DNA from: Planctomycetota bacterium
GTDB taxonomy: Bacteria > Planctomycetota > Phycisphaerae > UBA1845
Direction: 5' to 3'
Assembly (NCBI GenBank): GCA_038043045.1
Contig: JBBTCX010000166.1
Location: forward strand, 1-58,871
DNA length: 58,871 nucleotides
Shown here: positions 1-58,871 of the stretch, piece after piece
How positions within the stretch are numbered: the first letter of the stretch is position 1
Layout of the letters: each line of letters starts with the position of its first letter
The notes under the pieces: model-generated
The model's input: only the letters and a program-made list of their open reading frames with translations
Database searches by the model: none
What the model was told of the DNA's origin: nothing
Position numbers and translations under genes: made by a program

Positions 1-2
1 TG

Positions 3-944
3 CGGAATCCATGGAGGGAGTGGAACGATCAATACCGAGATGTCGTTCGCAGGTTCTGGCGAGGAGACCGGGGACAAGTTGGCGATTTCGTTGCGCGGGT
101 AAGCGGCAGCAGCGACCTGTTTCATCTCAATCGTCGTGGTCCAAGCTCGAGCATTAACTTCGTTACCTGCCACGACGGTTTTACTCTTGCGGACCTAGTG
201 AGTTACGATCACAAACACAACGAGGCCAATGGTGAGAATGATCGAGACGGAACGGACCGGAATTTCAGTCGGAATTGGGGCGTCGAAGGACAGACCGATC
301 AAGCGAACGTTATGAACATTCGTGATCGAGTGCAACGGAGCGTGCTGGCCACATTGGCGTTCTCGTTGGGCGTTCCGATGCTCTCCATGGGAGACGAAAC
401 CGGGCGGACGCAGCGGGGCAATAACAACACGTACTGTCAAAACAACGAAACGGCGTGGGTGAATTGGGAGTTGAACCCCGGGCGCCGGTGCCTGCTATTG
501 TGGGTGCGGAGATTGTTTGCGATTCGCCGCTCGATCGATGAATTGCGACGAGACCAACATTTTGCCGGCCGCGTCCTCCCGGAATCCAAACTTAAAGACG
601 TAACCTGGTTGAATGAACACGGGTGTGAAATGACTGCAGGAGATTGGCATGATGGGGAGCGCTCATTCTTCGGAATGCTCATCAACACGCGAAAGCGGCA
701 ACCCGAGCCTGCTTGCATGGCTGCGGATCGTGATGAAACCCCCGATCCTCGACTTACGAAATGCTGCCTCATGCTCTTTAATGGAAGCGATCGAAATGTT
801 GAATTCAATATGCCCGGGATGGGAACTTGGACGAGATTGATCGATACCGCCACCACGAAAATCCAGCCAAAAACCATAACGACGCCAACTATGGATTTGT
901 TGGCCCATACCGTGCAAGTGTTTGGGTTCGTCGAATCCGAGTAG
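3..944 (+). CDS. glgX: Glycogen debranching enzyme GlgX (GH13), 5' truncated by the window edge
   Basis: Frame is open from position 3: RNPWREWNDQYRDVVRRFWRG...NFVTCHDGFTLADLVSYDHKHNEANGENDRDG, then GVPMLSMGDETGRTQRGNNNTYCQNNETAWVNW. These are typical GlgX C-terminal motifs. The ORF-track start at 198 is internal. Confidence 0.95.
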   Translation, partial: RNPWREWNDQYRDVVRRFWRGDRGQVGDFVARVSGSSDLFHLNRRGPSSSINFVTCHDGFTLADLVSYDHKHNEANGENDRDGTDRNFSRNWGVEGQTDQANVMNIRDRVQRSVLATLAFSLGVPMLSMGDETGRTQRGNNNTYCQNNETAWVNWELNPGRRCLLLWVRRLFAIRRSIDELRRDQHFAGRVLPESKLKDVTWLNEHGCEMTAGDWHDGERSFFGMLINTRKRQPEPACMAADRDETPDPRLTKCCLMLFNGSDRNVEFNMPGMGTWTRLIDTATTKIQPKTITTPTMDLLAHTVQVFGFVESE

Positions 945-953
945 GTCTTTCTC

Positions 954-3176
954 ATGCGTGACAGTACGGCATCTGCAGCTCTTTCAGAAAGTGTCGAACC
1001 CCGAGAGGCCGCACGCCTCATTCAAGGAAATCATTCGGCGCCGCACGGCATTCTCGGCGCCCATGAGTTGGTGATGGATGGGAAAAAAGGTGCCGTCGTC
1101 CGAGTCTTCCACCCGGATGCGCTTCGGGCGGACATTGTGTTGCCCGAGAACAGAGTCATCCCAGCGGGAGAACTCTTTGTCGGCGGTCTTTTTGGCGTGT
1201 TTATTCCATCGGTATCCCCGCCGTTTTCCTATCGTGTCCGGTTTCATTTCGCGGATGGAGCGGTGTGGGAGCGAGACGACCCATATCGTTTTCCGCCGAC
1301 TTTGGGCGAATGGGACTTGCATCTTTTCAATGAGGGGACGCATGGCCGACTCTGGGAGCGGATGGGGGCGCAAATTCGAACGATTGAAGGTGTCACGGGT
1401 GTGGCATTCTCCGTGTGGGCACCCAATGCCGTCCGGGTAAGTGTGGTCGGGGAATTTTGCCGATGGGACGGACGACTGTTTCCCATGCGGCAATTGGGTA
1501 GTTCCGGCGTTTTTGAACTCTTTATTCCAGACCTGAATGAAGGAACGCTGTACAAGTTCGAGATGAAAACCGGTCATGGCGATTTGCGGCTCAAGACGGA
1601 TCCTCTGGCGAGGTCGATGGAGCGACCGCCCAGTTGCGCAAGCCGGGTTGTCCAATCCCATTATGAGTGGCGCGACAGGGAGTGGATGGAACGGCGCGGG
1701 CGAAGCGACATCACGCGCGAACCGATGGCGATCTATGAGGTGCATGTGGGGTCATGGCGAAGAGTGCCCGAGGAAGGGAATCGAATGCTCACCTACCGCG
1801 AGATTGCGCCGTCGCTCGCCCGACATGCGAAGCAGTTGAGCCTGACTCACATCGAACTCATGCCGATCGCGGAACACCCGCTGCTTGCCTCCTGGGGGTA
1901 TCAAGTTACGGGCTACTACGCGCCGACTTCGGTCTACGGTACTCCTGATGATTTCAAGTTTCTTGTTGACCACCTGCACGAAAGCGGCATCGGCGTGATC
2001 TTGGATTGGGTCCCCGCGCATTTTCCAAGGGACGATTATGCGTTGAGACGTTTCGATGGTACCGCGCTCTATGAACACGATGATCCGCGACGCGGCGAAC
2101 ACCCCGACTGGGGAACGCTGATTTTCAACTATGGTCGCCGCGAAGTCCGAAGTTTCCTGCTTTCCAATGCGTTGTATTGGTTGAAGGAGTTTCACATCGA
2201 CGGGCTGCGTGTGGATGCGGTGGCTTCCATGCTCTACTTAGACTACAGCCGACGCGGCGACGACTGGATGCCCAATCCGTGGGGAGGGAAGGAAAACGTG
2301 GAGGCCATCGATTTCCTGCGGTCGGTGAACGACGCCATCCGAGGGGAGTGCCCCGGCTGCTTCACGATAGCCGAGGAATCGACGGGATGGTCGGGAGTGA
2401 CGGCTCCGACGGCGAACTATGGATTGGGATTTACTTTCAAGTGGAATATGGGTTGGATGCACGATACCCTACAGTATTTTTCTCGCGACTCGGTCCATCG
2501 GAAGCACCATCACAACGATCTGACTTTCGCGATGCTTTATGAGCACTCGGAGAAGTTCATCAACCCGCTGTCCCATGACGAGGTTGTTCATGGAAAGCAA
2601 TCGTTGTTGGAAAAGATGCCGGGTGATGGGTGGCAGAAGTTTGCAAATCTGAGGTTGTTGATGGCCTATCAATATACCAGACCGGGCAAGAAATTGTGGT
2701 TCATGGGTACGGAAATCGCGCCATCCTCTGAGTGGGTGCATGACGCCAGTCTGGATTGGCATCAACAGGGTGATCCATCGCGTTTGGGGATGTTGCGGTT
2801 GCTTGAGAAGTTGGGAACTCTGTATCTGGCTTCTCGATGTTTGTGGTACGGGGATCCGGATTCCTTTAACTTCTATTGGATTGACTGTGGAGATTGGGAA
2901 CAGTCCGTGCTGTCCTACGCGCGTCAGGTCGACGGTGAATTGCTCATTACAGTGTTGAACCTGACGCCGGTGCCAAGGGACGATTATCGCATGGGGGTTC
3001 CGCTTTCCGGTTCGTACACTCAAAGGTTGAATACGGACGACCCTTCATTCGGCGGAAGTGGTTATCCAACCTCGGACAGGATTCAGACGCATTCTCAACC
3101 GATTCACGGTTTTGCTCAGTCGCTTTGTCTGCGACTTCCACCGTTGGCGGCATTGGTTCTGGCGCCGGATCCATGA
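954..3176 (+). CDS. glgB: 1,4-alpha-glucan branching enzyme
   Basis: 740 aa with FSVWAPNA, WGYQVTGYYAP, LDWVPAHF, GLRVDAVASM, IAEEST and LSHDEVVHGK motifs. Confidence 0.97.
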   Translation: MRDSTASAALSESVEPREAARLIQGNHSAPHGILGAHELVMDGKKGAVVRVFHPDALRADIVLPENRVIPAGELFVGGLFGVFIPSVSPPFSYRVRFHFADGAVWERDDPYRFPPTLGEWDLHLFNEGTHGRLWERMGAQIRTIEGVTGVAFSVWAPNAVRVSVVGEFCRWDGRLFPMRQLGSSGVFELFIPDLNEGTLYKFEMKTGHGDLRLKTDPLARSMERPPSCASRVVQSHYEWRDREWMERRGRSDITREPMAIYEVHVGSWRRVPEEGNRMLTYREIAPSLARHAKQLSLTHIELMPIAEHPLLASWGYQVTGYYAPTSVYGTPDDFKFLVDHLHESGIGVILDWVPAHFPRDDYALRRFDGTALYEHDDPRRGEHPDWGTLIFNYGRREVRSFLLSNALYWLKEFHIDGLRVDAVASMLYLDYSRRGDDWMPNPWGGKENVEAIDFLRSVNDAIRGECPGCFTIAEESTGWSGVTAPTANYGLGFTFKWNMGWMHDTLQYFSRDSVHRKHHHNDLTFAMLYEHSEKFINPLSHDEVVHGKQSLLEKMPGDGWQKFANLRLLMAYQYTRPGKKLWFMGTEIAPSSEWVHDASLDWHQQGDPSRLGMLRLLEKLGTLYLASRCLWYGDPDSFNFYWIDCGDWEQSVLSYARQVDGELLITVLNLTPVPRDDYRMGVPLSGSYTQRLNTDDPSFGGSGYPTSDRIQTHSQPIHGFAQSLCLRLPPLAALVLAPDP

Positions 3177-5368
3177 CGCACAATGCCCCTCGGGCGAATT
3201 TACTTACGCTTGCAGATCGACTTGGAATTTTCCGAGAATTTGTGGACGCCCGCGGCCAAAAGCACGTCGCATCGAACCACACGCTCGAAGCTTTGGCTCA
3301 TGCGATGGGTTTCGAGGCCTCCACCGAATCGGCGGCGGCTGGTTCGCTGGCACGACTTGGCATGGAGCAACGAGGCCTCATGTTGCCGCCGGTCGCGGCA
3401 TTAGTTCATTCGAAAACCAAACCGGGTTCCGTTCGGATTCAGCTTCCAAGGTTGGTGACCGGGCGAATGGAATGGCAGGCGGAGTGTCGAATGGAGTCTG
3501 GCAAGTTGCAAACTTGGGAGGGGGCGGTGTCGACGAGACTCGGGGCGACAACGCTTTCGTTGGTGTTGCCCGTTGCTCATGAAATAGGTTATCACAATCT
3601 ACACGTGACGGTTAGCTCGCTAGGCTGCCTTTGGACGTCCGAACAGCGATTGATCGTTCATCCTCGGACTTGTTGGACGGTGGAGCAAGCCATCGGTCGT
3701 GGCCGGGCGATTGGTATTTGGGCAAATCTATACAGTATAAGAGATCGCCGAAATTGGGGCGTCGGAGATTTTCGTGATCTAACGAGTCTGGTTCAATGGG
3801 CCACGGAACACGGCCTTTCATTTGTGGGCGTCAACCCACTTCATGCTTTGAACAATCGCGGCGAAGGCGTGAGCCCCTACAGCCCCATCAGCCGACTGTT
3901 CGACAACTTGATCTACGTTGATGTAGAAGCGGTACCAGAATTCTCTTACTGTCCAGAGGCGGCGGCTCGGGTTCGGTCGCCCGAGTTTCGGCGCGCCCAA
4001 GATCGACTCCGAAGTTCTGCAACTATGGATTATTGTCGAGTTGCAGAGATGAAGGAGGGTTTGTTGCGTACTTGTTATAAGGTGTTTATTCGACGAGAAC
4101 ACAATCGCAAATCGGAGCGTGGCCGATTATTTGAAAGCTATTGCAACCGTAGAGGACAGGCCCTGACGGACTTCGCCACGTTTCTTGCTTTGTACAGACG
4201 ACGGCAAAGAAAAAACACAAAGTGTGAAACCAGGAGTGAGTGGCCGGTCGCCCACCAAGATCCAAAATCTGATGAAGTCGCGTTGTTTCAGCAACGACAT
4301 GCGGAGGACATCGATTTCTATCGTTATGTGCAATTCGAGCTGGATCGTCAAAAGGGGCAAGTTCAGATCGCTGCGTCGCGCTTTGGTATGCCGCTTGGCG
4401 TCTATCACGATCTGGCTTTAGGTTCGTCGATGGGGGGTGGCGACACATGGGCTTGGCCGGACCTTTTCTTGCGGTCGGTTCACGTCGGTGCGCCACCTGA
4501 TTCGCATTCCAATGACGGTCAGAATTGGAGTTTTCCGCCGATGGCGCCGCGGGTTTTAATGAGGACCCAGTTTGAATATTGGAGACTCCTGCTGAATCAC
4601 GCCATGCAGCACGCCGGGATGTTGCGAATCGACCATGTGATGGGACTGTTTAGACAGTTCTGGATACCGGCCGGGCGTCCTGCGAAAGAAGGCGCTTATG
4701 TTCGTTTTCCGTCCCAGGAACTGCTTGCCATTTTGGCGGTAGAGAGTTTTCGAAACAAGTGTGTAGTTGTAGGCGAGGATTTGGGCACGGTCCCGCGAGG
4801 ATTGCCCAGCATGCTGGCTCGTTGGGGAATTCTATCTTCGCGCGTGTTATATTTCGAACGAACCAAGAAACGGGGATTCCGCCCAGCGTCAGATTATCCG
4901 AAGCGTTGCCTGTTGACGGCCACAACACACGACCATGTACCGCTGGCTGGATTCTGGAGTGGGATCGATCTGGAGTTACGCCGAAAGCTGGGATTGCTCA
5001 AGAAGAAAGTTCAATTCGCAGAGTCGTGGGATGAACGAACGCGCGATCGCCGGGCCCTCATTCGCCGCCTCATTCGGGATCAACTACTACACAACCAAGG
5101 CCTGCAAAACCCACCGAATAGCGATGAGGTGATTTCGGCCGTTTATCGATTTCTTGCCCGCGCGCCGAGCGTATTGCTGGGCATTTCCCTCGACGATTTG
5201 GCCGGCGAAGAGCGGCCCGTCAACCTCCCCGGCGTTTCACCCAACAAATATCCAAGTTGGACGCGTAAAATGAAATCGGACTTGGCGGACATCCTGGCAT
5301 CGATCTCCGCGACCTATTTCTTGGAAGAGGTCGCTCGAGGACGCTCACGCAACTCGCGTTCCGCCTGA
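3173..5368 (+). CDS. malQ: 4-alpha-glucanotransferase (GH77)
   Basis: SPYSPISR, LRIDHVMG, VGEDLG, TTHD and VNLPG motifs. Start placed at ATG 3173, which overlaps the glgB stop (ATGA). Confidence 0.93.
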   Translation: MTHNAPRANLLTLADRLGIFREFVDARGQKHVASNHTLEALAHAMGFEASTESAAAGSLARLGMEQRGLMLPPVAALVHSKTKPGSVRIQLPRLVTGRMEWQAECRMESGKLQTWEGAVSTRLGATTLSLVLPVAHEIGYHNLHVTVSSLGCLWTSEQRLIVHPRTCWTVEQAIGRGRAIGIWANLYSIRDRRNWGVGDFRDLTSLVQWATEHGLSFVGVNPLHALNNRGEGVSPYSPISRLFDNLIYVDVEAVPEFSYCPEAAARVRSPEFRRAQDRLRSSATMDYCRVAEMKEGLLRTCYKVFIRREHNRKSERGRLFESYCNRRGQALTDFATFLALYRRRQRKNTKCETRSEWPVAHQDPKSDEVALFQQRHAEDIDFYRYVQFELDRQKGQVQIAASRFGMPLGVYHDLALGSSMGGGDTWAWPDLFLRSVHVGAPPDSHSNDGQNWSFPPMAPRVLMRTQFEYWRLLLNHAMQHAGMLRIDHVMGLFRQFWIPAGRPAKEGAYVRFPSQELLAILAVESFRNKCVVVGEDLGTVPRGLPSMLARWGILSSRVLYFERTKKRGFRPASDYPKRCLLTATTHDHVPLAGFWSGIDLELRRKLGLLKKKVQFAESWDERTRDRRALIRRLIRDQLLHNQGLQNPPNSDEVISAVYRFLARAPSVLLGISLDDLAGEERPVNLPGVSPNKYPSWTRKMKSDLADILASISATYFLEEVARGRSRNSRSA

Positions 5369-6789
5369 ACCCAGTCAGCAACCGAATCACCTTTTGTCTG
5401 CCCGCGAGCCAGATAGATTTCATAGGCTCGCTTGCGAATCTCCACTTCGGTCGGTTCATGTTGGGCCAGCACGGTATTGGCGGGTTTTGACTTCACGATA
5501 CCCACGACCTCCCTTGTTTCATGAGCTTCAATTTTTTTCGTCTTATCCAACGACATGTGCACGGTCTCCTTCGTCAGACGGTGTCGAACGGATCCATTTC
5601 CGTTGACGGAATTTCCCAAAGCTGACGCGTAAACTTTCTCCGTTTCCAAAGCCGAAATATCCCACGAAAAGGAAGATTCCGCGTCGCGTCTACCGTTGAG
5701 ACCCATCGCCTTTGACCCGGCACGATCGCCCAACAGGGTATTCAATCCTAACCCGATTTCTTCGGGTTTGAGTCCGACTTTCAGCCCATTGTAGTCGTCT
5801 TTAACAAACTCCTCCGGTCCGCCGATTCGAGTAGCTACCACCGGTTTGCGGGCGCTCCAAGCTTCTAGAATCACGATCCCGAACGGTTCATTTCTGCTCG
5901 GTACGCACACTACATCGGTGCTCTTGAACAACCCGATTAGTTCGTTGCCTATTCGATGTCCCAAAAAGCGAGTGGACGGAGAAATGCCTATGTCGACCGC
6001 TCGTTGTTCCAATCCCTCGCGCATATCCCCATCCCCAGCGAATAGAATCTTGGTCCGAGGATGTTGCTCCAATACGCCGGGAACTGCCTCCAACAACAGA
6101 TCAGGACCTTTTTGCCACGTCATTCGCCCGGCAAACAATACGCACGGTTCATCCAGCCCAATCCCAACTTGTTTTCGAACGCGCGAAACATCGACTTCCC
6201 CATCGAACTTCCACGGATGCACCCCGTTATAGATCGAAAAACATTTATCGGAGGGTACGCTGTAAAGGTCTTGAACCTCACGGCCGAGAGTTTGCGAGAC
6301 GCAAATCACCCGATCCGCCAAGTACCCGCCCTCCCATTCAATGTCGCGGATCCGCCGAGATAGCGGATCTTCCCATACGCTGTTTCCGCATCGACCATAT
6401 TCCGTCGAATGAATCGTAAGTACGGCCGGACGATGATGGGTGTTCTTGACTTGTGCAATGCTCCGAACGGAAAGCCAATCGTGACCGTGCACAATGTCAA
6501 AGGGGCGCCCAAGGAATTGTTCCGTCTCCCCAAAATGCCACACGAAACTGTCATTCATTCGGTCGATCATGGTCATGAAATCGGGATGGGTTTCAAACGG
6601 ACAACGGTGATAGTGAACGCCGTCGATAAAATCGTAAGGCGATTGGCCGATCCCAACCCGTGTGAAAATGTGGATTTCATGTCCGCGCCGGGCCAATCCC
6701 GCAGCCAGCTCGCTGGCATGGGGAGCCAGACCGCCGATCGCCACGGAGTGAAGCGACTCCCACGAAAACATCGCGATGTTCATAGCCAT
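5314..6789 (-). CDS. GT4 glycosyltransferase with a C-terminal DUF2934-like domain
   Basis: N-terminal MNIAMFSWESLHSVAIGGLAPH, VHGHDWL and an intact PSRNEPFGIVILEA motif. The C-terminal PTEVEIRKRAYEIYLARGQTKGDSVADWVQAEREL matches the DUF2934 pattern. Confidence 0.85.
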   Translation of the reverse strand: MAMNIAMFSWESLHSVAIGGLAPHASELAAGLARRGHEIHIFTRVGIGQSPYDFIDGVHYHRCPFETHPDFMTMIDRMNDSFVWHFGETEQFLGRPFDIVHGHDWLSVRSIAQVKNTHHRPAVLTIHSTEYGRCGNSVWEDPLSRRIRDIEWEGGYLADRVICVSQTLGREVQDLYSVPSDKCFSIYNGVHPWKFDGEVDVSRVRKQVGIGLDEPCVLFAGRMTWQKGPDLLLEAVPGVLEQHPRTKILFAGDGDMREGLEQRAVDIGISPSTRFLGHRIGNELIGLFKSTDVVCVPSRNEPFGIVILEAWSARKPVVATRIGGPEEFVKDDYNGLKVGLKPEEIGLGLNTLLGDRAGSKAMGLNGRRDAESSFSWDISALETEKVYASALGNSVNGNGSVRHRLTKETVHMSLDKTKKIEAHETREVVGIVKSKPANTVLAQHEPTEVEIRKRAYEIYLARGQTKGDSVADWVQAERELRERPRATSSKK

Positions 6790-6885
6790 GTTCGGTATTC
6801 CATTTCCTTGCCCGAAAGGTTTTGTGAACCGTAATCAGAAAGAGGAGGCCGGCCGCCGAGCAATCATCAACAGTAATCCCCTTCA

Positions 6886-6919
6886 TCGGTTTTATAACCG
6901 AAAATCTTGGTCCGGTAAA
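6886..6919 (-). promoter_or_regulatory. Candidate sigma70 promoter for the GT4 gene, with an overlapping inverted repeat
   Basis: Minus strand TTTACC (6919-6914), 17 nt, TATAAA (6896-6891). The palindrome TCGGTT-TTAT-AACCGA (6886-6901) covers the -10. Confidence 0.45.
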
Positions 6920-7518
6920 CCTCGACATTATCAAATTTTGGCCCGGGAATCCTTGACACTATCCAATGAATACCGACGGGTGCAGGGGTTCTGTTGGGAC
7001 AAGCTCAGTTTTATGCGCCTGCCCCTGAAAGACTCCTTCAGCGCCGCCAAACGGTGGACCGGACCGGTTCAAGGCTGCCGTATCGATGTTTACAGACGCC
7101 ATTTCGCGAGGTCCAATCAGGTCTCGTACCTTGCCCTCTTTGGTTTCCATTTGTTTATTTGGATAAAGATCCATAAGGTTCTCCACGCTGTTGCCAGCTC
7201 AACCACGAAACTTCCTTTGATACGTTCCTGTCATAAGCTCCATCGACAACACTTGGACCCAACGTTTTTTAGCTAAGTTTCAACTTGAGCACTTGTTTTT
7301 GATGCTCCACCGAGTCGCTGGTTACCGGCCTTGAATTCAATGGGTTTCGGATGCTCCGAAGCGGTTTCGGCCTGGATTTAACTGATTCATAGCATTTCCC
7401 GGACTTCCCAAGCCGATGATGGATGGACGAGACACTGACTTCGGACGAAGGATATTCAACAGGAGCGGACCTGGAACGGGTACGCCTGACAATAAAGCAA
7501 CTGAAAAGGAGTTCACTG

Positions 7519-9180
7519 ATGAAACGCCGGGGCCTAACTTTGAAGTGGTTTGGTGCGGGTTTGTTGTCCGTTTTGAGCCTTGTGCCCACGGACCGCGTCG
7601 CGGCCTGTGGTGGGTTTTTCTGCCAACTTGTCCCCATCGACCAAGCCGGCGAACAGATCATTTTTAGACAAGACGGAATGACGGTCACTGCCGTAGTATT
7701 GATTCAATACGTTGGCGCGGCCGAGGGATTTTCATGGGTAGTTCCCGTTCCCGGAATCCCGGAGCTTTCGACAGGGAGCGATCTCGTATTCTCGCCTCTG
7801 GAACTTGCCACTCGCCCGCAATTCATTTTGGAGGTCAATGGTTTTTGCGAAGATGAAGCCGCCAACTCGCCGCAATTCGGTTCAGCGCCATCAGTGGACA
7901 ACGATAATGCCAGTCCGCCGGCTGATGATGGTGTCACCGTATTGCAAACCCTCGTCGTCGGACCGTTCGACGCGCAAATTGTTTCGAGTGATGATCCCCA
8001 AGCTCTTGCAACGTGGTTGATAGACAACGGATACACGTTGAGTGATCGCGGCCGAGAGTTGATCGCTCCGTACGTTGCCGAAGGGAAAAACTTTATTGGT
8101 CTGCGGCTTCGCAAAGATCAGGGCGTCGGCGATATTCGCCCCATCATCATGCGTTATCAAAGCGAAGTACCGGAAATTCCCATTCGCCTCACCGCCGTAG
8201 CCGCTCAGCCAGACATGGGCGTGCTGGTCTGGCTTTTGGGTTCGGCTCGAGCTGCGCCGCTCAACTATCTTCATGTGACACCGAACTACACTCGATTGAA
8301 TTGGTACCAGGGAACATTTAACGCCTACGCGAGCTATCAAGATTTGATCACAGCCGCGATGGATGAAGCCGGCGGACAAGGTTTCGCCACGGACTACGCC
8401 GGACGAGACATCGATATCCTCGCTCAGCTTCCGACTGTGGATTCCTTCGTAAGCGAACTTGTTTTTGTTTCGAGCTTCGACGACGACGCGGATTTTGTCG
8501 AAGCCGTAGCGACCAGTTTCGTTTTCCCGAACGATCAGGTTCTTGAAATCCTCCATCGCTTTCTGCCGTTGCGCGGGTCCGACGGCGACTTCATTTATCA
8601 AATCTCCGAATTGATTTCGACCACGTACACTGTGCAAGAGTTGGCCGTCGCACGAACGAATATCGTGTTGGCGATTAACGACGACATCATCGGTCCGTTG
8701 CGCGAAACATTGGACGTGTTTCAAGGCAACCTCTATCTCACGCGATTCTACACGACGCTTTCACCGGAAGAGATGACCCTTGACCCGATTTTCTCCTTCA
8801 ATCCCGACCTTCCCGACCAGCGTTTGGATCGCAACGCCAAGTTGGACGTTCGTTGCGGCCTATGGAGCCTTACGCTCGGCGAGGGAACGGGAAGAGACGG
8901 GGAACTGGTCATCGAGGGTTCGGGAAGCGCTCCGGGGTTTTTCTCTCAAGTTCCGACCATCGAACAGGACGCTGTGTTTCTCACCGAGACCGTCAGCATG
9001 ATCGGCCCGCCACAAACGGTGACGCAAAAGCAATTCCCCATCGCGCGGATTAACATATCAAACGGAACGTTTGAGCCCGTCATTCCGATCTGTGGTGCGG
9101 GCAGTGCGTGCGGTGCTGGCTCATCGATGGCAATACTGCTGACGATGTTTGGCCTCCGGTTGGTTCGACGCAGACCCTAG
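7519..9180 (+). CDS. DUF2330-family secreted protein with a C-terminal Cys/Gly-TM-RRR anchor
   Basis: SD AAGGAG (7506-7511) precedes ATG 7519. Signal peptide, then ACGGFFCQ, QAGEQIIF, VVGPFDAQIV and IPIRLTAVAAQPDMGVLVW. Ends CGAGSACGAGSSMAILLTMFGLRLVRRRP. Confidence 0.8.
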   Translation: MKRRGLTLKWFGAGLLSVLSLVPTDRVAACGGFFCQLVPIDQAGEQIIFRQDGMTVTAVVLIQYVGAAEGFSWVVPVPGIPELSTGSDLVFSPLELATRPQFILEVNGFCEDEAANSPQFGSAPSVDNDNASPPADDGVTVLQTLVVGPFDAQIVSSDDPQALATWLIDNGYTLSDRGRELIAPYVAEGKNFIGLRLRKDQGVGDIRPIIMRYQSEVPEIPIRLTAVAAQPDMGVLVWLLGSARAAPLNYLHVTPNYTRLNWYQGTFNAYASYQDLITAAMDEAGGQGFATDYAGRDIDILAQLPTVDSFVSELVFVSSFDDDADFVEAVATSFVFPNDQVLEILHRFLPLRGSDGDFIYQISELISTTYTVQELAVARTNIVLAINDDIIGPLRETLDVFQGNLYLTRFYTTLSPEEMTLDPIFSFNPDLPDQRLDRNAKLDVRCGLWSLTLGEGTGRDGELVIEGSGSAPGFFSQVPTIEQDAVFLTETVSMIGPPQTVTQKQFPIARINISNGTFEPVIPICGAGSACGAGSSMAILLTMFGLRLVRRRP

Positions 9181-9253
9181 ACTTACCCCGTGTGACAGAA
9201 TCTTACACTTTTGTTCGTTACCGGGGACACGATAGGCGTTATACTCCCCGGCT

Positions 9254-10105
9254 ATGATGCTTCGACTCCACGAGGTGCGAAAAACCTTCGGCACGCTGGT
9301 GGCCGTAGATCGACTTTCCCTCGACATCCAAAAAGGCGAAGTCTTCGGGCTGCTCGGTCCCAACGGTGCGGGCAAAACAACTACGGTCAGCATGATCGTC
9401 GGTCTCTTGTCGCCCGACCATGGCCGAGTGGAGATCGACGGCGGCGGAAGTCCCAGCGATCCGAAATGCCGGCGCCAAATCGGCGTCGCTCCGCAATCGC
9501 TCGCCCTCTATGACAACTTGTCAGGCGAGGAAAACCTTCGATTTTTTGGCAAATTGTACGGTTACGTTGGGGCCGATCTGAAGTCGCGTGTGAACGCCGT
9601 GTTGGATTTCGTGGAACTGCGCGATCGGGCGCGAAGTTTGGTGAAGACCTATTCCGGCGGGATGAAACGAAGGCTCAATCTCGCCGCCGCGATGATTCAC
9701 GACCCCATGCTTCTCTTGTTCGACGAACCCACCGTCGGTGTCGACCCGCAATCTCGCCACGCCATTCTACAGCGGATCAAGGAACTTCGCCGCGAAGGTC
9801 GTACCGTTATCTATACAACCCATTACATGGAAGAGGCCCAGCGGCTTTGTGATCGAGTGGCCATCATGGATCACGGTCGGGTGCTAGCCCTTGACACCGT
9901 GGATGCGTTAATCGCCAAACATGGTGGAAAAAGCGTGGTGATCGCGGACACCACCGAGGGTGAAGTTCGTCACGACACCGATGATCCCGTGGCCGAGTTC
10001 AACCGCCTGCAAAAAGATGCCAAGGTTCTTCGCTTTCGGGTGGAGCGCCCGGACCTGGAATCGGTTTTCCTCCGCCTTACGGGGCGACATTTGAGGGACA
10101 CATGA
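9254..10105 (+). CDS. ABC-2 type exporter ATP-binding subunit
   Basis: Walker A GPNGAGKT, signature YSGGMKRR, Walker B LLLFDEPT, H-loop TTHYMEE. Confidence 0.93.
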   Translation: MMLRLHEVRKTFGTLVAVDRLSLDIQKGEVFGLLGPNGAGKTTTVSMIVGLLSPDHGRVEIDGGGSPSDPKCRRQIGVAPQSLALYDNLSGEENLRFFGKLYGYVGADLKSRVNAVLDFVELRDRARSLVKTYSGGMKRRLNLAAAMIHDPMLLLFDEPTVGVDPQSRHAILQRIKELRREGRTVIYTTHYMEEAQRLCDRVAIMDHGRVLALDTVDALIAKHGGKSVVIADTTEGEVRHDTDDPVAEFNRLQKDAKVLRFRVERPDLESVFLRLTGRHLRDT

Positions 10106-11409
10106 ACGAAATCCTGGCCTTGATGGGCAAAGACCTGAAGATTCTCATGCGCGACAAGGTGGGATTCTTTTTTGCGTTTGGATTTCCGCTGATCTACTGC
10201 GTTTTCTTCGGCAGTATTTTCGGTGGCGGAGGTGACGACAGTTCCAATGCCATCAGCGTGGTCGTCGTGGATGAGGACAAGACCGCCGGATCACAACAAT
10301 TCGTGGAGTCGTTGACCAAGACCACGGAACTTGAGATTCAGTCGGCTGATCGGGAAGAGGCCGAGAAGCTGGTCCGGTTGGGCAAGAAGGTTGCCTATGT
10401 TCGAATTCCCAAGGGATTCGGCGAAGCCAGGGAGCGGATGTTCTGGGGTGAGCCGGCCAAGCTGGAGACGGGACTCGATCCCTCCCGGAAGGCAGAGGCG
10501 GGGATGTTGCAGGGACTGCTCTTCCGCACCGGTTTCGAATCCATGCAGGAGATGTTCACAAATCCAGGAAAGATGCGGTCGCGCATTGACGGCTGGCTCG
10601 CGTCGATAAGAGATGAAAAGGACATGAGTCCGGTTGCGCGATCAACGTTGCAAATGTTTCTTCCGGCGTTGAACAAATTTCTCCAGGACATGCCGAGTTC
10701 CGCAGGAAACGGCCAAGGAAACACGGCAACAGGCGACACAACATCCGGCGAAGGTTGGATGCCGTTAAAAATTGAAACCGTGAGCGTGACCCGTCAACGC
10801 GAGGGACCCAAGACCACATACGATATTTCTTTTCCGCAGGGAATGATCTGGGGCATTATGGGGTGTTCGGCGGCGTTTGGTATCTCGATGGTGGTGGAGA
10901 GAACCGGAGGAACGTTGATTCGACTGAGAATGGCCCCGATTTCTCGCGCAACCATTCTCGCGGGAAAAGCCGCCGCTTGCTTCTCTACTTTAATGGTCGC
11001 CCAAATCGCATTGATCAGTATCGGCATGGGCGTTTTCCATATTCGCCCGGATTCGTTTCCTCTGTTGATACTCGCTTTTTTTTGCATCGCCATCGCGTTT
11101 GTCGGGATCATGATGCTGCTGTCGGTTCTGGGAAAAACGGAGCAGTCGGCCGGGGGGATCGGCTGGTCGATTCTCGTCATCATGTCCATGATCGGCGGCG
11201 GAATGATCCCACAGTTCTTCATGCCCAAATGGTTGCAGACCATCAACGTCATCAGCCCTGTGAAATGGGCGGTGATGGCCATGGACGGAGCCATCTGGCG
11301 CGGATATTCATTTCAAGAAATGCTGACCCCCGCGCTGGTTCTTGTGGGGTTTGGCGTGGTTTGTTTTCTCTTCGGTTGCCGCGCATTTCGGTGGACGCAA
11401 GAGGGCTGA
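10102..11409 (+). CDS. ABC-2 type exporter permease
   Basis: One N-terminal TM, a large soluble loop, then five hydrophobic segments with ERTGGTLIRLRMAP and ISPVKWAV. Start overlaps the ATPase stop (ATGA). Confidence 0.9.
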   Translation: MNEILALMGKDLKILMRDKVGFFFAFGFPLIYCVFFGSIFGGGGDDSSNAISVVVVDEDKTAGSQQFVESLTKTTELEIQSADREEAEKLVRLGKKVAYVRIPKGFGEARERMFWGEPAKLETGLDPSRKAEAGMLQGLLFRTGFESMQEMFTNPGKMRSRIDGWLASIRDEKDMSPVARSTLQMFLPALNKFLQDMPSSAGNGQGNTATGDTTSGEGWMPLKIETVSVTRQREGPKTTYDISFPQGMIWGIMGCSAAFGISMVVERTGGTLIRLRMAPISRATILAGKAAACFSTLMVAQIALISIGMGVFHIRPDSFPLLILAFFCIAIAFVGIMMLLSVLGKTEQSAGGIGWSILVIMSMIGGGMIPQFFMPKWLQTINVISPVKWAVMAMDGAIWRGYSFQEMLTPALVLVGFGVVCFLFGCRAFRWTQEG

Positions 11410-11553
11410 CATCGCCACCCTCTTATTCCTGTTCGGAGTAGAGATTCTTATCAGTGTCATTGTCTGGCACGCCCAGGGTGAAGACATAATCGTTTGCTTT
11501 TGGATCGAAAAGCTCGCGGGCGGGAACGGCGTGGGTTATGATCTTCGGGAGAA

Positions 11554-12642
11554 ATGAGTTTGCGAGTGGTTCATGTTGTGGAGTCGATGGAGCCTGCGGC
11601 CGGGAGGCTTGGGGTTCTCATGGGTGGACTTGTCGACGCGCTGAGATCCAATGGGCTTGAAACCGTCGTTGTAAATGAGCTAATCGACGTGGCGGCCTCA
11701 AGTTCAACTCCGTCGCCGGATGTGATCCATATTCACGGATGGGGGTTTAGCGGGGCCAAAGCAGCGGCGAGAGAGGCGCAAAGGAACAGGATTCCGTACG
11801 TTGTATCGCCGCTGGGAGATTTGGATGATCGATCGGTGGGGCGGTCCAGTTGGTGGGAGAGATTGCGTCGATGGCGTGTGGATCGACCGCTGTTGAAATC
11901 TGCGGCGGCAATCACGGCGTTGAATGAAACAGAGGCCGCTGGATTACGAAAGCAAGTCGAAGCTGAACGTGTGGTGACACTTCCGTTTGGAATTTCGGTC
12001 GGAGACTACGGCGAATCTCCGGAAAAAGAACTGGCTCTGTCTTCGCAGATCTCTCTAAAAGAACAAAAGAGTGGTGTCGCGGCGAATTCCGAGGGTCGAA
12101 CAATTCTTTTGCTTGGTCCGATTGAACCATCGGAGGGCTGTGTTCAGCTTCTGAAGGCCATGGCGGAGTTGGGTCCGGTGGCGGATGGCTGGACGGTTGC
12201 GCTGGCGGGGGAAGAAGTAGGAGCGTATCGAAACATGCTCGAAGCCGCCGTTCGCCGAAAAGGGGCTTCCACGCGGGTGGAGTTTTCGACGGCAGCGGAT
12301 GTTGCGGCACAACGACAATGGCTGGCAAAAGCGTCGCTGGTCATTTCACCGAGCTTGCGGGTGCGGTTGCCGGTATCGATGATGCAGGCCTTAGCGGCGA
12401 GTATTCCGGTGTTGGCTTCGAACTTGTTGATTCCGCCGGGATTGGAATCGAAAATTGCCGCGTTTGATTCGAGTCGATCCGAGTTACGGTCGGCGTTGCA
12501 GGCCATGATGAATCAATCGGATGTAGATCGCCGGGCGAACGCCATGCAAACAAGCAAGAAGGCGCGAACGATCATCGATTGGAGCGCTCGCGTTGAAGCG
12601 TTCATTTCTTTGTATTCGAAGTTGGCGAGACGATCTGCATGA
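11554..12642 (+). CDS. GT4-fold glycosyltransferase-like protein with a degenerate E-X7-E motif
   Basis: DVIHIHGW, IPYVVSPLG and LLLGPIEPSEG. SPSLRVRLPVSMMQALAASIPVLAS occupies the position of PSxxEgFgxxxxEAmAxgxPV. Confidence 0.75.
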   Translation: MSLRVVHVVESMEPAAGRLGVLMGGLVDALRSNGLETVVVNELIDVAASSSTPSPDVIHIHGWGFSGAKAAAREAQRNRIPYVVSPLGDLDDRSVGRSSWWERLRRWRVDRPLLKSAAAITALNETEAAGLRKQVEAERVVTLPFGISVGDYGESPEKELALSSQISLKEQKSGVAANSEGRTILLLGPIEPSEGCVQLLKAMAELGPVADGWTVALAGEEVGAYRNMLEAAVRRKGASTRVEFSTAADVAAQRQWLAKASLVISPSLRVRLPVSMMQALAASIPVLASNLLIPPGLESKIAAFDSSRSELRSALQAMMNQSDVDRRANAMQTSKKARTIIDWSARVEAFISLYSKLARRSA

Positions 12643-14792
12643 ACGTTGAAGTGTTGTCCGCGAGTGAGGAGCATCGAGCCCCGAGTCGACCCTTTCGCTT
12701 GAGAGACTTTCGCCGGGTCGTTGCGCTCGCTTGGCCTTATCGAAAAACCCTGGCGGTGGGACTTCTTTTCACCGTGCTCTTCGCGGGACTTCACACGGCC
12801 AGCATCAGTGGGGCGTTTCCGGTGTTCAAAATTCTGTTGGAACCGGAAGGGCTTCGAAGCTGGGCTGATCGGTTTGTGGCGGAGGAAAGGCTGGGGATCG
12901 AGTTTGCGCCGGTGACAAACGACGCCAACTTGCGCGTGGTGAGGATTCATCGTCGTGCGTCAGGTTTCCCCGAGTCGCTTTCGACAGGCGTCGACGTGGC
13001 CGACGCAAACGGAGAATCCTCAGCGGAGTGGTTGCGCGATTTGGCCGACGCGCCGAGCGGTGCGACGGCTTCCCTGGCGGTTGACCCCGGCGGCGTAAGG
13101 CAATTCGCTGCGGTCACTCTCACCGATTCGGAATGGTCTCATCGCTTGCTTCGGCGGATTATTGCGTTTGTGGCCACGGATGATGAAAGCCAAAAGATTC
13201 GAACGCTCTTGTATGTATTGGTCGCGGTGGTGGTGGCTACGATTGCCGCGAATACCTTTCGATATTTCGGCGAGGTATTGATCGCAAAGTCCGTCTTGCA
13301 AGGGATGATGGACCTTCGGGATCAATTGTACGAACGGACGTTGGGATTGCCTCTGTCTTTTTTTTCCGGCACGTCGACGGCGGACGTGGTGACGCGATTC
13401 GTTCAGGATGTCCAAGAAATCCAGCGTGGATTGATCACCCTGTTTGGAAAATTTGTACGAGAGCCCCTACGTGCGATGTTCTTGTTGACCGGGGCTTTGA
13501 TTCTGGATTGGCGGATCACGTTGGTGGCGGCCCTTGGAGCCCCCGTGGCAGTTGCGATTTTTTGGTGGGTGGGAAGAAGTGTCAAGTCGGCCAATCGAAA
13601 ACTGCTTCAAGCTTACGGACAAATGATCGACGCGCTGACGACGACGCTTCAGAACTTGCGGGTGGTCAAAGCCTACACCGCCGAAAAACAGGAGCAAATA
13701 CGTCTGGATACCGTCGATCGGAGCATGTTTCAGCAGCAACTCAAGCTGGCGAAGTTGGATGCGTTTGTCAGTCCGATGATGGAAGGCGTTGCGGTTTTGG
13801 CCGGTAGCTGTTTGGTGATTTGGTTGCTAAGCCAGGTGTTGGACCATCGATTATCGGTATCCAAGTTTGCGACGTTGGGGTTGACGTTGTCAGTTCTTTT
13901 CGATCCGCTTCGAAAAATGAGCGACGTGTGGGTGCGGATTCAGCGGGCGGTGGCGGCGGCGGAGCGAATCTATCAAGTGATCGATCATCCCATCGAAGCG
14001 CAGGGAGATCGAGAAGCGTTGGAAATCGGCACCCTTGAGCAAGCGATCGAGTATCGCCAGGTCACCTTCACCTATCCTAACGCCGAGCGACCCGCTCTTT
14101 CGGAAATCAACCTTCGCATCGCCAAAGGGGAAACGGTTGCGCTCGTCGGTCCAAACGGTTCGGGAAAAACCACGCTCGCCAGTTTGTTACCCAGATTGTA
14201 TGACCCGACTTCGGGTTGCGTGGAAATCGATGGAACGGACTTGCGACGAGTTTCGTTGAAGAGTTTGCGACGGCAGATCGGGTTGGTGACACAAGATGCC
14301 ATCGTTTTCGCGGGCACCCCGACGGAGAACATCACTTACGGCTCGAACCAACCGGCTGAAACCGTCAAAGGTCGAGTGGAGGAGGCCGCCCGTCGATCTT
14401 TTGCCGATGAGTTCATTCGTGCATTACCCGGCGGCTACACTTCACGCTTGGGAGAGCGAGGTAGCACCCTATCCGGAGGACAGCGACAACGCCTGGCGAT
14501 CGCACGAGCGGTCTATCGCGATGCACCCATTCTCATCTTCGATGAAGCCACAAGCCAGATTGATTCGGAATCGGAAGTAAAAATTCAAACCGCGCTAAGA
14601 GAATTCGCCAAAGGCCGAACGACGATCATCATCGCCCATCGACTCAGTACCATTCAATTCGCCGATCGCATCGTGATTATGGACGCCGGTCGGATCATTG
14701 ATCAAGGCGCGCATTCCGTCCTCTTCGCCCGTTGCCCGCTCTATCGAACCCTGTGCGAGACGCAGCTCATTTCCTCTAGTGCCACGTCATGA
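12639..14792 (+). CDS. ABC exporter, fused TMD-NBD (MsbA-like)
   Basis: Six-TM region, then GPNGSGKT, LSGGQRQR, ILIFDEATS and IAHRLSTI. An insertion of about 100 aa lies between TM1 and TM2. Confidence 0.9.
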   Translation: MNVEVLSASEEHRAPSRPFRLRDFRRVVALAWPYRKTLAVGLLFTVLFAGLHTASISGAFPVFKILLEPEGLRSWADRFVAEERLGIEFAPVTNDANLRVVRIHRRASGFPESLSTGVDVADANGESSAEWLRDLADAPSGATASLAVDPGGVRQFAAVTLTDSEWSHRLLRRIIAFVATDDESQKIRTLLYVLVAVVVATIAANTFRYFGEVLIAKSVLQGMMDLRDQLYERTLGLPLSFFSGTSTADVVTRFVQDVQEIQRGLITLFGKFVREPLRAMFLLTGALILDWRITLVAALGAPVAVAIFWWVGRSVKSANRKLLQAYGQMIDALTTTLQNLRVVKAYTAEKQEQIRLDTVDRSMFQQQLKLAKLDAFVSPMMEGVAVLAGSCLVIWLLSQVLDHRLSVSKFATLGLTLSVLFDPLRKMSDVWVRIQRAVAAAERIYQVIDHPIEAQGDREALEIGTLEQAIEYRQVTFTYPNAERPALSEINLRIAKGETVALVGPNGSGKTTLASLLPRLYDPTSGCVEIDGTDLRRVSLKSLRRQIGLVTQDAIVFAGTPTENITYGSNQPAETVKGRVEEAARRSFADEFIRALPGGYTSRLGERGSTLSGGQRQRLAIARAVYRDAPILIFDEATSQIDSESEVKIQTALREFAKGRTTIIIAHRLSTIQFADRIVIMDAGRIIDQGAHSVLFARCPLYRTLCETQLISSSATS

Positions 14793-15662
14793 CCCTCTTG
14801 TGCTGACGTACCCGATCAGTTTGTACGCCAACCGCGCCGCCAAAAACTCCGTGACCGCCTGACCGGGGATGGGCATGACTTCGACGATATCAGCCCCGAC
14901 GATGTTCTTTTCCGCCGCAACCAACTGAAGGAGACCCGTAACCCCGTACCAATCCAGCCCCCCGGGTTCCGGAGTGCCGGTTCCCGGTGCATAGGCAGGA
15001 TCGAATCCGTCGATATCAATGGTGACATACACCGTGTCACCCAAGGCGTTCAGCACGCGGTCCACCCAATCATCATTCATGTGGCAGTCACGGGCACTCA
15101 CGACATGGATTTTCGCCTTCTTGATGAAGCGATGTTCCTCGGCGCACACATTGCGAATCCCCACCGGCACGATCGACGCACCCAGATCGAGAATCCGTCG
15201 CATCACGCACGCATGGGAATACGGCGTTCCCTCATAGGAATCTCGCAAATCGCAATGCGCATCAATTTGGAGCACGGACAGCTTTCGATGTCGGGTCATC
15301 ACCGCCCGGACCAACGCGGTACTAATGCTGTGTTCGCCACCCAATCCAAACAAAAATTTTCCGTCGCGCACGATCTTCTTGGCGATCGCAAACAAATCCC
15401 CGTGCATCGCCTCCGGACCGGCCATGTTCGGCATGACCGGGTTCAGCGTCGCGATGCCGGCCTTGTACGGTTCCGCCTCCAGCTCGTCATCGTACAACTC
15501 CACCTGCCGCGACGCTTCCAAAATCGCTGCCGGACCATTCCGCGTGCCGGCCTGAAAACTCGTCGTGGCGTCATACGGAACCGGCAACATCGCAAACGCC
15601 GCGGTCTTGTATTCGCTATCGCGTGCTTCCAACCCTAAAAAATTCTGTGGCAGTGTGGGCAT
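14787..15662 (-). CDS. speB: Agmatinase (ureohydrolase family)
   Basis: GGEHSIS, QIDAHCDLRD, YVTIDIDGFDP and GTGTPEPGG motifs. Start moved to ATG 15662 (MPTLPQNFLGLE). Confidence 0.92.
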   Translation of the reverse strand: MPTLPQNFLGLEARDSEYKTAAFAMLPVPYDATTSFQAGTRNGPAAILEASRQVELYDDELEAEPYKAGIATLNPVMPNMAGPEAMHGDLFAIAKKIVRDGKFLFGLGGEHSISTALVRAVMTRHRKLSVLQIDAHCDLRDSYEGTPYSHACVMRRILDLGASIVPVGIRNVCAEEHRFIKKAKIHVVSARDCHMNDDWVDRVLNALGDTVYVTIDIDGFDPAYAPGTGTPEPGGLDWYGVTGLLQLVAAEKNIVGADIVEVMPIPGQAVTEFLAARLAYKLIGYVSTRGS

Positions 15663-15789
15663 GGTTTCTCTTTTCTGATGCACTTCCGATTTCGGCGTAC
15701 CTCTGGGAAACAAACCACCCTATTCACCATCCGTGTGGATCGTGAATAGGGTGAGTTTTCAGAATTCAATCACCGTTGCCGATATTATC

Positions 15790-18700
15790 CTACGGACAAG
15801 GCGGCGGACAGATCAGGAAATACGAATTGCCGGAAATGGCCTCCAGCAAGCCCAGCAAATCGTCCACGTCGATAACCCCGTCCGGATCGCAGTTCAACAA
15901 ATCCACGGCCGGCTGCGGCACTACGAGGAAGTTGCCCGCGAAACCCTCCAACAAAATCACTAGATCGTCGACATCCACCACGCCTGTGTCGTCGATGTCG
16001 CCCCATTCGTTCATTTGTACGGAAACCTCGACGGACAAGCCCGGGCCACAAAGCGTCATCACGCCGTATTGTGCTCCGGGAATTAGCGCTTCGCCATGTA
16101 CATCAACGCTTCCCCAAACCGACGGCAGGGCAAAGACCGGCGCTAAATCCAGCGATCCATCCGGTTGCACGAACTGCAAAACGCAAGCGACGTTTGGATC
16201 GCCCGCATCTCCGATAACCAAAAGCGCGACCGGCGCCAGCGCGGCCGCGGGCGTGATGTTGAGGTATCGCGGACCGTTGACCACCACTACCGGTGGATCA
16301 CAAATCAGCGGAATACACTCATCGTTCACCTCATCACAGGATTCGCCCGGACAAGGATCGCCGCTCGATTGGCAACCCAAGGTGACACTGCATGTCTCCG
16401 TACCCGTGCAGAACAAGCCGTCATCACACAGGGCGTCATTGGGGACATGATCGCAGGTGTCCGTCCCTTCATTACAGCTATCGGCCGTGCATGCGATGCC
16501 GTCATCGCAATTCACCGGTGTCCCACCCTGACATCCGAGTGTCGCGCTGCACGTCTCAATACCGTCGCAATATACGCCATTGCTGCAGGCGGCGTCATTA
16601 GGGAGGTGCACAATTACGTCATTCAACTCATCGCAGGTATCGACCGTGCAGGCGACTCCGTCATCCAACACCGGCGGCGTACCCGGCTGACAATTGGAAG
16701 CCACGCACGTTTCCGCCCCGTTGCAGAACGCCCCGTCGTCACAATCCGCGTCGATATTGCAAAAATCATTGGCACGAACGGAGAAATCATCCACCGCCGC
16801 CTCGATCAAGTTTCCGACCGCCGTACCATCGCTCGCACCGAAGCGAATCCGCATGGTCGAAGTCAAACTGATGAAATCATGGAGCGCCACAGTGCGCGGT
16901 GCCCAAATTTGTGCACTTTGTCCCGTACCGAGTGTCTCCAAACTGACCCAGTTCGCGCCGCCGTTGGATGACGCTTCGACGACAAAAAAGTCATCCACGT
17001 CAATTCCTCGATCTCGATTGTGGAACCATCGAACATAATTCAACTCTGCCCGAATCCGCGAACCCAAATTGATATTCGGCGAGACCAAATACGTCACCCC
17101 GCCATCCACGTCATCCACCGCCGGTGTCGAGTTTTGCGCGGTGAATGCACACCCCGCTCCGGCATTCGGCGTGTCGGGTTGCGCTTGACCAACAGTACCC
17201 CGCGTGCCATTCGGATCACCGAATATCCACGTTCCCGTAATGGCCGTGCTCCCGGCCCCGGATAACGTCCACCCTTGTCCATTGCCCGCGTCATAGTTTT
17301 CGCTGAAGATCGTATCACAGCGATCCGTTCCCGCCTGACACACGCCACCGACGCACGTTTCCGCGCCGTTGCAATATCGACCGTCGTCACAATCGCCGTT
17401 CGAATCGCAGGTACACGTGTAGATCGAAAGATCATCCACGTACCAACCGACGACCCCCGTGCATCCGTCCTTGCTCAAATCAAACCGGATTTGAACCGTC
17501 TGACCGCCGGTAACGAACCCGCTTAGGTCGATCAACGTCGTTCCCCATACTCCGCCCGCCCCGCACCACGATGGCTCACTGGCCTTGGGATTGGTGCTCC
17601 CCTGAGCCGCCGCAACCAGGGCCATGTTATACGGATTGTACAAAAACGCGGTCATGGGGACGTTCTGCCACGCACCGGCATTCACGCGAATTTGCATGGT
17701 TCCCGCATCAAACCCCGTTTCTGTCGCCAAGAAGTGGGTGAAGGACAAGGTCGGTCGGCTGAGAACAGCAGGCATTGCAATCACCGGACTAAACAGAGAG
17801 TGAACCGCGGATTCATCTTGTCCAGCACAATCACCAACTTCCGGGTCTGCCACGAACCAGGCCGTACCCGTTTGTCCAGCCACAAGATCGCTGGTCTGCA
17901 CCCAATCATAAGGCGTCGGCGGAGCGGTATTGGAAACTGTCCATCCATTCACGCCCCCTTCGAAATCATCCGCGAAAACGACGACCGGCGTATCGCATTG
18001 TACCGGCGGCGTCGGATTCAAATTATTCAAGTTCGACCCGCAGCGTCCGTCGGTATTCATTTCCACCGCGAGGAGCGCTTTATCCACTTCAAGTGCATCC
18101 GCCGCAGTAAACATGCTGGCCGACGGAAGACCGTCGCGCGGATCGTTCGGCGTGGTACCGATCAAATCCAAAGCGGCTTGGTTCAACGCATCATAGGCGT
18201 CCATGAAATCCGAAACTGGAGTAAGATAGACCGTCAATGCCCGATACCAAACCGCACCGGTCTTAATGGGTCCGATGGCGCTGACCGTGTACCCGTTAAA
18301 TGTTTTGCCGTCCGTCATGATCGCGTAGGCGTGGTTGGCGATTCCGCTGCCGCTATGCACGCCGCCGCTATCCGCCGAATTGCACGTTTGAAGAGGGCTG
18401 TTTGCTCGGTCTGGGTCGCCTTCGCACGGCGGATTCCACATATCTCGAATGGCTCCGCCAAACGCCGTGGCATCTTCCCCGACCAACCAACGCACTCCGT
18501 CCACGTGACCGGGACTATCGCTGCACGACGCCGTGCGACCGTTGTTCGGCGTATCCAATCCCGGCCCCGTAGGATGGGTCGGCCAACTCGGCAATCCTCC
18601 CGGCGTTCCCGGAAACGCCGCGTTGCCGTTAAACTGGTCGATCATTTCCCCAAAAATGTCTGAATACGCTTCATTGAGTTGTCCCGATTGGTTCTGATAG

Positions 18701-19743
18701 ATGAGACCGGCCGTCCGCTCAGTGACACCGTGTGTCATTTCGTGCGCAGTCACATCGTCCGTCACCGTGCCCAGGCAGAACACCATCTGCGTGCTGTTCC
18801 AAAACGCATTGGGACACGGCGGCGCGGTGGAATTCACCGTTAAAATGAGCGTCATACCACTGTCGTCGATGCTGTCCCGACCAAACGCCCGGAAGTAATA
18901 ATCATACGTATCGCCCGCATAGTCATACGCCCGGTTAGCATCTGCCGGACTCCCCACCGGCGGATCGCCCTCGTCGCGTATGAGCGCCCCCGGTAATGCC
19001 CCTCCACCCAATCCGTCATAAATCTCCCTCACCCGCGCCGTGTGAATCATGCTCCAACGATCCAAAACCGTTCCGGTTTGCGCATCCACGAAAAACGCCT
19101 CGCTCACCGGTACGGAAAGGTCCGTCAAAACCACGTGGTACGCCAGGTGCGCACCAATCGGCGGATCGCCATACCAACCCGGATCCACGATGACAAGTTC
19201 CGACTTCTCCACCCGGGGTTGCCCGACGCCAAGAGCGGTACGCGCGCCCGCGACGGCCGCATCCGCCGTGAGTCGCGGAGTGGTCAGCAGCTTCGCCGGA
19301 ATCGGATAAAAGTCCCCGTTGGCCGCTGTTACCTGCCCGATCGAATCTTGATGGACCTTCAACATGCCGGAAAACACCGGTATGTCGTCGTGCATCTGTT
19401 GATACGTGGTCGTCAATCGGCCGAGGGCGTCCGGCGCGACCTTGGTGAATTGCAACTGGGTCTTAGGATCGGAAACGCCGAAGACGGAGCCGTTAGTCAG
19501 TAAAAATTCCATCGGGTCCTTGGATGCCGCGGCCACTCCGCCCTGCATCTCAACAAGAAGTGGACCGCCATCGTCGCGTGAGACAAACGACGCCAACCCC
19601 GTCACTTGAGAACGACGAATCTTGGTTTCGCCATTCACCGCCTGCCCGAGGGTTTCCTTCGTAACGACGGCAACCACACACATGGAAAGCGCCGTCGCCA
19701 ACCATCCTGCGCCGCCCTGAACAAACCGACGGGTTGAACTCAT
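15790..19743 (-). CDS. Secreted M4 (thermolysin-like) metallopeptidase with beta-sandwich modules, Cys-rich repeats and a dockerin-like tail
   Basis: Signal peptide, FTP/PepSY-like prodomain, NAFWNSTQMVFC, VTAHEMTHGV...QSGQLNEAYSD and DSGGVHSGSG. The C-terminus has WGDIDDTGVVDVDDL and DPDGVIDVDDL. Start at ATG 19743 is probable. Confidence 0.9.
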   Translation of the reverse strand: MSSTRRFVQGGAGWLATALSMCVVAVVTKETLGQAVNGETKIRRSQVTGLASFVSRDDGGPLLVEMQGGVAAASKDPMEFLLTNGSVFGVSDPKTQLQFTKVAPDALGRLTTTYQQMHDDIPVFSGMLKVHQDSIGQVTAANGDFYPIPAKLLTTPRLTADAAVAGARTALGVGQPRVEKSELVIVDPGWYGDPPIGAHLAYHVVLTDLSVPVSEAFFVDAQTGTVLDRWSMIHTARVREIYDGLGGGALPGALIRDEGDPPVGSPADANRAYDYAGDTYDYYFRAFGRDSIDDSGMTLILTVNSTAPPCPNAFWNSTQMVFCLGTVTDDVTAHEMTHGVTERTAGLIYQNQSGQLNEAYSDIFGEMIDQFNGNAAFPGTPGGLPSWPTHPTGPGLDTPNNGRTASCSDSPGHVDGVRWLVGEDATAFGGAIRDMWNPPCEGDPDRANSPLQTCNSADSGGVHSGSGIANHAYAIMTDGKTFNGYTVSAIGPIKTGAVWYRALTVYLTPVSDFMDAYDALNQAALDLIGTTPNDPRDGLPSASMFTAADALEVDKALLAVEMNTDGRCGSNLNNLNPTPPVQCDTPVVVFADDFEGGVNGWTVSNTAPPTPYDWVQTSDLVAGQTGTAWFVADPEVGDCAGQDESAVHSLFSPVIAMPAVLSRPTLSFTHFLATETGFDAGTMQIRVNAGAWQNVPMTAFLYNPYNMALVAAAQGSTNPKASEPSWCGAGGVWGTTLIDLSGFVTGGQTVQIRFDLSKDGCTGVVGWYVDDLSIYTCTCDSNGDCDDGRYCNGAETCVGGVCQAGTDRCDTIFSENYDAGNGQGWTLSGAGSTAITGTWIFGDPNGTRGTVGQAQPDTPNAGAGCAFTAQNSTPAVDDVDGGVTYLVSPNINLGSRIRAELNYVRWFHNRDRGIDVDDFFVVEASSNGGANWVSLETLGTGQSAQIWAPRTVALHDFISLTSTMRIRFGASDGTAVGNLIEAAVDDFSVRANDFCNIDADCDDGAFCNGAETCVASNCQPGTPPVLDDGVACTVDTCDELNDVIVHLPNDAACSNGVYCDGIETCSATLGCQGGTPVNCDDGIACTADSCNEGTDTCDHVPNDALCDDGLFCTGTETCSVTLGCQSSGDPCPGESCDEVNDECIPLICDPPVVVVNGPRYLNITPAAALAPVALLVIGDAGDPNVACVLQFVQPDGSLDLAPVFALPSVWGSVDVHGEALIPGAQYGVMTLCGPGLSVEVSVQMNEWGDIDDTGVVDVDDLVILLEGFAGNFLVVPQPAVDLLNCDPDGVIDVDDLLGLLEAISGNSYFLICPPPCP
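16314..16761 (-). repeat. Cys-rich protein repeats (CDDGxxCxGxETC / DDGxACTxDxC) inside the M4 gene
   Basis: CDDGAFCNGAETC, CSNGVYCDGIETC and CDDGLFCTGTETC alternate with DDGVACTVDTC and DDGIACTADSC. One more copy (CDDGRYCNGAETC) lies at about 17318-17415. Confidence 0.85.
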
Positions 19744-20013
19744 ATCACTACCCCAATTCAAACATACACCATCCGACGCCTTCGATTTGAAAAGCGTCCG
19801 AACCACTCGTCCGTTTAACTACGGAACGAAACAAAGATAGACAAAAACCGCTGTCAAAATCCCCCCGGAAGGATTGCAGAAGCGTACGGAAAAGTTCCGA
19901 TCACGCTTCCATGCGACTACGTTCGCGCGAAGTCCCGATTCCTCTCAGCCATTTCAAAGAGGAAAACGAGGCACCCCGAGCCTCATGCGCGTCTTTACAA
20001 CTTAGAATGATAG

Positions 20014-20904
20014 TCAAAAAGGGTGTCGGACTGCAACTACCGGAGCTTCCGCTTGCGTCCCTTCGTCGTCCCGTTGCACCATCACAACCCCCCCGTTATC
20101 GCGGAATTGAAAGAACCACCGATCTCCCCAGGCCTCCATCACATCCACTCCGAGGATCAAATCCGGCAAGCCTTGGGTATCAAACGGCACTATACTGGCC
20201 CCTACGACCCCCAAGTCGACTCGACCAATAGTGATTTCCACCCTGCCATCCGACGTAATATTCGACCCCGGAAGACTCTCCAACATCTCCCTCCGACCTA
20301 CGCTAACCGATGCTCCGGTGTCCAAAATCGCCGTGATCGTCTGCCCGGCACCAGGTTCCGGTGGATCAAACCCAGCCGCTACCTCGATAAAAATGAAAGA
20401 CGTGGGAAATCCAGACAGATACGGCGGCGGCTCTACAAACCGAAGTTCCGCACCAACATCGGGAAGTTGTGGGTCAAATCGCACGCTGCCCGTTGAAAAA
20501 TCCAGCGCCAAGACCAATCCAGTTTCCCGAAAGAACCGAAACCCCACGCCGTTGCAATCACACAGGTCCGGGCCGATCAACGCAAACGGGGCCTCCCGCT
20601 CAACGCCGTTTACCAGATACCGAAATCCTTCCGTCACGGATACACTTTGCTCGCCACCGTAGGCCAAAACCCGCCCTTCGCCGACCACAGCCAAACCAAA
20701 GTCTTCCCGCAGTAGAACCTCGAAATCTCCGCCCGTATCCACAATCGCCGGAACAGCCGAAGCACCGTTGATCTCTAGCGGCACAAGAAAAAGCGAAGAA
20801 AGCGGCGTCGGGTCATAGGACCCGCAACCAGGCGGAATCAAACCAAACAAACCAAAAAGAATCGCGAGGGTTGTCCATCGACATCCTCGGTGGCGAATCA
20901 GCAT
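20014..20904 (-). CDS. Single-chain two-lobed aspartic protease (clan AA), probably membrane-anchored or a lipoprotein
   Basis: Two catalytic motifs, IVDTGG and ILDTGAS, plus psi-loop-like NGVG and DLILGVD. A hydrophobic N-terminus ends PPGC. Start uncertain (20904 or 20949). Confidence 0.75.
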   Translation of the reverse strand: MLIRHRGCRWTTLAILFGLFGLIPPGCGSYDPTPLSSLFLVPLEINGASAVPAIVDTGGDFEVLLREDFGLAVVGEGRVLAYGGEQSVSVTEGFRYLVNGVEREAPFALIGPDLCDCNGVGFRFFRETGLVLALDFSTGSVRFDPQLPDVGAELRFVEPPPYLSGFPTSFIFIEVAAGFDPPEPGAGQTITAILDTGASVSVGRREMLESLPGSNITSDGRVEITIGRVDLGVVGASIVPFDTQGLPDLILGVDVMEAWGDRWFFQFRDNGGVVMVQRDDEGTQAEAPVVAVRHPF

Positions 20905-21012
20905 GTTGGTCCATTTGCAAGTCATCAGATAGTTGATCGTACGGATCACCGCCTGTCTCGAACATGGGCTTCAATGAATTGCAAAAGAAGGGAAAGGGTT
21001 TCCTAATGCACC

Positions 21013-23151
21013 CTATCGAGTGATCCCGACTAGCCAAGGATCATAGGAATCCGCCCCGTTGAACAAGTCGATAATCCGAATCATGTCCCCCGGATCAAAT
21101 CCGCCGGATCGATTGATGTCGGTGGACCATAATGGGGCGACAACAGATTCTCCACTCAACATTTCCAGCAACGCCCGAACATCGTCCGTCGTTCGAGTCC
21201 CGTCCCCGTTCACATCACCCGGAAAATAACCCAAACGAACGGAAGTTTCACTCGCCACATGAGTAATCGTCGTCCACGTTCCCGGTTCCAAACTCTGATC
21301 AAAAACCAGCTTCACGTTGGTTGGGCCCATGACTCTGATTTCGATGATCCTTGGTGGTGAGATGTCCGTTCGAAGATGCGCGACTCGAAAATCGTCTTCG
21401 CCGATTGCTCCCACGGCGCCATTGAAATACACCTCCAAGGTTCGCCAACCTTGAAGTTGAGGATTCCCAATGTCTCGCGGCTGTCGAGCATCGATCGATC
21501 CATCCGGCGGATCGCTTCCGACAATTCGCGGCCCCGGTTCCGGAACGTGGCGAACGATCAATGCAACTTCGGTATAGCCGCTCCCAACTTCACTCTCCAC
21601 CGTCGCCCCGATCATGATGGGCAAATCCGCTTCCACATCCGTCGCGCGAAAGATTCCGGTCGCACCAATGGTTCCGGCCTCAAACGGCGACCATTGCCAT
21701 ACGGCCTCAGCCGTCAAGTCAATGGGGTCGCCGTCAAGAGGTATGCCCACCACGCGAAGTTGAGCAGAGCTTCGTTCCTGGATTTCAGCGGGCGCTTCGA
21801 TCAACAATCGTCGAAACGGGTTTACCAGGGTCAAGCAAGTCCGCGCATTTCGATAGGCTACGATATCCGGCGCGCTCCATTCCGGATGAAACTGATTCGC
21901 GCAGCTCAACGTCGCGTTCATCGTCCAACCACCGCAGTGACAATGCCCGGCACTCCAATTGTGTCCCAGTTCGTGGGCCGTCAGATCGGATTTACAGCTC
22001 AAACTACCGCAACACCCCGATTCCACCACACTGAAACTGTTCGTATTGCAAATACCGTAACGCCACGCCACGCCGATCGTCGATCCGGTTAATGGCCGAC
22101 CCGTAAAAAGCTGGGCAACGTCATAAACCCCATCCCCATGATGATTCCGCCATTGGTCGGCAAACTGCCGCAACAACGTGGCCGGATCTTCTGACGTATA
22201 CGGATCATCCTCCGTCGTTCGAATGATGATTCGCGTGATGACATGCCGAATTCCAACGTCACGTTCATACGCGGCGTTCGCCGCATGCAGAACCGCTTCG
22301 ATCTGATTCGCGGCGAGTAAGGCGTCGCCCATGTCGACGTAAAACTCATAGTCGCCGTCAACCGCCAGTTCGGCTTGAACTATCCCCAGGCCTTGACCGG
22401 CAACAAAACCGGGATCGCCTACAGACTCGGCGGTTTCATCCTCGCTCAGCAGCAGACAGTTTCCCCCAAGTTCCTGTGTCGATTCAGGCCGCAGGTTGTA
22501 ACTTTTCTCGTCGGTCGAATTTTCCTTTACCGGCTCCAACCAAAACACATGTTTGGTCGGCGTTTCGATCCTTGCATGAATTCCGCCCTGCAGCCATGAA
22601 CCTCGCACGTCGCTGCCCGGCCATTCTTCTACCACTCCGCGAAACGTCTGTACCGGTCCAGGTTCGATGGGTTCATAGGACCCACCCGGCAATTGCACGA
22701 CGACGCTGAATCCTCCCGCCCTTACACTGTCCGGCCACAGGTCAAAGGTAAAAGATCGCCCGCCAGAACTGAACGAGGCTTTCGTTTCGCCATCCACCCC
22801 GTATTCCAAACCCGTCATTCGCGCGGGACCTTCAAGATAGTGAACGAAAGATTCTCCGGACGAAACTGTTCCTTCTGGAGGTCCGCGATCGGCCAATACC
22901 CGCGCCGATGTAAACCCTGCTAAAATCAAAACCACTCGAACCGCATGCTTTAAAAACTGATAGGTTGGTGGCACCTGATTCAAGAACGAGTGAACGATCA
23001 CTATCAAAACCGACGGTTGCTTGCCTTTTGGCAACGGCTCTTCACTTCGTTGAATTCGAAGCGCCCGGCCGTTCCGGTAAGACCTACCCCAAGCACACCC
23101 CATCCTGATCCACCGGCCCCAAAAAACCCGAAAGCTCAAATCCCCCAGCAA
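21013..23151 (-). CDS. Secreted M12B/reprolysin-like metzincin with a C-terminal dockerin-like module
   Basis: AELAVDGDYEFY, DVAQLFTGR, TAHELGHNWSAGH and Met-turn WTMN. Tail PGDVNGDG...DINRSGGFD. The true start is probably downstream of 23151, since the signal-like segment is AVRVVLILAGFTSARVLA. Confidence 0.85.
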   Translation of the reverse strand: MLGDLSFRVFWGRWIRMGCAWGRSYRNGRALRIQRSEEPLPKGKQPSVLIVIVHSFLNQVPPTYQFLKHAVRVVLILAGFTSARVLADRGPPEGTVSSGESFVHYLEGPARMTGLEYGVDGETKASFSSGGRSFTFDLWPDSVRAGGFSVVVQLPGGSYEPIEPGPVQTFRGVVEEWPGSDVRGSWLQGGIHARIETPTKHVFWLEPVKENSTDEKSYNLRPESTQELGGNCLLLSEDETAESVGDPGFVAGQGLGIVQAELAVDGDYEFYVDMGDALLAANQIEAVLHAANAAYERDVGIRHVITRIIIRTTEDDPYTSEDPATLLRQFADQWRNHHGDGVYDVAQLFTGRPLTGSTIGVAWRYGICNTNSFSVVESGCCGSLSCKSDLTAHELGHNWSAGHCHCGGWTMNATLSCANQFHPEWSAPDIVAYRNARTCLTLVNPFRRLLIEAPAEIQERSSAQLRVVGIPLDGDPIDLTAEAVWQWSPFEAGTIGATGIFRATDVEADLPIMIGATVESEVGSGYTEVALIVRHVPEPGPRIVGSDPPDGSIDARQPRDIGNPQLQGWRTLEVYFNGAVGAIGEDDFRVAHLRTDISPPRIIEIRVMGPTNVKLVFDQSLEPGTWTTITHVASETSVRLGYFPGDVNGDGTRTTDDVRALLEMLSGESVVAPLWSTDINRSGGFDPGDMIRIIDLFNGADSYDPWLVGITR

Positions 23152-23343
23152 GCTACGTTATTATCTGTAAAGAGTTTGCATCAATCAACTTCTGTCACAA
23201 ACTTGTTCTCTCAAAACGGGTACATTTTCGGACTTTCAATGTTCCGATAACCGAATGAAATGGTCCGATAAGTGGCGTGGCGTCACCGTCGCGGATTTGT
23301 GATGCAATGATTTCAAACCTGGTTCGTTTAGAATGGTATAGAA

Positions 23344-23913
23344 ATGAGTTCAAGAGGTCTTACGCTTGAAATGGATGACCTTGCCGAATGGATCAGCCGG
23401 GCAAAATCCCTTGATGCACAGGCGTTTGATGTACTCATTGAGCGATACTCAGCGAGGCTTTATGGATTTCTGTACCGCTTAACTGGACAGCGTGAGGATA
23501 CGGAGGACTTGGTCCAGGAGGTGTTTGTTCGCGTGGTCAGAACAATTTCAGAGTTTGAGCAGGTCGGGCATTTCGACGCCTGGATCTTTCGAATCGCGAT
23601 GAATTTGGTTCGTGACCGAGCAAGGAAAAGCAAAGCATCGCAAAAGATACCACTAGCGGAATGGGCTCGAGGTCAGGACAAAGAGGTCCGCGACCCGGAA
23701 AAGAAATTGGAATTCGTCGAGGAGAGTGAGAAGCTTCAAGCAGCCTTGAATGAACTACCGGACTTGGATCGAGAAGTCATCATGTTGCGTCACTACGGCC
23801 AACTGAGTTTTCCAAGGATTGCGGAAATCTTGAAGACGCCGACGGGAACGCTTATGGCTCGTGCTCATCGGGCGCTTGGGAAACTGCGAGCCGCTTTGGA
23901 GTCTCCGACATGA
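23344..23913 (+). CDS. ECF RNA polymerase sigma factor
   Basis: Region 2 EDLVQEVFVRV...FDAWIFRIAMN and region 4 EVIMLRHYGQLSFPRIAEILKTPTGTLMARAHRA. Confidence 0.93.
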   Translation: MSSRGLTLEMDDLAEWISRAKSLDAQAFDVLIERYSARLYGFLYRLTGQREDTEDLVQEVFVRVVRTISEFEQVGHFDAWIFRIAMNLVRDRARKSKASQKIPLAEWARGQDKEVRDPEKKLEFVEESEKLQAALNELPDLDREVIMLRHYGQLSFPRIAEILKTPTGTLMARAHRALGKLRAALESPT

Positions 23914-24455
23914 CGAGTGACAACGATTGGCAGTCTGAAATCGAGCGAAACGAAGCCTGGTTTCGCGGGGTTTGTCCTGACGTTCCAGAAGAGGAACTGG
24001 AAGGAGTCAAGCTCAAGGCCCGCGTCGCCGTGCAAGAAGAATGGCTTAGCGCCCGCATGAACGATGCGGTTCCTACGGGTATGACGTCGCGCGTAAGAGA
24101 ACGCGTGCGTCGTGCGATCGTCGAGAAACGTCCCAAGCGATTCGGCATGACGCGGCGCTCAACCCGATGGTTCGGAGCGTTGGCTGCCGCGGCGGCCATT
24201 GCACTGTTTTTTTGGATGGGGCCGCGCGGGACCCCTCAAACCGAATCTTCAACGGACACCGTTGCGGTTTTTAGCGAATACCAAACCGATGCGTGGAGTG
24301 AATCTTTGGACGAACTCGATGACGAAATCTCCGTATTGGAATTGGTGTGGGGCGAGGAGACGGATTTTCAACGCGACGAGGATGAATACAACGAACTTCA
24401 GGATGCGATCGACCGTTTAATGTGGGACGGTTCGTCAGACCCGGATTGGTCGTAG
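23910..24455 (+). CDS. Probable anti-sigma factor (single TM)
   Basis: ATGA overlap with the sigma gene, one central TM (WFGALAAAAAIALFFW) and an acidic C-terminal segment. Confidence 0.65.
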   Translation: MTSDNDWQSEIERNEAWFRGVCPDVPEEELEGVKLKARVAVQEEWLSARMNDAVPTGMTSRVRERVRRAIVEKRPKRFGMTRRSTRWFGALAAAAAIALFFWMGPRGTPQTESSTDTVAVFSEYQTDAWSESLDELDDEISVLELVWGEETDFQRDEDEYNELQDAIDRLMWDGSSDPDWS

Positions 24456-24482
24456 AGTTCTGAGTTCATAGCCAAAGATTGG

Positions 24483-25211
24483 ATGAATCCAATGATCTCC
24501 CCAAGAGCCGCAACACACTGGAGTTTCAAGTTAAGGTGCATGGTGATCGCCATCGGGCTAACTTCGTTTTCGCGGGGATATGCACAAGGACCGGAAAACC
24601 GGGGGCCGCACGAGCGTGACGAAATGCTCCGTGGCGACCGGGGGCCGGGCGATGAATTGTTTCCCGATCGCCCGGACATGTGGCTCGACCGAAGACCGCC
24701 GCCGTTTGAAATGACGGAGGTCGAACGCAACCAATTACGCGAGTTCATACGCGAACATTTTCCGATCATTTCCGAAGAATTAGACCGTTTGCGAGACCGC
24801 ACTCCGGAATTGTACGAAAGGCGATTGCGCCGAATCGCGCCGGAGATGCGCCGTCTGTTTGAACTGGTGCGGTCCGATCCACAACGCGGATTGCTTATGA
24901 TTCAGGAACGAAAGCTGGACATGCAAGTCCGTCTGATCGCTCGAAGATATCACATGGCCCGTGATGACCAAGAGCGCGCGGAGCTTCGGTTTGAGGTCCG
25001 CAAGAAGGCGGAGCAACTTTTCGACCTTCGTCGTCAACGCCGCGAATTGGAAATCCAAGAATTGGAAACTCGAATCACCGACCTACGCAATCGGCTAAAA
25101 GAAACCGCGCTGCGCCGAGAACAGGTCATCGATGAAGATGTCCGAGAATTCTTGGAACAACCTCCACCCGGACCCTTTCCGCGGCGCGAGCCTGGAAGGC
25201 CGCCCGAATGA
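24483..25211 (+). CDS. Secreted helical/coiled-coil protein (loosely Spy/CpxP-like), third gene of the ECF cluster
   Basis: Signal-like N-terminus, Pro/Gly/Arg-rich linkers and an E/R/L-rich helical core. Confidence 0.6.
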   Translation: MNPMISPRAATHWSFKLRCMVIAIGLTSFSRGYAQGPENRGPHERDEMLRGDRGPGDELFPDRPDMWLDRRPPPFEMTEVERNQLREFIREHFPIISEELDRLRDRTPELYERRLRRIAPEMRRLFELVRSDPQRGLLMIQERKLDMQVRLIARRYHMARDDQERAELRFEVRKKAEQLFDLRRQRRELEIQELETRITDLRNRLKETALRREQVIDEDVREFLEQPPPGPFPRREPGRPPE

Positions 25212-25406
25212 AAATATACACAACTTCATATAATATAATATGTTACGAGTAACTGGCGTTGGTACGCGCTTATTTCAAATTTGCCGAAAACCCCGCTAGC
25301 GAGTCCGAATGCGTCCCCGTATAATCCGCACGCCGAACGAAGTCGATAAGAACCGTTCGTGGGTAGCGTTTTTTGATTTGGACTTCCATAGAGAACAGGA
25401 GTCGAT

Positions 25407-25610
25407 GTGATCAAAGTCAGGCCTCGCGGGAACGAATCCATTCAGCAAATGTTGAAGCGCTTTAAGCGCCTTTGCCAAAGAGAAGGTCTTACCCGCGACA
25501 TGAAGCGGCATAGCTATTACGAAAAACCATCTGAACGTAAGCGCCGCGCCTCACGCAAAACCGTACGCAAGGTCGACGGGAAGGACGCTCCGCCCCCCAG
25601 GGTGAAGTAG
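25407..25610 (+). CDS. rpsU: 30S ribosomal protein bS21
   Basis: ESIQQMLKRFKRLCQREGLTRDMKRHSYYEKPSERKRR. SD AGGAG precedes the GTG start. Confidence 0.93.
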   Translation: MIKVRPRGNESIQQMLKRFKRLCQREGLTRDMKRHSYYEKPSERKRRASRKTVRKVDGKDAPPPRVK

Positions 25611-25709
25611 TGCGGATTTCGCTGATGCGCATCGCCCGCGCCTCATTCTCTCTGCTCATCTTCGGTTCTAACCGGGTATGCAAGTGCGGTAGATTCGCGG
25701 AGGTGCGAT

Positions 25710-26552
25710 TTGATTAACTCCTTACTCATGATGGCAACGCTGAGTTTGATCCTGGGGGCCGATGGAGACATGGGGATGACACCTGATGCGGCCCGAATGG
25801 AGGGCGTTTGGCGGTTCGATTTTGTCGAGGTTGACGGCACAAGGAAACCGGAACCGCCCTTTGCCACGAATAAGGTGATTATGTTGAAAGATGGTCGCTT
25901 CGTGATCACGCAAGGATCGCAATTTACGCATGGCGTGATGAAGATCGATTCGACGAAAAAGCCGAAACAATACGATTCGACGATTACGCGGGGAACCGCC
26001 AAGGGTCTTACGTTTTCGTGCATTTACGAGCTTGACGGAGATTCGCTTAAGCTCTGCGGCTCCTATCGCGGTGGAGATCGGCCAGGCGATTTTGTGACCG
26101 GGCCTGGAAGTGGACTCGTGATGCAAGTCCTCAAGAGAGAAAAGCAAAACGTCCAAGACGCGTTGAGAGAAGTAGCACAAAAAGAGCTTTTCGGAAGCTG
26201 GCAGGGGATTTCGTGCACACGCGATGGATCGCCCGAATCGGGTGAAGATTCCAAGAAGATGAGAGTGGCGTTCGATCCCGATGGAAAAATCACCGTTGTC
26301 GAAGGTGATGGAGTATCTCATTCGGCAAGCACGACGATTGACGCACTGGTCGATCCCCTGGCGATCGATATAGTTTACACGGACGGCAAGATGAAGGGCC
26401 AAATCTGGCTCGGCATCGCCACGATCGACGGCGATTCGCTTACGATCTGTCGCGCGATGCCCGGCAAAACTCGGCCGACGGAATTTCGATCCGACCCAGG
26501 CAGTGGACGCACGCTGGTGACCTGGCACCGGCTCGAGGCGGAGAAAAAGTGA
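25710..26552 (+). CDS. Secreted protein with two tandem TIGR03067-like (planctomycete) domains
   Basis: Signal peptide, then two similar units: MEGVWR...IDSTKKPKQYD...IYELDGDSLKLC...RPGDF and LFGSWQ...IDALVDPLAID...IATIDGDSLTIC...RPTEF. SD GGAGG precedes TTG. Confidence 0.8.
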   Translation: MINSLLMMATLSLILGADGDMGMTPDAARMEGVWRFDFVEVDGTRKPEPPFATNKVIMLKDGRFVITQGSQFTHGVMKIDSTKKPKQYDSTITRGTAKGLTFSCIYELDGDSLKLCGSYRGGDRPGDFVTGPGSGLVMQVLKREKQNVQDALREVAQKELFGSWQGISCTRDGSPESGEDSKKMRVAFDPDGKITVVEGDGVSHSASTTIDALVDPLAIDIVYTDGKMKGQIWLGIATIDGDSLTICRAMPGKTRPTEFRSDPGSGRTLVTWHRLEAEKK

Positions 26553-26650
26553 GCGTGCCGCTTTCGAACTTGACGCAGCCCGCGCGCGGCGGTCGATTAA
26601 GGTAGGTTCGCTCAGAACTACGGTGCGTGCAATTCTAAAGGAACTCGATC

Positions 26651-27436
26651 GTGGCAAACGGTCCCAAAGTCGCACTCGTCACGGGGGGTTCACGAGGGAT
26701 CGGACGCGCGATCTGCGTCGAGCTTGCCAAAAGCGGATATGCCGTCGTCATTAATTTTCAAGAGAATCTCGGAGCCGCGGAAGAGACGAGGGAATTCGTC
26801 GAAGCCGAAGGGGTTCCATCGGAAATTTGTCAGGGCGACATCGCGGATTCGATGCAACGGGAGTTGATCGTGGATTCCGCGATGGAGCGTTTCGGGCGGA
26901 TCGACCTCTTGGTCAACAACGCGGGGATCGCACCCTCGGAACGCCGCGACATTCTGGAAACCGAAGAGGAAACTTTCGATCGCATTTTGAATATCAATCT
27001 TCGCGCACCCTATTTTCTTACCCAGCGTGTGGCGCGAGTGATGATCGAACTCATCGAAGACAAAACGATCGACACGGCATCGATTGTGAACATTTCATCG
27101 CTTCGATCGTATACCGCCGCGCGGAATTACGGGGAATATTGCATCAGCAAAGCCGGGGTCAGCATGGTGACGAAGTTGTTCGCCGTGCGGTTGGCCGAGT
27201 ATGGAATTCGCGTGTACGAGGTTTGCCCGGGAATTATTGAGACGGATATGACATCGAGTGACACCACGCGAGCGTATTACAACACCAAGCTGGCCGCGGG
27301 CATGGCCCCGATCAATCGATGGGGACAACCCGAGGAAGTGGCCAAAGCGGTGGGGGCGATCGCTCGGGGAGATTTTCCATTCACCACGGGGGCGGTGTTT
27401 CACGTTGACGGCGGGTGGCACTTGCGGTCGTTGTGA
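26651..27436 (+). CDS. SDR-family oxidoreductase (3-ketoacyl-ACP reductase-like)
   Basis: TGGSRGIG, LVNNAG, YCISK (YxxxK) and CPGIIETDM. Confidence 0.92.
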   Translation: MANGPKVALVTGGSRGIGRAICVELAKSGYAVVINFQENLGAAEETREFVEAEGVPSEICQGDIADSMQRELIVDSAMERFGRIDLLVNNAGIAPSERRDILETEEETFDRILNINLRAPYFLTQRVARVMIELIEDKTIDTASIVNISSLRSYTAARNYGEYCISKAGVSMVTKLFAVRLAEYGIRVYEVCPGIIETDMTSSDTTRAYYNTKLAAGMAPINRWGQPEEVAKAVGAIARGDFPFTTGAVFHVDGGWHLRSL

Positions 27437-27670
27437 TGTCGGTCGCTGTCGGAAGGCCAGACCACAAGGGAAGACTGCCACCCGTGCGAGCAGTTCATTC
27501 AACGCCGGCGGAGTCAGTACGGCGGAGTTTTGGCACCGACGACGATGTGGTCACGATCCGTCATGATCTATGCCTCATCCGTCAATGATCTCACGGTCGA
27601 GGATTTGAGCGCAATAAAAGCCCGCCACTATACCTCACCCCATTGTCGATAACCGGGCGGAAGAAAAATC

Positions 27671-29101
27671 CTAGTATCGATAATGCGGCGATTTGTAAGG
27701 GCCGTCGACCGAAACGCCAATATACTCGGCTTGGTCAGGACGTAACTTCGTAAGTCTTACACCCAGTTTGTCCAAATGCAGACGCGCGACTTTTTCATCC
27801 AAGTGCTTTGGAAGCGTGTAGACTTTTTTCTCGTATTTTAAGCCGTTTTGAAACAATTCCATTTGGGCGAGAACCTGGTTCGTAAAGCTATTGCTCATCA
27901 CAAAACTCGGATGCCCCGTCGCACAACCAAGGTTGACCAGCCGCCCCTCGGCCAACAAAAGAATTGCATGACCATCCGGGTACACCCACTTATCCACTTG
28001 GGGTTTAATATTTTCCTTCTTGATCCCCGACGTCTTCTTTAGACCGGCCATGTCGACCTCGTTATCGAAGTGACCGATGTTGCAGACGATCGCCAGATGT
28101 TTCATCTTGGCCATGTCCGACGCGAGGATGATGTCCTTGTTGCCTGTTGCGGTCACGAAGATGTCGGCGGTACGTACCACGTCGTCGAGTGTTTTGACTT
28201 CATACCCTTCCATGCACGCCTGCAACGCGCAGATCGGATCCACCTCTGTGATCACCACGCGACATCCTTGGCCCCGCAAGCTTTGTGCCGATCCTTTCCC
28301 AACGTCGCCAAACCCGCAAACGACGGCCACCTTGCCAGAGAGCATGACGTCCGTCGCCCGCATGATCGCATCGACGAGAGAATGTCGGCAGCCGTATATG
28401 TTGTCGAATTTACTCTTGGTCACGCTGTCGTTGACGTTGATCGCAGGGAACAACAGCGTGCCCGCCTCTTGACGTTGATAGAGACGGCGAACACCCGTAG
28501 TCGTTTCCTCGCTGACGCCCACGATTTTTTCGGCCATTCGATGCCACTTTTGCGGATCGTCTTGAATCTCATCGCGCAACAGCTCGAGGATGAGTTCCAG
28601 CTCTTCGTTATTCCGCGCGGTCTTGGGATCGGGCAGCGCACGACTTTTCGCAAACGTGTTTTCCGCCTCATAGCCCATGTGGATCAACAGCGTGGCATCT
28701 CCGCCGTCGTCGACAATGACATTGGGTCCGCCTTCCGGGAAATCCAATGCCCGTGCCGTGCACCACCAATACTCCTGTAGGGTCTCTCCCTTCCAGGCAA
28801 AAACCGGAATCCCCGCTTCCGCAATCGCTGCGGCCGCATGGTCCTGCGTGCTGAAAATATTGCAGCTACACCATCGCACCTCGGCACCGAGCTCCACCAG
28901 TGTTTCGATCAACACCGCTGTCTGAATGGTCATGTGCAAGGACCCGGTAATCCGCGCGCCCTTGAGCGGTTTTTTCCCGGCATATTGCTCGCGGAGGGCC
29001 ATCAATCCCGGCATCTCGTGCTCGGCCAGGATAATCTCCTTCCGACCATACTCGGCGAGTCCGAGGTCCGATACCTTAAAGTCCTGTACGACCGTTGTCA
29101 T
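27671..29101 (-). CDS. ahcY: Adenosylhomocysteinase
   Basis: [53 protein letters not shown] and [14 protein letters not shown]. Start set to ATG 29101 (SD GGAG upstream), giving 476 aa. Confidence 0.97.
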
Positions 29102-29251
29102 TGGCTTCTCCGTTTGAACGGGGTTTCTTAACCACAGATTCCATATCGACCGCTGGGGTTTGGCCATGAAACGGACCAAACCCGATTGCACTTCTCGCTT
29201 CGTCTCAAGGATTAGCGGGCCTTGATGACCGTCCCCCTTCATTCCGGGCAA

Positions 29252-29318
29252 CTGAACTGCGAAGGCCTCGAACCTTCGAATCGCTGATTCAGAGTCAGCT
29301 ACCGCCAAGTGAATTCCA
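29252..29318 (-). ncRNA. tRNA-Gln(CUG)-like element with a defective D-arm, in the ahcY leader
   Basis: Anticodon arm GCTGA-CTCTGAA-TCAGC, 5-nt variable region GATTC, T arm GAAGG-TTCGAGG-CCTTC. The acceptor stem is imperfect and there is no canonical D-arm. Confidence 0.5.
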
Positions 29319-29341
29319 CGCGAGTAGCCCGGTTTTGTCAA
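29313..29341 (-). promoter_or_regulatory. Candidate sigma70 promoter for ahcY
   Basis: TTGACA (29341-29336), 17 nt, TGGAAT (29318-29313). The -35 is perfect, but the -10 lacks the conserved second-position A. Confidence 0.45.
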
Positions 29342-29499
29342 CTACCTCCAGCATTTTTCGCAGCAGTCAGAATTTGGACCCAACGAATGATGGCCCCAAT
29401 CTCGCCGTCGTCGTTGCGGCATCGGGAAGCTTGACCTGATCCCCGCAATGGGTCCGGTCCTTGTTCCTTCAGGACTTCTTCAATGGATGGGGCAACAGT

Positions 29500-31500
29500 C
29501 TACGGACATGGACCCTGAGGCAGCGGCGACCCGATCATGCGAGAATAAGTTCCCGCGCCATTGAGCAAGTCCAACAGGCGAAGAAGATCGAGCGCGTTCG
29601 TTACTCCGCTGTGATCCATATCAAGCTGGTAGAGTGTGGCACTTGAACACGTTTGGGTGTGCGAAAATTGCTCCATGCAATCGACAGCCACGATGACATC
29701 GAGGGCATTAACGACGGAATCACCGTTTACATTTCCGGAATGAAAAATAAACGTGCCCTCGGATCCATCTCCTTCGTAGGTCAGGGTAGTCGCCGCCGAA
29801 GGAGTAATCGCACGGTCAAGTATAATCGTGTAGATGCCCAGTGGTCCTTCAAACACAGCCGCAATACCGTTAGCAAATCCATCGACGCGGGTCTCGCATA
29901 GCGTGAAGCATTCATCGTCCGCGCCTGACGGAGCTTGGACCGTGAGCACTTGGATTCCTTGTCGCGGAACGAAATCCACAATAGGGTGTGGTTGGCGAGC
30001 ATCGATGACGCCGTCCGGCGGATCCATGAAGATCACGCCACCTTTCTGTGGACAAAAAGGAGCGCGGCATGGCGGTTCAAATGGATCTGGCGTGCAAGCG
30101 CGATTAAAGGACCATCTGCCGGAGCATTGGTTTCGCAATTCGTCGTCGCTGCATTGGAACAAATCGCCGTCGCAGCAGGCCCCGCGCGCGGATTCACCGT
30201 AGCAAAAAACTCGTGATCGGAAGCTCCCGGCCGGGGTGCATCCGGTGCCGCCAGGGCAATTGGTCGGGGAAAATCCTCCAAAGTTTAGACCAGGCTCCCA
30301 TGTCCCCGTGTTTCGGGCATAGCCATCTTCGCTGGAGCCGACTTCTCCAAGACCGGCGGTCACCGGCCCCGAACTTCCCGTTGTCGTGGAAACCACGATC
30401 CAGAATTTAGCGGGAAGGACGGTCCCAGAGGGAAACGTCGGAGTGGCCAAGCGCTGGGTGTGCTGGTCGGACTGAATTCCGGCAAACGCCGCACGTGTTC
30501 CGGGAATGGGTAGAGCGGGTCGGTCGTCGATGGAGATGACGCCGTCTGGTCCCGGATCGTTTGTCCAAAGCTCTAATGTGGCACCGAATGAGGGCGTGCC
30601 GAGAGTTCCGGTGACCGACAACTCGTACTGGGCCAATTCGCAAGGGAGGGCCCCGGTGGAAAGACGAATATCGTCCGCGACTTGCGTGCTGAAAACGATG
30701 GGAAGAAAAGTACCGGTAAGAAAACGATTGTCGAAACCGAGATAGGTTGGCTCGCACGGATTCGGCGAACACGTGCTCCCGGTTCCTCGCCAAATTCCGG
30801 AACATTCGGATTCCGAGATCTCTTGACATGCTTCGTCGTTGCAGCACGCCCCTTTTGGTGGCGGTGGCAAATCGCATTCGAGCGTTGCCCAGAATCCGGA
30901 ATAAGGAAACGGAGGGCCCGGTCCGAAAAAGAAAAGGGAACACAGATTCGTAGCCGTACGCTCTAATGAAAAGAAATTGCCGGTGTGTCCGGTTTCGGCT
31001 TCTTCCGCGATGACCCAGCCGCTGGTGCTTGTGGAAAAGCCCACGCGCATCCAAACGATACCGGGAACGACTACCGGGTCGGTGAAGGATTGCCTAAGCG
31101 TCTGAGGTGAACCATTGGCCGGAAGGTCGGGCCAGTCTGATTCCGTTCCCGTGATCAGAACTCCGCCATTGCACGGGTCGCCATTCCACAGTTCCACATG
31201 TACGTCAAACATCCCGCCGCCGGTGCCCGCAACCAACAACTCGTAGGAGACCATTTCGCAACCGAACGGCTCTGTCGTGGTCAGATCGTCCGAAAGTATA
31301 ACTCCGAGTCCAGGAGCGCTAAAAAGTCCAGCGAATGTACGGGTATTCTCGTATACGATCGTACCGTTAAGAGTGCCGGCGATGACGGGTGTGGGTGCAT
31401 GACGGTATTCGCCGGTCGAAAGGGTGATCGCATCCTGTGCGATGCCATCGGCACAAATCATGGCGCAAAGCGCATGGAATAAGCATCGTCGGATATCCAA
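29500..31500 (-). CDS. Secreted Cys-rich repeat protein with a C-terminal dockerin-like module
   Basis: TTG start with GAGGGG upstream. Two internal units (SDDLTTTEPFGCEMVSYELLVAGT and ADDIRLSTGALPCELAQYELSVTGT) are each followed by a GACC...C...C motif. Tail GNVNGDSVVNALD...DMDHSGVTNALD. Confidence 0.8.
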   Translation of the reverse strand: MDIRRCLFHALCAMICADGIAQDAITLSTGEYRHAPTPVIAGTLNGTIVYENTRTFAGLFSAPGLGVILSDDLTTTEPFGCEMVSYELLVAGTGGGMFDVHVELWNGDPCNGGVLITGTESDWPDLPANGSPQTLRQSFTDPVVVPGIVWMRVGFSTSTSGWVIAEEAETGHTGNFFSLERTATNLCSLFFFGPGPPFPYSGFWATLECDLPPPPKGACCNDEACQEISESECSGIWRGTGSTCSPNPCEPTYLGFDNRFLTGTFLPIVFSTQVADDIRLSTGALPCELAQYELSVTGTLGTPSFGATLELWTNDPGPDGVISIDDRPALPIPGTRAAFAGIQSDQHTQRLATPTFPSGTVLPAKFWIVVSTTTGSSGPVTAGLGEVGSSEDGYARNTGTWEPGLNFGGFSPTNCPGGTGCTPAGSFRSRVFCYGESARGACCDGDLFQCSDDELRNQCSGRWSFNRACTPDPFEPPCRAPFCPQKGGVIFMDPPDGVIDARQPHPIVDFVPRQGIQVLTVQAPSGADDECFTLCETRVDGFANGIAAVFEGPLGIYTIILDRAITPSAATTLTYEGDGSEGTFIFHSGNVNGDSVVNALDVIVAVDCMEQFSHTQTCSSATLYQLDMDHSGVTNALDLLRLLDLLNGAGTYSRMIGSPLPQGPCP

Positions 31501-31694
31501 AGCTTGTTCCCCCTCGCGTCCACGACTCGCCCTATGTTGGCAACAACCCCACCCCGGCGGATGTTCCCACGGGCCAGCGCCAAACCGGCAGGACTCCTTG
31601 AGTTATCGTACGCTGTGAGTTGTTTGGAAACAAGGTCCGATAGGATGTTCGGGACACTCACAAAATACTTAAGAATGGAAAATGGACCACGGGG

Positions 31695-31722
31695 TTGACA
31701 GTTTCAAGTTTTTGAGTACGCT
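31695..31722 (+). promoter_or_regulatory. Sigma70 promoter for the protease-lipoprotein locus
   Basis: TTGACA (31695-31700), 16 nt, TACGCT (31717-31722). SD GGAG at 31756-31759 precedes ATG 31768. Confidence 0.55.
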
Positions 31723-31767
31723 TCCCGGCGTTACCCGTTTCGAAGTCCTTTTCTTGGAGAAGCTCAC

Positions 31768-32958
31768 ATGAAAACTCTGTTTTGGTCTTTGGTCTTGTTA
31801 TCACAAGTTCAGCCCGGACCCGTTTGGACGGGTTCAAGTGCGCCGCAGCGGAACCCTTATGGCCCGGTCGACATGGATGATGGGGGGCAGGGCACGGCGG
31901 ACCCTTATTGGCGCTTGATGACGCTTGCGGATTTTCTGGATACGGCGGAGGAAGAGTTGACCGCGACTGGAGTTGGCGAACCATTCGGGGTGAGTATGCG
32001 ACTTTCGGAGCCGACCGTTCAGTCGGGGTTGCCTATTTCGTCGGCGTTCGCGTTTGTGACGCTTTCCGTTCCCGGTGCGGATATCGGATCGGGAGAGCTT
32101 TCCATCGTGGCCAATTCGGATACCGGCGTAGTGAACTTCAGAATGGAGATCGTCGAGTTCGATGCGGTTCGGATTCTGGACCTTGATGTGACACTTTCCG
32201 GCGGCGTACTTTTGGAATGGGGAACGCTGAGCGTGGATACGGGTGCGACAACGACGACGTACTCCGGCGGGTGGGTGTATACGCACGCGGATGGCTTGTC
32301 GACGCACCCGGATTCGGATGAGGGGTTTCATGATGAAGCGGCGGTGATGTTTCATGTGATTCTGCCGGAGCCGGAGCGAAAAGGGAGGAGTCTGCGAGCG
32401 CCGCCGTTGCTCAGTACGATCTTCGCACACATTGGCAACATTGCCTCGCACTTGGTTGTATCAATCATCGACGCTTTTCGCCCCTACACCGCGCCGACTT
32501 CCTGTTCGGGGCCGATCGTCTATAACGGGGCTGGGCAAAGCTGCGAAAATGCGTTTCCCTGCTTAACCATACTGGAGGATCTCTGCCTAAAAATTGACGA
32601 GATTCCCGATGTTTCGGTAGCGTTCAAGAAGTGCATGAAGGGTCGATGCGGCTGCGGCGGGTCCAGCCATAGACGATTGCGGATTTCGTGTGACGATGCA
32701 AGCGATTGCGGGTCCTGCGGATCTGTCCCCGGTTGCAGCAACTTCGGCGCAACGATTTGGTATTGCGAGAACAACAATCTCGAGTGCCGATGTGCCGGAA
32801 TTGTGTTTCACGAAATGACACATTCTTGCGGCATAGGTCATTCGTTGGAGTACACTTTGAATCCGGATTGTGATATTCCCAATGACTCCGCGTGCCAGAT
32901 TGGTGAGATGTTCGAAGACGAATGCATAGCTGCGTCCCCCAATTTCGAGGAGCCATGA
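31768..32958 (+). CDS. Secreted protein with a Cys-rich C-terminal zinc-metallopeptidase-like domain
   Basis: Signal-like N-terminus. HEMTHSCGIGH (HExxHxxGxxH) at 32809-32841. 18 Cys in the last ~155 aa. Confidence 0.75.
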   Translation: MKTLFWSLVLLSQVQPGPVWTGSSAPQRNPYGPVDMDDGGQGTADPYWRLMTLADFLDTAEEELTATGVGEPFGVSMRLSEPTVQSGLPISSAFAFVTLSVPGADIGSGELSIVANSDTGVVNFRMEIVEFDAVRILDLDVTLSGGVLLEWGTLSVDTGATTTTYSGGWVYTHADGLSTHPDSDEGFHDEAAVMFHVILPEPERKGRSLRAPPLLSTIFAHIGNIASHLVVSIIDAFRPYTAPTSCSGPIVYNGAGQSCENAFPCLTILEDLCLKIDEIPDVSVAFKKCMKGRCGCGGSSHRRLRISCDDASDCGSCGSVPGCSNFGATIWYCENNNLECRCAGIVFHEMTHSCGIGHSLEYTLNPDCDIPNDSACQIGEMFEDECIAASPNFEEP

Positions 32959-33447
32959 ATGAAGTCGATCGTAAATGAGAATTGCCTAAATTGGGGCATG
33001 TACTGTTTGATATTTCCGCCGTTTTGCTTTTTGCTCGGGAATTTCAGTTGTCTTCCAGGAGATTGTGCGGATTATTTGAACGTCCAAGGGGTTGTGTTCG
33101 ATGGCGCCTCGGAGACGCCGCTAGTTGGAGCCTTTTTAGGCGGACGGGCATTCACGGCAGGATTGGAGACCGATTTTATTGCTGCGGTGATTTCTGACGG
33201 TGGCCCGAACGGACCGCCCTCCGATGAAAATGGACGATTTCTGTTGCCATTTTGGACTGGGCTGGGTAGGTGCCAGCCTTTCCCCGATTTCCCATTTCCA
33301 GATCTGGTGGAGATCATCGTTGTGCGAGATGGATGCGAACAGCGGTTCATGATTGATATCAATGAAGAAACCGTGGTTGACTTATCCGCGCCGAACGACA
33401 CCCTGCAACTTCGGGAGCCGATTCGCGTACCGGCGTGTCCGGGATAG
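32959..33447 (+). CDS. Array lipoprotein-like paralogue L1
   Basis: Abuts the protease stop, with SD GAGGAG inside the protease 3' end. Hydrophobic segment then FSC. Shares GAFLGG, DGGPNGPPSD and EIIVVRDGCEQRFMIDINEETVVDLS...LQLREPIRVPACP with L2 and L4. Confidence 0.8.
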   Translation: MKSIVNENCLNWGMYCLIFPPFCFLLGNFSCLPGDCADYLNVQGVVFDGASETPLVGAFLGGRAFTAGLETDFIAAVISDGGPNGPPSDENGRFLLPFWTGLGRCQPFPDFPFPDLVEIIVVRDGCEQRFMIDINEETVVDLSAPNDTLQLREPIRVPACPG

Positions 33448-33451
33448 GAGG

Positions 33452-33520
33452 CCGGATGGAACCGGGGATTGGTTTCAAGCAGAGTGTTTTGCTTCTTCGC
33501 CATCGCCTGAGGAGCCCTAG
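33452..33520 (+). pseudogene. Orphan copy 1 of the protease C-terminal tail
   Basis: Translates PDGTGDWFQAECFASSPSPEEP*, compared with the protease end PNDSACQIGEMFEDECIAASPNFEEP*. Carries the GAGGAG SD for L2. Confidence 0.75.
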
Positions 33521-33523
33521 AGA

Positions 33524-34009
33524 ATGAGTAGCAGTAAAAAAACAAAATCATTTCGCTCGAAGTTTTGTCTCCTCGGATTTACCCTGCTTTTGTGTTTGTT
33601 TGGAGCGAGCTGTGGGCCTTTGGGGCATTGCGAAGATTTTTTGTATGTGGAGGGGTTGCTGTTGGATGAGTCCTCGGGAGCGCCGATTGCGGGAGCGTTC
33701 CTGGGTGGAACAGCATTTACCGGAGGCGTGGAAACTGATTCCTACCCACCCGTGATCTTTGATGGAGGACCCAACGGGCCACCCTCTGACGCGCAGGGTC
33801 GATTTCGAATCGAGTTTGGAATTATCTTGGGTGGGTGCAATCCTCCGCCGGTGTTTCCAATGCCCGACCAAGTTGAAATTGTCGTCGTGCGCGATGGATG
33901 CGAACAGCGGTTTATGATCGACATCAACGAGGAAACCGTCGTCGACTTATCCGCGCCAGATGACATCTTGCAACTTCGAGAGCCGATTCGTGTGCCGGCT
34001 TGTCCCTGA
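33524..34009 (+). CDS. Array lipoprotein-like paralogue L2
   Basis: Basic N-region, hydrophobic core and LFGASC, with the same conserved blocks as L1 and L4. Confidence 0.85.
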   Translation: MSSSKKTKSFRSKFCLLGFTLLLCLFGASCGPLGHCEDFLYVEGLLLDESSGAPIAGAFLGGTAFTGGVETDSYPPVIFDGGPNGPPSDAQGRFRIEFGIILGGCNPPPVFPMPDQVEIVVVRDGCEQRFMIDINEETVVDLSAPDDILQLREPIRVPACP

Positions 34010-34085
34010 TGGGAAAGGGTGCGAGATTGGGGACAGGTTTCAGGATGAATGCGTAATTAGTTTACCCAATACGCCGGTTCCTTGA
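34005..34085 (+). pseudogene. Orphan copy 2 of the protease C-terminal tail
   Basis: Translates PDGKGCEIGDRFQDECVISLPNTPVP*. Same length (26 codons plus stop) as the protease segment at 32878-32958. Confidence 0.8.
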
Positions 34086-34568
34086 TTGCGGCAACGGAGT
34101 GTCATTTCCATGAAGCAGTTATTATTATTCCATCAGGCTGGGCTAACAGCCCGCGTTGCCGCACTCTTGGGGGGTGTCTGCTTTTTTCTGTTGAATAGCA
34201 CATGTATCCACCGCGATTGTTTTCCGTACCTGAATCTGCGGGGGCAAGTGCTGGACGCGGAAACCCAAAACCCTTTGTCCGAGGTAACAATTCGCGGGCG
34301 ATCGCTGAATGACGGTCAGTTGCCGCTTGGGTTTTACACCGAAGACATGCAAACGGTTGTTAATGGCACATTCCTTGTGAGTTTTGACGATGAACGAGGA
34401 ATTTGTGAACCATTTCCTATTCCGGATCAAGTGGAAATCACAGTTGTTCTAAGCACTTGCGATCGCGTGTTCTTGATAGAAGTGAACGCGGACACATTCG
34501 TCGACCCGACGTTTCCAATGATGGAGGGCGAGTTGCGCGAGTCCATTCTCGTTCCGCCGTGTCCCTGA
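34086..34568 (+). CDS. Array lipoprotein-like paralogue L3 (most diverged)
   Basis: Hydrophobic segment then NSTC. Keeps all Cys, GQVLDAETQNPL, PDQVEITVV and LRESILVPPCP. Start is TTG 34086 or ATG 34110. Confidence 0.75.
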   Translation: MRQRSVISMKQLLLFHQAGLTARVAALLGGVCFFLLNSTCIHRDCFPYLNLRGQVLDAETQNPLSEVTIRGRSLNDGQLPLGFYTEDMQTVVNGTFLVSFDDERGICEPFPIPDQVEITVVLSTCDRVFLIEVNADTFVDPTFPMMEGELRESILVPPCP

Positions 34569-34635
34569 TGGGAAGGCGTGCGAGATTGGGAACTGGTTTG
34601 AGGATGAATGTATCCTGGTCGAGCCGATACCATGA
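34564..34635 (+). pseudogene. Orphan copy 3 of the protease C-terminal tail
   Basis: Translates PDGKACEIGNWFEDECILVEPIP*. Confidence 0.8.
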
Positions 34636-34659
34636 TGCAAGTGGTCAAATAGTGACCGT

Positions 34660-35196
34660 ATGTGTCAATTGGAAGTGCCAAGGAGCGCAAGTGCTTTGGA
34701 ATTGTTGAAGATGAACATGAGATTTCGCGAACGACATGCGGATTCGTTTGCGGCCATCGAGTTGGCCGTCGTTGCGGTTTGGCTGGTCGGGTTAAGCGGA
34801 TGCATTTATGCACATTGTAGCGATTTTCTGTATTTGGACGGGATGCTTTTAGATGGGTCCGCCGGAGAGCCGATTGAAGGCGCCTTCTTAGGTGGAACGT
34901 CGTTTACCGGAGGAGAGGAAACTTACTCTTTCCCGGCCGTGATCTTTGATGGCGGACCTGACCAGCCACCCTCTGACGTTCAAGGTCGGTTTCTTCTGGA
35001 GTTTTCTTCTGATCTTGGCGGGTGCGATCCGCCGCCGGAGTTTCTGATGCCGGATCAGATAGAGATCGTCGTCGTGCGGGATGGGTGTGAACAGCGGTTC
35101 ATGATCGACATCAACGAAGAAACCGTGGTCGATCTTTCTCCGCCGAATGACACTCTGCAACTTCGGGAGCCGATTCGCGTGCCGGCGTGTCCGTAG
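34660..35196 (+). CDS. Array lipoprotein paralogue L4
   Basis: Canonical lipobox LSGC and the same conserved blocks as L1 and L2. Start may be ATG 34711 or 34717. Confidence 0.82.
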   Translation: MCQLEVPRSASALELLKMNMRFRERHADSFAAIELAVVAVWLVGLSGCIYAHCSDFLYLDGMLLDGSAGEPIEGAFLGGTSFTGGEETYSFPAVIFDGGPDQPPSDVQGRFLLEFSSDLGGCDPPPEFLMPDQIEIVVVRDGCEQRFMIDINEETVVDLSPPNDTLQLREPIRVPACP

Positions 35197-35270
35197 CAGC
35201 CATTTTTCTTGAATCCCGAATGCTACGCTGTTCTTGCGGGATTAAGCATTCGCTTTAGCATCATTTGCCG

Positions 35271-36680
35271 ATGCTTGAGCGATTAAATGAAACGATTGTG
35301 GCGATTTCGTCCGCGCCGGGGCGTGGGCCGGTGGGGATCGTTCGACTCAGCGGGGCGAAGGCGATTGAAATAGTCGGCCGGTTTGCGCGGTTGGCGTCCG
35401 GGAAGCAGATCATTGAAGTGCCCGGTTCAAATCGAGTATCGGGCGAGGTGTTGATCGATGATGAAGCGTCGGTGCCGGCGGAATTTTTGGTTTGGCGTGG
35501 GCCTCGAAGTTATACGCGGGAGGATGTCGTCGAGATTCATACGATCGGTTCGCCGCCGTTGTTGGAATTGATCCGGCAGCGAGCGGTGGAGTTGGGTGCG
35601 GTTGCGGCGCAGCCGGGTGAGTTTACGGCTCGGGCGTTTCTCAACGGGGCGATGGATCTTTCGAAGGCAGAGGCCGTCGCGGGATTGATTCGGGCACAGA
35701 GTGACACACAACTCCGCGCCGCGCACCGTATGATGGAGGGGCATCTTTCCGTGCGGGTGGCCGAGCTTCGGGACGCTCTCGCGGTAGTGTTGGCCCTTGT
35801 GGAAGCGGGGATCGATTTTGTGGATGAACCGATCGAGTTCATCCGAGCCGATGCCTTGTACGATGAGCTCGACCGGATTTCTCGACGCCTTTCTTCGATG
35901 ACCGCGGGTTCCGCGTCGGTGGAACGATTGACTACGCTACCGGTCATTCTACTCTTCGGTCGACCCAATGCAGGGAAGAGCACGTTGATGAATCGGTTGA
36001 GCGGCACGAGTCGGGCGATCGTCGCGGCCGTAGCGGGAACAACTCGAGATATCCTCTCCGCTCCGATTCAAATTGGAAAGGTGGAGGCGTTGCTTTTGGA
36101 CAGCGCGGGTGTGGATCAATCGCCGGAGGAGATCATCGCGGCCGCCCGGGAGATGACTCTGTCGACGGCGGAACATGCGGACCTGGTTTGCGCGGTCTTG
36201 AGTGCAGTGGAGGAATTGGAGGAGCAAACGCATATTCTAGAGACAGTGGCAGGCGCAAGGGTCGTGATTGCGTTGAATAAGATTGATGCAGTGTCACCGA
36301 ATGACGTTCAGTTATGCGTTTCGCGGCTTCAGGGTCAATTCCCTGGCGTCCAATGCATTTGCCCGATCAGTGCGAAAAACGGCGTAGGGTTGGATGAATT
36401 GCGGACAGCTTTGGCCGCCGGCATCGACGACAAAGGTCTGACCGTTTTGGGCGAGGCCTTGCTGATGACCGAAAGGCAGCGACAAGCCTTGGCGGATGCG
36501 TTGACCGCGCTCCAACGAGCAGTTGGGCTCGTCACCTTTGCCACCGATGTCAACGCTCAGGCGGAGCTTCTTGCATTTGAACTGCGCGAAGCGGCGGAGT
36601 TCTTGGGTGTGATGATCGGAGCCGTGACGACAGAGGACTTGCTCGGTCAAATCTTCTCAAAATTCTGCATTGGAAAGTAA
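35271..36680 (+). CDS. mnmE: tRNA modification GTPase MnmE
   Basis: ETIVAISSAPGRGPVGIVRLSG, SYTREDVVEIH, PGEFTARAFLNG, GRPNAGKS, AGTTRD, DSAG, NKID and C-terminal IFSKFCIGK. Confidence 0.97.
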   Translation: MLERLNETIVAISSAPGRGPVGIVRLSGAKAIEIVGRFARLASGKQIIEVPGSNRVSGEVLIDDEASVPAEFLVWRGPRSYTREDVVEIHTIGSPPLLELIRQRAVELGAVAAQPGEFTARAFLNGAMDLSKAEAVAGLIRAQSDTQLRAAHRMMEGHLSVRVAELRDALAVVLALVEAGIDFVDEPIEFIRADALYDELDRISRRLSSMTAGSASVERLTTLPVILLFGRPNAGKSTLMNRLSGTSRAIVAAVAGTTRDILSAPIQIGKVEALLLDSAGVDQSPEEIIAAAREMTLSTAEHADLVCAVLSAVEELEEQTHILETVAGARVVIALNKIDAVSPNDVQLCVSRLQGQFPGVQCICPISAKNGVGLDELRTALAAGIDDKGLTVLGEALLMTERQRQALADALTALQRAVGLVTFATDVNAQAELLAFELREAAEFLGVMIGAVTTEDLLGQIFSKFCIGK

Positions 36681-36692
36681 CGCGAACCGTGT

Positions 36693-37679
36693 TCATTTTA
36701 CGTATGTTGCTTCAGCATAATGGCAAGCGACCTGATGGCTGGGTGCTTGTACAGAGAGTGCTTCCAGTTTGGGCGCCTCGTTGCGGCACCGCTCTGTGGC
36801 GATCGGACAACGAGGATGAAAAGCGCACCCGCTCGGCGGATTGGCCGGATCGGGAGGTTCACCCATGATCGGAACACGAATCTCTTTCGTTGCGTGCAAA
36901 TCGGGAACGGACGCAAGCAGGGCCTGCGTATAGGGGTGTTGCGGGGATTTGAATACATCGACGGTGTTCCCGATCTCAACGACTTTGCCCAAATACATGA
37001 CGGCGACGCGATCGCTGATTCGTTCGATGACGGCCAGATTGTGCGCGATGAATAAGTAGGTAAGGGAGAGGTCTCGCTTCAATTCTTCGAGGAGTCTGAG
37101 GATTTGTGCCTGGATGGAGACGTCCAGCGCGCTGACCGGTTCATCGCACACGATGAATTTTGGCGATAGTGCGATCGATCTCGCAATTCCGACGCGCTGT
37201 CGTTGCCCGCCGGACAGCTCATGTGGGTAGCGGTCCAGGTAAGCATCCGATAGACCCACGCGAAAAAGCAGGTTGGCCGAGGATTCTCGTCGTTTCGATC
37301 GCGACACCGATGCGTGAATGGTATACGGTTCCCAAAGGATTTGCTCCAGGGTCATTCGAGGATTTAGGCTTCCCAATGGATCTTGAAAGACTATCTGCAT
37401 GTCACGCCGGAGTTGACGTAGGCTTCTTCCGGACCATCGGGTAATGTCTTTACCGCTGAAGCATATAGTGCCACTGCTTGGCTCCACGAGTCGAAGAATC
37501 GCCCGACCCAACGTGGTCTTGCCGCACCCGCTTTCACCCACCAACCCCAGCGTCGTTCCTTCAGCAATATCCAGGCTGACTCCGTTGACGGCAAACAGGG
37601 GCTCGTGTTTTCGAAACCACCCACCACTTCGCGCGGGAAACCCGACTTTGAGGTCTTGAATTTCTACGAGCGTTTCCAT
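36693..37679 (-). CDS. Oligopeptide/dipeptide ABC ATP-binding protein (OppF/DppF type)
   Basis: GESGCGKT, QIVFQDP, PHELSGGQRQR, VCDEPVSALD, HPYTQALL and PSGCAFHPRC. Confidence 0.93.
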   Translation of the reverse strand: METLVEIQDLKVGFPARSGGWFRKHEPLFAVNGVSLDIAEGTTLGLVGESGCGKTTLGRAILRLVEPSSGTICFSGKDITRWSGRSLRQLRRDMQIVFQDPLGSLNPRMTLEQILWEPYTIHASVSRSKRRESSANLLFRVGLSDAYLDRYPHELSGGQRQRVGIARSIALSPKFIVCDEPVSALDVSIQAQILRLLEELKRDLSLTYLFIAHNLAVIERISDRVAVMYLGKVVEIGNTVDVFKSPQHPYTQALLASVPDLHATKEIRVPIMGEPPDPANPPSGCAFHPRCPIATERCRNEAPKLEALSVQAPSHQVACHYAEATYVK

Positions 37680-37693
37680 CCTATTTCCATTGT

Positions 37694-39826
37694 CTAACCG
37701 CCGAGCACTTTAAGCCGCTGCTCATAAACGTTTCGTTGACCGTTATCTCTCGGTAGGAGTTGAATCGCCTGTCTATATCGGGCGATTGCGCCGGTCAAAT
37801 CGCCTCGAAACGCCAACAACTCCGCCTGACACACCAGAACGGCCGGATCGCTCGGCGCAAGCGATGAAGCATGGATCGCCCACTGCCACGCATGGTCAAG
37901 ATCATCGCCGTTTCGTCGCTCCAGCAGAAGCATGGCCAACTCCACCGCCCATCGCGACTCGCGTGCTTCCAATCGAAGCGCCTCCCGATAGTGCTCGATG
38001 GCCTCATCGATTCGATTGGCGTAGACCGTCGTAACCGCATATTCCGCCTGCCAATCGGCTCGATGTTGAAATTGCCCTTCGGTTTCCGCTAAGCGCGAGA
38101 TTGCTCCTTCAAGGTCTCCAAGATCGCGCATTTTTCGAACCACCATCAATTCCCGCTGCAGATCGCCGGGATCGCGCCGTGCGGCCTCTTCGAGTCGGTG
38201 AAGTTCTTCAACATGCACATTCGACCATGCATCCTTCGCTCGATCCAGCAGTTCCACCGTCGGCGGATGGTGGGGGACTTGCATATTCGCGATTTGAAGA
38301 TGATGCATCGCCCGACCCAAGTCACCCGCCTTCCAATAGCTTCGACCCAACGCACGATGAGCATCCGTGTATCCCAAGTCCATCTCCACCGCGCGGCGCA
38401 ACAATTCAATGCCACGGCTTGACTCTCCATTCTCTACCAGCCATTGTCCGTACAGATGCGAGACGCTAATGGAATGGGGCATGTCTCGATACGCCGCCGA
38501 AAACAATTCGCCGTTGTTTCGCCAATCGGATTCGCGCAGCCAGCATCGACCGAACAGAGCTCCGACAATCAGTAGGCCAACGGTGATCCCAATCCGCTTT
38601 CTCAAGATCGGACCAAGATAGAATCCCAATAGCATCGCCACCCATACCGAGGGAAAGAACCAAACTCGTTCTGCAAAAAACACCTGCAACAAGACGAACG
38701 CGTTCGATGTCGGCGCATAACTGACCACGACGGCCGCAACCAAAACAATTACGATGCCACGCTTCTTCCGCAACGCAACCGTCGACAGGATCGCCAAACC
38801 CAGCGTCATGACCAATCCGAGGATGACGTGCCCGTCAAACAACGACGTGGCCAAACGGACCGCGTTCACCGAATATCCAATCGAGAGCACCGCCGGCCAA
38901 TAGGTCTTCGCCCAATACATCCCCCACAGTTGCATGACGCCCAAGGCGTGTTGCCACACCGGGGCGTCAACCAAAACGTTGACCGTCTTGCTCGGAGCCG
39001 GTTGCTGATGCAGGTGTACACCAAGAGCTTGAGACCGAAGAATCAAATACAAGACGATCGGTACGATCAAATACAGTATACGCCTTAGAGAATTCAATCC
39101 AAGCATAGTTCCGCGCCCAACAGGGCCATCTTGTGGCACTCTCGCGTGCGAATCAGTCCGCGCCCACCACGCGTCGAAAAGCGCTACGATCAAAACGCCT
39201 CCGATCGCGCTTTCCTTCGATGCGACGGCCGCGAATAGGGCCATCGCCGCCAACACCCCCCAACCCACCTTCGCCCCGGATGATTCGCCTAGAGTCGACC
39301 GACGATGGGCTAAGATGGCGATGAGCACACCAATCGCCGCCAACAAGTCCGCCCGCCCAACAATCGAACACACCACTTCAGTATGGATGGGCAAAACCGC
39401 GAACAAAGTCGCCGCCGAAAACGCCTGCTGATCGCTAAACCCGACTCGGCGACCCAACCGCGCGATCATCGCACAAACCCCGGCGTAGAGGAGCAGGTTC
39501 ACCATCCTCTGAGGAAAGGGGCTCGGCCCAAAGACAATTCGCACCGCCCGATACGAACTCACTGCCAACGGTCGATAAAGCAAGTCACGATGCGGAGAAC
39601 TCTCCGCCGCCTGCGACCAATAGTCCGTCGTCCAAATCGAACCCCACTGCCCCGGCTCGTTCACTTTCGCATTGACTTGCACAACAGCCACATCGTCGTA
39701 ACAAAAATCGTTCGGCAACGTGTTTAGATAACACACCACACCCACGACCGCCGCGACCCACTCAGGCCACAGGCGAGGGCATTTTTTCCCAAAAACCGCG
39801 TGTGCCGTTGAGTTGATCTCTCTCAC
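37694..39826 (-). CDS. TMTC-like multi-TM (DUF1736-type) protein with C-terminal TPR repeats
   Basis: YLNTLPNDFCYDD...TTDYWS...YRPL, FAVLPIHTEVVCSIVGRADLLA, SKES and FFAERVWFFPS, followed by TPR-like helical pairs. Confidence 0.8.
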   Translation of the reverse strand: MREINSTAHAVFGKKCPRLWPEWVAAVVGVVCYLNTLPNDFCYDDVAVVQVNAKVNEPGQWGSIWTTDYWSQAAESSPHRDLLYRPLAVSSYRAVRIVFGPSPFPQRMVNLLLYAGVCAMIARLGRRVGFSDQQAFSAATLFAVLPIHTEVVCSIVGRADLLAAIGVLIAILAHRRSTLGESSGAKVGWGVLAAMALFAAVASKESAIGGVLIVALFDAWWARTDSHARVPQDGPVGRGTMLGLNSLRRILYLIVPIVLYLILRSQALGVHLHQQPAPSKTVNVLVDAPVWQHALGVMQLWGMYWAKTYWPAVLSIGYSVNAVRLATSLFDGHVILGLVMTLGLAILSTVALRKKRGIVIVLVAAVVVSYAPTSNAFVLLQVFFAERVWFFPSVWVAMLLGFYLGPILRKRIGITVGLLIVGALFGRCWLRESDWRNNGELFSAAYRDMPHSISVSHLYGQWLVENGESSRGIELLRRAVEMDLGYTDAHRALGRSYWKAGDLGRAMHHLQIANMQVPHHPPTVELLDRAKDAWSNVHVEELHRLEEAARRDPGDLQRELMVVRKMRDLGDLEGAISRLAETEGQFQHRADWQAEYAVTTVYANRIDEAIEHYREALRLEARESRWAVELAMLLLERRNGDDLDHAWQWAIHASSLAPSDPAVLVCQAELLAFRGDLTGAIARYRQAIQLLPRDNGQRNVYEQRLKVLGG

Positions 39827-40170
39827 CCCTAATACTCAAAGAGCCTGGAAGCACTCCACCCTCATGAAGATAGGCTATGTTGCACCAATTGGAAGAAAGG
39901 ACCTACTTGCTATCCCAAATAGAACCGCACAAGCGAGCTTCGGGATTCCGCCCGCGCGACCCAATAGGTGGAAAACGGCTCGCATGGGCTTTTCGTTTTA
40001 GCGCGTTGGTTTATTTCCGACAATTCGCGGCGCCCAGTCGCTTCCATTTAATTTCCCGTGAGACTATCCTATTCCGTTAATTCCTGATCTCGGAGAATAC
40101 CGGATTCACGAGATGGGCTATGCACGCGTTTTGGCTGCGACGACTTGGAGCATTCGATCGGAGACGAATT

Positions 40171-42120
40171 ATGAACGTGAAGGACAAAAACAAACTCCCG
40201 CTATCTTTTTTGATGATCGGACTGGGGATTCTTGCCCTCAACCCATCGCGACTTTGGGCGGCGGATGAAAAGAAAACGACTCCACCGGCGCCAATCAAGG
40301 CGAGCGCAGCACAAGGGACCATCGAGAAGTTTATCAAAATCCGTTGGCCTCGCGCTGTGGAAATGGCCCCGGACCAAAGCCTCTACTTTGTCCATGATCC
40401 AGACGGTATTCGCCAACTATACAAAGTGCCGCCGGGTTCAACCCAGGAAAAGGCCGTAAAGCTCACGACATTCCCCGATGGCATCAGCGGCTATACTCTA
40501 AGCGATGACGGCAAATGGCTCGCCCTGACCGCTGCCCGCGGCGGTAGTGAGCAAACCGCGATCTATCTTATGGACGCCGCCACCGGAAAAGTGGAAACCC
40601 TGTTCGAGAATCCCAACGTCGTCTACGAAAGCATCCTCTGGCGACGCGATTCCAAGGCTTTCGCCTATCGGGCCAACGACGTTTCGTCCTCTGATTTCTT
40701 CGTGTACATCTATGACCTTGCGTCAAAAACGCCTAAGAAAGTCTACGCGGAAAAGGGTTCAAATTCGCCCGGAGACTTTAATCGGGACGGCACCAAACTC
40801 GTCGTCGAAAAATACACATCGGCCTCGTATTCCCAACTTTTTGAAATCACCCTCGCCACCAATGAAGTTCGAGAAATCACCCCGAAAGGCGAAGAATGGT
40901 CTTATGATTCGGTGGGTTATTCCCCAACCGACCGGACATTTGTGGTCAACACGGACTTTCACGGCGACATGAAAACGCTGCACGCCATTGACCTGATCAC
41001 GGGTGAAATGAAACCCGTTTTGTCCGAGTTTCAGGGCCACGAAATCGACTTTGCCGGATTCAACCTGGATCGCTCGATCCTGGCGATTGGGGTCAATGAG
41101 GACGGTTATCGAAATCTCCACCTTCGCCGATCCAATGACATGGCCCCACTCAAGGCGCCGAGAATCGAGAAAGGGATTGTCGCCAACGTGAATTTTCAGG
41201 GCAATCATTTGCTTTACGGCCTGGATAACGCGACCACGCCGGGCGTGGTCTATCGTTGGGACCTCAACAAACCGGATGAACGCGGCGTGGCGATGACAAC
41301 CGCTGACACCCAAGGGATTGACGTGTCCAAGTTCCTACTCCCAGAACTCGTTCATTACCCCTCGTTCGACGGCGCCAAAATCCCGGCGTTTCTTTACGTT
41401 CCGCCGACCTACAAAAAGGGCCAGAAAATTCCCTTCGTCGTGCAATACCACGGTGGTCCCGAAGGCCAATATCGTCCCGCCTTCGATCGCCAATTCCAAT
41501 ATTTGCTTTCCCAAGGCTACGGGATCCTCGCCCCCAATGTCCGCGGTTCCAGCGGCTATGGAAAAGCCAATCTCGAAGCCGACAACTACAAGAATCGTGA
41601 GAAGTCCGTCAAGGACGGCGTCTGGGCCGCAAAATATTTGATCGATCAAGGGTACGCCGACGCCAAAAAAATCGCCGCCTGGGGGGGTAGCTACGGTGGT
41701 TTCATGACCATGGCGGTCATCACCGAAGCTCCGGAACTGTTCGGCGCCGCTTGCGACGTGGTCGGCATCGTGAATTTCGAGACTTTTCTAAAACAAACCA
41801 AGGATTACCGTCGAGCATTACGCGAAGTGGAATATGGACCGCTAACAGATCCCGAGTTCTTGAAGTCGATTTCGCCTATTTACAAAGTCGATCGTATTGA
41901 CACCCCGCTCATGATCGCTCACGGATTAAACGACCCGCGCGTTCCAGTCGGGGAAGCCATGCAAATCGCGGTGGCCTTGAAAAAACGCGGAAAACCAGTC
42001 GAAGAACTCTATTTCCCAGATGAGGGTCATGGTTTCGCCAAGGAGGAAAACCGCCTACTTTACTTCCAACAGTGGGCACTTTTTCTGGCGAAATATCTTC
42101 CCGTTCCAAAGTCCAGCTAA
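40171..42120 (+). CDS. S9-family prolyl oligopeptidase/acylaminoacyl peptidase
   Basis: Beta-propeller region, YHGGP, PNVRGSSGYG, catalytic GGSYGG, NDPRVP and DEGHG. Start ATG 40171 has SD GGAG upstream. Confidence 0.93.
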   Translation: MNVKDKNKLPLSFLMIGLGILALNPSRLWAADEKKTTPPAPIKASAAQGTIEKFIKIRWPRAVEMAPDQSLYFVHDPDGIRQLYKVPPGSTQEKAVKLTTFPDGISGYTLSDDGKWLALTAARGGSEQTAIYLMDAATGKVETLFENPNVVYESILWRRDSKAFAYRANDVSSSDFFVYIYDLASKTPKKVYAEKGSNSPGDFNRDGTKLVVEKYTSASYSQLFEITLATNEVREITPKGEEWSYDSVGYSPTDRTFVVNTDFHGDMKTLHAIDLITGEMKPVLSEFQGHEIDFAGFNLDRSILAIGVNEDGYRNLHLRRSNDMAPLKAPRIEKGIVANVNFQGNHLLYGLDNATTPGVVYRWDLNKPDERGVAMTTADTQGIDVSKFLLPELVHYPSFDGAKIPAFLYVPPTYKKGQKIPFVVQYHGGPEGQYRPAFDRQFQYLLSQGYGILAPNVRGSSGYGKANLEADNYKNREKSVKDGVWAAKYLIDQGYADAKKIAAWGGSYGGFMTMAVITEAPELFGAACDVVGIVNFETFLKQTKDYRRALREVEYGPLTDPEFLKSISPIYKVDRIDTPLMIAHGLNDPRVPVGEAMQIAVALKKRGKPVEELYFPDEGHGFAKEENRLLYFQQWALFLAKYLPVPKSS

Positions 42121-42361
42121 GATAATGGATATCGTGACGATGAAATGGGTACACCGAAAATGGAGAATTCGGATAGACAATTAACAACTGTCCGATAATA
42201 ACACAATCAATTGTCGCGGAACCGTTTTTGGTTGCGCTCGCGGGTGTGAAATTTTTCGACACTTTTGACAAGAAAAGTTAAAACGGGGAAGTTTGCCGAT
42301 ATCCTTAGTAGTGTTTATGCTCAACAATGAAGTGCCCCGCCTAATGAAAGGCGAGTGATTT

Positions 42362-43243
42362 ATGAAGACTGTTAAAAAGTGCGTTCTTGCTTTAATTCTC
42401 CTGATACAGGTTTCTGTCTGCCAAGCAGACGTTTTCCGCGATTTGGCCTTGGGACTGGGAGCGGCGGGTTTTGATTTGCAAGGTCAGCAAAACTATTTGA
42501 GCGGTGGAATCGACTTTCTCACAACCAACACTTTCACCGGCGAACAGCTTGATCTTGGTACGACTGATTTGACACTTAACGGTCCTCTTTCGTTTTCCGT
42601 TTCCACCGGGGGTCGAGGGCTTTCCGAACTCGAGCTATCTTTCCGCACTGCGGTTAACTCGACGTCCGGAGCAAGTCCGCTGCAATACGTCTTGAATTCC
42701 GACGTGGGCAATCAATCCGCGCAGATCAACGGCTCGCTCTTGCTCGATGGCAGAATGACTTTTAACGGCTTCGGCTTTTACGATTTGGATATGCAGTACT
42801 CTTCGCGCCAAACGATTACCCAAGACGGCGTTTTCGCCAAAGGCACCACACAGTCCGACCAAGACGTCGGCCCCATCAACATTTCCGGGAATATCTACGT
42901 GGACATCCTAGCGACGATCACCGATCCACTTTTTGTGCGCGCCGGCACGGTGAATATCTTTTCGCAATTCAGCGGTCGCGATCAGCTTCAAAAGGCCCTA
43001 GCCGACGACTTGGAATCCGCCGGACCAGATGTTGCTTTGACTCAATTGACCACAAACCCGGCGGTTGAACGCGCGATTACGAGTTCGCTTTCTCAACTCT
43101 TTCCAAACTTCGGCGATCAAACGGCCTTCGCAGACTCCGGCATCCGCGTCGTCCCGGAACCCGCCGTCTTGCTTCTCATGCTCCTCGGCGCGCCGCTTGT
43201 GCTTCACCGAAGCCTCAAAGGTCGTCGTTGGCTGCGTTCATAA
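42362..43243 (+). CDS. PEP-CTERM sorting-domain protein
   Basis: Signal peptide. C-terminal VPEPAVLLLMLLGAPLVLHRSLKGRR. Confidence 0.85.
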   Translation: MKTVKKCVLALILLIQVSVCQADVFRDLALGLGAAGFDLQGQQNYLSGGIDFLTTNTFTGEQLDLGTTDLTLNGPLSFSVSTGGRGLSELELSFRTAVNSTSGASPLQYVLNSDVGNQSAQINGSLLLDGRMTFNGFGFYDLDMQYSSRQTITQDGVFAKGTTQSDQDVGPINISGNIYVDILATITDPLFVRAGTVNIFSQFSGRDQLQKALADDLESAGPDVALTQLTTNPAVERAITSSLSQLFPNFGDQTAFADSGIRVVPEPAVLLLMLLGAPLVLHRSLKGRRWLRS

Positions 43244-43258
43244 GGCATCGTTCACACT

Positions 43259-43489
43259 TTACGAGTTTGTTCGGCGCGAATCCGGTCGACCAAGCTTCTC
43301 AATCGGCACGATCGGTCGGCGGACGATTCCCAGACTTGGTGCGCCGCAGGTTGAGCCTTTATCGCCGGTGGCTTTGGAGTGCGAGCAATGGCAGGAGCCG
43401 GACTTGCGCAACGTGCGGCGTATGACTCTTGCGAGGTAAAAGACCGCCGCAAGTCCCACCATGACGGCCAATATGTCTTGAAGTCCCAT
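43259..43489 (-). CDS. FeoB-associated Cys-rich membrane protein
   Basis: N-terminal TM, basic stretch, then SCHC...TC. Lies 6 nt downstream of feoB. Confidence 0.7.
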   Translation of the reverse strand: MGLQDILAVMVGLAAVFYLARVIRRTLRKSGSCHCSHSKATGDKGSTCGAPSLGIVRRPIVPIEKLGRPDSRRTNS

Positions 43490-43495
43490 GCAAAT

Positions 43496-45832
43496 TCACA
43501 CCCACCGCACCACAACCTGATAGGTCGCCAGCGACCCGATGTACGCCAACCCGGTCATATAGCAAAACGTAAACGTCGTCCAGCCCCATGAGTTCGTCTC
43601 TCGCTTGATCGTCGCCAAAGTGCCAAGGCATTGGCAGCACAACGCGAAGAACACCATGATCGAAAGTGCGACCGCCAGGTTATACACCTTCCGCCCGTCC
43701 GGCCACGTGGCCGTGTGCAACGCATCACGCAAACCCGACGAACTCTCGTCGACATCGCCGCCGAGATTGTACATCGTCCCCATTGTGGCAATGACGACTT
43801 CCCGGGCCGCAAATGATGCGAGAGCGGCCGTCCCGATGCGCCAATCCCACCCCAGCGGTTTCACCACCGGCTCGATCCAAGAACCCATGCGGCCCAAAAA
43901 GCTCTGCCTCAAATACGCTCCAGATTCGGCACGCTCGATGGCTGCCAGTTCCGTATCTCGTTGCTCATCAAGATTCTCAAGACCATCGCCCTTTGCCTCG
44001 ATGCTACTTGTTGGCATCTCGGCCGTTCGGTCAGAATATCGCTGTGCGACCGCCGTCTTTTGCGCGCCATAATCGTCGGCAATGTTTTGAGGACGCGGAT
44101 AATACCCCAGCATCCAAATCACCAGCGACACTGCGAAAATGATCGTCCCCGCCGATTGGCAAAACGCCTTGACTTGATCGAACACGCGATGAAACACGGT
44201 CGCAGGATTAGGCCACTTATAACTCGGTAATTCCATCACAAATGGTTGCGGCTCGCCGCGCAGAATCGTTCGCTTCAAAACCCATACGACCGGAATCGCC
44301 ACAAACGTACCGATGAGATACATTCCCAAAAGCGTGACCGCCTGAAGACTCACCACGCCGCCCAATAGCGAAATCGCCGGCACAAACGCCCCGATCAACA
44401 GCGTGTACACCGGCAATCGTGCGCTGCAACTCATCAACGGTGCGACGAGAATCGTGACCAATCGATCCCGCCGATCTTCAATGATTCTTGTGGCCATGAT
44501 CCCAGGCACCGCGCATGCAAAGGACGACAGCAAGGGGATAAATGCCTTTCCAGGCAAACCCATGATACCCATCCATCGATCCGACAAAAACACCGCCCGA
44601 GCGAGATATCCACAGTCTTCCAAGACGGCGATAAAAAAGAATAACACCGCGATTTGCGGCAAAAAAACCAGCACGCCGCCCACTCCGGCGATGACACCAT
44701 CTGACACTAGGCTTTGCAACGCACCCGGCGGCATCCAGTCGGCCGCGCGGCCGCTCATCCAGTGAAACGATTCGTCGATCGCATTCATCACCGGCGCGGA
44801 CCACGCATAGATCGATTGAAAGCAGGCGCCCATCAACACCAGAAAGACGGCCAACCCCGAAAACGGATGGGTCAAAACCCCGTCGACTCGTTCACTCCCT
44901 GATCGACGTCGAACATTGGCCCGACGTTCCACCCGCATGACCAAGGGCTTGATCCAGTGGTAACGGGCGTTCGCCTCTACTTCCGCGAGAGATTCACCGG
45001 CCGCTTTCACTCGTTCGCGACTTTGCAGAAGTTCCCTTGAGGCATTCGAACCGTGTTGTTGCACAAGTCTGCGTTCATGGTAGCCGCCGACATTCAGAAG
45101 AGCTTGAAGAAGCTCAACCCGGAGGCCGTTCTTGCTCTCGTTGTTGAATGAAAAAACTTTCGACAGGGTGTCAACTTCACGAACCAGCATGGATGGAATG
45201 GGAACTCGGAGCGCTTCACCAGTCGAAACGCCGGCGGCAACGGGAAAACACTCTATTCCTTCGCGACCAGAAGTTTGTCCAACTGGATTCGGAACTTCGC
45301 CCTGCATCGTGCGTTCGACTTGACGAACCAATTCGCCAATGCCTTTCTGTTGAGTGGCCACCACTTCGACAACTGGAACGCCTAAACCTCTGGACAACGC
45401 AACCGGGTCGACTTGAATGCCGTGAGTCGCGGCGAGGTCGACCATATTCAGCGCGACGATCACTGGTCTGCCGAGTTCCATGATCTGGGTGGTGAGGAAA
45501 AGATTTCGCTCCAAATTGGTGGCATCGACCACGCTGATAAATAGGTCCGGTTGTGCGGCTCCTTCGTGACGCCCAAGCAAGGCATCCAAGACGATGGCTT
45601 CATCCGTAGAGCGAGCCGCTAAACTATAAGCGCCGGGAAGGTCGATGATTTCGATGGTGAAGTGATCCGACGGGCCTCGCAGTAACCCGGTTCTCTTTTC
45701 CACTGTGACGCCGGGAAAATTACCGACACGATGTCGGTGACCGGTTAAGGCGTTGAAGAGAGTTGTTTTGCCGGCGTTGGGGTTGCCGACAAGAGCCGCC
45801 GTTTTCGTAGTCCGGTCAACAGGGGCGTTCAC
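43496..45832 (-). CDS. feoB: Ferrous iron transporter B
   Basis: GNPNAGKT, VGNFPGVTVE, DLPGAYSL, ALNMVD, FLPQI, SSFACAVPGIMATR, MSCSARLP, PLGWDW and FAAREV. Confidence 0.97.
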   Translation of the reverse strand: MNAPVDRTTKTAALVGNPNAGKTTLFNALTGHRHRVGNFPGVTVEKRTGLLRGPSDHFTIEIIDLPGAYSLAARSTDEAIVLDALLGRHEGAAQPDLFISVVDATNLERNLFLTTQIMELGRPVIVALNMVDLAATHGIQVDPVALSRGLGVPVVEVVATQQKGIGELVRQVERTMQGEVPNPVGQTSGREGIECFPVAAGVSTGEALRVPIPSMLVREVDTLSKVFSFNNESKNGLRVELLQALLNVGGYHERRLVQQHGSNASRELLQSRERVKAAGESLAEVEANARYHWIKPLVMRVERRANVRRRSGSERVDGVLTHPFSGLAVFLVLMGACFQSIYAWSAPVMNAIDESFHWMSGRAADWMPPGALQSLVSDGVIAGVGGVLVFLPQIAVLFFFIAVLEDCGYLARAVFLSDRWMGIMGLPGKAFIPLLSSFACAVPGIMATRIIEDRRDRLVTILVAPLMSCSARLPVYTLLIGAFVPAISLLGGVVSLQAVTLLGMYLIGTFVAIPVVWVLKRTILRGEPQPFVMELPSYKWPNPATVFHRVFDQVKAFCQSAGTIIFAVSLVIWMLGYYPRPQNIADDYGAQKTAVAQRYSDRTAEMPTSSIEAKGDGLENLDEQRDTELAAIERAESGAYLRQSFLGRMGSWIEPVVKPLGWDWRIGTAALASFAAREVVIATMGTMYNLGGDVDESSSGLRDALHTATWPDGRKVYNLAVALSIMVFFALCCQCLGTLATIKRETNSWGWTTFTFCYMTGLAYIGSLATYQVVVRWV

Positions 45833-45844
45833 GAACGCTCCGTT

Positions 45845-46129
45845 TCACGCGACCGCTGAAGTCGCAAGAGATTCTCCGGTTAAGAGCTCGACCACGGTCT
45901 GGTAACCGGTGCCTAACGCGAGAACCGTGCCGTTAATCCGAACGATACAGGTTGAGCCCGGCATTAACATCTCCACCGTGGATTCGTTGACAAACCCCAA
46001 ATCCGCTAATCGTTTCGAAGACAAAGCGGTACCGCGGATTCCGCGAATTTTGGCCTTTTCACCGCGTCGCAAGGAGGCAACGTAGCGCATCGGCTGGGTG
46101 ATGATGATTGGTGTAGGGATGTCTCTCAC
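45845..46129 (-). CDS. feoA: Ferrous iron transport protein A
   Basis: SLRRGEKAKIRGI...KRLADLGF...VEML...IVRINGTVLALG, directly upstream of feoB. Start is GTG 46129 or ATG 46090. Confidence 0.85.
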   Translation of the reverse strand: MRDIPTPIIITQPMRYVASLRRGEKAKIRGIRGTALSSKRLADLGFVNESTVEMLMPGSTCIVRINGTVLALGTGYQTVVELLTGESLATSAVA

Positions 46130-46231
46130 GTCCTTATTTCCAAAGTTCCTGATACTTCGGCCCTCTACTCAGGATTTACCCGGCACGTCTTGTTCCAAAG
46201 GTAACTTCTAAGGCGAAGTTTGTCATGTCCA

Positions 46232-46250
46232 ATTGAGACAGAATCTCAAT
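46232..46250. promoter_or_regulatory. Fur-box-like operator upstream of feoA
   Basis: Perfect 19-bp 7-5-7 inverted repeat ATTGAGA-CAGAA-TCTCAAT, about 100 nt upstream of feoA. Confidence 0.7.
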
Positions 46251-46503
46251 AAAAAACAATTTTTTATCCAGCAGAGATTCATTGTTATCGGACTAAAATG
46301 GCTAGCAGTGTAGGGTCCATCGTTACAAAGGCGACGGCAGGGTGGGAACGTTGGAGTGAATCGTCTTTGGTTTGCGTGGCATGTGCAGGGCAAAGTTCTA
46401 GACGGCTTTCCTTACTTCCGATGCTTCGGTTTCGATGTTTGCGGGACGTTATGGTCCTCGTGACTCATCGCTGGGAGCTCCACGTTTTCCAAATGTTTCG
46501 AAG

Positions 46504-47097
46504 TCAGGACTCCTGGTTAGGTTCGACGACGATGGCTTTGGGCGAGGTTGGACAATAGAGTTGGCACACTCCGCAGCCCACGCAGCCCGCCGCAAGAACG
46601 GTCGGTGGTCCATCATTGGGGAAGGCGATGGCGGATGGGCCTACAGGACAGCGATCTACACAAATCGTGCATGGTTCGCCGAGACTTCGCTTACAATAGG
46701 TTTCATCGACGACCGCGAGTCCCATCCGGATTACTTTGGGATCCAGTAGCGGAATCAACGCACCGCTCGGGCAGACATGGGTGCACTGGAGCCCGTCGCA
46801 CACGACGCAAGCGGCTTTGTTGGCGTCGATGACGGGCGTACCCACGGCGTCGCCGGCTTCCGCGCTCAAAGGGAAAATGGCGACGACCGGACAAGCATCC
46901 AGGCACGCGCCGCAACGAAGGCAAGTGGTGAGAAAATCGCGCTCGCTGATTGCTCCCGGCGGGCGAAGATAAGAACGGCGTTGAATGTGCGGAAAGATGC
47001 GTTCCAGACTGCTTGCGGCGGAGTGGAGCATCCGGCTGGTCATGTGTCGGAAGAATCCACGCCGTCCGAGGTGGTCTGGATGTTCACCGTTAGGCAT
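46504..47097 (-). CDS. 4x[4Fe-4S] ferredoxin-type protein (NapF/MauM-like)
   Basis: GRRGFF twin-arginine-like motif, YLRPPGA, CLRCGACLDACP, CVVCDGLQCTHVCP, CTICVDRCP and CVGCGVCQLYCP. Confidence 0.85.
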   Translation of the reverse strand: MPNGEHPDHLGRRGFFRHMTSRMLHSAASSLERIFPHIQRRSYLRPPGAISERDFLTTCLRCGACLDACPVVAIFPLSAEAGDAVGTPVIDANKAACVVCDGLQCTHVCPSGALIPLLDPKVIRMGLAVVDETYCKRSLGEPCTICVDRCPVGPSAIAFPNDGPPTVLAAGCVGCGVCQLYCPTSPKAIVVEPNQES

Positions 47098-47125
47098 CGC
47101 CCCGAATTTTAGTCATTGACTCCAT

Positions 47126-47161
47126 AGAAACCTAGCGCCGTCCACGGAGGGACGGCGCTGG
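47126..47161 (-). terminator. Intrinsic terminator downstream of the small lipoprotein gene
   Basis: Stem AGCGCCGTCC (47134-47143) / GGACGGCGCT (47150-47159) with a 6-nt loop, followed on the minus strand by TTTCT. Confidence 0.6.
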
Positions 47162-47206
47162 TTGGAAACCGAGAACGGGATCGGTTCAAAAAACGATCGC
47201 GAAATT

Positions 47207-47464
47207 TTAACGATGGTCGGATTCCGATTCCTCTTCGTCGTGAACTTTTTCCGAAAGAAGGGACAAATCCCCATCACCCGATTTGCAATCCAGTTTCTTA
47301 AATCTCCCGGTGCGGACATTGACGATGTAGATTCCATCGTCGGTAACGACGGCCTGTCTCGCTCCGCTCCCTTCCACGCTGCCTCGATTTCCACAGGCGA
47401 CAATACAGCCGGTATTTCCGAGAATTAGAGCCATGAAACCCATGGCGATCCGAAACGTTCGCAT
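47207..47464 (-). CDS. Small putative lipoprotein
   Basis: SD GGGAG before ATG 47464. MRTFRIAMGFMALILGNTGC signal, a short beta-like core (GIYIVNVRTGRFKKL) and an acidic tail. Confidence 0.55.
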   Translation of the reverse strand: MRTFRIAMGFMALILGNTGCIVACGNRGSVEGSGARQAVVTDDGIYIVNVRTGRFKKLDCKSGDGDLSLLSEKVHDEEESESDHR

Positions 47465-47723
47465 GTTGCAATCTCCCAAGAACGGGCGTCGCGGTTGCTA
47501 CGCACAGCCGCATCAGCCCTAAACAAAGACACTAATTGTGACATGGGAGGAGAGGAACGGTTAGAGGAAGTTGGTCCGCGACATTGGCAACGGACGTATT
47601 CAGACAATTCTTTCAACGCATGGAATCGAATCGGGGGAAACGGGAGTTCAGCGGATGCGCGCCGGCGGTCCCAGATGCTTGATTCCACGGGAGTCGGGCA
47701 AAAGTGCAGCGTATGGGGGTGGT

Positions 47724-48101
47724 TCAGGCTTTTGCGGGAGCGGCTTTGGCGAGGGTTTGGTTGATTTTCTCGCCCAGGGATTCGACGGTAAATGGTTTGA
47801 CGATGTAATTGTTGACGCCGGCTTTGATGGCTTCCAGGACGCGGGATTTTTCGGCTTCGGTCGTGCACATCATAATGGCCACCGACTTGTCGTTTTCTCG
47901 AATTTTGCGAATGAGGGTAATCCCATCCATGTTGGGCATGTTCCAGTCGACAAGAAGCAGATCCGGCTTTTGCTCCGCGAAGACTTTCAAAGCTTGTAGA
48001 CCGTCTTCGGCTTCGACGATTTCGTTGTATCCAAGCTGCTTGAGGACGTTTTTTTGGATGTTTCGAATTGTTCGTGAGTCGTCGACAAGTAGAATTTTCA
48101 C
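47724..48101 (-). CDS. cheY: CheY-like response regulator
   Basis: MKILLVDDS, VDWNMPNMDG, MCTTE and YIVKPF. Confidence 0.88.
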   Translation of the reverse strand: MKILLVDDSRTIRNIQKNVLKQLGYNEIVEAEDGLQALKVFAEQKPDLLLVDWNMPNMDGITLIRKIRENDKSVAIMMCTTEAEKSRVLEAIKAGVNNYIVKPFTVESLGEKINQTLAKAAPAKA

Positions 48102-48604
48102 GTCGCGGCTCCCACGGTCACTTTCTTGTTCGCTGGTTCGGATCGTTTGCCGATCAGCATGCCAATTTCCGCATGAAAAGTCCCGGCATCGGTCCGACAG
48201 GGCACGACGATTCTCGGCGCATCCTTGGAACGTGATACGTTGTGCTTGGGGCCGATCACGACGCTGGGAAGTGAAATGTCAATTCTGAGTCCTTCGAATT
48301 GAGATTTGGCGCCGCCCGCAATCATGTTGGCGAGTTCGCCAATAGCGTCGGCGAAGTCCGGATGGGTCTCGGTCATTTCCACACCTGCGAATTGCGAAGC
48401 GATCTTGGCGGCGACGTCAAAAGAGAAGTGCAGAATAACGGAACCGGCGGCATCTCCGGAGAATCCGATAATGCCGGAAACGTCACCGGAAGGTTCATCG
48501 CCCGATTTCAATTCCGGTTTGCCGAAGGTAACCGGTAGCCTGCACATCGTACCGAGCGCATTTCCGACGGATTTTACGAAAGCGTTGATATAGCGAACGT
48601 CCAA
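48098..48604 (-). CDS. cheX: Chemotaxis phosphatase CheX
   Basis: YINAFVKS, VSGIIGFSGDAAG, DAIGELANMIAG and ISLPSVVIG. Confidence 0.9.
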   Translation of the reverse strand: MDVRYINAFVKSVGNALGTMCRLPVTFGKPELKSGDEPSGDVSGIIGFSGDAAGSVILHFSFDVAAKIASQFAGVEMTETHPDFADAIGELANMIAGGAKSQFEGLRIDISLPSVVIGPKHNVSRSKDAPRIVVPCRTDAGTFHAEIGMLIGKRSEPANKKVTVGAAT

Positions 48605-48848
48605 GCGATAACCCTCACAATCATCTGGATGAACCCGAACCCAACCCGAATAACTTCAGAATTCAGAACCGCTTCGCCTTTGCGGTTATTGGGGAGTATC
48701 GACTGGGTAAGGGATTCGCTGAACTAGGAGGAGTAAATTCAGCATTCGCTGCTGGGAGATTCGCGAGATTGAAGGGGTAACCACGGATTCAAATCATCGA
48801 TTCCGTACTATGTTCTCAAGAGTAGAGGTTTGTTGTTCGATGCCCAAT

Positions 48849-48890
48849 GGAAACGACCGGGACATGATCTGAGTCATGGCAGACGGTCGA
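48849..48890 (+). ncRNA. Candidate structured leader with a kink-turn-like loop upstream of cheW
   Basis: GGAAA-CGACCG-GGA-CATGA-TCTGAG-TCATG-GCAGA-CGGTCG. Confidence 0.3.
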
Positions 48891-49049
48891 GTAAGCCGGC
48901 CGGCGATTCTGGACTTTTGGCGCCCTACAGGTCCCGCGGAAGAGCATCGAGGTAGGTTGGCCGTATTGAAATGGGTCTCGCCCGAATGGGTTGGCTGGCT
49001 TGCGGTCATCGATTGGGGATTGACACGCAGCGCTTTGGATGGGTAACGG

Positions 49050-49565
49050 ATGAACGCAACGATCATCGAGGAAAAGGGATCGATTCGTACATCCGGGGCA
49101 GATTGCAACGATTCAAGTCTGGGTTTGGATCAAGTATCCCAGGTCGTCAGTTTCCGGCTGGGTGACAGTGAATACGGCGTCAACATTCTGCACGTTCAGG
49201 AAATCATCCTGATCGATAAAATTACACGAATTCCGCACGTGCCGAATCATGTTCGCGGACTGATCAATCTGCGGGGTCACGTCATCCCGGTCATTGACTT
49301 GCGCCTGCGATTGGGACAAGCCTCGTCGGAACGAACGGATGAATCCCGGATCGTCGTGTTCAATACCCAGCGTCGGACGGTTGGGTTCATGGTGGACGCG
49401 GTATCGGAAGTCCTTCGGGTGGAACGGAGTCAAATCGAGCCTGCGCCGAATGGGATCCAAAACACAAGTCGGCGGTTTGTCCTAGGTCTGGCGAAGTTGG
49501 GGTCCAAAATGCTCATCCTGTTGGATATCGAACGAATGATTCAATCCGAAACTCACGGCGGCTGA
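49050..49565 (+). CDS. cheW: Chemotaxis coupling protein CheW
   Basis: QVVSFRLGDSEYGVNILHVQEII, VRGLINLRGHVIPVIDLRLRLG and GFMVDAVSEV. Confidence 0.95.
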   Translation: MNATIIEEKGSIRTSGADCNDSSLGLDQVSQVVSFRLGDSEYGVNILHVQEIILIDKITRIPHVPNHVRGLINLRGHVIPVIDLRLRLGQASSERTDESRIVVFNTQRRTVGFMVDAVSEVLRVERSQIEPAPNGIQNTSRRFVLGLAKLGSKMLILLDIERMIQSETHGG

Positions 49566-49601
49566 TGGGCATGACCACGTTCGCTCATCGCGGGCACGGG
49601 A

Positions 49602-50489
49602 ATGGAATGTGAAATGGTGCAAGCTCCTTTGAACATGACGGTCGAGGAATTTCGTCGGATGTCTGATCTCATCCGGGAGCGGACGGGCATTCATCTTCCG
49701 GAGACGAAGTTGACCTTGCTCAGCAACCGCCTGCGCCGCCGCCTTCGGGTTCTCGAATTGTCGACTTATCAAGACTACTACGATCTTCTTTTGGATTCGA
49801 AGAGGTGCGAGGAAGAACTGCCGCACTTTCTTTCGGCGGTGACGACCAACGAGACCTATTTTTTCCGCAATGAGAAACTGTGGGAGTTCATGCGTCAGAA
49901 GTGGATTCCGGAAATTGTCAAAATCAAGGCCGCGAACCGGACCCTTCGTGTATGGAGCGCCGCAAGCAGCAGCGGCGAGGAGGCTTACACGACGGCCATA
50001 TGCTTGCGCGAACACCTTCCAGAGTTTTCGAAGTGGAAAGTCATGGTGATCGGAACCGACATCAGCCAGAAAGTTCTCGACAAAGCACGGGGTGGGGAGT
50101 TCAACGATTACGCAGTTTCCAAAGTCGAGCCGGCGATCCTGAAACGCTGGTTTGATCAGAAAGATGCCGTATTCCACCTCAAGCCTGAAATTCGGCAGAT
50201 CGTACAATTCAAGTTTCACAATCTGCGGGATCGTTTTCAAAACGCCGGATTCGACCTGATCTTTTTGCGAAACGTACTGATGTATTTCGATTTGGAAATG
50301 AAGCAGGTTGTACTTCGCAACGTGCAAGATGCCCTTTCGCCCGGCGGACACTTGATCGTCGGGGATGTCGATCCGATTCGACACACCAAGGAATTGATGT
50401 CCGTCGTAACGCTTGAATCCTGCGGGCCGAATCTCTATCGAAAATCTGAAAAGCACTCCGCGGTCGCGGCAACGGCGGGTCGGAGTTGA
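49602..50489 (+). CDS. cheR: Chemotaxis methyltransferase CheR
   Basis: TTNETYFFRNE, VWSAASSSGEEAYT, GTDIS and FDLIFLRNVLMYFD. Start may be slightly downstream. Confidence 0.95.
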   Translation: MECEMVQAPLNMTVEEFRRMSDLIRERTGIHLPETKLTLLSNRLRRRLRVLELSTYQDYYDLLLDSKRCEEELPHFLSAVTTNETYFFRNEKLWEFMRQKWIPEIVKIKAANRTLRVWSAASSSGEEAYTTAICLREHLPEFSKWKVMVIGTDISQKVLDKARGGEFNDYAVSKVEPAILKRWFDQKDAVFHLKPEIRQIVQFKFHNLRDRFQNAGFDLIFLRNVLMYFDLEMKQVVLRNVQDALSPGGHLIVGDVDPIRHTKELMSVVTLESCGPNLYRKSEKHSAVAATAGRS

Positions 50490-50496
50490 ATCAGCC

Positions 50497-53400
50497 ATGA
50501 GTACGCCGATGGAGATTACGCCGGAGCTCTTGGCGGGATTCCTCGATGAAGCCCCCGAATACCTTGACATGTTGGATGTCGGGTTGATGGAGCTGGAAGG
50601 CCGGGCCAGCAGCGGTCGATTGGTTCTGGATCGCCCCGAAGATCGTGAACAAATGAACACGATGTTTCGGGCGGCTCATAGTTTGAAAGGGCTGGCGGCT
50701 GCATTTGGGTTTCAAAAGATCAAAGAGTTGACGCATCGAATGGAAACGCTTTTTGACCAAGTTCGCATGATGAAACGGGATTTGGCGGCGGAGAGTTTCG
50801 ATACCCTGTTTAGGGTCTTTGATCGGTTGAAGGCGTTGGTTCGAGAGTTAACGGACGAAAACAATCCAAAGGTGCAAATTGATGATATTTTGGAAGCGTT
50901 GGATCGGGTGTTGGCGGAAAGACCAACGTCAGAACCCGCGAAAAGCGACGGACATCCGATGACCGAATCGCATCCACCCGCGGCGACCGTTCAACCGACC
51001 GTTCCATTGGACACAGCCGCGGCGACGACTTCAGCACCCGTTCCCGCGCCCGTGGGTGAAATCTTCGGCGACCCGGAGATGGCCAAGCTCTTCGTCGATA
51101 CGGCGATAGAAGCGGCTGACGCACTGAACGAAGGACTCTTGCAGCTCGAGCGCAATCCGGGAAATACCGAGTTGGTTAATGATATTTTCCGAGCGGCGCA
51201 CAACATCAAAGGCGCGGCGGGCGCGGCCGGGTTGAGCTCGATGCACCGGTTGACGCACCAAATGGAAACGGTGCTGGATCAACTTCGTAGCGGGCGTCTT
51301 ACGTTGAATGAGGAGTTAACGAGTTTGTTGCTGCAAGGAACGGATGCCTTGAGAAACTCTCTGGACTTGATTCGGCAGGGTCGAATCGACGACGGTGCTT
51401 GCGGGAAAATGCTCGACACTTTCTCCAAGCGGAATGAATCGTCGGCGGGAGGGTTATCTCTCCCGCAAGCACGAACCGACGGCAGTCAAGCGCCCTCTGA
51501 AGCAAGATCCTTAACCTGCGAAACCGGCGCTGGGTCAGCCGAAGATTTCCAAGAAGAGAATCTTCCGGTTGAGTTCCTGATTACAGTGACGTTTGCCAAG
51601 GATTTTGCGGAGGCTCCCATCCAGTCCTATCTCATTTACAACAAGCTCAACGAGTTGGGAACGGTGCAACAATCTGTTCCCGATATGGATTCGCTGGGGG
51701 CTGATACTTCCGTTGATTGCGTCGTTTTCACGGTGAGAAGCGAACTTCCTGCGCAACGCATTGAGAGCATTCTGGGTTCGTACTCCGTCGAGAAAGTGAC
51801 CGTCGTCGCAGTCGACCGCGAAGGAAACGGGGCAATCGCAGCAACCGAAACGAAAAAGGCGGTGGCAGTTCAAGGACCGACGAGTCTTGACGCAAATCAG
51901 ACCCAACCGATCGACAATCGATCTTCCGAAGCTGATCCGGCACCGGCTCTTGCCGTCGGTGACCCAGAAATCAAACGGGACCCGGGTGAAGTTTCCAAGA
52001 TTCCTTCTCGCGCGCCGGCGAATTCCGGTTCGGTGACCTCGGCCTCGAAGTCAATCCAGCGTACGGAGTCAACGGAGAATTCCGCCGACCGGGCGACCGC
52101 CAAACAACCGGATGCCCCTGCAACAAAGGCGACGGAGACTCTACGAGTTGATCAAGAGCGTCTGGACCAACTCATGAACTTGGGCGGCGAGTTGGTGATC
52201 AATCGCGCGAGATTTGTTCAGATTCATTGGCGCTTCCGAGAGCTCTTCGAGGGCAACAATCTAGGATACCTCGTGGATGACATGACCGATCGATTCACTC
52301 GATTGTCGGATCAGGTTGAGCAGATTCGCGCGCAGAAGCTGATGACACGCGACGTGGACGACTTGGGAAACCAACTTCTTCATCTTCGCGAAAGTTTTGG
52401 AGTCGTGCGAAACCTCGTACAGCGCGTGCACGGCGTTCGCCCGGTGATGTACGATTTTGATCAGGCGCTTCACGCATTGAATCGCGTGACGGAAGGACTT
52501 CAAAAAGGAATCATGGGGACGCGCATGGTTCCTATCGGGCCGACGTTTGGCCGGTTCAAGAGAGTCGTGCGCGATCTTGCGAAGTCCTGCGGAAAGAGCA
52601 TAGAGCTTGTCCTGCGCGGGGAAACCACGGAAATGGACAAGCGTATGATCGATGAATTGGCCGATCCGCTCACGCACATGGTTCGAAACTCGGTGGATCA
52701 TGGGATCGAAATGCCGGAGGATCGGAAAGCCAAAGGCAAGGACCCGACGGCCACCGTGGTCTTGGAAGCGCTTCACCGCGGCAACAGCATTTGGATTGAA
52801 ATCAGCGATGACGGCGCCGGCGTAAATCTCGATCGCGTAAAGGCCAAAGCTGTTGAACGCGGTTTGGTCACACAAGCCCAAGCGGAGAGCATGAATGACA
52901 AGGACGTGATTCAGTTTGTCATGCAGCCGGGATTCTCGACGGCACCGGTGGTGACCGACCTATCCGGTCGAGGGATGGGCATGGACATCGTGAAGTCCAA
53001 AATCGAGAAACTGAGCGGGACGGTCGAGATTGAAAGCGTTCAAGGCAAGGGTACTCGAGTAGTGATTAAGCTCCCATTGACCCTGGCGATCATTACTTCC
53101 ATGGTGGCCCGACTAGGCGAAGGAGTCTATGCCCTGCCCCTGGAGGCCGTCGTGGAGATCATTACAGTTCGGCGCGCAGACATTCAGTCCATCCAACGTC
53201 GAAGAGTCGTTCGGGTCCGAGAACGAATTGTTCCGGTGGTGACGTTGGAACAGGTGTTTGGATCGACGCTTCCCGAGTTACAGACCCATTCCAAGAGTGG
53301 CGACGAACTGACACTGGTCATCGTTGGGTTCCAGAATGATCAGATGGGACTGATCGTGGATAGTCTGTTGGGGCAGGAAGACGTCGTGATCAAGTCCATT

Positions 53401-53562
53401 GCCGAGAACTATCGAAACGTGAAGGGCATCGCGGGGGCCTCCATTCGGGGCGATGGTACGGTGTCGCTGATTCTCGATGTGGCCGCCATGATGGAAATGG
53501 CCGCACGCACCGCGTCCGTTGAAATCGTCAACGCCACGGAGCCGGCGATGGCAGGAGTCTGA
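50497..53562 (+). CDS. cheA: Chemotaxis histidine kinase CheA with two Hpt domains
   Basis: FRAAHSLKG and FRAAHNIKG, a P2-like region, TLRVDQERLDQLMNLGGELVI, RNSVDHGIE, DDGAG, GFST, SGRGMGMD and a C-terminal CheW domain. Start ATG 50497. Confidence 0.96.
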   Translation: MSTPMEITPELLAGFLDEAPEYLDMLDVGLMELEGRASSGRLVLDRPEDREQMNTMFRAAHSLKGLAAAFGFQKIKELTHRMETLFDQVRMMKRDLAAESFDTLFRVFDRLKALVRELTDENNPKVQIDDILEALDRVLAERPTSEPAKSDGHPMTESHPPAATVQPTVPLDTAAATTSAPVPAPVGEIFGDPEMAKLFVDTAIEAADALNEGLLQLERNPGNTELVNDIFRAAHNIKGAAGAAGLSSMHRLTHQMETVLDQLRSGRLTLNEELTSLLLQGTDALRNSLDLIRQGRIDDGACGKMLDTFSKRNESSAGGLSLPQARTDGSQAPSEARSLTCETGAGSAEDFQEENLPVEFLITVTFAKDFAEAPIQSYLIYNKLNELGTVQQSVPDMDSLGADTSVDCVVFTVRSELPAQRIESILGSYSVEKVTVVAVDREGNGAIAATETKKAVAVQGPTSLDANQTQPIDNRSSEADPAPALAVGDPEIKRDPGEVSKIPSRAPANSGSVTSASKSIQRTESTENSADRATAKQPDAPATKATETLRVDQERLDQLMNLGGELVINRARFVQIHWRFRELFEGNNLGYLVDDMTDRFTRLSDQVEQIRAQKLMTRDVDDLGNQLLHLRESFGVVRNLVQRVHGVRPVMYDFDQALHALNRVTEGLQKGIMGTRMVPIGPTFGRFKRVVRDLAKSCGKSIELVLRGETTEMDKRMIDELADPLTHMVRNSVDHGIEMPEDRKAKGKDPTATVVLEALHRGNSIWIEISDDGAGVNLDRVKAKAVERGLVTQAQAESMNDKDVIQFVMQPGFSTAPVVTDLSGRGMGMDIVKSKIEKLSGTVEIESVQGKGTRVVIKLPLTLAIITSMVARLGEGVYALPLEAVVEIITVRRADIQSIQRRRVVRVRERIVPVVTLEQVFGSTLPELQTHSKSGDELTLVIVGFQNDQMGLIVDSLLGQEDVVIKSIAENYRNVKGIAGASIRGDGTVSLILDVAAMMEMAARTASVEIVNATEPAMAGV

Positions 53563-53566
53563 ATCA

Positions 53567-54757
53567 ATGAGTACACATGTCGCGGATAGCCCACTGGCGT
53601 TGGCGTTGCGTACGGTGGCGGTGAATGGGGCGTACAATGCCTCGAGAGCCCTTTCAAAATGGCTGAGGCGCGGCGTTCGTTTGCATACCGATGGATTTGA
53701 GGAGGTGTCGATTGGGGATGCTTCTTCCATCCTTGGGGATCCGGAAACCGCGATCGCCGGTATTCACCTTCCCTTGAAAGGGGATGTCACGGGGCACATG
53801 TTGCTCGCTTTTCCGGAGGATGTCGCGCTGTCGCTGGTCGATGTTTTAACCCAGCAATCCCTGGGAACGTCGGCGGAATTCGATGAGCTGGCCCAATCAT
53901 GCCTTCAAGAAACGGGTAATATTGTATGCAGCGCTTATGGAAACAGCCTGGCCCACTGGCTGAAGCTCCACATTGAGCCAAACGTTCCGGCCTTTGTGCA
54001 TGACATGGCGAGTTCCATCGTGGACCCGCTTCTTATGGAATCCGCCGTCCTTCACGATTCCGTCCTAGTTGCTCGAACGGACTTTCTCCTGGATGACAAG
54101 AGCCTTCAATGGGCGTTGTTGTTGCTCCCGTCGGCAACGTCGCTGCAAGCGATGGAGCAACGCTGCCAAGTGGATCAAGCTCAGCAATACGCGCTGAAGA
54201 CGATCGCTGTCAACGGTGCGTACAATGCCTCTCGCGCCGTTTCAAAATGGCTGAAACGGGGCGTGAAAATATCCACCGAGGGATTTACGACGATTCCCCT
54301 TGGTGAAATGTCGACGTTGTTTCCAACGGAATCCAAAGTTGTGGCGCTTCAGGTGTCAATACCTGACCCTCTTCGTGGTCATGCCTTGTTTGCGGCGACG
54401 TCGGAAGACGCCTCGCGGCTTGCCAACCTTCTGTTGGGTCGGCCAGCCCACGATCTCACCCCGTTGGGAGAGCTTGAGCGGTCCTCTTTGGAGGAGACCG
54501 GAAACATCATTGTCAGTTCGTTTTTGAACAGTTGGTCCGCTTGGTTGGACATTCGTTTGGAGCCGTCGGCGCCGCACATGGTGGAGGACGCGCCGGAGGC
54601 GGTCATCCAAAGCATCTTGTCCGATCAGGCGGCGGTGAGCGATGAGGTATTTCTTGCTCGAACGGATTTTGTGATGGACGACCAATGGCTGAAATGGGTT
54701 TTTCTCATTCTGCCGGCGCCGTCGGCGATGCGATTGATTGAAGCCATGCGACAATGA
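53567..54757 (+). CDS. cheC: Tandem-duplicated CheC-family phosphatase
   Basis: Two ~195 aa units, each starting TxAVNGAYNASRAxSKWL and containing (Q/E)ETGNI. Start ATG 53567. Confidence 0.85.
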   Translation: MSTHVADSPLALALRTVAVNGAYNASRALSKWLRRGVRLHTDGFEEVSIGDASSILGDPETAIAGIHLPLKGDVTGHMLLAFPEDVALSLVDVLTQQSLGTSAEFDELAQSCLQETGNIVCSAYGNSLAHWLKLHIEPNVPAFVHDMASSIVDPLLMESAVLHDSVLVARTDFLLDDKSLQWALLLLPSATSLQAMEQRCQVDQAQQYALKTIAVNGAYNASRAVSKWLKRGVKISTEGFTTIPLGEMSTLFPTESKVVALQVSIPDPLRGHALFAATSEDASRLANLLLGRPAHDLTPLGELERSSLEETGNIIVSSFLNSWSAWLDIRLEPSAPHMVEDAPEAVIQSILSDQAAVSDEVFLARTDFVMDDQWLKWVFLILPAPSAMRLIEAMRQ

Positions 54758-55287
54758 GAGAAGAGGGAATGGCCGCAACTCAAACGATGCCAGTTTCGAC
54801 AGTTCGATCCACGGAAGCGAGTGGACAGATTCACAGCATCGGCATAGCGGGAATCAAAGTGGTTCGCGCGCCGGATCGAATCAAGACCGTACTTGGGTCG
54901 TGCATCGGCGTGGCCCTTTATGATCGAGAGAGCAAGATCGGCGGTATGTGTCATGTGATCTTGCCAGATTCTCGAGAAGGAGCGGGGGATCCGGCGAAGT
55001 TTGCGGATACGGCCGTGGACTTGCTGCTCCATGAGCTTGTTGTCGCCGGAGCAAAGAAGGACAAACTATTGGCCAAGATTGGCGGCGGGGCATCGATGTT
55101 CGGCGAGGCCAGCGCCGCGGGACTTGGGACGCGTAATGCCGACTCCGTTCGGGCGCGATTGCATCATCATTCGATCAAGTTGGTCGCCGCCGCAGTGGGG
55201 GGAACCAAGGGTCGCAGGATGGTGTTGGATCCGGCAACGGGCGAGGTTCAAGTAGTGATTATCGGCGAAGAAGCTCAAAACCTGTAA
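54754..55287 (+). CDS. cheD: Chemoreceptor glutamine deamidase CheD
   Basis: LGSCIGVALYD, GGMCHVILP, KFAD, AKIGGGASMF and VGGTKGR. Confidence 0.93.
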   Translation: MREEGMAATQTMPVSTVRSTEASGQIHSIGIAGIKVVRAPDRIKTVLGSCIGVALYDRESKIGGMCHVILPDSREGAGDPAKFADTAVDLLLHELVVAGAKKDKLLAKIGGGASMFGEASAAGLGTRNADSVRARLHHHSIKLVAAAVGGTKGRRMVLDPATGEVQVVIIGEEAQNL

Positions 55288-55317
55288 TCGTTCGAAGCAA
55301 CAGCTAAGGAGTCCACC

Positions 55318-55683
55318 GTGGCCACACGAGTTCTCATAGTCGACGACGCGAAGTTCATGCGACACATGATCAAGACCATCCTTTTGGGCATGGGGTATGA
55401 GGTGGTGGGAGAGGCCTGTGACGGCGAAGAGGCGTGCACCAAGTACAAGGAGCTGAAACCGGACATTGTGACTATGGATGTGGTCATGCCCAAAGTCGGC
55501 GGCATTGAAGCTCTCAAAGCGATCCGGGCCGGGGATCCAAGCGCCAAGGTCATTATGATTTCCGCGATCGATCAGCGCGAGCCGCTGATGGAGGCGCTCA
55601 AGCACGGCGCCGTCGATTACGTGGTCAAGCCGTTTGAAAAAGACCGAGTCGAATCCGCCCTGCAAAGAGTGACTGCGGGGTAG
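55318..55683 (+). CDS. cheY: CheY response regulator
   Basis: VLIVDDAKFMR, TMDVVMP, MISA and YVVKPF. SD AAGGAG precedes GTG. Confidence 0.92.
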   Translation: MATRVLIVDDAKFMRHMIKTILLGMGYEVVGEACDGEEACTKYKELKPDIVTMDVVMPKVGGIEALKAIRAGDPSAKVIMISAIDQREPLMEALKHGAVDYVVKPFEKDRVESALQRVTAG

Positions 55684-55768
55684 GGTTCAGCCTGTTTTTT
55701 CTTTCGCTGGGGCCCTCCCCACTTTTCAACTTGCCTCGCCGCCCGTCACAGTTTCGCCTTGCTCCATC

Positions 55769-55797
55769 TTGAGCGAAGCGTCCCGCTCACGTAAACT
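55769..55797 (+). promoter_or_regulatory. Candidate sigma70 promoter for the M42-PP2C pair
   Basis: TTGAGC (55769-55774), 17 nt, TAAACT (55792-55797). Confidence 0.5.
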
Positions 55798-55885
55798 GCG
55801 AGAAGAATAGTCCTGAATTTGCGCTGTGGAAGTGCGGCACTGCCGGCGCAGGGATACGTGGGCGAGTTTAAAGGGAGTAACGGCA

Positions 55886-56944
55886 TTGAGAAAGGAGTCT
55901 TACGAGTTTCTCAAGCAGATACAAGAAACGCCGTCACCATCGGGTTTCGAGCAACCGGTTCAAAAAATCGTTCGTGATCGGATGAAGCGATTCGCGGATT
56001 CGATTGCAGTCGACGTGCATGGAAATGTGATCGTCGGGTTGAATCCAAAGGGATCGCCGCGCGTCATGCTGGCCGGACATTGCGACCAAATCGGTCTCAT
56101 GGTGAATTACATCGATGACAAGGGGTTCATCTATTATTTGCCCATCGGGGGTATTGATCCTTCGGTGATGCCCGGATCAAGAGTGACCATCCACACCCGT
56201 CACGGGCCGATCGAAGGGGTCATTGGCCGCAAACCCATTCACGTTCTCAAGCCGGAAGAGCGTGGCGCCAAGATCGAATTGCGGGATACTTGGATCGATA
56301 TCGGAATCAAGAACAAGAAAGAAACGGAAGACGTAGTGAAGGTTGGCGACGCGGTCACGTTTCGCCTGGAGATGGTCCATTTGGGTGGTGATCTGGTCAC
56401 GTCGCCGGGATTCGACAATAAGTGTGGCACGTTTGTGGTCATGGAGGCGCTGCGACTTTGCTCCATCAAGAAACCCAAATGCGCGATTTTTGCGGTAAGC
56501 ACCGTGCAAGAAGAAATCGGGTTGCGTGGCGCCAAGACCGCCTGTTACGGGGTTGATCCGCAAGTGGGCATCGCCGTCGACGTGACCCACGCCACCGACT
56601 ATCCCGACATGGACAAACGGGTTCACGGCGAACTAAGAATGGGCGCCGGACCCGTCTTGTCGACCGGCGCCAACAACAATCCGAAATTGCGCAGACTCTT
56701 GGAAGATGCGGCCAAGGATCGGAGCATTTCGGTCCAAACGGAGGCCGCTCCGAATGCAACCAACACCGACGCCAACGCGATTCAGCTTACGCGAGCCGGA
56801 GTGGCGACCGCGTTGGTAAGCATCCCCAATCGATACATGCACACGCCGGTTGAGATTGTCAGCCTTTCGGACTTGGAAGCGGCTGCCGAATTGATCGCCC
56901 ACACCCTCGTTCGAATCGACCGCCGGACCAATTTTATTCCATGA
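55886..56944 (+). CDS. M42-family (TET) aminopeptidase
   Basis: AGHCDQIG, GFDNK, VQEEIG, DVTH and RYMHT. TTG start at 55886 follows SD AGGGAG. Confidence 0.92.
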   Translation: MRKESYEFLKQIQETPSPSGFEQPVQKIVRDRMKRFADSIAVDVHGNVIVGLNPKGSPRVMLAGHCDQIGLMVNYIDDKGFIYYLPIGGIDPSVMPGSRVTIHTRHGPIEGVIGRKPIHVLKPEERGAKIELRDTWIDIGIKNKKETEDVVKVGDAVTFRLEMVHLGGDLVTSPGFDNKCGTFVVMEALRLCSIKKPKCAIFAVSTVQEEIGLRGAKTACYGVDPQVGIAVDVTHATDYPDMDKRVHGELRMGAGPVLSTGANNNPKLRRLLEDAAKDRSISVQTEAAPNATNTDANAIQLTRAGVATALVSIPNRYMHTPVEIVSLSDLEAAAELIAHTLVRIDRRTNFIP

Positions 56945-58707
56945 TGGATGCAACCGAGATTGTTTCGTTGGCCACTTTTGTGGACGCCGGAGTCTTGCAA
57001 CAGATGCAAGACCGCTTCGGTCGGTTGGGCCAAGTCTCTGTCGTGATCTGTTCGACGGATGGTACACCACTCACTCGACCGACGTGGGGAAGTCGCTTCT
57101 CGAAATTGATCGGCCTCTCATCGCGCGGATCGCAAGAACTCGGCGGCCATCTTAGGGCACTGGCGATCGAACCGCGTCCCTCCAAACCCGTGCAATGTCT
57201 CGCGGGTGTTATGCTTTACGCGGCGATGGTTCGGCACGAAGACCGCGACTTGGCATTGATCATTGTGGGAACACGCTCTCCGATTTGGCCGCCGGCGGAT
57301 AGAATTCGAGAAATCGCCGCATTCTACGAACTCGACGCGGATGATCTCATTCAAGCCACCGCGGAATTGGAAGCCAACATCGGCGGAACTCCCGAAGCCG
57401 CCCATCGCTTTGCCGATGGTCTTGCTGAGACCATTTCAACGCTCTATGCGCAAGGTGCCAGAATCCAGCGCCAATTGACAGACTTGAGAGCCGTTCACGA
57501 ACTGTCCGATCTTTTATCCGGTACCTTTGATCTCCCGGAAATCCTCGACGTGACGGTCAATCGCGTGGTCAAAGTGGTGCCGCCGGTCAAAGCCTCAGCG
57601 ATTCGCTTGTTGGACGAGAAAACCGGCGAGCTCATCATCAAAGCCGTCTGCAACCTCTCCGAGGAATATCTTCGCAAAGGGCCGGTCGTCTTAAACAACA
57701 GCCCGATCGACGGGGCCGCCTTCGCCGGCGAAACCGTTTACATCCGCGATACCACCACCGACCCCCGAATTCGATATCCAGAGAACGCCCGACGTGAAGG
57801 ACTTGTCAGCGGTCTATGCGTGCCCTTGGCCCACGGTGGCCGCACCGTCGGCGTGCTTCGGGTATATACGTCCATCGAATATCGATTCAGTGAATCGGAA
57901 GAAGCCTTGCTGCGATCCTTGGCGTCTCAAGCCGCCGCCGCGATCATCACCAATCGACTCTACGCTGAACAAGTCGAAGCCGAACGTGTCCAACGACAGC
58001 TCGAAGCCGCCAGTGCCATACAACGTCGCATGTTGCCCGACAAACCACCCTCCCATCCCGCGCTTTCTTTCGGTTGTGTATATGCCCCCGCCTTACAAGT
58101 GAGCGGTGACTTCTTCGATTTCATTCCTCTCGATTCCGGCCAATTCGCGGTTTGCATCGCCGATGTCGTGGGAAAAGGTCTACCAGCGGCATTGCTCGGC
58201 GCGTCCGTCCGATCCGCCGTACGCTCCTTGGTTCACGATATCAAACCGCTCGACCACCTGATGGCCCGTGTCAACGTACAACTTTGTCGCGACACTCTTC
58301 CAAGCGATTTTGCGACCCTGGTCTTTGGAGTCTTCTCCCCGAACGGTTCAACCTTCACCTATTGCAACGCCGGTCATTCATCACCCCTCCTCGCACAGGG
58401 CGATCAATTGACCGAGCTCGCCACTGGTGGAATGGCGATCGGCGTGCAAGCCGAATCTGTATATGAAGTAGCGACTTTACACCTCTCATCGGGCGATTGC
58501 TTGGTCTTTGTGACCGATGGCATCACGGAAGCAATGGACTTCGATGGAGCCGCCTACGGGGCGCGCCGTCTTTCCGCTTCTATTCAACGTCATCGCGGCT
58601 TGGATGCCCAACAATTCGCTTGTCAAATCGTCTGGGACGTACGCCGTTTCGTCGGCCTCGCCGAACAATCCGACGACATCACCGTCGTCGTCGCTCAAAA
58701 AAGATGA
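56941..58707 (+). CDS. PocR-GAF-PP2C (SpoIIE/RsbU-like) phosphatase
   Basis: PocR-like N-terminus (LQQMQDRF...DG...QCLAG), GAF (SGLCVPL...VGVLRVY) and PP2C motifs VSGDFFD, IADVVGKG, NAGH, VTDGITE and SDDIT. Confidence 0.9.
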   Translation: MMDATEIVSLATFVDAGVLQQMQDRFGRLGQVSVVICSTDGTPLTRPTWGSRFSKLIGLSSRGSQELGGHLRALAIEPRPSKPVQCLAGVMLYAAMVRHEDRDLALIIVGTRSPIWPPADRIREIAAFYELDADDLIQATAELEANIGGTPEAAHRFADGLAETISTLYAQGARIQRQLTDLRAVHELSDLLSGTFDLPEILDVTVNRVVKVVPPVKASAIRLLDEKTGELIIKAVCNLSEEYLRKGPVVLNNSPIDGAAFAGETVYIRDTTTDPRIRYPENARREGLVSGLCVPLAHGGRTVGVLRVYTSIEYRFSESEEALLRSLASQAAAAIITNRLYAEQVEAERVQRQLEAASAIQRRMLPDKPPSHPALSFGCVYAPALQVSGDFFDFIPLDSGQFAVCIADVVGKGLPAALLGASVRSAVRSLVHDIKPLDHLMARVNVQLCRDTLPSDFATLVFGVFSPNGSTFTYCNAGHSSPLLAQGDQLTELATGGMAIGVQAESVYEVATLHLSSGDCLVFVTDGITEAMDFDGAAYGARRLSASIQRHRGLDAQQFACQIVWDVRRFVGLAEQSDDITVVVAQKR

Positions 58708-58772
58708 CCCAGCCCCCGAAAAAAGTACGCGCACTTGCTTGTGAAACGCATTTCGATATGTTGGTTCAGATA

Positions 58773-58847
58773 CGGGGCGTGGCGCAGTCCGGCTAGCGCG
58801 CCTGCTTTGGGAGCAGGAGGTCGCAGGTTCGAATCCTGTCGCCCCGA
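58773..58847 (+). tRNA. tRNA-Pro (anticodon TGG), CCA not encoded
   Basis: Acceptor CGGGGCG/CGCCCCG, anticodon arm CCTGC-TTTGGGA-GCAGG, T arm GCAGG-TTCGAAT-CCTGT. Confidence 0.96.
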
Positions 58848-58871
58848 GTCGGTTTTTACACCTGAAATCGC

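Follow-up and report, generated by a model that had tools for sequence, protein, structure and literature searches.

Organization of the region upstream of ahcY

The window (the whole 58,871-nt stretch of DNA that was analysed, contig C166 of a 379-contig assembly of a groundwater planctomycete) carries ahcY, the gene for S-adenosyl-L-homocysteine hydrolase, on its minus strand. The encoded protein is 79% identical to those of relatives. Upstream of the gene lie its leader, a tRNA-like piece, a short block with promoter-like hexamers, and the 3' end of a gene for a secreted protein (Table 1). Read along the minus strand, the order is TTGACA (29341-29336), a 17-nt spacer, TGGAAT (29318-29313), TCACTTGGCGGT and then the tRNA-like piece, with the ahcY start following about 150 nt beyond it.

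Table 1. Coordinates and supporting evidence for the features around the ahcY start
Feature	Position	Strand	Evidence or remarks
ahcY, S-adenosyl-L-homocysteine hydrolase, 476 aa	27671..29101	-	PF05221 3.3e-148, PF00670 2.5e-83
Remaining ahcY leader	29102..29252	-	one stable hairpin; SD GGAGAAG before ATG at 29101
Putative displaced tRNA-Lys(CUU) 3' fragment (positions 26-73)	29253..29300	-	42/48 identity; C26 paralogue
Probable decayed integrase C-terminal tail remnant	29301..29439	+	DNA and protein similarity to tails
Promoter-like TTGACA-17-TGGAAT	29313..29341	-	inside the antisense tail remnant (codons ..EFH..VLST..)
Cys-rich secreted protein, dockerin-type C-terminal module, 666 aa	29500..31500	-	PF00404 8.7e-6

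The tRNA-like piece contains an anticodon arm with a perfect stem, GCTGA-CTCTGAA-TCAGC (29299-29283), a 5-nt variable loop, GATTC (29282-29278), and a T arm, also with a perfect stem, GAAGG-TTCGAGG-CCTTC (29277-29261), followed by GCAGTTC-A (29260-29253). An earlier note on this DNA had described the two arms and the loop between them, and all are present as described on the minus strand at 29299-29261. The note had further interpreted the piece as a mimic of tRNA-Gln(CUG) with too short a D region, set in a highly structured ahcY leader.

Identity of the tRNA-like piece

ARAGORN called no tRNA gene at the element. An Rfam search of the window likewise returned nothing at gathering score, and relaxing the threshold to E ≤ 10 for the 800-nt region 28900-29700 brought up no match either. 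The 5' third of a tRNA, comprising the acceptor 5' strand and the D arm, is missing from the element, which explains why the D region had seemed too short, and the sequence 5' of tRNA position 26 holds no complement to GCAGTTC. A canonical tRNA gene was therefore rejected, as the full cloverleaf is lacking and neither program reported a tRNA.

Searched with the element, the DNA of 40 relatives gave only matches of 50-54 nt, in three genomes (G001, G002 and G009) and at E-values of 3e-11 to 3e-12; ARAGORN identified all of them as genuine tRNA-Lys(CTT) genes. The window piece aligns without gaps to tRNA-Lys(CTT) of G001 and G009 over tRNA positions 26-73, with 42 of 48 positions identical. Its local alignment score is 36 against tRNA-Lys(CTT), compared with 19, in a gapped alignment, against the genome's own tRNA-Gln(CTG). 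One of the six substitutions, T36->G at 29290, turns the anticodon CTT into CTG. Given the 42/48 match, the apparent CUG anticodon is thus a single substitution in a lysine tRNA fragment. By alignment, then, the piece derives from tRNA-Lys(CUU), and the identity as tRNA-Gln was discarded, since tRNA-Gln(CTG) aligns far worse and a paralogue described below retains CTT. The fragment comprises the anticodon arm, the variable loop, the T arm, the 3' acceptor strand and the discriminator A. All six substitutions fall outside the 20 stem positions (chance about 0.03, calculated post hoc), a distribution that could hint at selection on both hairpins.

Related copies in the same genome

A paralogue of the region was found at C26:16-143 in the same assembly, with 87.5% identity to the window over 128 nt. 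Junction and hexamers recur there, and the match extends for a further 35 nt upstream, about 80 nt of upstream flank being common to the two copies. The tRNA part of the paralogue is identical to real tRNA-Lys at 49 of 49 positions, its anticodon still being CTT. Its downstream flank is unrelated to that of the window, and the gene there is convergent, so that the C26 copy is not a leader. Differences between the two copies number 6 in 51 positions of the tRNA part and 10 in 77 of the flank; neutral decay would be expected to give such equal divergence. Judged from the alignment, the junction is common to the window and its paralogue, and the hexamers are conserved in C26 by common descent. 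The promoter part of the earlier proposal loses its footing here, as the same hexamers stand in C26 with no downstream gene in the same direction.

A further relative of the distal part of the upstream block lies at C123:317-391 (81% identity over 75 nt, E 1.4e-13). What follows the block there, in place of the tRNA-Lys piece, is a 3' fragment of tRNA-Arg(CCU), which matches at 98% over 52 nt.

A pattern scan for the Lys-type junction gave no match in the genome collection, and in the metagenome collection it gave only the sequence of C26 itself, in a sample of Hainich groundwater. Metagenome contigs that match C26 branch at the tRNA core, and the contig could not be extended. Groundwater metagenome contigs across the window junction have low coverage and include no variant free of it. 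The tail block at C26:1-55 also occurs in another contig from the same sample, one that is roughly five-fold more abundant and continues differently, with GAGCGTTCGTAAGTCGTTTTCTTTTCAACA, the junction type of the other elements. Its recurrence suggests that related elements circulate in the community.

An antisense integrase tail next to the fragment

The plus strand of the upstream block holds an open frame from 29260 to 29436, with a stop at 29437-29439. Its first 16 residues are the tRNA part read antisense, and 43 residues follow. At the protein level, 18 of 30 residues are identical to the tail at C123 (E 9e-9), and the frame also aligns with the tails found at six other orphan tRNA fragments and with the C-terminus of the integrase L047. 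These alignments identify the flank of the fragment as a homologue of the integrase tails at other tRNA fragments. The remnant lacks the conserved tail end AWxxLPExIRARI, the last 20 or so codons being gone. Among the small ORFs on both strands of the block, we found no conserved frame except the antisense tail frame.

The promoter candidate of the earlier note lies within this remnant. The TTGACA-17-TGGAAT sequence is indeed present, but a sigma-70 promoter scan did not call the pair, because TGGAAT has no A at position 2, and both hexamers are reverse complements of codons within the tail. It is very likely, jointly with the reading of the whole region given below, that they are chance words in an antisense tail remnant.

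On the former element side, the truncated remnant borders on the dockerin-type gene, many of whose paralogues end at the same point. Past the TAG of this ORF, the minus-strand frame stays open for 53 codons (29338-29502), up to a TGA inside TTGACA. We considered the block as a C-terminus of the dockerin-type protein reached by read-through of the TAG, and rejected this since all paralogues stop at the TAG position; the open frame looks like a coincidence.

A family of tRNA-targeting elements with an apparently split integrase gene

The genome contains 24 matches to PF00589 (tyrosine integrase), many of them adjoining tRNA genes. Blasting all 48 of its tRNAs against the genome yielded at least 12 orphan tRNA 3' fragments, which start at tRNA positions of about 18-37, mostly 21-30, and all reach the 3' end. 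Two elements, of about 7 kb each, lie whole on one contig. One consists of tRNA-Lys(UUU) (C251:41215-41286), an integrase and a fragment at 48747-48798; the other of tRNA-Ser(UGA) (C101:64174-64262), an integrase and a fragment at 57025-56960. Loci of the family in this genome include C251:41215-48798, C101:56960-64429, C173:43808-45238, C123:255-495, C21:2153-2382, C183:3963-4014 and others.

An antisense open frame crosses each fragment and runs into a conserved tail, ..VSDExxTxYE....DPELQAVISAWPGLPEAIRARIVGLVEGA, that ends in a stop codon. This passage from core to tail was seen at the attR of C251, C101, C21 and C183, while at the attL of C251, C101, C173, C229 and C102 the reading frame of the integrase passes through the tRNA, in the frame seen at attR. 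The same frame through the core at both ends places the attachment site within the 3' portion of the gene for the integrase, so that integration would split the tail from the body and the excised form would encode a longer integrase.

The tail is about 65 aa long, with the motif ..DPxLxxVIxAWPxLPEAIRARI.., and in this genome it stands antisense beside six or more further orphan 3' fragments of tRNA genes. In ORF L047 of genome G208 it is joined to a PF00589 domain (5.9e-21). Of the 301 genomes of the class that were sampled, 141 have it, for the most part as short frames beside antisense tRNA sequence. Rfam reported no tRNA-like core in the tail region of the intact integrase L047, whose element may insert at a different site.

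In the tRNA-Lys(UUU) element, a frameshift divides the integrase into two PF00589 pieces (C251:41300-42800, minus strand), and this element is therefore probably immobile. At the very end of the window's contig lies a tRNA-Pro(UGG) (58773-58847), and a 31-nt copy of its 3' end is found at C169:6561-6591. This copy sits at a contig end as well, probably at another element junction that broke the assembly.

The ahcY leader

We compared the ahcY upstream regions of 15 relatives from the same genus, family and order, the earlier note having named absence of the element from orthologous leaders as grounds for refuting its proposal. The tRNA-like element is absent from all 15, and the only matches in the 40 relatives searched are the genuine tRNA-Lys genes. 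A conserved cis-regulatory ahcY leader was rejected on these grounds. The leader portion between the fragment and the gene (29102-29252) has no second copy in the genome.

Of the two hairpins that the earlier note had placed downstream of the arms, both are predicted, but only one folds better than shuffled sequence. The hairpin at 29156-29183 (minus strand; GGGTTTGG-TCCGTTTCATGG-CCAAACCC) has z = -2.74, with 3 of 200 shuffles folding equally well, and is the only tested part of the leader to beat its shuffles. The hairpin at 29202-29229 has z = -0.09, the tRNA-like piece -1.25 and the 150-nt remainder -0.77. The whole 214-nt leader (z = -1.12) folds like shuffled sequence, at odds with the description of a highly structured leader. 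The hairpin at 29156-29183 is unique in the genome and has no T-run after it. The earlier note had seen no SAH or SAM-I riboswitch; in agreement, the Rfam models for SAH and SAM riboswitches gave no match at gathering score in the window and none at E ≤ 10 in 28900-29700.

At the ahcY loci of relatives (L010-L018, L031, L032), the gene is in most cases directly preceded by the 3' end of a methyltransferase gene (..MQDRWWGF..ELFV..). A search of this genome gave no orthologue of the methyltransferase at E 1e-10, indicating that the usual methyltransferase-ahcY linkage is broken here. The neighbours of ahcY in G001 map to other contigs of this assembly, and synteny allows no island boundary to be drawn.

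A decayed attachment-site junction and the alternatives to it

We consider it highly probable that 29253-29439 is a decayed junction of the attR type, in which a displaced tRNA-Lys(CUU) fragment meets the end of an integrative element that encodes the integrase tail. In the proposed course of events, the integrase gene of the element would run antisense over its own attachment site, a copy of the last 50 or so nucleotides of the tRNA. Recombination with the chromosomal tRNA would rebuild the tRNA beside the integrase body at attL, and the displaced 3' piece would end up at the far end, attR, joined to integrase-tail DNA. The junction in the window would then have decayed through about 12% drift, a stop codon in the tail and loss of the tail's end. 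The truncated element side would now meet the 3' end of the dockerin-type gene, with ahcY on the former chromosomal side. The perfect arms would be an inheritance from the tRNA. We infer the integration event, the later loss of the element and a present lack of function.

The 58.9-kb contig has no PF00589 match anywhere, and the 379-contig assembly contains no intact tRNA-Lys(CUU). The assembly is also without a tRNA-Thr(UGU), so a missing tRNA gene means little there. The locus orthologous to the tRNA-Lys(CUU) gene of G001 falls where C242 begins, at a break between contigs. None of the relatives has a tRNA-Lys(CUU) beside ahcY, so one must assume either an additional rearrangement or a second tRNA-Lys gene that has since been lost. 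No GC or compositional boundary was detected at the junction. Such scars would mark old points of rearrangement.

The junction might have been put to use after it formed, with TTGACA-17-TGGAAT driving ahcY and the tRNA-derived hairpins working in a functional 5' UTR through stability, processing or protein binding. The hexamers stand about 205 nt before the ATG, at a sensible spacing and with no other promoter-like site called; both stems are perfect despite the six substitutions; and synteny upstream of ahcY is broken, so that the ahcY promoter must come from new sequence. We nevertheless regard such use as unlikely, as none of the 15 relatives' leaders examined carries the element, C26 keeps the hexamers equally well without a co-oriented downstream gene, the -10 hexamer is poor, the tRNA part has diverged as much as its flank, and the piece folds no better than its shuffles. 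It also has neither acceptor stem nor D arm, which most tRNA-modifying and processing enzymes require. The extreme form of this idea is the suggestion of the earlier note that the piece acts as a decoy substrate of a SAM-dependent tRNA methylase and so ties ahcY expression to methylation potential; the tRNA-Lys origin and the absence from all 15 relatives' leaders speak against it. A domesticated version, in which a chance promoter in the dead tail drives ahcY and the tRNA-Lys hairpins serve as a handle for a tRNA-binding enzyme or RNase, strikes us as very unlikely. If true, it would be a case of a housekeeping-gene leader made from an att site.

Similarly unlikely is a junction that is still usable, namely the live right end of an island of more than 29 kb that holds the dockerin-type protein and toxin and lipoprotein cassettes, its tRNA-Lys(CUU) and integrase end lying off the contig. 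The orientation would fit, with the element side toward 29500 and beyond and the chromosomal side toward ahcY. The genes on the element side look accessory, and the assembly both lacks a tRNA-Lys(CUU) and breaks at such repeats. Against a live end stand the six substitutions in the 48-nt core, one of them in the anticodon loop, which is where the crossover is placed at 'anticodon-centred' sites (Islander, PMC4383910). In addition, the truncated tail runs straight into an unrelated gene, there is no integrase within 29 kb, the composition does not change at the junction, and C26, with its perfect core, is the better candidate for a current attR. The earlier note had offered a decayed tRNA gene as its plainer alternative. 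This came close to the mark, in that a 3' two-thirds fragment fused to integrase-tail sequence amounts to an integration scar: the DNA is that of a decayed tRNA gene, but not of an entire gene whose 5' end was removed by mutation. The latter, a complete tRNA-Lys(CUU) before ahcY that lost its 5' third locally and without any mobile element, we judge extremely unlikely. It would account for a decayed piece derived from tRNA-Lys, and faint D-loop similarity (TCAnTTGGT) is seen ahead of the identity block in C26. However, the same non-tRNA junction with some 80 nt of upstream sequence recurs at a second locus whose downstream flank differs, the upstream stretch is itself homologous to the integrase tails beside other tRNA fragments, and the break point falls within the range in which other orphan fragments start.

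Relation to known systems

The decayed attR-type junction resembles the tRNA fragments described for genomic islands. According to Islander (Hudson, Lau & Williams 2015, PMC4383910), integration regenerates the tRNA and leaves a displaced fragment, which is the 3' fragment in 3760 of 3919 islands. The window fragment likewise reaches the tRNA 3' end, ending at the discriminator base, as Islander asks of displaced tDNA, and element-derived DNA precedes it on its inner side. Its start 5' of the anticodon stem resembles the anticodon-centred attP class. The genome itself has many integrase and tRNA pairs with matching fragments, and the C251 and C101 elements show the full arrangement of tRNA, integrase and fragment. 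Unlike in those islands, the contig carries neither the partner tRNA nor the integrase, and the assembly as a whole lacks the tRNA. The window fragment has also drifted (87.5% identity), and its present place is the leader of a housekeeping gene.

The integrases of Mx8 and SSV extend across attP (PMC4383910). For IntP/IntX of the myxophage Mx8, the account of Tojo et al. 1996 as cited in PMC4383910 is that the gene spans attP and that integration alters the C-terminus. In the Phycisphaerae family, the integrase frame similarly runs antisense through the tRNA core at attL and from core to tail at attR. One frame through body, core and tail, as in Mx8 IntP, is thus found in the parent family, the excised form not being observed in this genome. 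SSV-type archaeal integrases are likewise said to be encoded by genes that span attP and to have their C-terminus altered on integration. The planctomycete family differs from both in apparently being a separate family, to judge from its own tail motif, AWPxLPEAIRARI. To our knowledge, a layout like that of Mx8 and SSV has not been described for planctomycetes.

Functional tRNA-like elements do occur in bacterial RNAs, among them the tRNA-like domain of tmRNA, the YrlA Y-RNA module and the tRNA-binding T-box leaders. The window piece resembles these in offering a T arm with a TTCGA loop and an anticodon-like hairpin in a possible transcript. It differs in having no acceptor stem, no conservation at orthologous loci and no Rfam match, and recombination would explain its origin. 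In our best reading, the scar is an ordinary feature of a known kind and not a regulatory RNA, exaptation as an ahcY promoter or leader keeping a small probability, and the ahcY of this groundwater planctomycete gives no sign of a new riboregulator. Half-tRNAs with perfect arms near housekeeping genes should first be compared with the tRNAs of relatives and with integrase-end sequences.

A more notable by-product than the ahcY scar itself is the family of integrases that span attP. This genome and many other Phycisphaerae carry prolific tRNA-targeting elements, whose attP-spanning integrase gene sheds a conserved C-terminal tail on integration. Elsewhere in the genome, at C325:16836-16920, ARAGORN called an 85-nt tRNA-Ile with the anticodon TAT, unusual in both isoacceptor and length.

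Follow-up and report, generated by a model that had tools for sequence, protein, structure and literature searches.

A candidate polymorphic secreted zincin and its arrays of lipoprotein genes in a groundwater planctomycete

Introduction

Why should a single gene for a secreted, zinc-protease-like protein be followed by four paralogous genes for small lipoprotein-type proteins? The question is raised by a locus from a groundwater planctomycete (assembly GCA_038043045.1, contig JBBTCX010000166.1), which occupies positions 31768-35196 of the 58,871-nt stretch of DNA that we analysed, hereafter the window. To our knowledge, planctomycetes have almost no experimentally defined interbacterial competition systems. 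An earlier note on this DNA had read the block as an effector gene, its cognate immunity gene and trailing orphan immunity cassettes. As set out below, we think it rather probable that the locus encodes a secreted zincin of polymorphic type, each catalytic-domain allele of which is inherited with its own lipoprotein gene for inhibition or immunity, and that displaced immunity genes are kept.

Results

The layout of the block is exactly the one first described: an ORF for a secreted, Cys-rich HExxHxxGxxH protein (31768..32958, plus strand, 396 aa; defined by the ORF, its homologues and an AF2 model), referred to here as the protease, is followed by four co-oriented ORFs, L1 to L4, at matching coordinates, and the stops of these four lie 562, 559 and 628 bp apart. 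The single promoter that had been proposed was not recovered, as a sigma-70 scan gave no site upstream of 31768 and only chance-level sites within the block. An operon running from the protease gene to L4 is plausible because the protease stop directly adjoins the L1 start (TGAATG), the intergenic gaps measure 76-142 nt and a convincing terminator is lacking. A GAGGAG Shine-Dalgarno-like box precedes both L1 (6 nt upstream, within the last protease codons) and L2 (9 nt before the ATG). The upstream neighbour, on the minus strand at 29500-31500, encodes a Cys-rich protein that carries a dockerin domain. The ORF on the other side (35265-36680), with FCIGK at its end, looks by eye like MnmE.

The model of the protease (AF2, pLDDT 81, pTM 0.80) starts with a signal-peptide-like and disordered stretch (residues 1-42), followed by a helix (48-66), a beta-barrel (76-179), a basic linker modelled with low confidence (~195-211) and a long helix (212-237). 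The remainder is a Cys-rich catalytic domain (residues 240-396; 32485..32955, plus strand), which is the unit that recurs as orphan fragments elsewhere. Its putative zinc-binding motif, HEMTHSCGIGH (32809..32841, plus strand; ORF and AF2 model), sits on a predicted active-site helix (residues 339-353) with a three-stranded sheet before it and a C-terminal helix after it, which is the arrangement of zincins. We found 32 homologues, none of them annotated. Signal peptides are present in family members, and a Sec signal is the only export feature that was seen. In the homologue alignment, the catalytic domain has about 18-20 Cys, and the H, E and H of HExxH and the next Gly are nearly invariant (26 homologues); the family consensus is VFHEMSHACGxxD, and at the third ligand position most members have D, the subgroup of the window H. 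The extended metzincin motif, HExxHxxGxx(H/D), is present in the window and in the family. No Met-turn is conserved after the third ligand in this alignment, and IGEMF in the window aligns with the IGxWF of most homologues.

Both protein families are undescribed, and neither has a match in Pfam, NCBIfam or PDB sequences. The weak Pfam matches of the protease, all sub-threshold (E 0.08-0.3), are without exception to metzincins (Astacin, Reprolysin, Matrixin), and the Tox-MPTase1-5 and HopH1-like models are absent even at E<=5 for all 26 homologues. A PDB profile search with the protease found nothing, and a Foldseek search with the whole model, dominated by the N-terminal barrel, gave no match at E<=0.001; these searches linked the catalytic domain to no characterised peptidase at a significant level, whether by sequence or by fold. 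We infer that the C-terminal domain is an active protease, and its richness in disulfides suggests that it acts outside the cytoplasm.

L1 (32959..33447, 162 aa), the first-position lipoprotein-type gene, is the candidate for the cognate inhibitor or immunity protein. It is followed, likewise on the plus strand, by the orphan genes L2 (33524..34009, 161 aa), L3 (34086..34568, of a distinct type, likely start ATG 34110) and L4 (34660..35196, likely start ATG 34711, MNMRFRER...). The four are true paralogues, as had been claimed: L1, L2 and L4 show 57-63% mutual identity, L3 is about 35-38% identical to these, and four Cys are conserved in all. Close to L3 we found only the truncated copy at the end of C303. 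Within the window, the lipobox is canonical in L4 only (LSGC), the boxes of L1-L3 being degenerate with the aligned Cys kept; it is canonical in most relatives (NGC, GGC, AGC, LGC and others), including the L genes of C172 and C303. The mature part of L2 is predicted to be a transthyretin-like beta-sandwich (AF2, pLDDT 88), for which Foldseek returned transthyretin, HIU hydrolase and CnaB folds, with no protease inhibitor among the 50 matches listed.

The spacers after L1, L2 and L3 are each a remnant of the protease 3' end (CEIGxWFxDEC to the stop), 22-26 codons long, and serve as 5' leader for the L gene that comes next; no such remnant follows L4. The first (33452..33520, plus strand; PDGTGDWFQAECFASSPSPEEP and a stop) is a diverged copy of the last ~22 protease codons, in the +1 frame relative to L1, and contains the GAGGAG box of L2. 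The second (34005..34085, plus strand; PDGKGCEIGDRFQDECVISLPNTPVP and a stop) shares 98% identity across 59 nt with the remnant that follows the L gene on contig C172, and the third (34564..34635, plus strand; PDGKACEIGNWFEDECILVEPIP and a stop; positions 305-336 of the protease HMM, E 2e-4) hardly differs from the 3' end of the C172 paralogue of the protease C-terminal region, downstream of which lies an L gene with an L4-type signal peptide. A conserved junction, comprising the 3' end of an L gene, its stop and the start of the tail, occurs at 33977..34051 (plus strand) and again at 34536-34610. The two copies share 83% nucleotide identity although the L2 and L3 proteins are only ~35% identical, and this segment is probably recombination homology.

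This pairing extends well beyond the window. The protease-then-L order was found in 34 of 39 related loci, and in the other five the first L lies <=210 nt from the contig end; the order thus holds in 34/34 related loci with readable upstream sequence. The same pairing emerged from two independent searches, one with the protease and one with L, so L is not a family that lives mostly without the protease, which the earlier note had named as evidence against its reading. Nor did the survey reveal the invariant protease with an identical array that it had likewise named: there are 1-4 L genes per related locus, and arrays are mixed. Housekeeping genes flank these loci and vary from one to the next.

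Several loci contain longer orphan fragments of the protease C-terminal region, the largest spanning the entire catalytic domain, and behind each fragment lies an L gene of its own (L011/L033, L012, L022, L034 and L035), in addition to the short stubs in the window and in C303/L030. In profile positions, these fragments cover 186-334 (L011, L033), 195-336 (L034), 207-334 and 233-336 (L022) and 290-334 (L012); the orphan catalytic fragments have neither start codons nor signal peptides. In L011, main and orphan copy hardly differ as far as CGPCG and diverge beyond it, where one has D and the other H as third ligand and an insert of 11 residues occurs. In L034 the two catalytic domains, main and orphan, are almost identical, and from its sequence this orphan looks like a plain tandem duplication.

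Protease paralogues within the genome are 88% identical (92% at the nucleotide level) in the N-terminal half and 68-71% in the C-terminal domain; across genomes, in the homologue alignment, it is the N-terminal regions that are more variable than the rest. In the L tree, the orphan L014_L2 groups with the first-position genes of L015 and L047, L037_L2 with L027_L1, and L022_L3 with L038_L2. L1, L2 and L4 of the window form a genome-specific clade, which suggests that part of the array arose by local duplication and not by import of foreign alleles, and the L019 and L023 pairs are local duplicates too. Purifying selection acts on L1-L4, orphans included: every L paralogue pair has a dN/dS within 0.02-0.5, and no stretch of the L genes with dN/dS >1 was found. 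Their dN is 0.17-0.40 in the N-terminal half of the mature protein versus 0.01-0.065 in the C-terminal half. The distribution is patchy, the protease being present in 1/151 and L in 2/151 sampled genomes of the class, with both families absent from about 149 of the 151.

The genome encodes six secretins, and no TssC was found in it. No structural secretion genes lie near the loci, whose neighbours are unrelated housekeeping genes; the protease has no Pfam domain, and Rhs, PAAR, CDI and LXG domains were not found.

Discussion

The layout of effector, cognate immunity gene and trailing orphan cassettes is supported by the tail remnants, the pairing, the orphan modules, the mixed arrays and the purifying selection. 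In the mechanism that we propose, the product of the first gene would be exported by Sec and would join a carrier region (beta-barrel plus long helix) to a disulfide-rich zincin domain at its C-terminus. The next gene would encode a lipoprotein, folded as a disulfide-stabilised transthyretin-like beta-sandwich, that would bind the matching catalytic-domain allele and block it in the envelope of the producer. The protease C-terminal region would be inherited as one unit with its L gene. Recombination at conserved islands of the protease gene (the point where the Cys-rich domain begins, FKKCMKGRCGCGG, HEMxH and the terminal helix with CEIGxWFxDEC) would install or duplicate such units, each event displacing an older protease end and keeping its L gene, with the outcome that L genes accumulate in arrays, each after the stub of a former protease. 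Inhibition by L would then extend to inter-strain protection, as the kept L2-L4 would neutralise protease alleles of related cells, and they may double as substrates for allele switching. A more specific version, which we regard as possible if somewhat doubtful, is a diffusible polymorphic toxin exported by Sec/T2SS, in which the zincin would hit the envelope or surface of related planctomycetes, the transthyretin-fold lipoproteins would be allele-specific immunity proteins, and silent cassettes would switch weapon and shield together. Several results count against our reading. The genome has no TssC, and Rhs, PAAR, CDI and LXG domains are missing, so that a Sec/T2SS-exported protease would have no evident route to a neighbour's envelope. 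L1, L2 and L4 of the window form a clade of their own, the two L034 copies are almost identical, and no stretch of the L genes has dN/dS >1. The catalytic domain lacks a conserved Met-turn and a significant peptidase match, and L is not predicted to fold like a known protease inhibitor.

The features of export would suit an ordinary exoenzyme, used for nutrition or surface remodelling, that is accompanied by an envelope-anchored inhibitor or latency factor for self-protection only, as potempins are for KLIKK peptidases or AprI/Inh is for serralysins. The arrays would then arise where conserved segments cross over unequally; they might add dosage or supply sub-functionalised inhibitors, and would have no inter-strain role. 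The Sec-only signal, the six secretins and the lack of contact-dependent machinery in the genome all agree with this, as do the local duplicates (L1/L2/L4 in the window, the L019 and L023 pairs) and the L034 orphan that is nearly identical to its main copy. However, we consider it rather unlikely in view of the mixed arrays, in which orphan L genes are closest to the first-position L of other genomes, the divergent catalytic-domain alleles in L011, the purifying selection on orphan L genes after loss of their own protease, and an extremely patchy distribution that resembles that of accessory elements.

Strict pairing, a protease stop that adjoins the L1 start, a catalytic domain with so many Cys and an L fold unlike known inhibitor folds could also mean that L is a client or helper of the zincin (as a substrate for its maturing activity, as a chaperone dedicated to its folding or disulfide formation, or by anchoring the Cys-rich domain in the membrane), in which case catalytic-domain alleles would co-evolve with L for productive and not inhibitory binding. 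This seems improbable, because the partners of a lost allele would not be expected to persist as orphans under purifying selection, nor would up to four L genes per protease gene be expected, and because orphan catalytic fragments without start codon or signal peptide are more like silent cassettes. It is more improbable still that the C-terminal domain is no peptidase at all, but a Cys-rich module that binds zinc or another metal and has an HExxH by chance, in a locus that encodes a surface adhesion or recognition pair. Although no peptidase family or structure was matched significantly, the Met-turn is absent and the third "ligand" alternates between H and D, this alternation is known in metzincins, snapalysin being an example. 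Moreover, the near-invariance of H, E, H and Gly, the predicted position of the motif helix between sheet and C-terminal helix, and the exclusively metzincin character of the weak Pfam matches all argue for a zincin.

A polymorphic zincin that travels with its inhibitor genes would be of interest for several reasons. Two protein families without Pfam, NCBIfam or PDB match are linked here by a strict, recombining gene-pair architecture, and the locus predicts allele-specific protease/inhibitor pairs. If this is true, the protease defines a new zincin family, and L adds a fold not seen before among inhibitors, that of a transthyretin-like lipoprotein whose loops vary. If the diffusible-toxin reading is also true, Phycisphaerae would have their first defined interbacterial toxin/immunity system, which would also be the first to work without any contact-dependent apparatus.

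Comparison with known systems places the locus among several precedents. Serralysin is a secreted metzincin-type protease encoded beside a dedicated periplasmic inhibitor, AprI/Inh, that protects the producer; it has a single inhibitor gene, T1SS export and another inhibitor fold, with no arrays or allelic cassettes. The parallel drawn in the earlier note, a protease with an adjacent dedicated inhibitor, is apt as an analogy of layout but not as homology, since the fold is different and the Pfam search of L gave no match to the AprI/Inh family. The potempins of Tannerella forsythia are small lipoproteins (~100-130 residues) encoded beside secreted KLIKK peptidases, each of which specifically inhibits its own neighbour, and they too form repeated protease/inhibitor pairs in one locus (PMC9890683). 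Unlike here, the potempin genes lie upstream of the peptidases, which belong to several catalytic classes and are T9SS-exported, and orphan inhibitors after protease stubs are not described (PMC9890683). No sequence relationship between L and potempins was detected.

Rhs/CDI polymorphic toxins share with our locus an immunity gene directly downstream, as well as promoter-less and start-less orphan C-terminal fragments, each with its own immunity gene after it (Zhang et al. 2012, PMC3482391). Their conserved N-terminal part and variable C-terminal enzymatic region have a counterpart in the paralogues within our genome and in the L011 copies, although across genomes the N-terminal regions of the protease vary more. 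Toxin domains of the metallopeptidase type (Tox-MPTase1-5, HopH1-like) form a recognised class in such systems, planctomycetes included (PMC3482391). The differences are that our protease matches neither Tox-MPTase nor any other Pfam toxin model, that RHS, filamentous-haemagglutinin, PAAR and LXG trafficking domains are missing, and that the variable part comprises alleles of a single fold and not different folds. The T6SS clusters of Vibrio cholerae, where orphan immunity-gene arrays arise as effector genes are displaced one after another (Kirchberger et al. 2017, PMC5361080), differ in that their effectors are unrelated toxin types, whereas here they belong to one enzyme family and the immunity candidates to a single lipoprotein family, with no T6SS in evidence and no structural secretion genes near. 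What the two have in common is the array itself, with one expressed effector, its immunity gene and then more immunity genes, and its recombination-driven growth, in which the 3' end of a displaced effector moves downstream with its immunity gene (PMC5361080). If our reading of the planctomycete locus is true, orphan-immunity arrays have evolved outside T6SS, Rhs and CDI, and sequential displacement would be a general process, independent of contact-dependent secretion.

Results

The earlier note had described an HExxHxxGxxH gene followed by four co-oriented small ORFs with stop codons 562, 559 and 628 bp apart, and this layout is matched exactly on the forward strand: the protease ORF (31768-32958; 396 aa, containing HEMTHSCGIGH) precedes L1 (32959-33447), L2 (33524-34009), L3 (34086-34568) and L4 (34660-35196). 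The paralogy of the four lipoprotein-type genes holds as well, the mature proteins aligning from end to end and sharing four invariant Cys; protein identity is 57-63% between pairs of L1, L2 and L4 and ~35-38% for the outlier L3. The L1 start abuts the protease stop (TGAATG) and the other intergenic gaps are short. A single promoter for the block is plausible; sigma-70 promoter and terminator scans of the block gave results at chance level and were uninformative. The upstream neighbor on the reverse strand (29500-31500) encodes a Cys-rich secreted protein of 666 aa that ends in a dockerin type I domain (Pfam, E 9e-6), and the ORF downstream of L4, ending FCIGK, is one that we take to be MnmE.

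Translation of the spacers revealed that those after L1, L2 and L3 are each a diverged copy of the last 22-26 protease codons, with no such stub after L4. The protease ends in ACQIGEMFEDECIAASPNFEEP, and the stubs read PDGTGDWFQAECFASSPSPEEP (after L1), PDGKGCEIGDRFQDECVISLPNTPVP (after L2) and PDGKACEIGNWFEDECILVEPIP (after L3), all closed by a stop codon; in the predicted structure, this stretch is the helix at the C terminus of the catalytic domain. The L stop overlaps the stub in the +1 frame through the same junction in all three cases, and 75 nt across it are 83% identical between L2 and L3, proteins that are otherwise ~35% identical. The junction TGTCCC-TGA-TGGGAA, with a small palindrome (TCCCTGATGGGA), is found at 34001-34031 and 34560-34590. 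GAGGAG occurs in the last codons of the protease (ending FEEP and stop, 32941-32961), 6 nt ahead of the L1 ATG, and in those of stub 1 (ending PEEP and stop, 33503-33526), 9 nt ahead of the L2 ATG. These placements let the C-terminal protease codons also serve as ribosome-binding site for the gene behind them, and make each stub the native leader of the L gene that follows it.

Protein-level selection was rejected as what keeps the stubs, since four of the five differences between tails 2 and 3 are non-synonymous and 25 stop-free codons arise by chance ~30% of the time. Every stub is in the +1 frame behind a CCC-TGA or GGA-TAG junction, and CCC-TGA is shift-prone in E. coli. Production of L-tail fusion proteins through +1 frameshifting is conceivable but very improbable, the junctions of relatives being different, and a single ancestral junction suffices to explain the shared frame.

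Related loci were collected by a protease-profile search of species-representative genomes (13 loci in 10 Phycisphaerae/Planctomycetota MAGs), by single-protein look-ups (four further loci) and by a metagenome search with an L profile from a narrower L alignment (19 further loci), and both HMMs were mapped onto the translated frames of every locus. The protease is followed by L in 34 of 39 loci, and in the remaining five the first L lies ≤210 nt from a contig end. Arrays contain one to four L genes, the longest being those of the window and L022. Flanking genes vary between loci, and no secretion machinery was found in their neighborhoods. The locus is thus not invariant, as array length and alleles both vary while L stays paired with the protease, as the reading of the earlier note requires. 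Of 151 genomes sampled from the class, one has the protease and two have L (one a weak partial match); the pair is a rare accessory element.

Between the L genes of several of these loci lie longer orphan pieces of the protease, and behind each piece comes an L gene of its own. In L011 and L033, the fragment (profile 186-334) spans the whole Cys-rich domain and keeps every Cys and HEMSH, but has neither start codon nor signal peptide; others cover profile positions 195-336 (L034), 207-334 and 233-336 (both in L022) and 290-334 (L012). Breakpoints fall at conserved islands: one where the Cys-rich domain begins, one at FKKCMKGRCGCGG, one around HEMxH and one at the terminal CEIGxWF helix. In L011, main and orphan domains are near-identical up to CGPCG and diverge sharply thereafter, and at L011:6070-8085, as in L033, the expressed domain has CGAMD where the orphan has CGAMHSLEY..., so that the third ligand is D versus H; the latter copy is also set apart in L011 by an 11-residue Cys-containing insert. 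Because the third zinc ligand and the insert differ within this one locus, two structural allele classes coexist there. In L034, main and orphan copies barely differ, suggesting a recent tandem duplication.

Two loci have further peculiarities. The protease homologue of L010:2-1181, a Logan contig, occupies two frames, its N-terminal part lying at 2-724 and its C-terminal part at 474-1181; it is a frameshifted pseudogene or the product of an assembly error, and it still precedes two L-type genes. In L025 (9690-10565), the N-terminal portion of a second protease copy (profile 6-188) comes after a protease-L pair, and behind it, near the contig end, is a small ORF with a weak RHS-repeat match.

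The window's own genome (379 contigs, ~95% complete) contains a second, broken locus. On contig C158 (9834-10589, reverse strand), a truncated paralogue of the protease N-terminal half (237 aa; 88% amino acid and 92% nucleotide identity) runs into unrelated sequence at about residues 212-226, where the C-terminal fragment on contig C172 begins. The C158 fragment adjoins an HlyD/TolC-like efflux operon. C172 (1.36 kb) carries the protease C-terminal domain (68-71% identity), an L gene and another stub, and the end of contig C303 carries an L3-like gene, a stub and an L4-like gene. The protease 3' end on C172 (CEIGNWFEDECNLAGPTP and stop) is almost identical to window stub 3 and to the C303 stub, and the L genes behind all three share an MNM(G/R)FRER signal peptide, so that a C172-type catalytic end and an L4-type lipoprotein form a module, intact on C172 and cut down in the window to the stub with L4. 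A short multi-copy repeat occurs at C172:1-61 and 1301-1361, C303:18403-18456, contig C275:18640-18912 and many other contig ends; on C275, ~270 bp separate its two ends. This repeat, probably IS- or MITE-like, would have inserted into the second protease/L locus, and it explains why the assembly breaks at C172 and C303. Fragmentation of the Logan contigs from four groundwater metagenome runs prevented the phasing of array variants, and their single joint (32851 to 34575) is accounted for by the C172 paralogue.

Pfam and NCBIfam scans of the five proteins gave nothing above threshold, and the 32 protease homologues in a collection of 5.8 billion proteins are all unannotated. The homologue alignment has ~20 conserved Cys, an invariant FKKCMKGRCGCGGS block, the consensus VFHEMSHACGxxD and no conserved Met after the zinc motif; the family motif is HExxHxxGxx(D/H), with H restricted to a subgroup including the window protein. 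A Pfam scan of 26 homologues yielded sub-threshold matches only, to the metzincin families Astacin, Reprolysin and Matrixin, and a PDB profile search nothing but a chance BON-domain match. The AF2 model (pLDDT 81, pTM 0.80) has a disordered N terminus behind a signal-like segment, a helix (residues 48-66), a β-barrel (76-179), a basic linker of low confidence, a long helix (212-237) and a compact Cys-rich domain. Within this domain, the HExxH helix (339-353) comes after a helix and a small sheet, and the last element is a C-terminal helix (374-389). This modeled order suggests a zincin arrangement. Foldseek with the whole model gave weak lipocalin-like/PodA-like matches only, all to the N-terminal barrel. 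The protease would represent a new, undescribed zincin family that lacks a Met-turn and is of predicted proteolytic activity.

A word-based search with L found almost no matches beyond its own genome, and a full HMMER scan with the L profile returned 201 representative clusters (121 at E≤1e-10), mostly of 150-200 aa; the L relatives have canonical lipoboxes. The confident AF2 model (pLDDT 88) falls among transthyretin, 5-hydroxyisourate hydrolase and CnaB-type β-sandwiches in Foldseek, with no protease inhibitor among the 50 matches listed. L would be a new, undescribed family of lipoproteins with a predicted transthyretin fold.

Discussion

In our reading, L is a putative allele-specific inhibitor of the catalytic domain encoded directly upstream, or its immunity protein, and L2-L4 are candidate retained immunity genes of displaced protease alleles. 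This reading is drawn from the locus anatomy, which fits both the logic of polymorphic toxin/immunity loci (PMC3482391) and that of orphan-immunity arrays arising by sequential effector displacement (PMC5361080). The effector, immunity and orphan cassettes proposed in the earlier note are supported as far as sequence analysis reaches. The protease has a signal peptide and L a lipobox, both are rich in disulfide-forming Cys and, since both are exported, their interaction would occur in the envelope or extracellularly. The genome encodes six secretins and no T6SS sheath gene; the simplest route would be export of the protease through Sec, perhaps together with a T2SS, to act as a diffusible agent.

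The main rival explanation sees in the locus an operon for self-protection alone, of the potempin/KLIKK (PMC9890683) or AprI type, in which arrays are by-products of unequal crossing-over. It is favored by local L duplicates, and window L1, L2 and L4 do form a genome-specific clade in the L tree, but it sits poorly with mixed arrays, with divergent alleles inside one locus and with selection on orphan L genes. Window L3 stands apart on a long branch, and L genes cluster across loci: L014_L2 (the second L gene of L014) with the first-position L of L015 and L047 (99/97), L037_L2 with L027_L1 (100/100) and L022_L3 with L038_L2 (99/99). By this mixed tree, arrays grow through local duplication and also through retention or acquisition of distinct types. 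The dN/dS of 0.02-0.5 among L paralogue pairs of the window's genome argues that orphan L genes are maintained. The two halves of mature L evolve at different rates: dN is several-fold higher in the N-terminal half (0.17-0.40), where the predicted sandwich has its long loops, than in the C-terminal half (0.01-0.065), and synonymous divergence is substantial in both. The variable loops lie at about residues 63-113 of L2; no positive selection was detected in the variable half, pairwise dN/dS being below 0.5. Recent gene conversion as the source of L1/L2/L4 C-terminal similarity was rejected because dS there is 0.3-1.4, which points to conservation at the protein level. Two further possibilities, that L is a helper or substrate of the protease and that the Cys-rich domain has a non-peptidase role, are less likely.

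Judged from its sequences, the system would be of a kind already known, built from components that appear to be new; its setting, in Planctomycetota and without a contact-dependent apparatus, is new.

Follow-up and report, generated by a model that had tools for sequence, protein, structure and literature searches.

Why should every gap in a row of lipoprotein genes carry a diverged copy of the end of the gene that heads the row? This question is raised by the window, i.e., the whole 58,871-nucleotide stretch of Planctomycetota DNA analysed here (contig JBBTCX010000166.1, assembly GCA_038043045.1), in which the gene for a 396-aa secreted protein with an HExxH motif (31768-32958; all features given here lie on the forward strand) is followed by four genes of lipoprotein type, L1 to L4. 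We consider it probable that the locus belongs to a polymorphic gene family and forms an effector/immunity-like cassette array, and that the copies in the gaps, called tails below, are 3' ends of the protease gene left behind by recombination. Other bacterial toxin systems provide well-known examples of this layout; the gene family itself, from groundwater Phycisphaerae, has not yet been described.

The ATG of L1 (32959-33447; 162 aa, lipoprotein-like) stands immediately after the protease TGA, and L2 (33524-34009; 161 aa) encodes a paralogue modelled as a transthyretin/CarboxypepD_reg-like beta sandwich. L3 (34110-34568, alternative TTG start at 34086) is a divergent type with 32-37% identity to the other three. 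L4 (34711-35196), the last paralogue, has a canonical lipobox (LSGC) and in-frame alternative starts at 34696 (TTG) and 34660 (ATG); it ends in a TAG of its own, which no tail follows. L1, L2 and L4 form one clade (support 100/98), to which L3 is foreign, and the paralogues of the window are separated by dS of 1.0-2.4.

The functional tail, T0, consists of the last 26 codons and the TGA of the main gene (32878-32958) and corresponds to the predicted C-terminal helix (residues 374-389), a confident part of the AF2 model that contains G379 and F382, both nearly invariant in the family alignment (n=30). Behind L1, L2 and L3 stand the orphan tails T1 (33440-33520; 26 codons), T2 (34005-34085; PDGKGCEIGDRFQDECVISLPNTPVP + TGA) and T3 (34564-34635; PDGKACEIGNWFEDECILVEPIP + TGA), and the position, orientation and frame relation of the tail are constant across every spacer. 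The homology of the four units is directly visible in the DNA alignment, and tblastn against the whole 4.55-Mb assembly recovers T2/T3 (E=6e-5), T3/T0 (E=6e-4) and T2/T0 (E=2e-3), with T1/T0 reaching merely E=0.08-0.1; T3 alone is detected by the family HMM. The initial annotation had recognized a diverged protease end in every spacer, and the alignment and tblastn agree with it, at about 26 codons. Its peptides are reproduced exactly on translation of 32878-32955, 33452-33517, 34005-34082 and 34564-34632, as are its Glu-Cys codons (GAA TGC, GAG TGT, GAA TGC and GAA TGT) and stops (TGA, TAG, TGA and TGA). Its delimitation of T1 as 33452-33520, which equated PDGT with PDGK, calls for correction, as it requires a compensating 12-nt deletion and insertion. 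In the ungapped alignment T1 occupies codons 33440-33517 (RDRRPDGTGDWFQAEC...), with the first 8 codons scrambled and the last 18 reading GDWFQAECFASSPSPEEP + TAG. A four-codon in-frame deletion considered for T1 is gone in this alignment, so the argument from "only in-frame indels" is left with one 9-nt gap, common to T3, T3b and the P2 tail.

Two of the tails also contain a GAGGAG Shine-Dalgarno (SD) sequence for the next gene, located in T0 6 nt upstream of the ATG at 32959 (L1) and in T1, as previously noted, 9 nt upstream of the ATG at 33524 (L2). The tails had further been said to share the frame of the lipoprotein that follows. This is true of the window, where the spacers measure 0, 3, 24 and 75 nt, and does not extend to the family: the protease and the first L share a frame in just 5 of 13 related loci, and the coincidence therefore has no general meaning. 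Scans of the array for promoters, terminators and inverted repeats found none in the tails, so a reading of them as attC-like sites or attenuators was dropped. An integron cassette array was rejected as well, given tails without attC-type inverted repeats and spacers homologous to protease coding sequence; no integrase occurs among the 8 upstream ORFs of at least 200 aa (Pfam) or in the ORFs on either side of the array.

The tails diverged while still coding, as originally suggested. Differences among the orphans T1-T3 number 21, 18 and 37 of 64 at codon positions 1, 2 and 3, and those between T0 and T1 over the last 18 codons number 6, 4 and 13, so that third positions carry about twice as many differences as first or second ones; likewise, pS (0.58-0.93) exceeds pN (0.22-0.42). 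The tails keep the stop codon as well as the Gly, Phe and Cys that are invariant in the family, in agreement with the motif retention first reported. When neutral decay was simulated for tails as old as the lipoprotein paralogues (dS 1.0-2.4), both ORFs and the stop survived in at most 12% of runs with d>=0.5, the G/F/E/C/P set in at most 0.4%, and the codon-position asymmetry appeared in at most 0.2% (p<=0.002). Neutral decay of the tails from one local duplication is thus rejected.

The same organization recurs in relatives. Every related locus with downstream sequence has 1-4 L genes after the protease, the protease stop and the L start being adjacent or overlapping (TGAATG in the window, ATGA in the related locus L036). 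Many arrays also contain orphan protease C-terminal fragments of ~19 to 155 codons, which begin between HMM positions ~184 and ~341 (L001/L018/L026, L002, L012, L013, L016, L017, L025 and L029-L033, in addition to the window with its three tails). More short tails are found in L013 and L016; over 1268 nt, the orphan tail of L016 and its L are 99.9% identical to the 3' end of a protease operon in L036 whose protease is of full length. Between the main gene of L001 and its 155-codon orphan, nucleotide identity falls from 88% in the first 72 codons to 55% in the last 90, and the L arrays of other genomes mix distant clades. The protease and L families have no Pfam or NCBIfam model and sort into only ~40 clusters (50% identity) in a set of 1.8 billion proteins; as far as seen, the gene family appears to be confined to Phycisphaerae.

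The same assembly contains a second locus that brings the comparison closer. On contig C172, a protease C-terminal domain with a T3-type tail is followed by a spacer and gene start of the T3-to-L4 type. This locus is broken by IS-like repeats and its protease is split over two contigs, so the full-length T3-type allele is reconstructed and not seen intact. Its flanks are not homologous to those of the window, and we accordingly treat it as a separate locus instead of a co-binned strain, a mixture within the bin being possible. Comparison of P with P2 reveals a mosaic, with dS of 0.25 in the N-terminal half and 1.58 in the C-terminal half, and the La gene of the second locus is a chimera of L4 (5' part) and L2 (3' part), followed by a T2-type tail. 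The recent differences between the tails of the two loci, 11 non-synonymous and 7 synonymous, are too few to distinguish neutrality from constraint. The proposed search for full-length alleles ending in these tails was rewarded for T3, by the C172 domain; for T1 and T2, word-index searches (L2, L3) returned almost only copies from the same genome and no full-length allele. Public groundwater runs yielded short unitigs only, which confirmed pieces of both loci and held no new arrangement of either.

In the scenario that we favor, the C-terminal domain is the variable part of the main gene, and the L gene directly downstream would encode its cognate inhibitor or immunity protein. New modules of C-terminal domain plus lipoprotein would repeatedly be set behind the conserved N-terminal part by recombination, or existing modules would be reshuffled by unequal crossover, and older L genes would be displaced downstream, each keeping before it a residue of its protease 3' end. 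The remnants of the window are minimal, 18-26 codons equivalent to the C-terminal helix; they would be untranslated, their differences having arisen while they were the ends of working protease alleles, and the 3' ends of T0 and T1 would provide the ribosome-binding site of the next lipoprotein. At present, homologous exchange, whether among units or from one of the two loci to the other, would occur mainly at the junction between the L 3' end and the tail, and could there rejoin an orphan tail, with the lipoproteins that follow it, to a protease, as in locus 2. The initial annotation had derived each unit from a different protease allele and not from local duplication. Coding divergence, C172 and the L016/L036 pair speak for this view, which is nevertheless too strong: the common T2/T3 junction and the L1/L2/L4 clade indicate that part of the array is local, through unequal crossover and gene conversion.

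What the proteins do is a separate matter. The main protein has an N-terminal beta domain and a C-terminal domain with 18 Cys that contains the HExxHxxGxxH motif (HEMTHSCGIGH); H348, E349 and H352 are invariant among its homologues (n=32), G355 is nearly so, and the third zinc ligand is either H or D in the family. The AF2 model has a pLDDT of 84.6. Against Pfam, the protein gives only a weak Astacin match (E=0.31; 11.1 bits, cut-off 22.5 bits), and it has no match in NCBIfam or in a PDB sequence search; Foldseek with the whole model returned nothing at E<=0.001 and no metzincin. No conserved Met suggestive of a Met-turn follows the motif in the alignment of 30 sequences, and most family members have W in place of M381 of T0. 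For L, searches of Pfam, NCBIfam, PDB and Foldseek gave a generic transthyretin-like fold at most. The main protein appears to be metzincin-like, secreted and disulfide-rich, with a predicted protease activity, and the L proteins may be its cognate inhibitors or immunity proteins. A toxin function, immunity conferred by L and a benefit from the extra L genes would fit this picture.

The same genetics could also serve another biology, namely a housekeeping secreted protease with a dedicated lipoprotein partner (a self-protecting inhibitor, a folding helper or an anchor) instead of an interbacterial toxin/immunity system, the array being a means of diversification against varied substrates or foreign proteases. 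Pfam and NCBIfam reveal a signal peptide only, with no delivery domain on the main protein and no secretion system nearby, and the array neighbours are housekeeping genes. Secreted M4 and M12B proteases and a dockerin protein are also encoded in the window, and the C-terminal domain occurs in proteins of 76-630 aa only, never on large or Rhs-like toxin carriers. Periplasmic inhibitors adjoining secreted metzincins are known, e.g., in the serralysin/Inh pair. Nevertheless, a variable C-terminus on a conserved N-terminus, orphan modules and mixed partner arrays constitute the signature of conflict systems (PMC3150448, PMC5361080) and are not known for housekeeping protease/inhibitor pairs, which leaves this alternative a realistic one that we still regard as rather doubtful.

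Another thought concerns the present role of the tails. They might be DNA elements under current selection, serving as homology anchors ("silent cassettes") for swaps of the C-terminal helix and for the reordering, deletion, duplication or re-activation of immunity genes, between loci and strains, and maybe as expression signals for the next L. Two islands of identity to the second locus are centred on the L-3'-end/tail junction: one covers the L2 3' end and the first ~45 nt of T2 (33931-34050; 93-97%, against 80-88% in the rest of L2), and the other the L3 3' end and the first ~45 nt of T3 (34490-34610; 97-98%, against 58-72% in the rest of L3). T2 and T2b differ at 2 of 57 nt, against 30% of the synonymous sites in the neighbouring L2/La, and L4xL2 and T0xT3 crossovers in an array like that of the window would suffice to generate locus 2. 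The GAGGAG sequences fit an expression role, and the same anchoring role has been suggested for orphan cdiA-CT by Poole et al. (PMC3150448). On the other hand, recent gene conversion without selection produces such islands equally well, the tails have no promoter-like site or hairpin, and the SD accounts for only the last ~5 codons, in T0 and T1 only. T3b carries a Gly-to-Glu replacement at the invariant Gly, the beginning of T1 is scrambled, and selection acts only weakly on evolvability. Overall, we find present selection on the tails unlikely.

A simpler history would be plain tandem duplication, in which a segment that starts 80 nt ahead of the protease stop and reaches the end of L was amplified once in this lineage and the tails have been neutral junk ever since. 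All orphan tails do start at the same spot after the L stop. T2 and T3 have one common L/tail junction and differ at 6 of 48 nt in their first 16 codons (42 identical), three of the four L genes are in one clade, and the sister L pairs of L009 and L013 show that local duplication occurs. This history is hard to reconcile with lipoproteins as old as these beside tails whose first and second positions are far better kept than the third, with stops and motif retained against the neutral expectation, with an L3 of foreign type, with a young N-terminal half joined, in P and P2, to C-terminal halves that represent ancient alleles, or with the existence of a protease C-terminal domain that bears a T3-type tail; we judge it quite improbable as the whole explanation. 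Finally, translation of the tails, either by a +1 frameshift at CCC-UGA of L2/L3 that would give L a protease-like C-terminal helix or as small independent peptides, seems hardly credible: CCC-UGA is a known shift-prone context, the 3' ends of L2, L3, La and L3b all read tgt CCC TGA Tgg and place the tail in the +1 frame, and the substitution pattern is of coding type, yet the L1/T1 junction (CCG GGA TAG) has no such site, an SD-like stimulator is absent upstream, the T3 frame has no start codon and the starts of T1 and T2 are fortuitous and overlapping, and in other genomes the orphan tails lie tens of nt after the L stop (L016, L013), overlap the preceding L 3' end in a different frame (L001) or contain frameshifts and an HKxxH mutation.

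The recombinational cassette array thus remains our preferred reading. Its mechanism is not new to the polymorphic-toxin field, the orphan-module architecture and model having been published for CDI/Rhs (PMC3150448, PMC3967940) and for the Vibrio T6SS (PMC5361080). In their genetic behaviour, the two unannotated gene families resemble polymorphic toxin/immunity systems known from Proteobacteria and Firmicutes. If the functional interpretation is true, Planctomycetota (Phycisphaerae), a phylum with few accounts of interbacterial conflict systems, would possess a compact metallopeptidase effector, Sec-dependent and rich in disulfides, whose immunity protein is a lipoprotein. Remnants this short provide a clean natural record of the positions of recombination junctions, and past coding constraint is still readable in remnants as short as 20 codons. 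Should the tails act as selected anchors, this would be minimal, 20-codon orphan-module switching, in a family and phylum without a described interbacterial toxin system.

Among known enzymes, the metzincins (serralysin AprA with Inh; the motifs of astacin and snapalysin) resemble the main protein in HExxHxxGxx(H/D) and in a helix after the motif, and AprA/Inh also in a secreted enzyme with a small envelope-located partner encoded alongside. The main protein differs from them in its Astacin score below threshold (E=0.31) and in having neither a conserved Met-turn nor a PDB fold match, and L is a transthyretin-like sandwich, whereas Inh is a beta-barrel. To our knowledge, no arrays or orphans exist for AprA/Inh. 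The T7SS toxin immunity paralogues EsaG and TsaI (PMC9484751) stand in tandem and evolve by homologous recombination; strings of non-identical immunity paralogues reshaped by recombination of tandem copies are common to both cases, La being such a product, and phylum, secretion route and protein families differ.

The effector/immunity arrays of the Vibrio cholerae T6SS, attributed to sequential displacement (Kirchberger et al. 2017, PMC5361080), come nearer. There, too, several immunity genes, of more than one type, stand behind a single effector, the old effector 3' end is sometimes kept, homologous recombination and illegitimate insertion are both invoked, and the paralogue-clustering test is mixed, as here. 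In contrast to Vibrio, our locus has no T6SS context, an effector remnant accompanies nearly every extra gene, and the homology between units suffices for unequal crossover.

Orphan cdiA-CT and rhs-CT modules are reportedly also found in work by Jackson et al. from 2009. Orphan cdiA-CT/cdiI and rhs-CT/rhsI modules and the displacement of C-termini were described by Poole et al. (2011, PMC3150448) and Koskiniemi et al. (2014, PMC3967940). Compared with CDI/Rhs, the main protein here is small (~400 aa) and has no two-partner-secretion, YD-repeat or PAAR parts, no VENN or PxxxxDPxGL motif demarcates its variable region, the remnants of the window (18-26 codons) are far shorter than the usual orphans, and the partner is a lipoprotein. 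The likeness lies in the genetics: in both, a small cognate gene stands behind a main gene whose N-terminal part is conserved and whose C-terminal domain varies; further downstream come C-terminal fragments that are 5'-truncated and have no start signals, each with its own small gene; the orphans match the ends of full-length genes elsewhere; and an orphan can be loaded onto the main gene by deletion, with IS elements in the arrays.

The array occupies positions 31768-35196, where five genes run in the same direction on the forward strand: a protease gene (31768-32958) for a 396-aa secreted HExxH protein, followed by four lipoprotein-like paralogues, L1 (32959-33447), L2 (33524-34009), L3 (34110-34568) and L4 (34711-35196). 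Its neighbours are mnmE downstream and, on the opposite strand upstream, ahcY and a gene for a dockerin protein. A housekeeping protease/partner pair would agree with this gene context, and is compatible with it, yet is at odds with the orphan-module genetics of the array. The upstream region is itself rich in secreted proteases (15790-23151 and 29500-31500, both on the minus strand): it encodes two large secreted peptidases, an M4 (thermolysin-like, 1338 aa) and an M12B (reprolysin-like, 712 aa), as well as a Cys-rich dockerin-domain protein of 666 aa. The start of L4 is ambiguous (34660-34711), with an in-frame ATG at 34660, a TTG at 34696 that begins 10 nt after an AAGGAG (34680-34685), and an ATG at 34711; the copies at a second locus in the assembly carry an in-frame TAA just before the equivalent of this last ATG.

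As DNA, all three spacers between the lipoprotein genes align with the final 26 codons of the protease (T0). The initial annotation had read them as diverged copies of the protease end, and its peptides were reproduced, each spacer in one frame and in agreement with the DNA alignment. We regard these orphan tails (T1, T2 and T3, in order) as confirmed because they match in tblastn against the whole assembly (T2/T3, E=6e-5; T3/T0, 6e-4; T2/T0, 2e-3; T1/T0, 0.08-0.1) and because position, orientation and order are identical in each spacer. T1 had been taken as shorter, with a PDGT/PDGK match, which would require a deletion plus a compensating insertion; the ungapped DNA alignment gives 26 codons (33440-33517, RDRRPDGT GDWFQAECFASSPSPEEP), the first third scrambled. 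The distance from the L-stop region to GGTTT (the 'WF' codons) is equal in units 1 and 2, and therefore T1, too, has 26 codons.

The N-terminal part of the protease lacks Cys; its C-terminal domain has 18 Cys and carries HEMTHSCGIGH. Neither it nor the L proteins matched a Pfam or NCBIfam family (the Astacin match of the protease, E=0.31, is sub-threshold), and no significant match was found in the PDB fold and profile searches; the HExxH motif alone is therefore our ground for calling it a putative metallopeptidase. Its family is small (32 homologues in a word-index search), and the C-terminal domain by itself yields 42 clusters (50% identity) among 1.84 billion representatives, invariably at the C-terminal end of proteins 76-630 aa long, the shortest of which are presumably called orphan fragments. 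In the family alignment H348, E349, H352 and many Cys are invariant, the tail residues G379 and F382 are nearly so, and no conserved Met follows the zinc motif. The AlphaFold2 model (pLDDT 84.6) comprises an N-terminal beta domain, a long helix and a small C-terminal domain, of which the tail is the last helix (residues 374-389, block pLDDT 86-94). L2 was modelled confidently (pLDDT 88.6) as a signal/lipoprotein helix plus a beta sandwich, with weak best fold matches to transthyretin-like and CarboxypepD_reg-like structures. The residues before the presumed lipobox Cys are non-canonical in L1, L2 and L3 (NFSC, GASC, NSTC; 32959-34200), L4 and most family members having G/A/S at -1 and L at -3 or -4; L1-L3 may not be lipoproteins but plain secreted proteins. 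A real gap is delivery: domain scans, neighbouring genes and C-terminal-domain homologues revealed neither a delivery domain nor a linked secretion system.

Related loci were collected from Phycisphaerae/Planctomycetota genomes (13) and metagenomes (22), and wherever downstream sequence exists, one to four L homologues stand behind the protease. In many arrays orphan protease C-terminal fragments lie between the L genes, their starts ranging from HMM position ~184 to ~341: an intact one of 155 codons in L001/L018/L026, one of 52 codons in L002, one of 132 codons plus a frameshifted HKxxH copy in L012, two of 44 and 163 codons in L031, further fragments in L017, L025, L029, L030, L032 and L033, and short tails resembling T1-T3 in L013 and L016. 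A decaying orphan is exemplified by L012:1829-2086, in which the catalytic Glu is replaced (VVFHKASHACG) and a frameshift lies just upstream. The L001 orphan is 88% identical to its main gene over the first 72 codons and 55% over the last 90 (pS 0.86, pN 0.34). The L016 orphan (...PWFEARCNELPGTVRSGGK*), together with its L and 700 nt more, is the end of the full-length L036 protease (P0012) and its L, at 99.9% over 1268 nt, while the main protease and first L of L016 are 85% identical to the same P0012 operon. These two records, from different databases, overlap further (L016:7688-8353 equals L036:1-666 at 100%; L036:1196-2463 corresponds to L016:6405-7672) and probably represent one locus, in which case the second protease would stand ~2.5 kb downstream of the first as a tandem whole-operon repeat. 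In a tree of 55 L sequences, L1, L2, L4 and two second-locus copies (La, L4b) form one clade (100/98), and L3 with its counterpart L3b sits on a separate long branch. Distant L clades are mixed within arrays L001, L004, L008, L016 and L031, and sister pairs occur in L009 and L013; the arrays thus both take in foreign modules and undergo local duplication.

The second locus, a paralogous array with flanks unrelated to those of the window, is spread over three contigs (C158, C172 and C303). C158 carries the N-half of its protease (88% aa identity to the window protease, dS 0.25) and C172 (1361 nt) the C-half (63%, dS 1.58), from which it follows that the C-terminal domain was replaced on a young N-terminal part. 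The C172 protease ends in ...PNETACEIGNWFEDECNLAGPTP*, followed by a T3-to-L4-type 75-nt spacer and La, a chimera of an L4-like signal part and an L2-like mature part; behind La stands a T2-type tail (T2b) that differs from T2 at 2/57 nt. The end of C303 holds a partial L3-type gene, a T3-type tail (PDGKACEIENWFEDECNLAGPTP*) and an L4-type gene. The initial annotation had proposed to search for proteases that end in such tails and precede the matching lipoprotein; C172 provides a protease C-terminal domain of this kind, with a T3-type tail and the matching gene start behind it. An L4xL2 unequal crossover together with a crossover between T0 and T3 would suffice to turn a window-like array into this locus. 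The two protease halves (C158:9873-10577, minus strand; C172:144-689) lie on different contigs and are interrupted at one and the same codon (GN|IAS, ~32440 window equivalent). Either end of C172 and the end of C303 reach into multi-copy IS-like repeats, so that the allele is disrupted or rearranged in its present state. The C158 side of the break runs into unique sequence, and on the C172 side ~110 nt of unrelated sequence precedes it, behind the repeat end; similar 9-mers on both sides (TTGGGAAT / TTGGAAAC) may be a decayed target-site duplication. The repeat ends (C172:1-60, C172:1306-1361, C303:18401-18456), with copies mostly at contig ends of seven to >15 other contigs, look like IS or MITE termini that fragment the assembly, and the array would have been hit at least twice. 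Public groundwater metagenome runs contain pieces of both loci, and the population can therefore be revisited. One unitig (run X1) carries six additional nucleotides, TGTTCC, at position 33914; they correspond to the two extra residues of La (FL), so that in this conserved region reads cross-map between the loci.

When the two loci are compared, DNA conservation peaks not in the body of the lipoprotein gene or at the end of the tail but at the junction, which spans the last ~40 nt of L and the initial ~45 nt of the tail: 93-97% at L2/T2 versus 80-88% in the remaining L2, and 97-98% at L3/T3 versus 58-72% in the remaining L3. Within the window, the T2 and T3 junctions share 83% identity over 75 nt, although the L2 and L3 proteins share only 32%. 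Our reading of these islands is that gene conversion or crossover took place here recently, in the one stretch common to all units. That the tails or junctions are currently selected as recombination anchors or expression elements is possible and is not needed; scans of the array found no promoter-like site, terminator or hairpin in the tails.

Each tail is in frame with the next lipoprotein gene in the window (spacers of 0, 3, 24 and 75 nt), as had been pointed out, but the relation carries no general meaning, the protease and first L sharing a frame in only 5/13 related genomic loci, as expected by chance. As a route to translated tails, a +1 shift at CCC-UGA would account for L2 and L3 but for neither L1 nor the other genomes.

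The tails themselves diverged as coding sequence. Codon-aligned tail types differ by pS 0.58-0.93 versus pN 0.22-0.42; among T1-T3, codon positions 1, 2 and 3 differ in 21, 18 and 37 of 64 comparisons each, and in the unambiguous last 18 codons T0 and T1 differ at 6, 4 and 13 such positions, with 10/18 residues identical despite saturated third positions. The neighbours L1, L2 and L4 have dS 1.0-2.4 and omega 0.08-0.17. Simulated neutral decay of a pair of T0 copies left both frames open and the stop intact in 12% of runs at d=0.5 and 3% at d=1.0; G, F, E, C and the terminal P were all retained in <=0.4%, and the observed codon-position asymmetry arose in <=0.2%. Conservation is confined to the stretch conserved across the protease family, T2 and T3 differing at 6/48 nt in the first 16 codons and being unalignable in the last 10. 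Taken together, the substitution pattern, the simulation and the family-matched conservation indicate that most tail differences arose inside working genes, which upholds the central proposal of the initial annotation; both the substitution pattern and the mosaics speak against the tails being neutral relics of a single local duplication. Signs of later decay are the scrambled first 8 codons of T1, a Glu at the invariant Gly in the second-locus tail T3b and, between T2 and T2b, 2 non-synonymous and 0 synonymous changes, these recent differences being too few for measuring constraint. The earlier reading was thus largely right, overstated in the frame argument and in deriving each unit from a different allele, given that local duplication contributes too.

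By analogy with known orphan-module systems, we propose that the HExxH protein would be a secreted effector with a variable C-terminal domain, to which the product of the adjoining downstream lipoprotein gene would be matched, that the extra lipoproteins may be retained immunity or inhibitor genes, and that the orphan tails are probably untranslated relics. The 3' ends of T0 and T1 carry the next gene's Shine-Dalgarno sequence. While the genetics of the array is observed directly, peptidase activity, toxicity and specific neutralisation are what we infer for its products. Orphan cdiA-CT/cdiI and rhs-CT/rhsI modules are fragments without start signals, each with an immunity gene; they equal the ends that full-length genes have in other strains, and deletions can join such an orphan to the main gene (PMC3150448, PMC3967940). 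In Vibrio T6SS effector/immunity arrays, which grow by sequential displacement, effector 3' ends are occasionally retained (PMC5361080). The array described here and its relatives share the architecture of both the CDI/Rhs orphan modules and these Vibrio arrays; the mechanism is accordingly not new, and the present array is a fresh instance of a known architecture.
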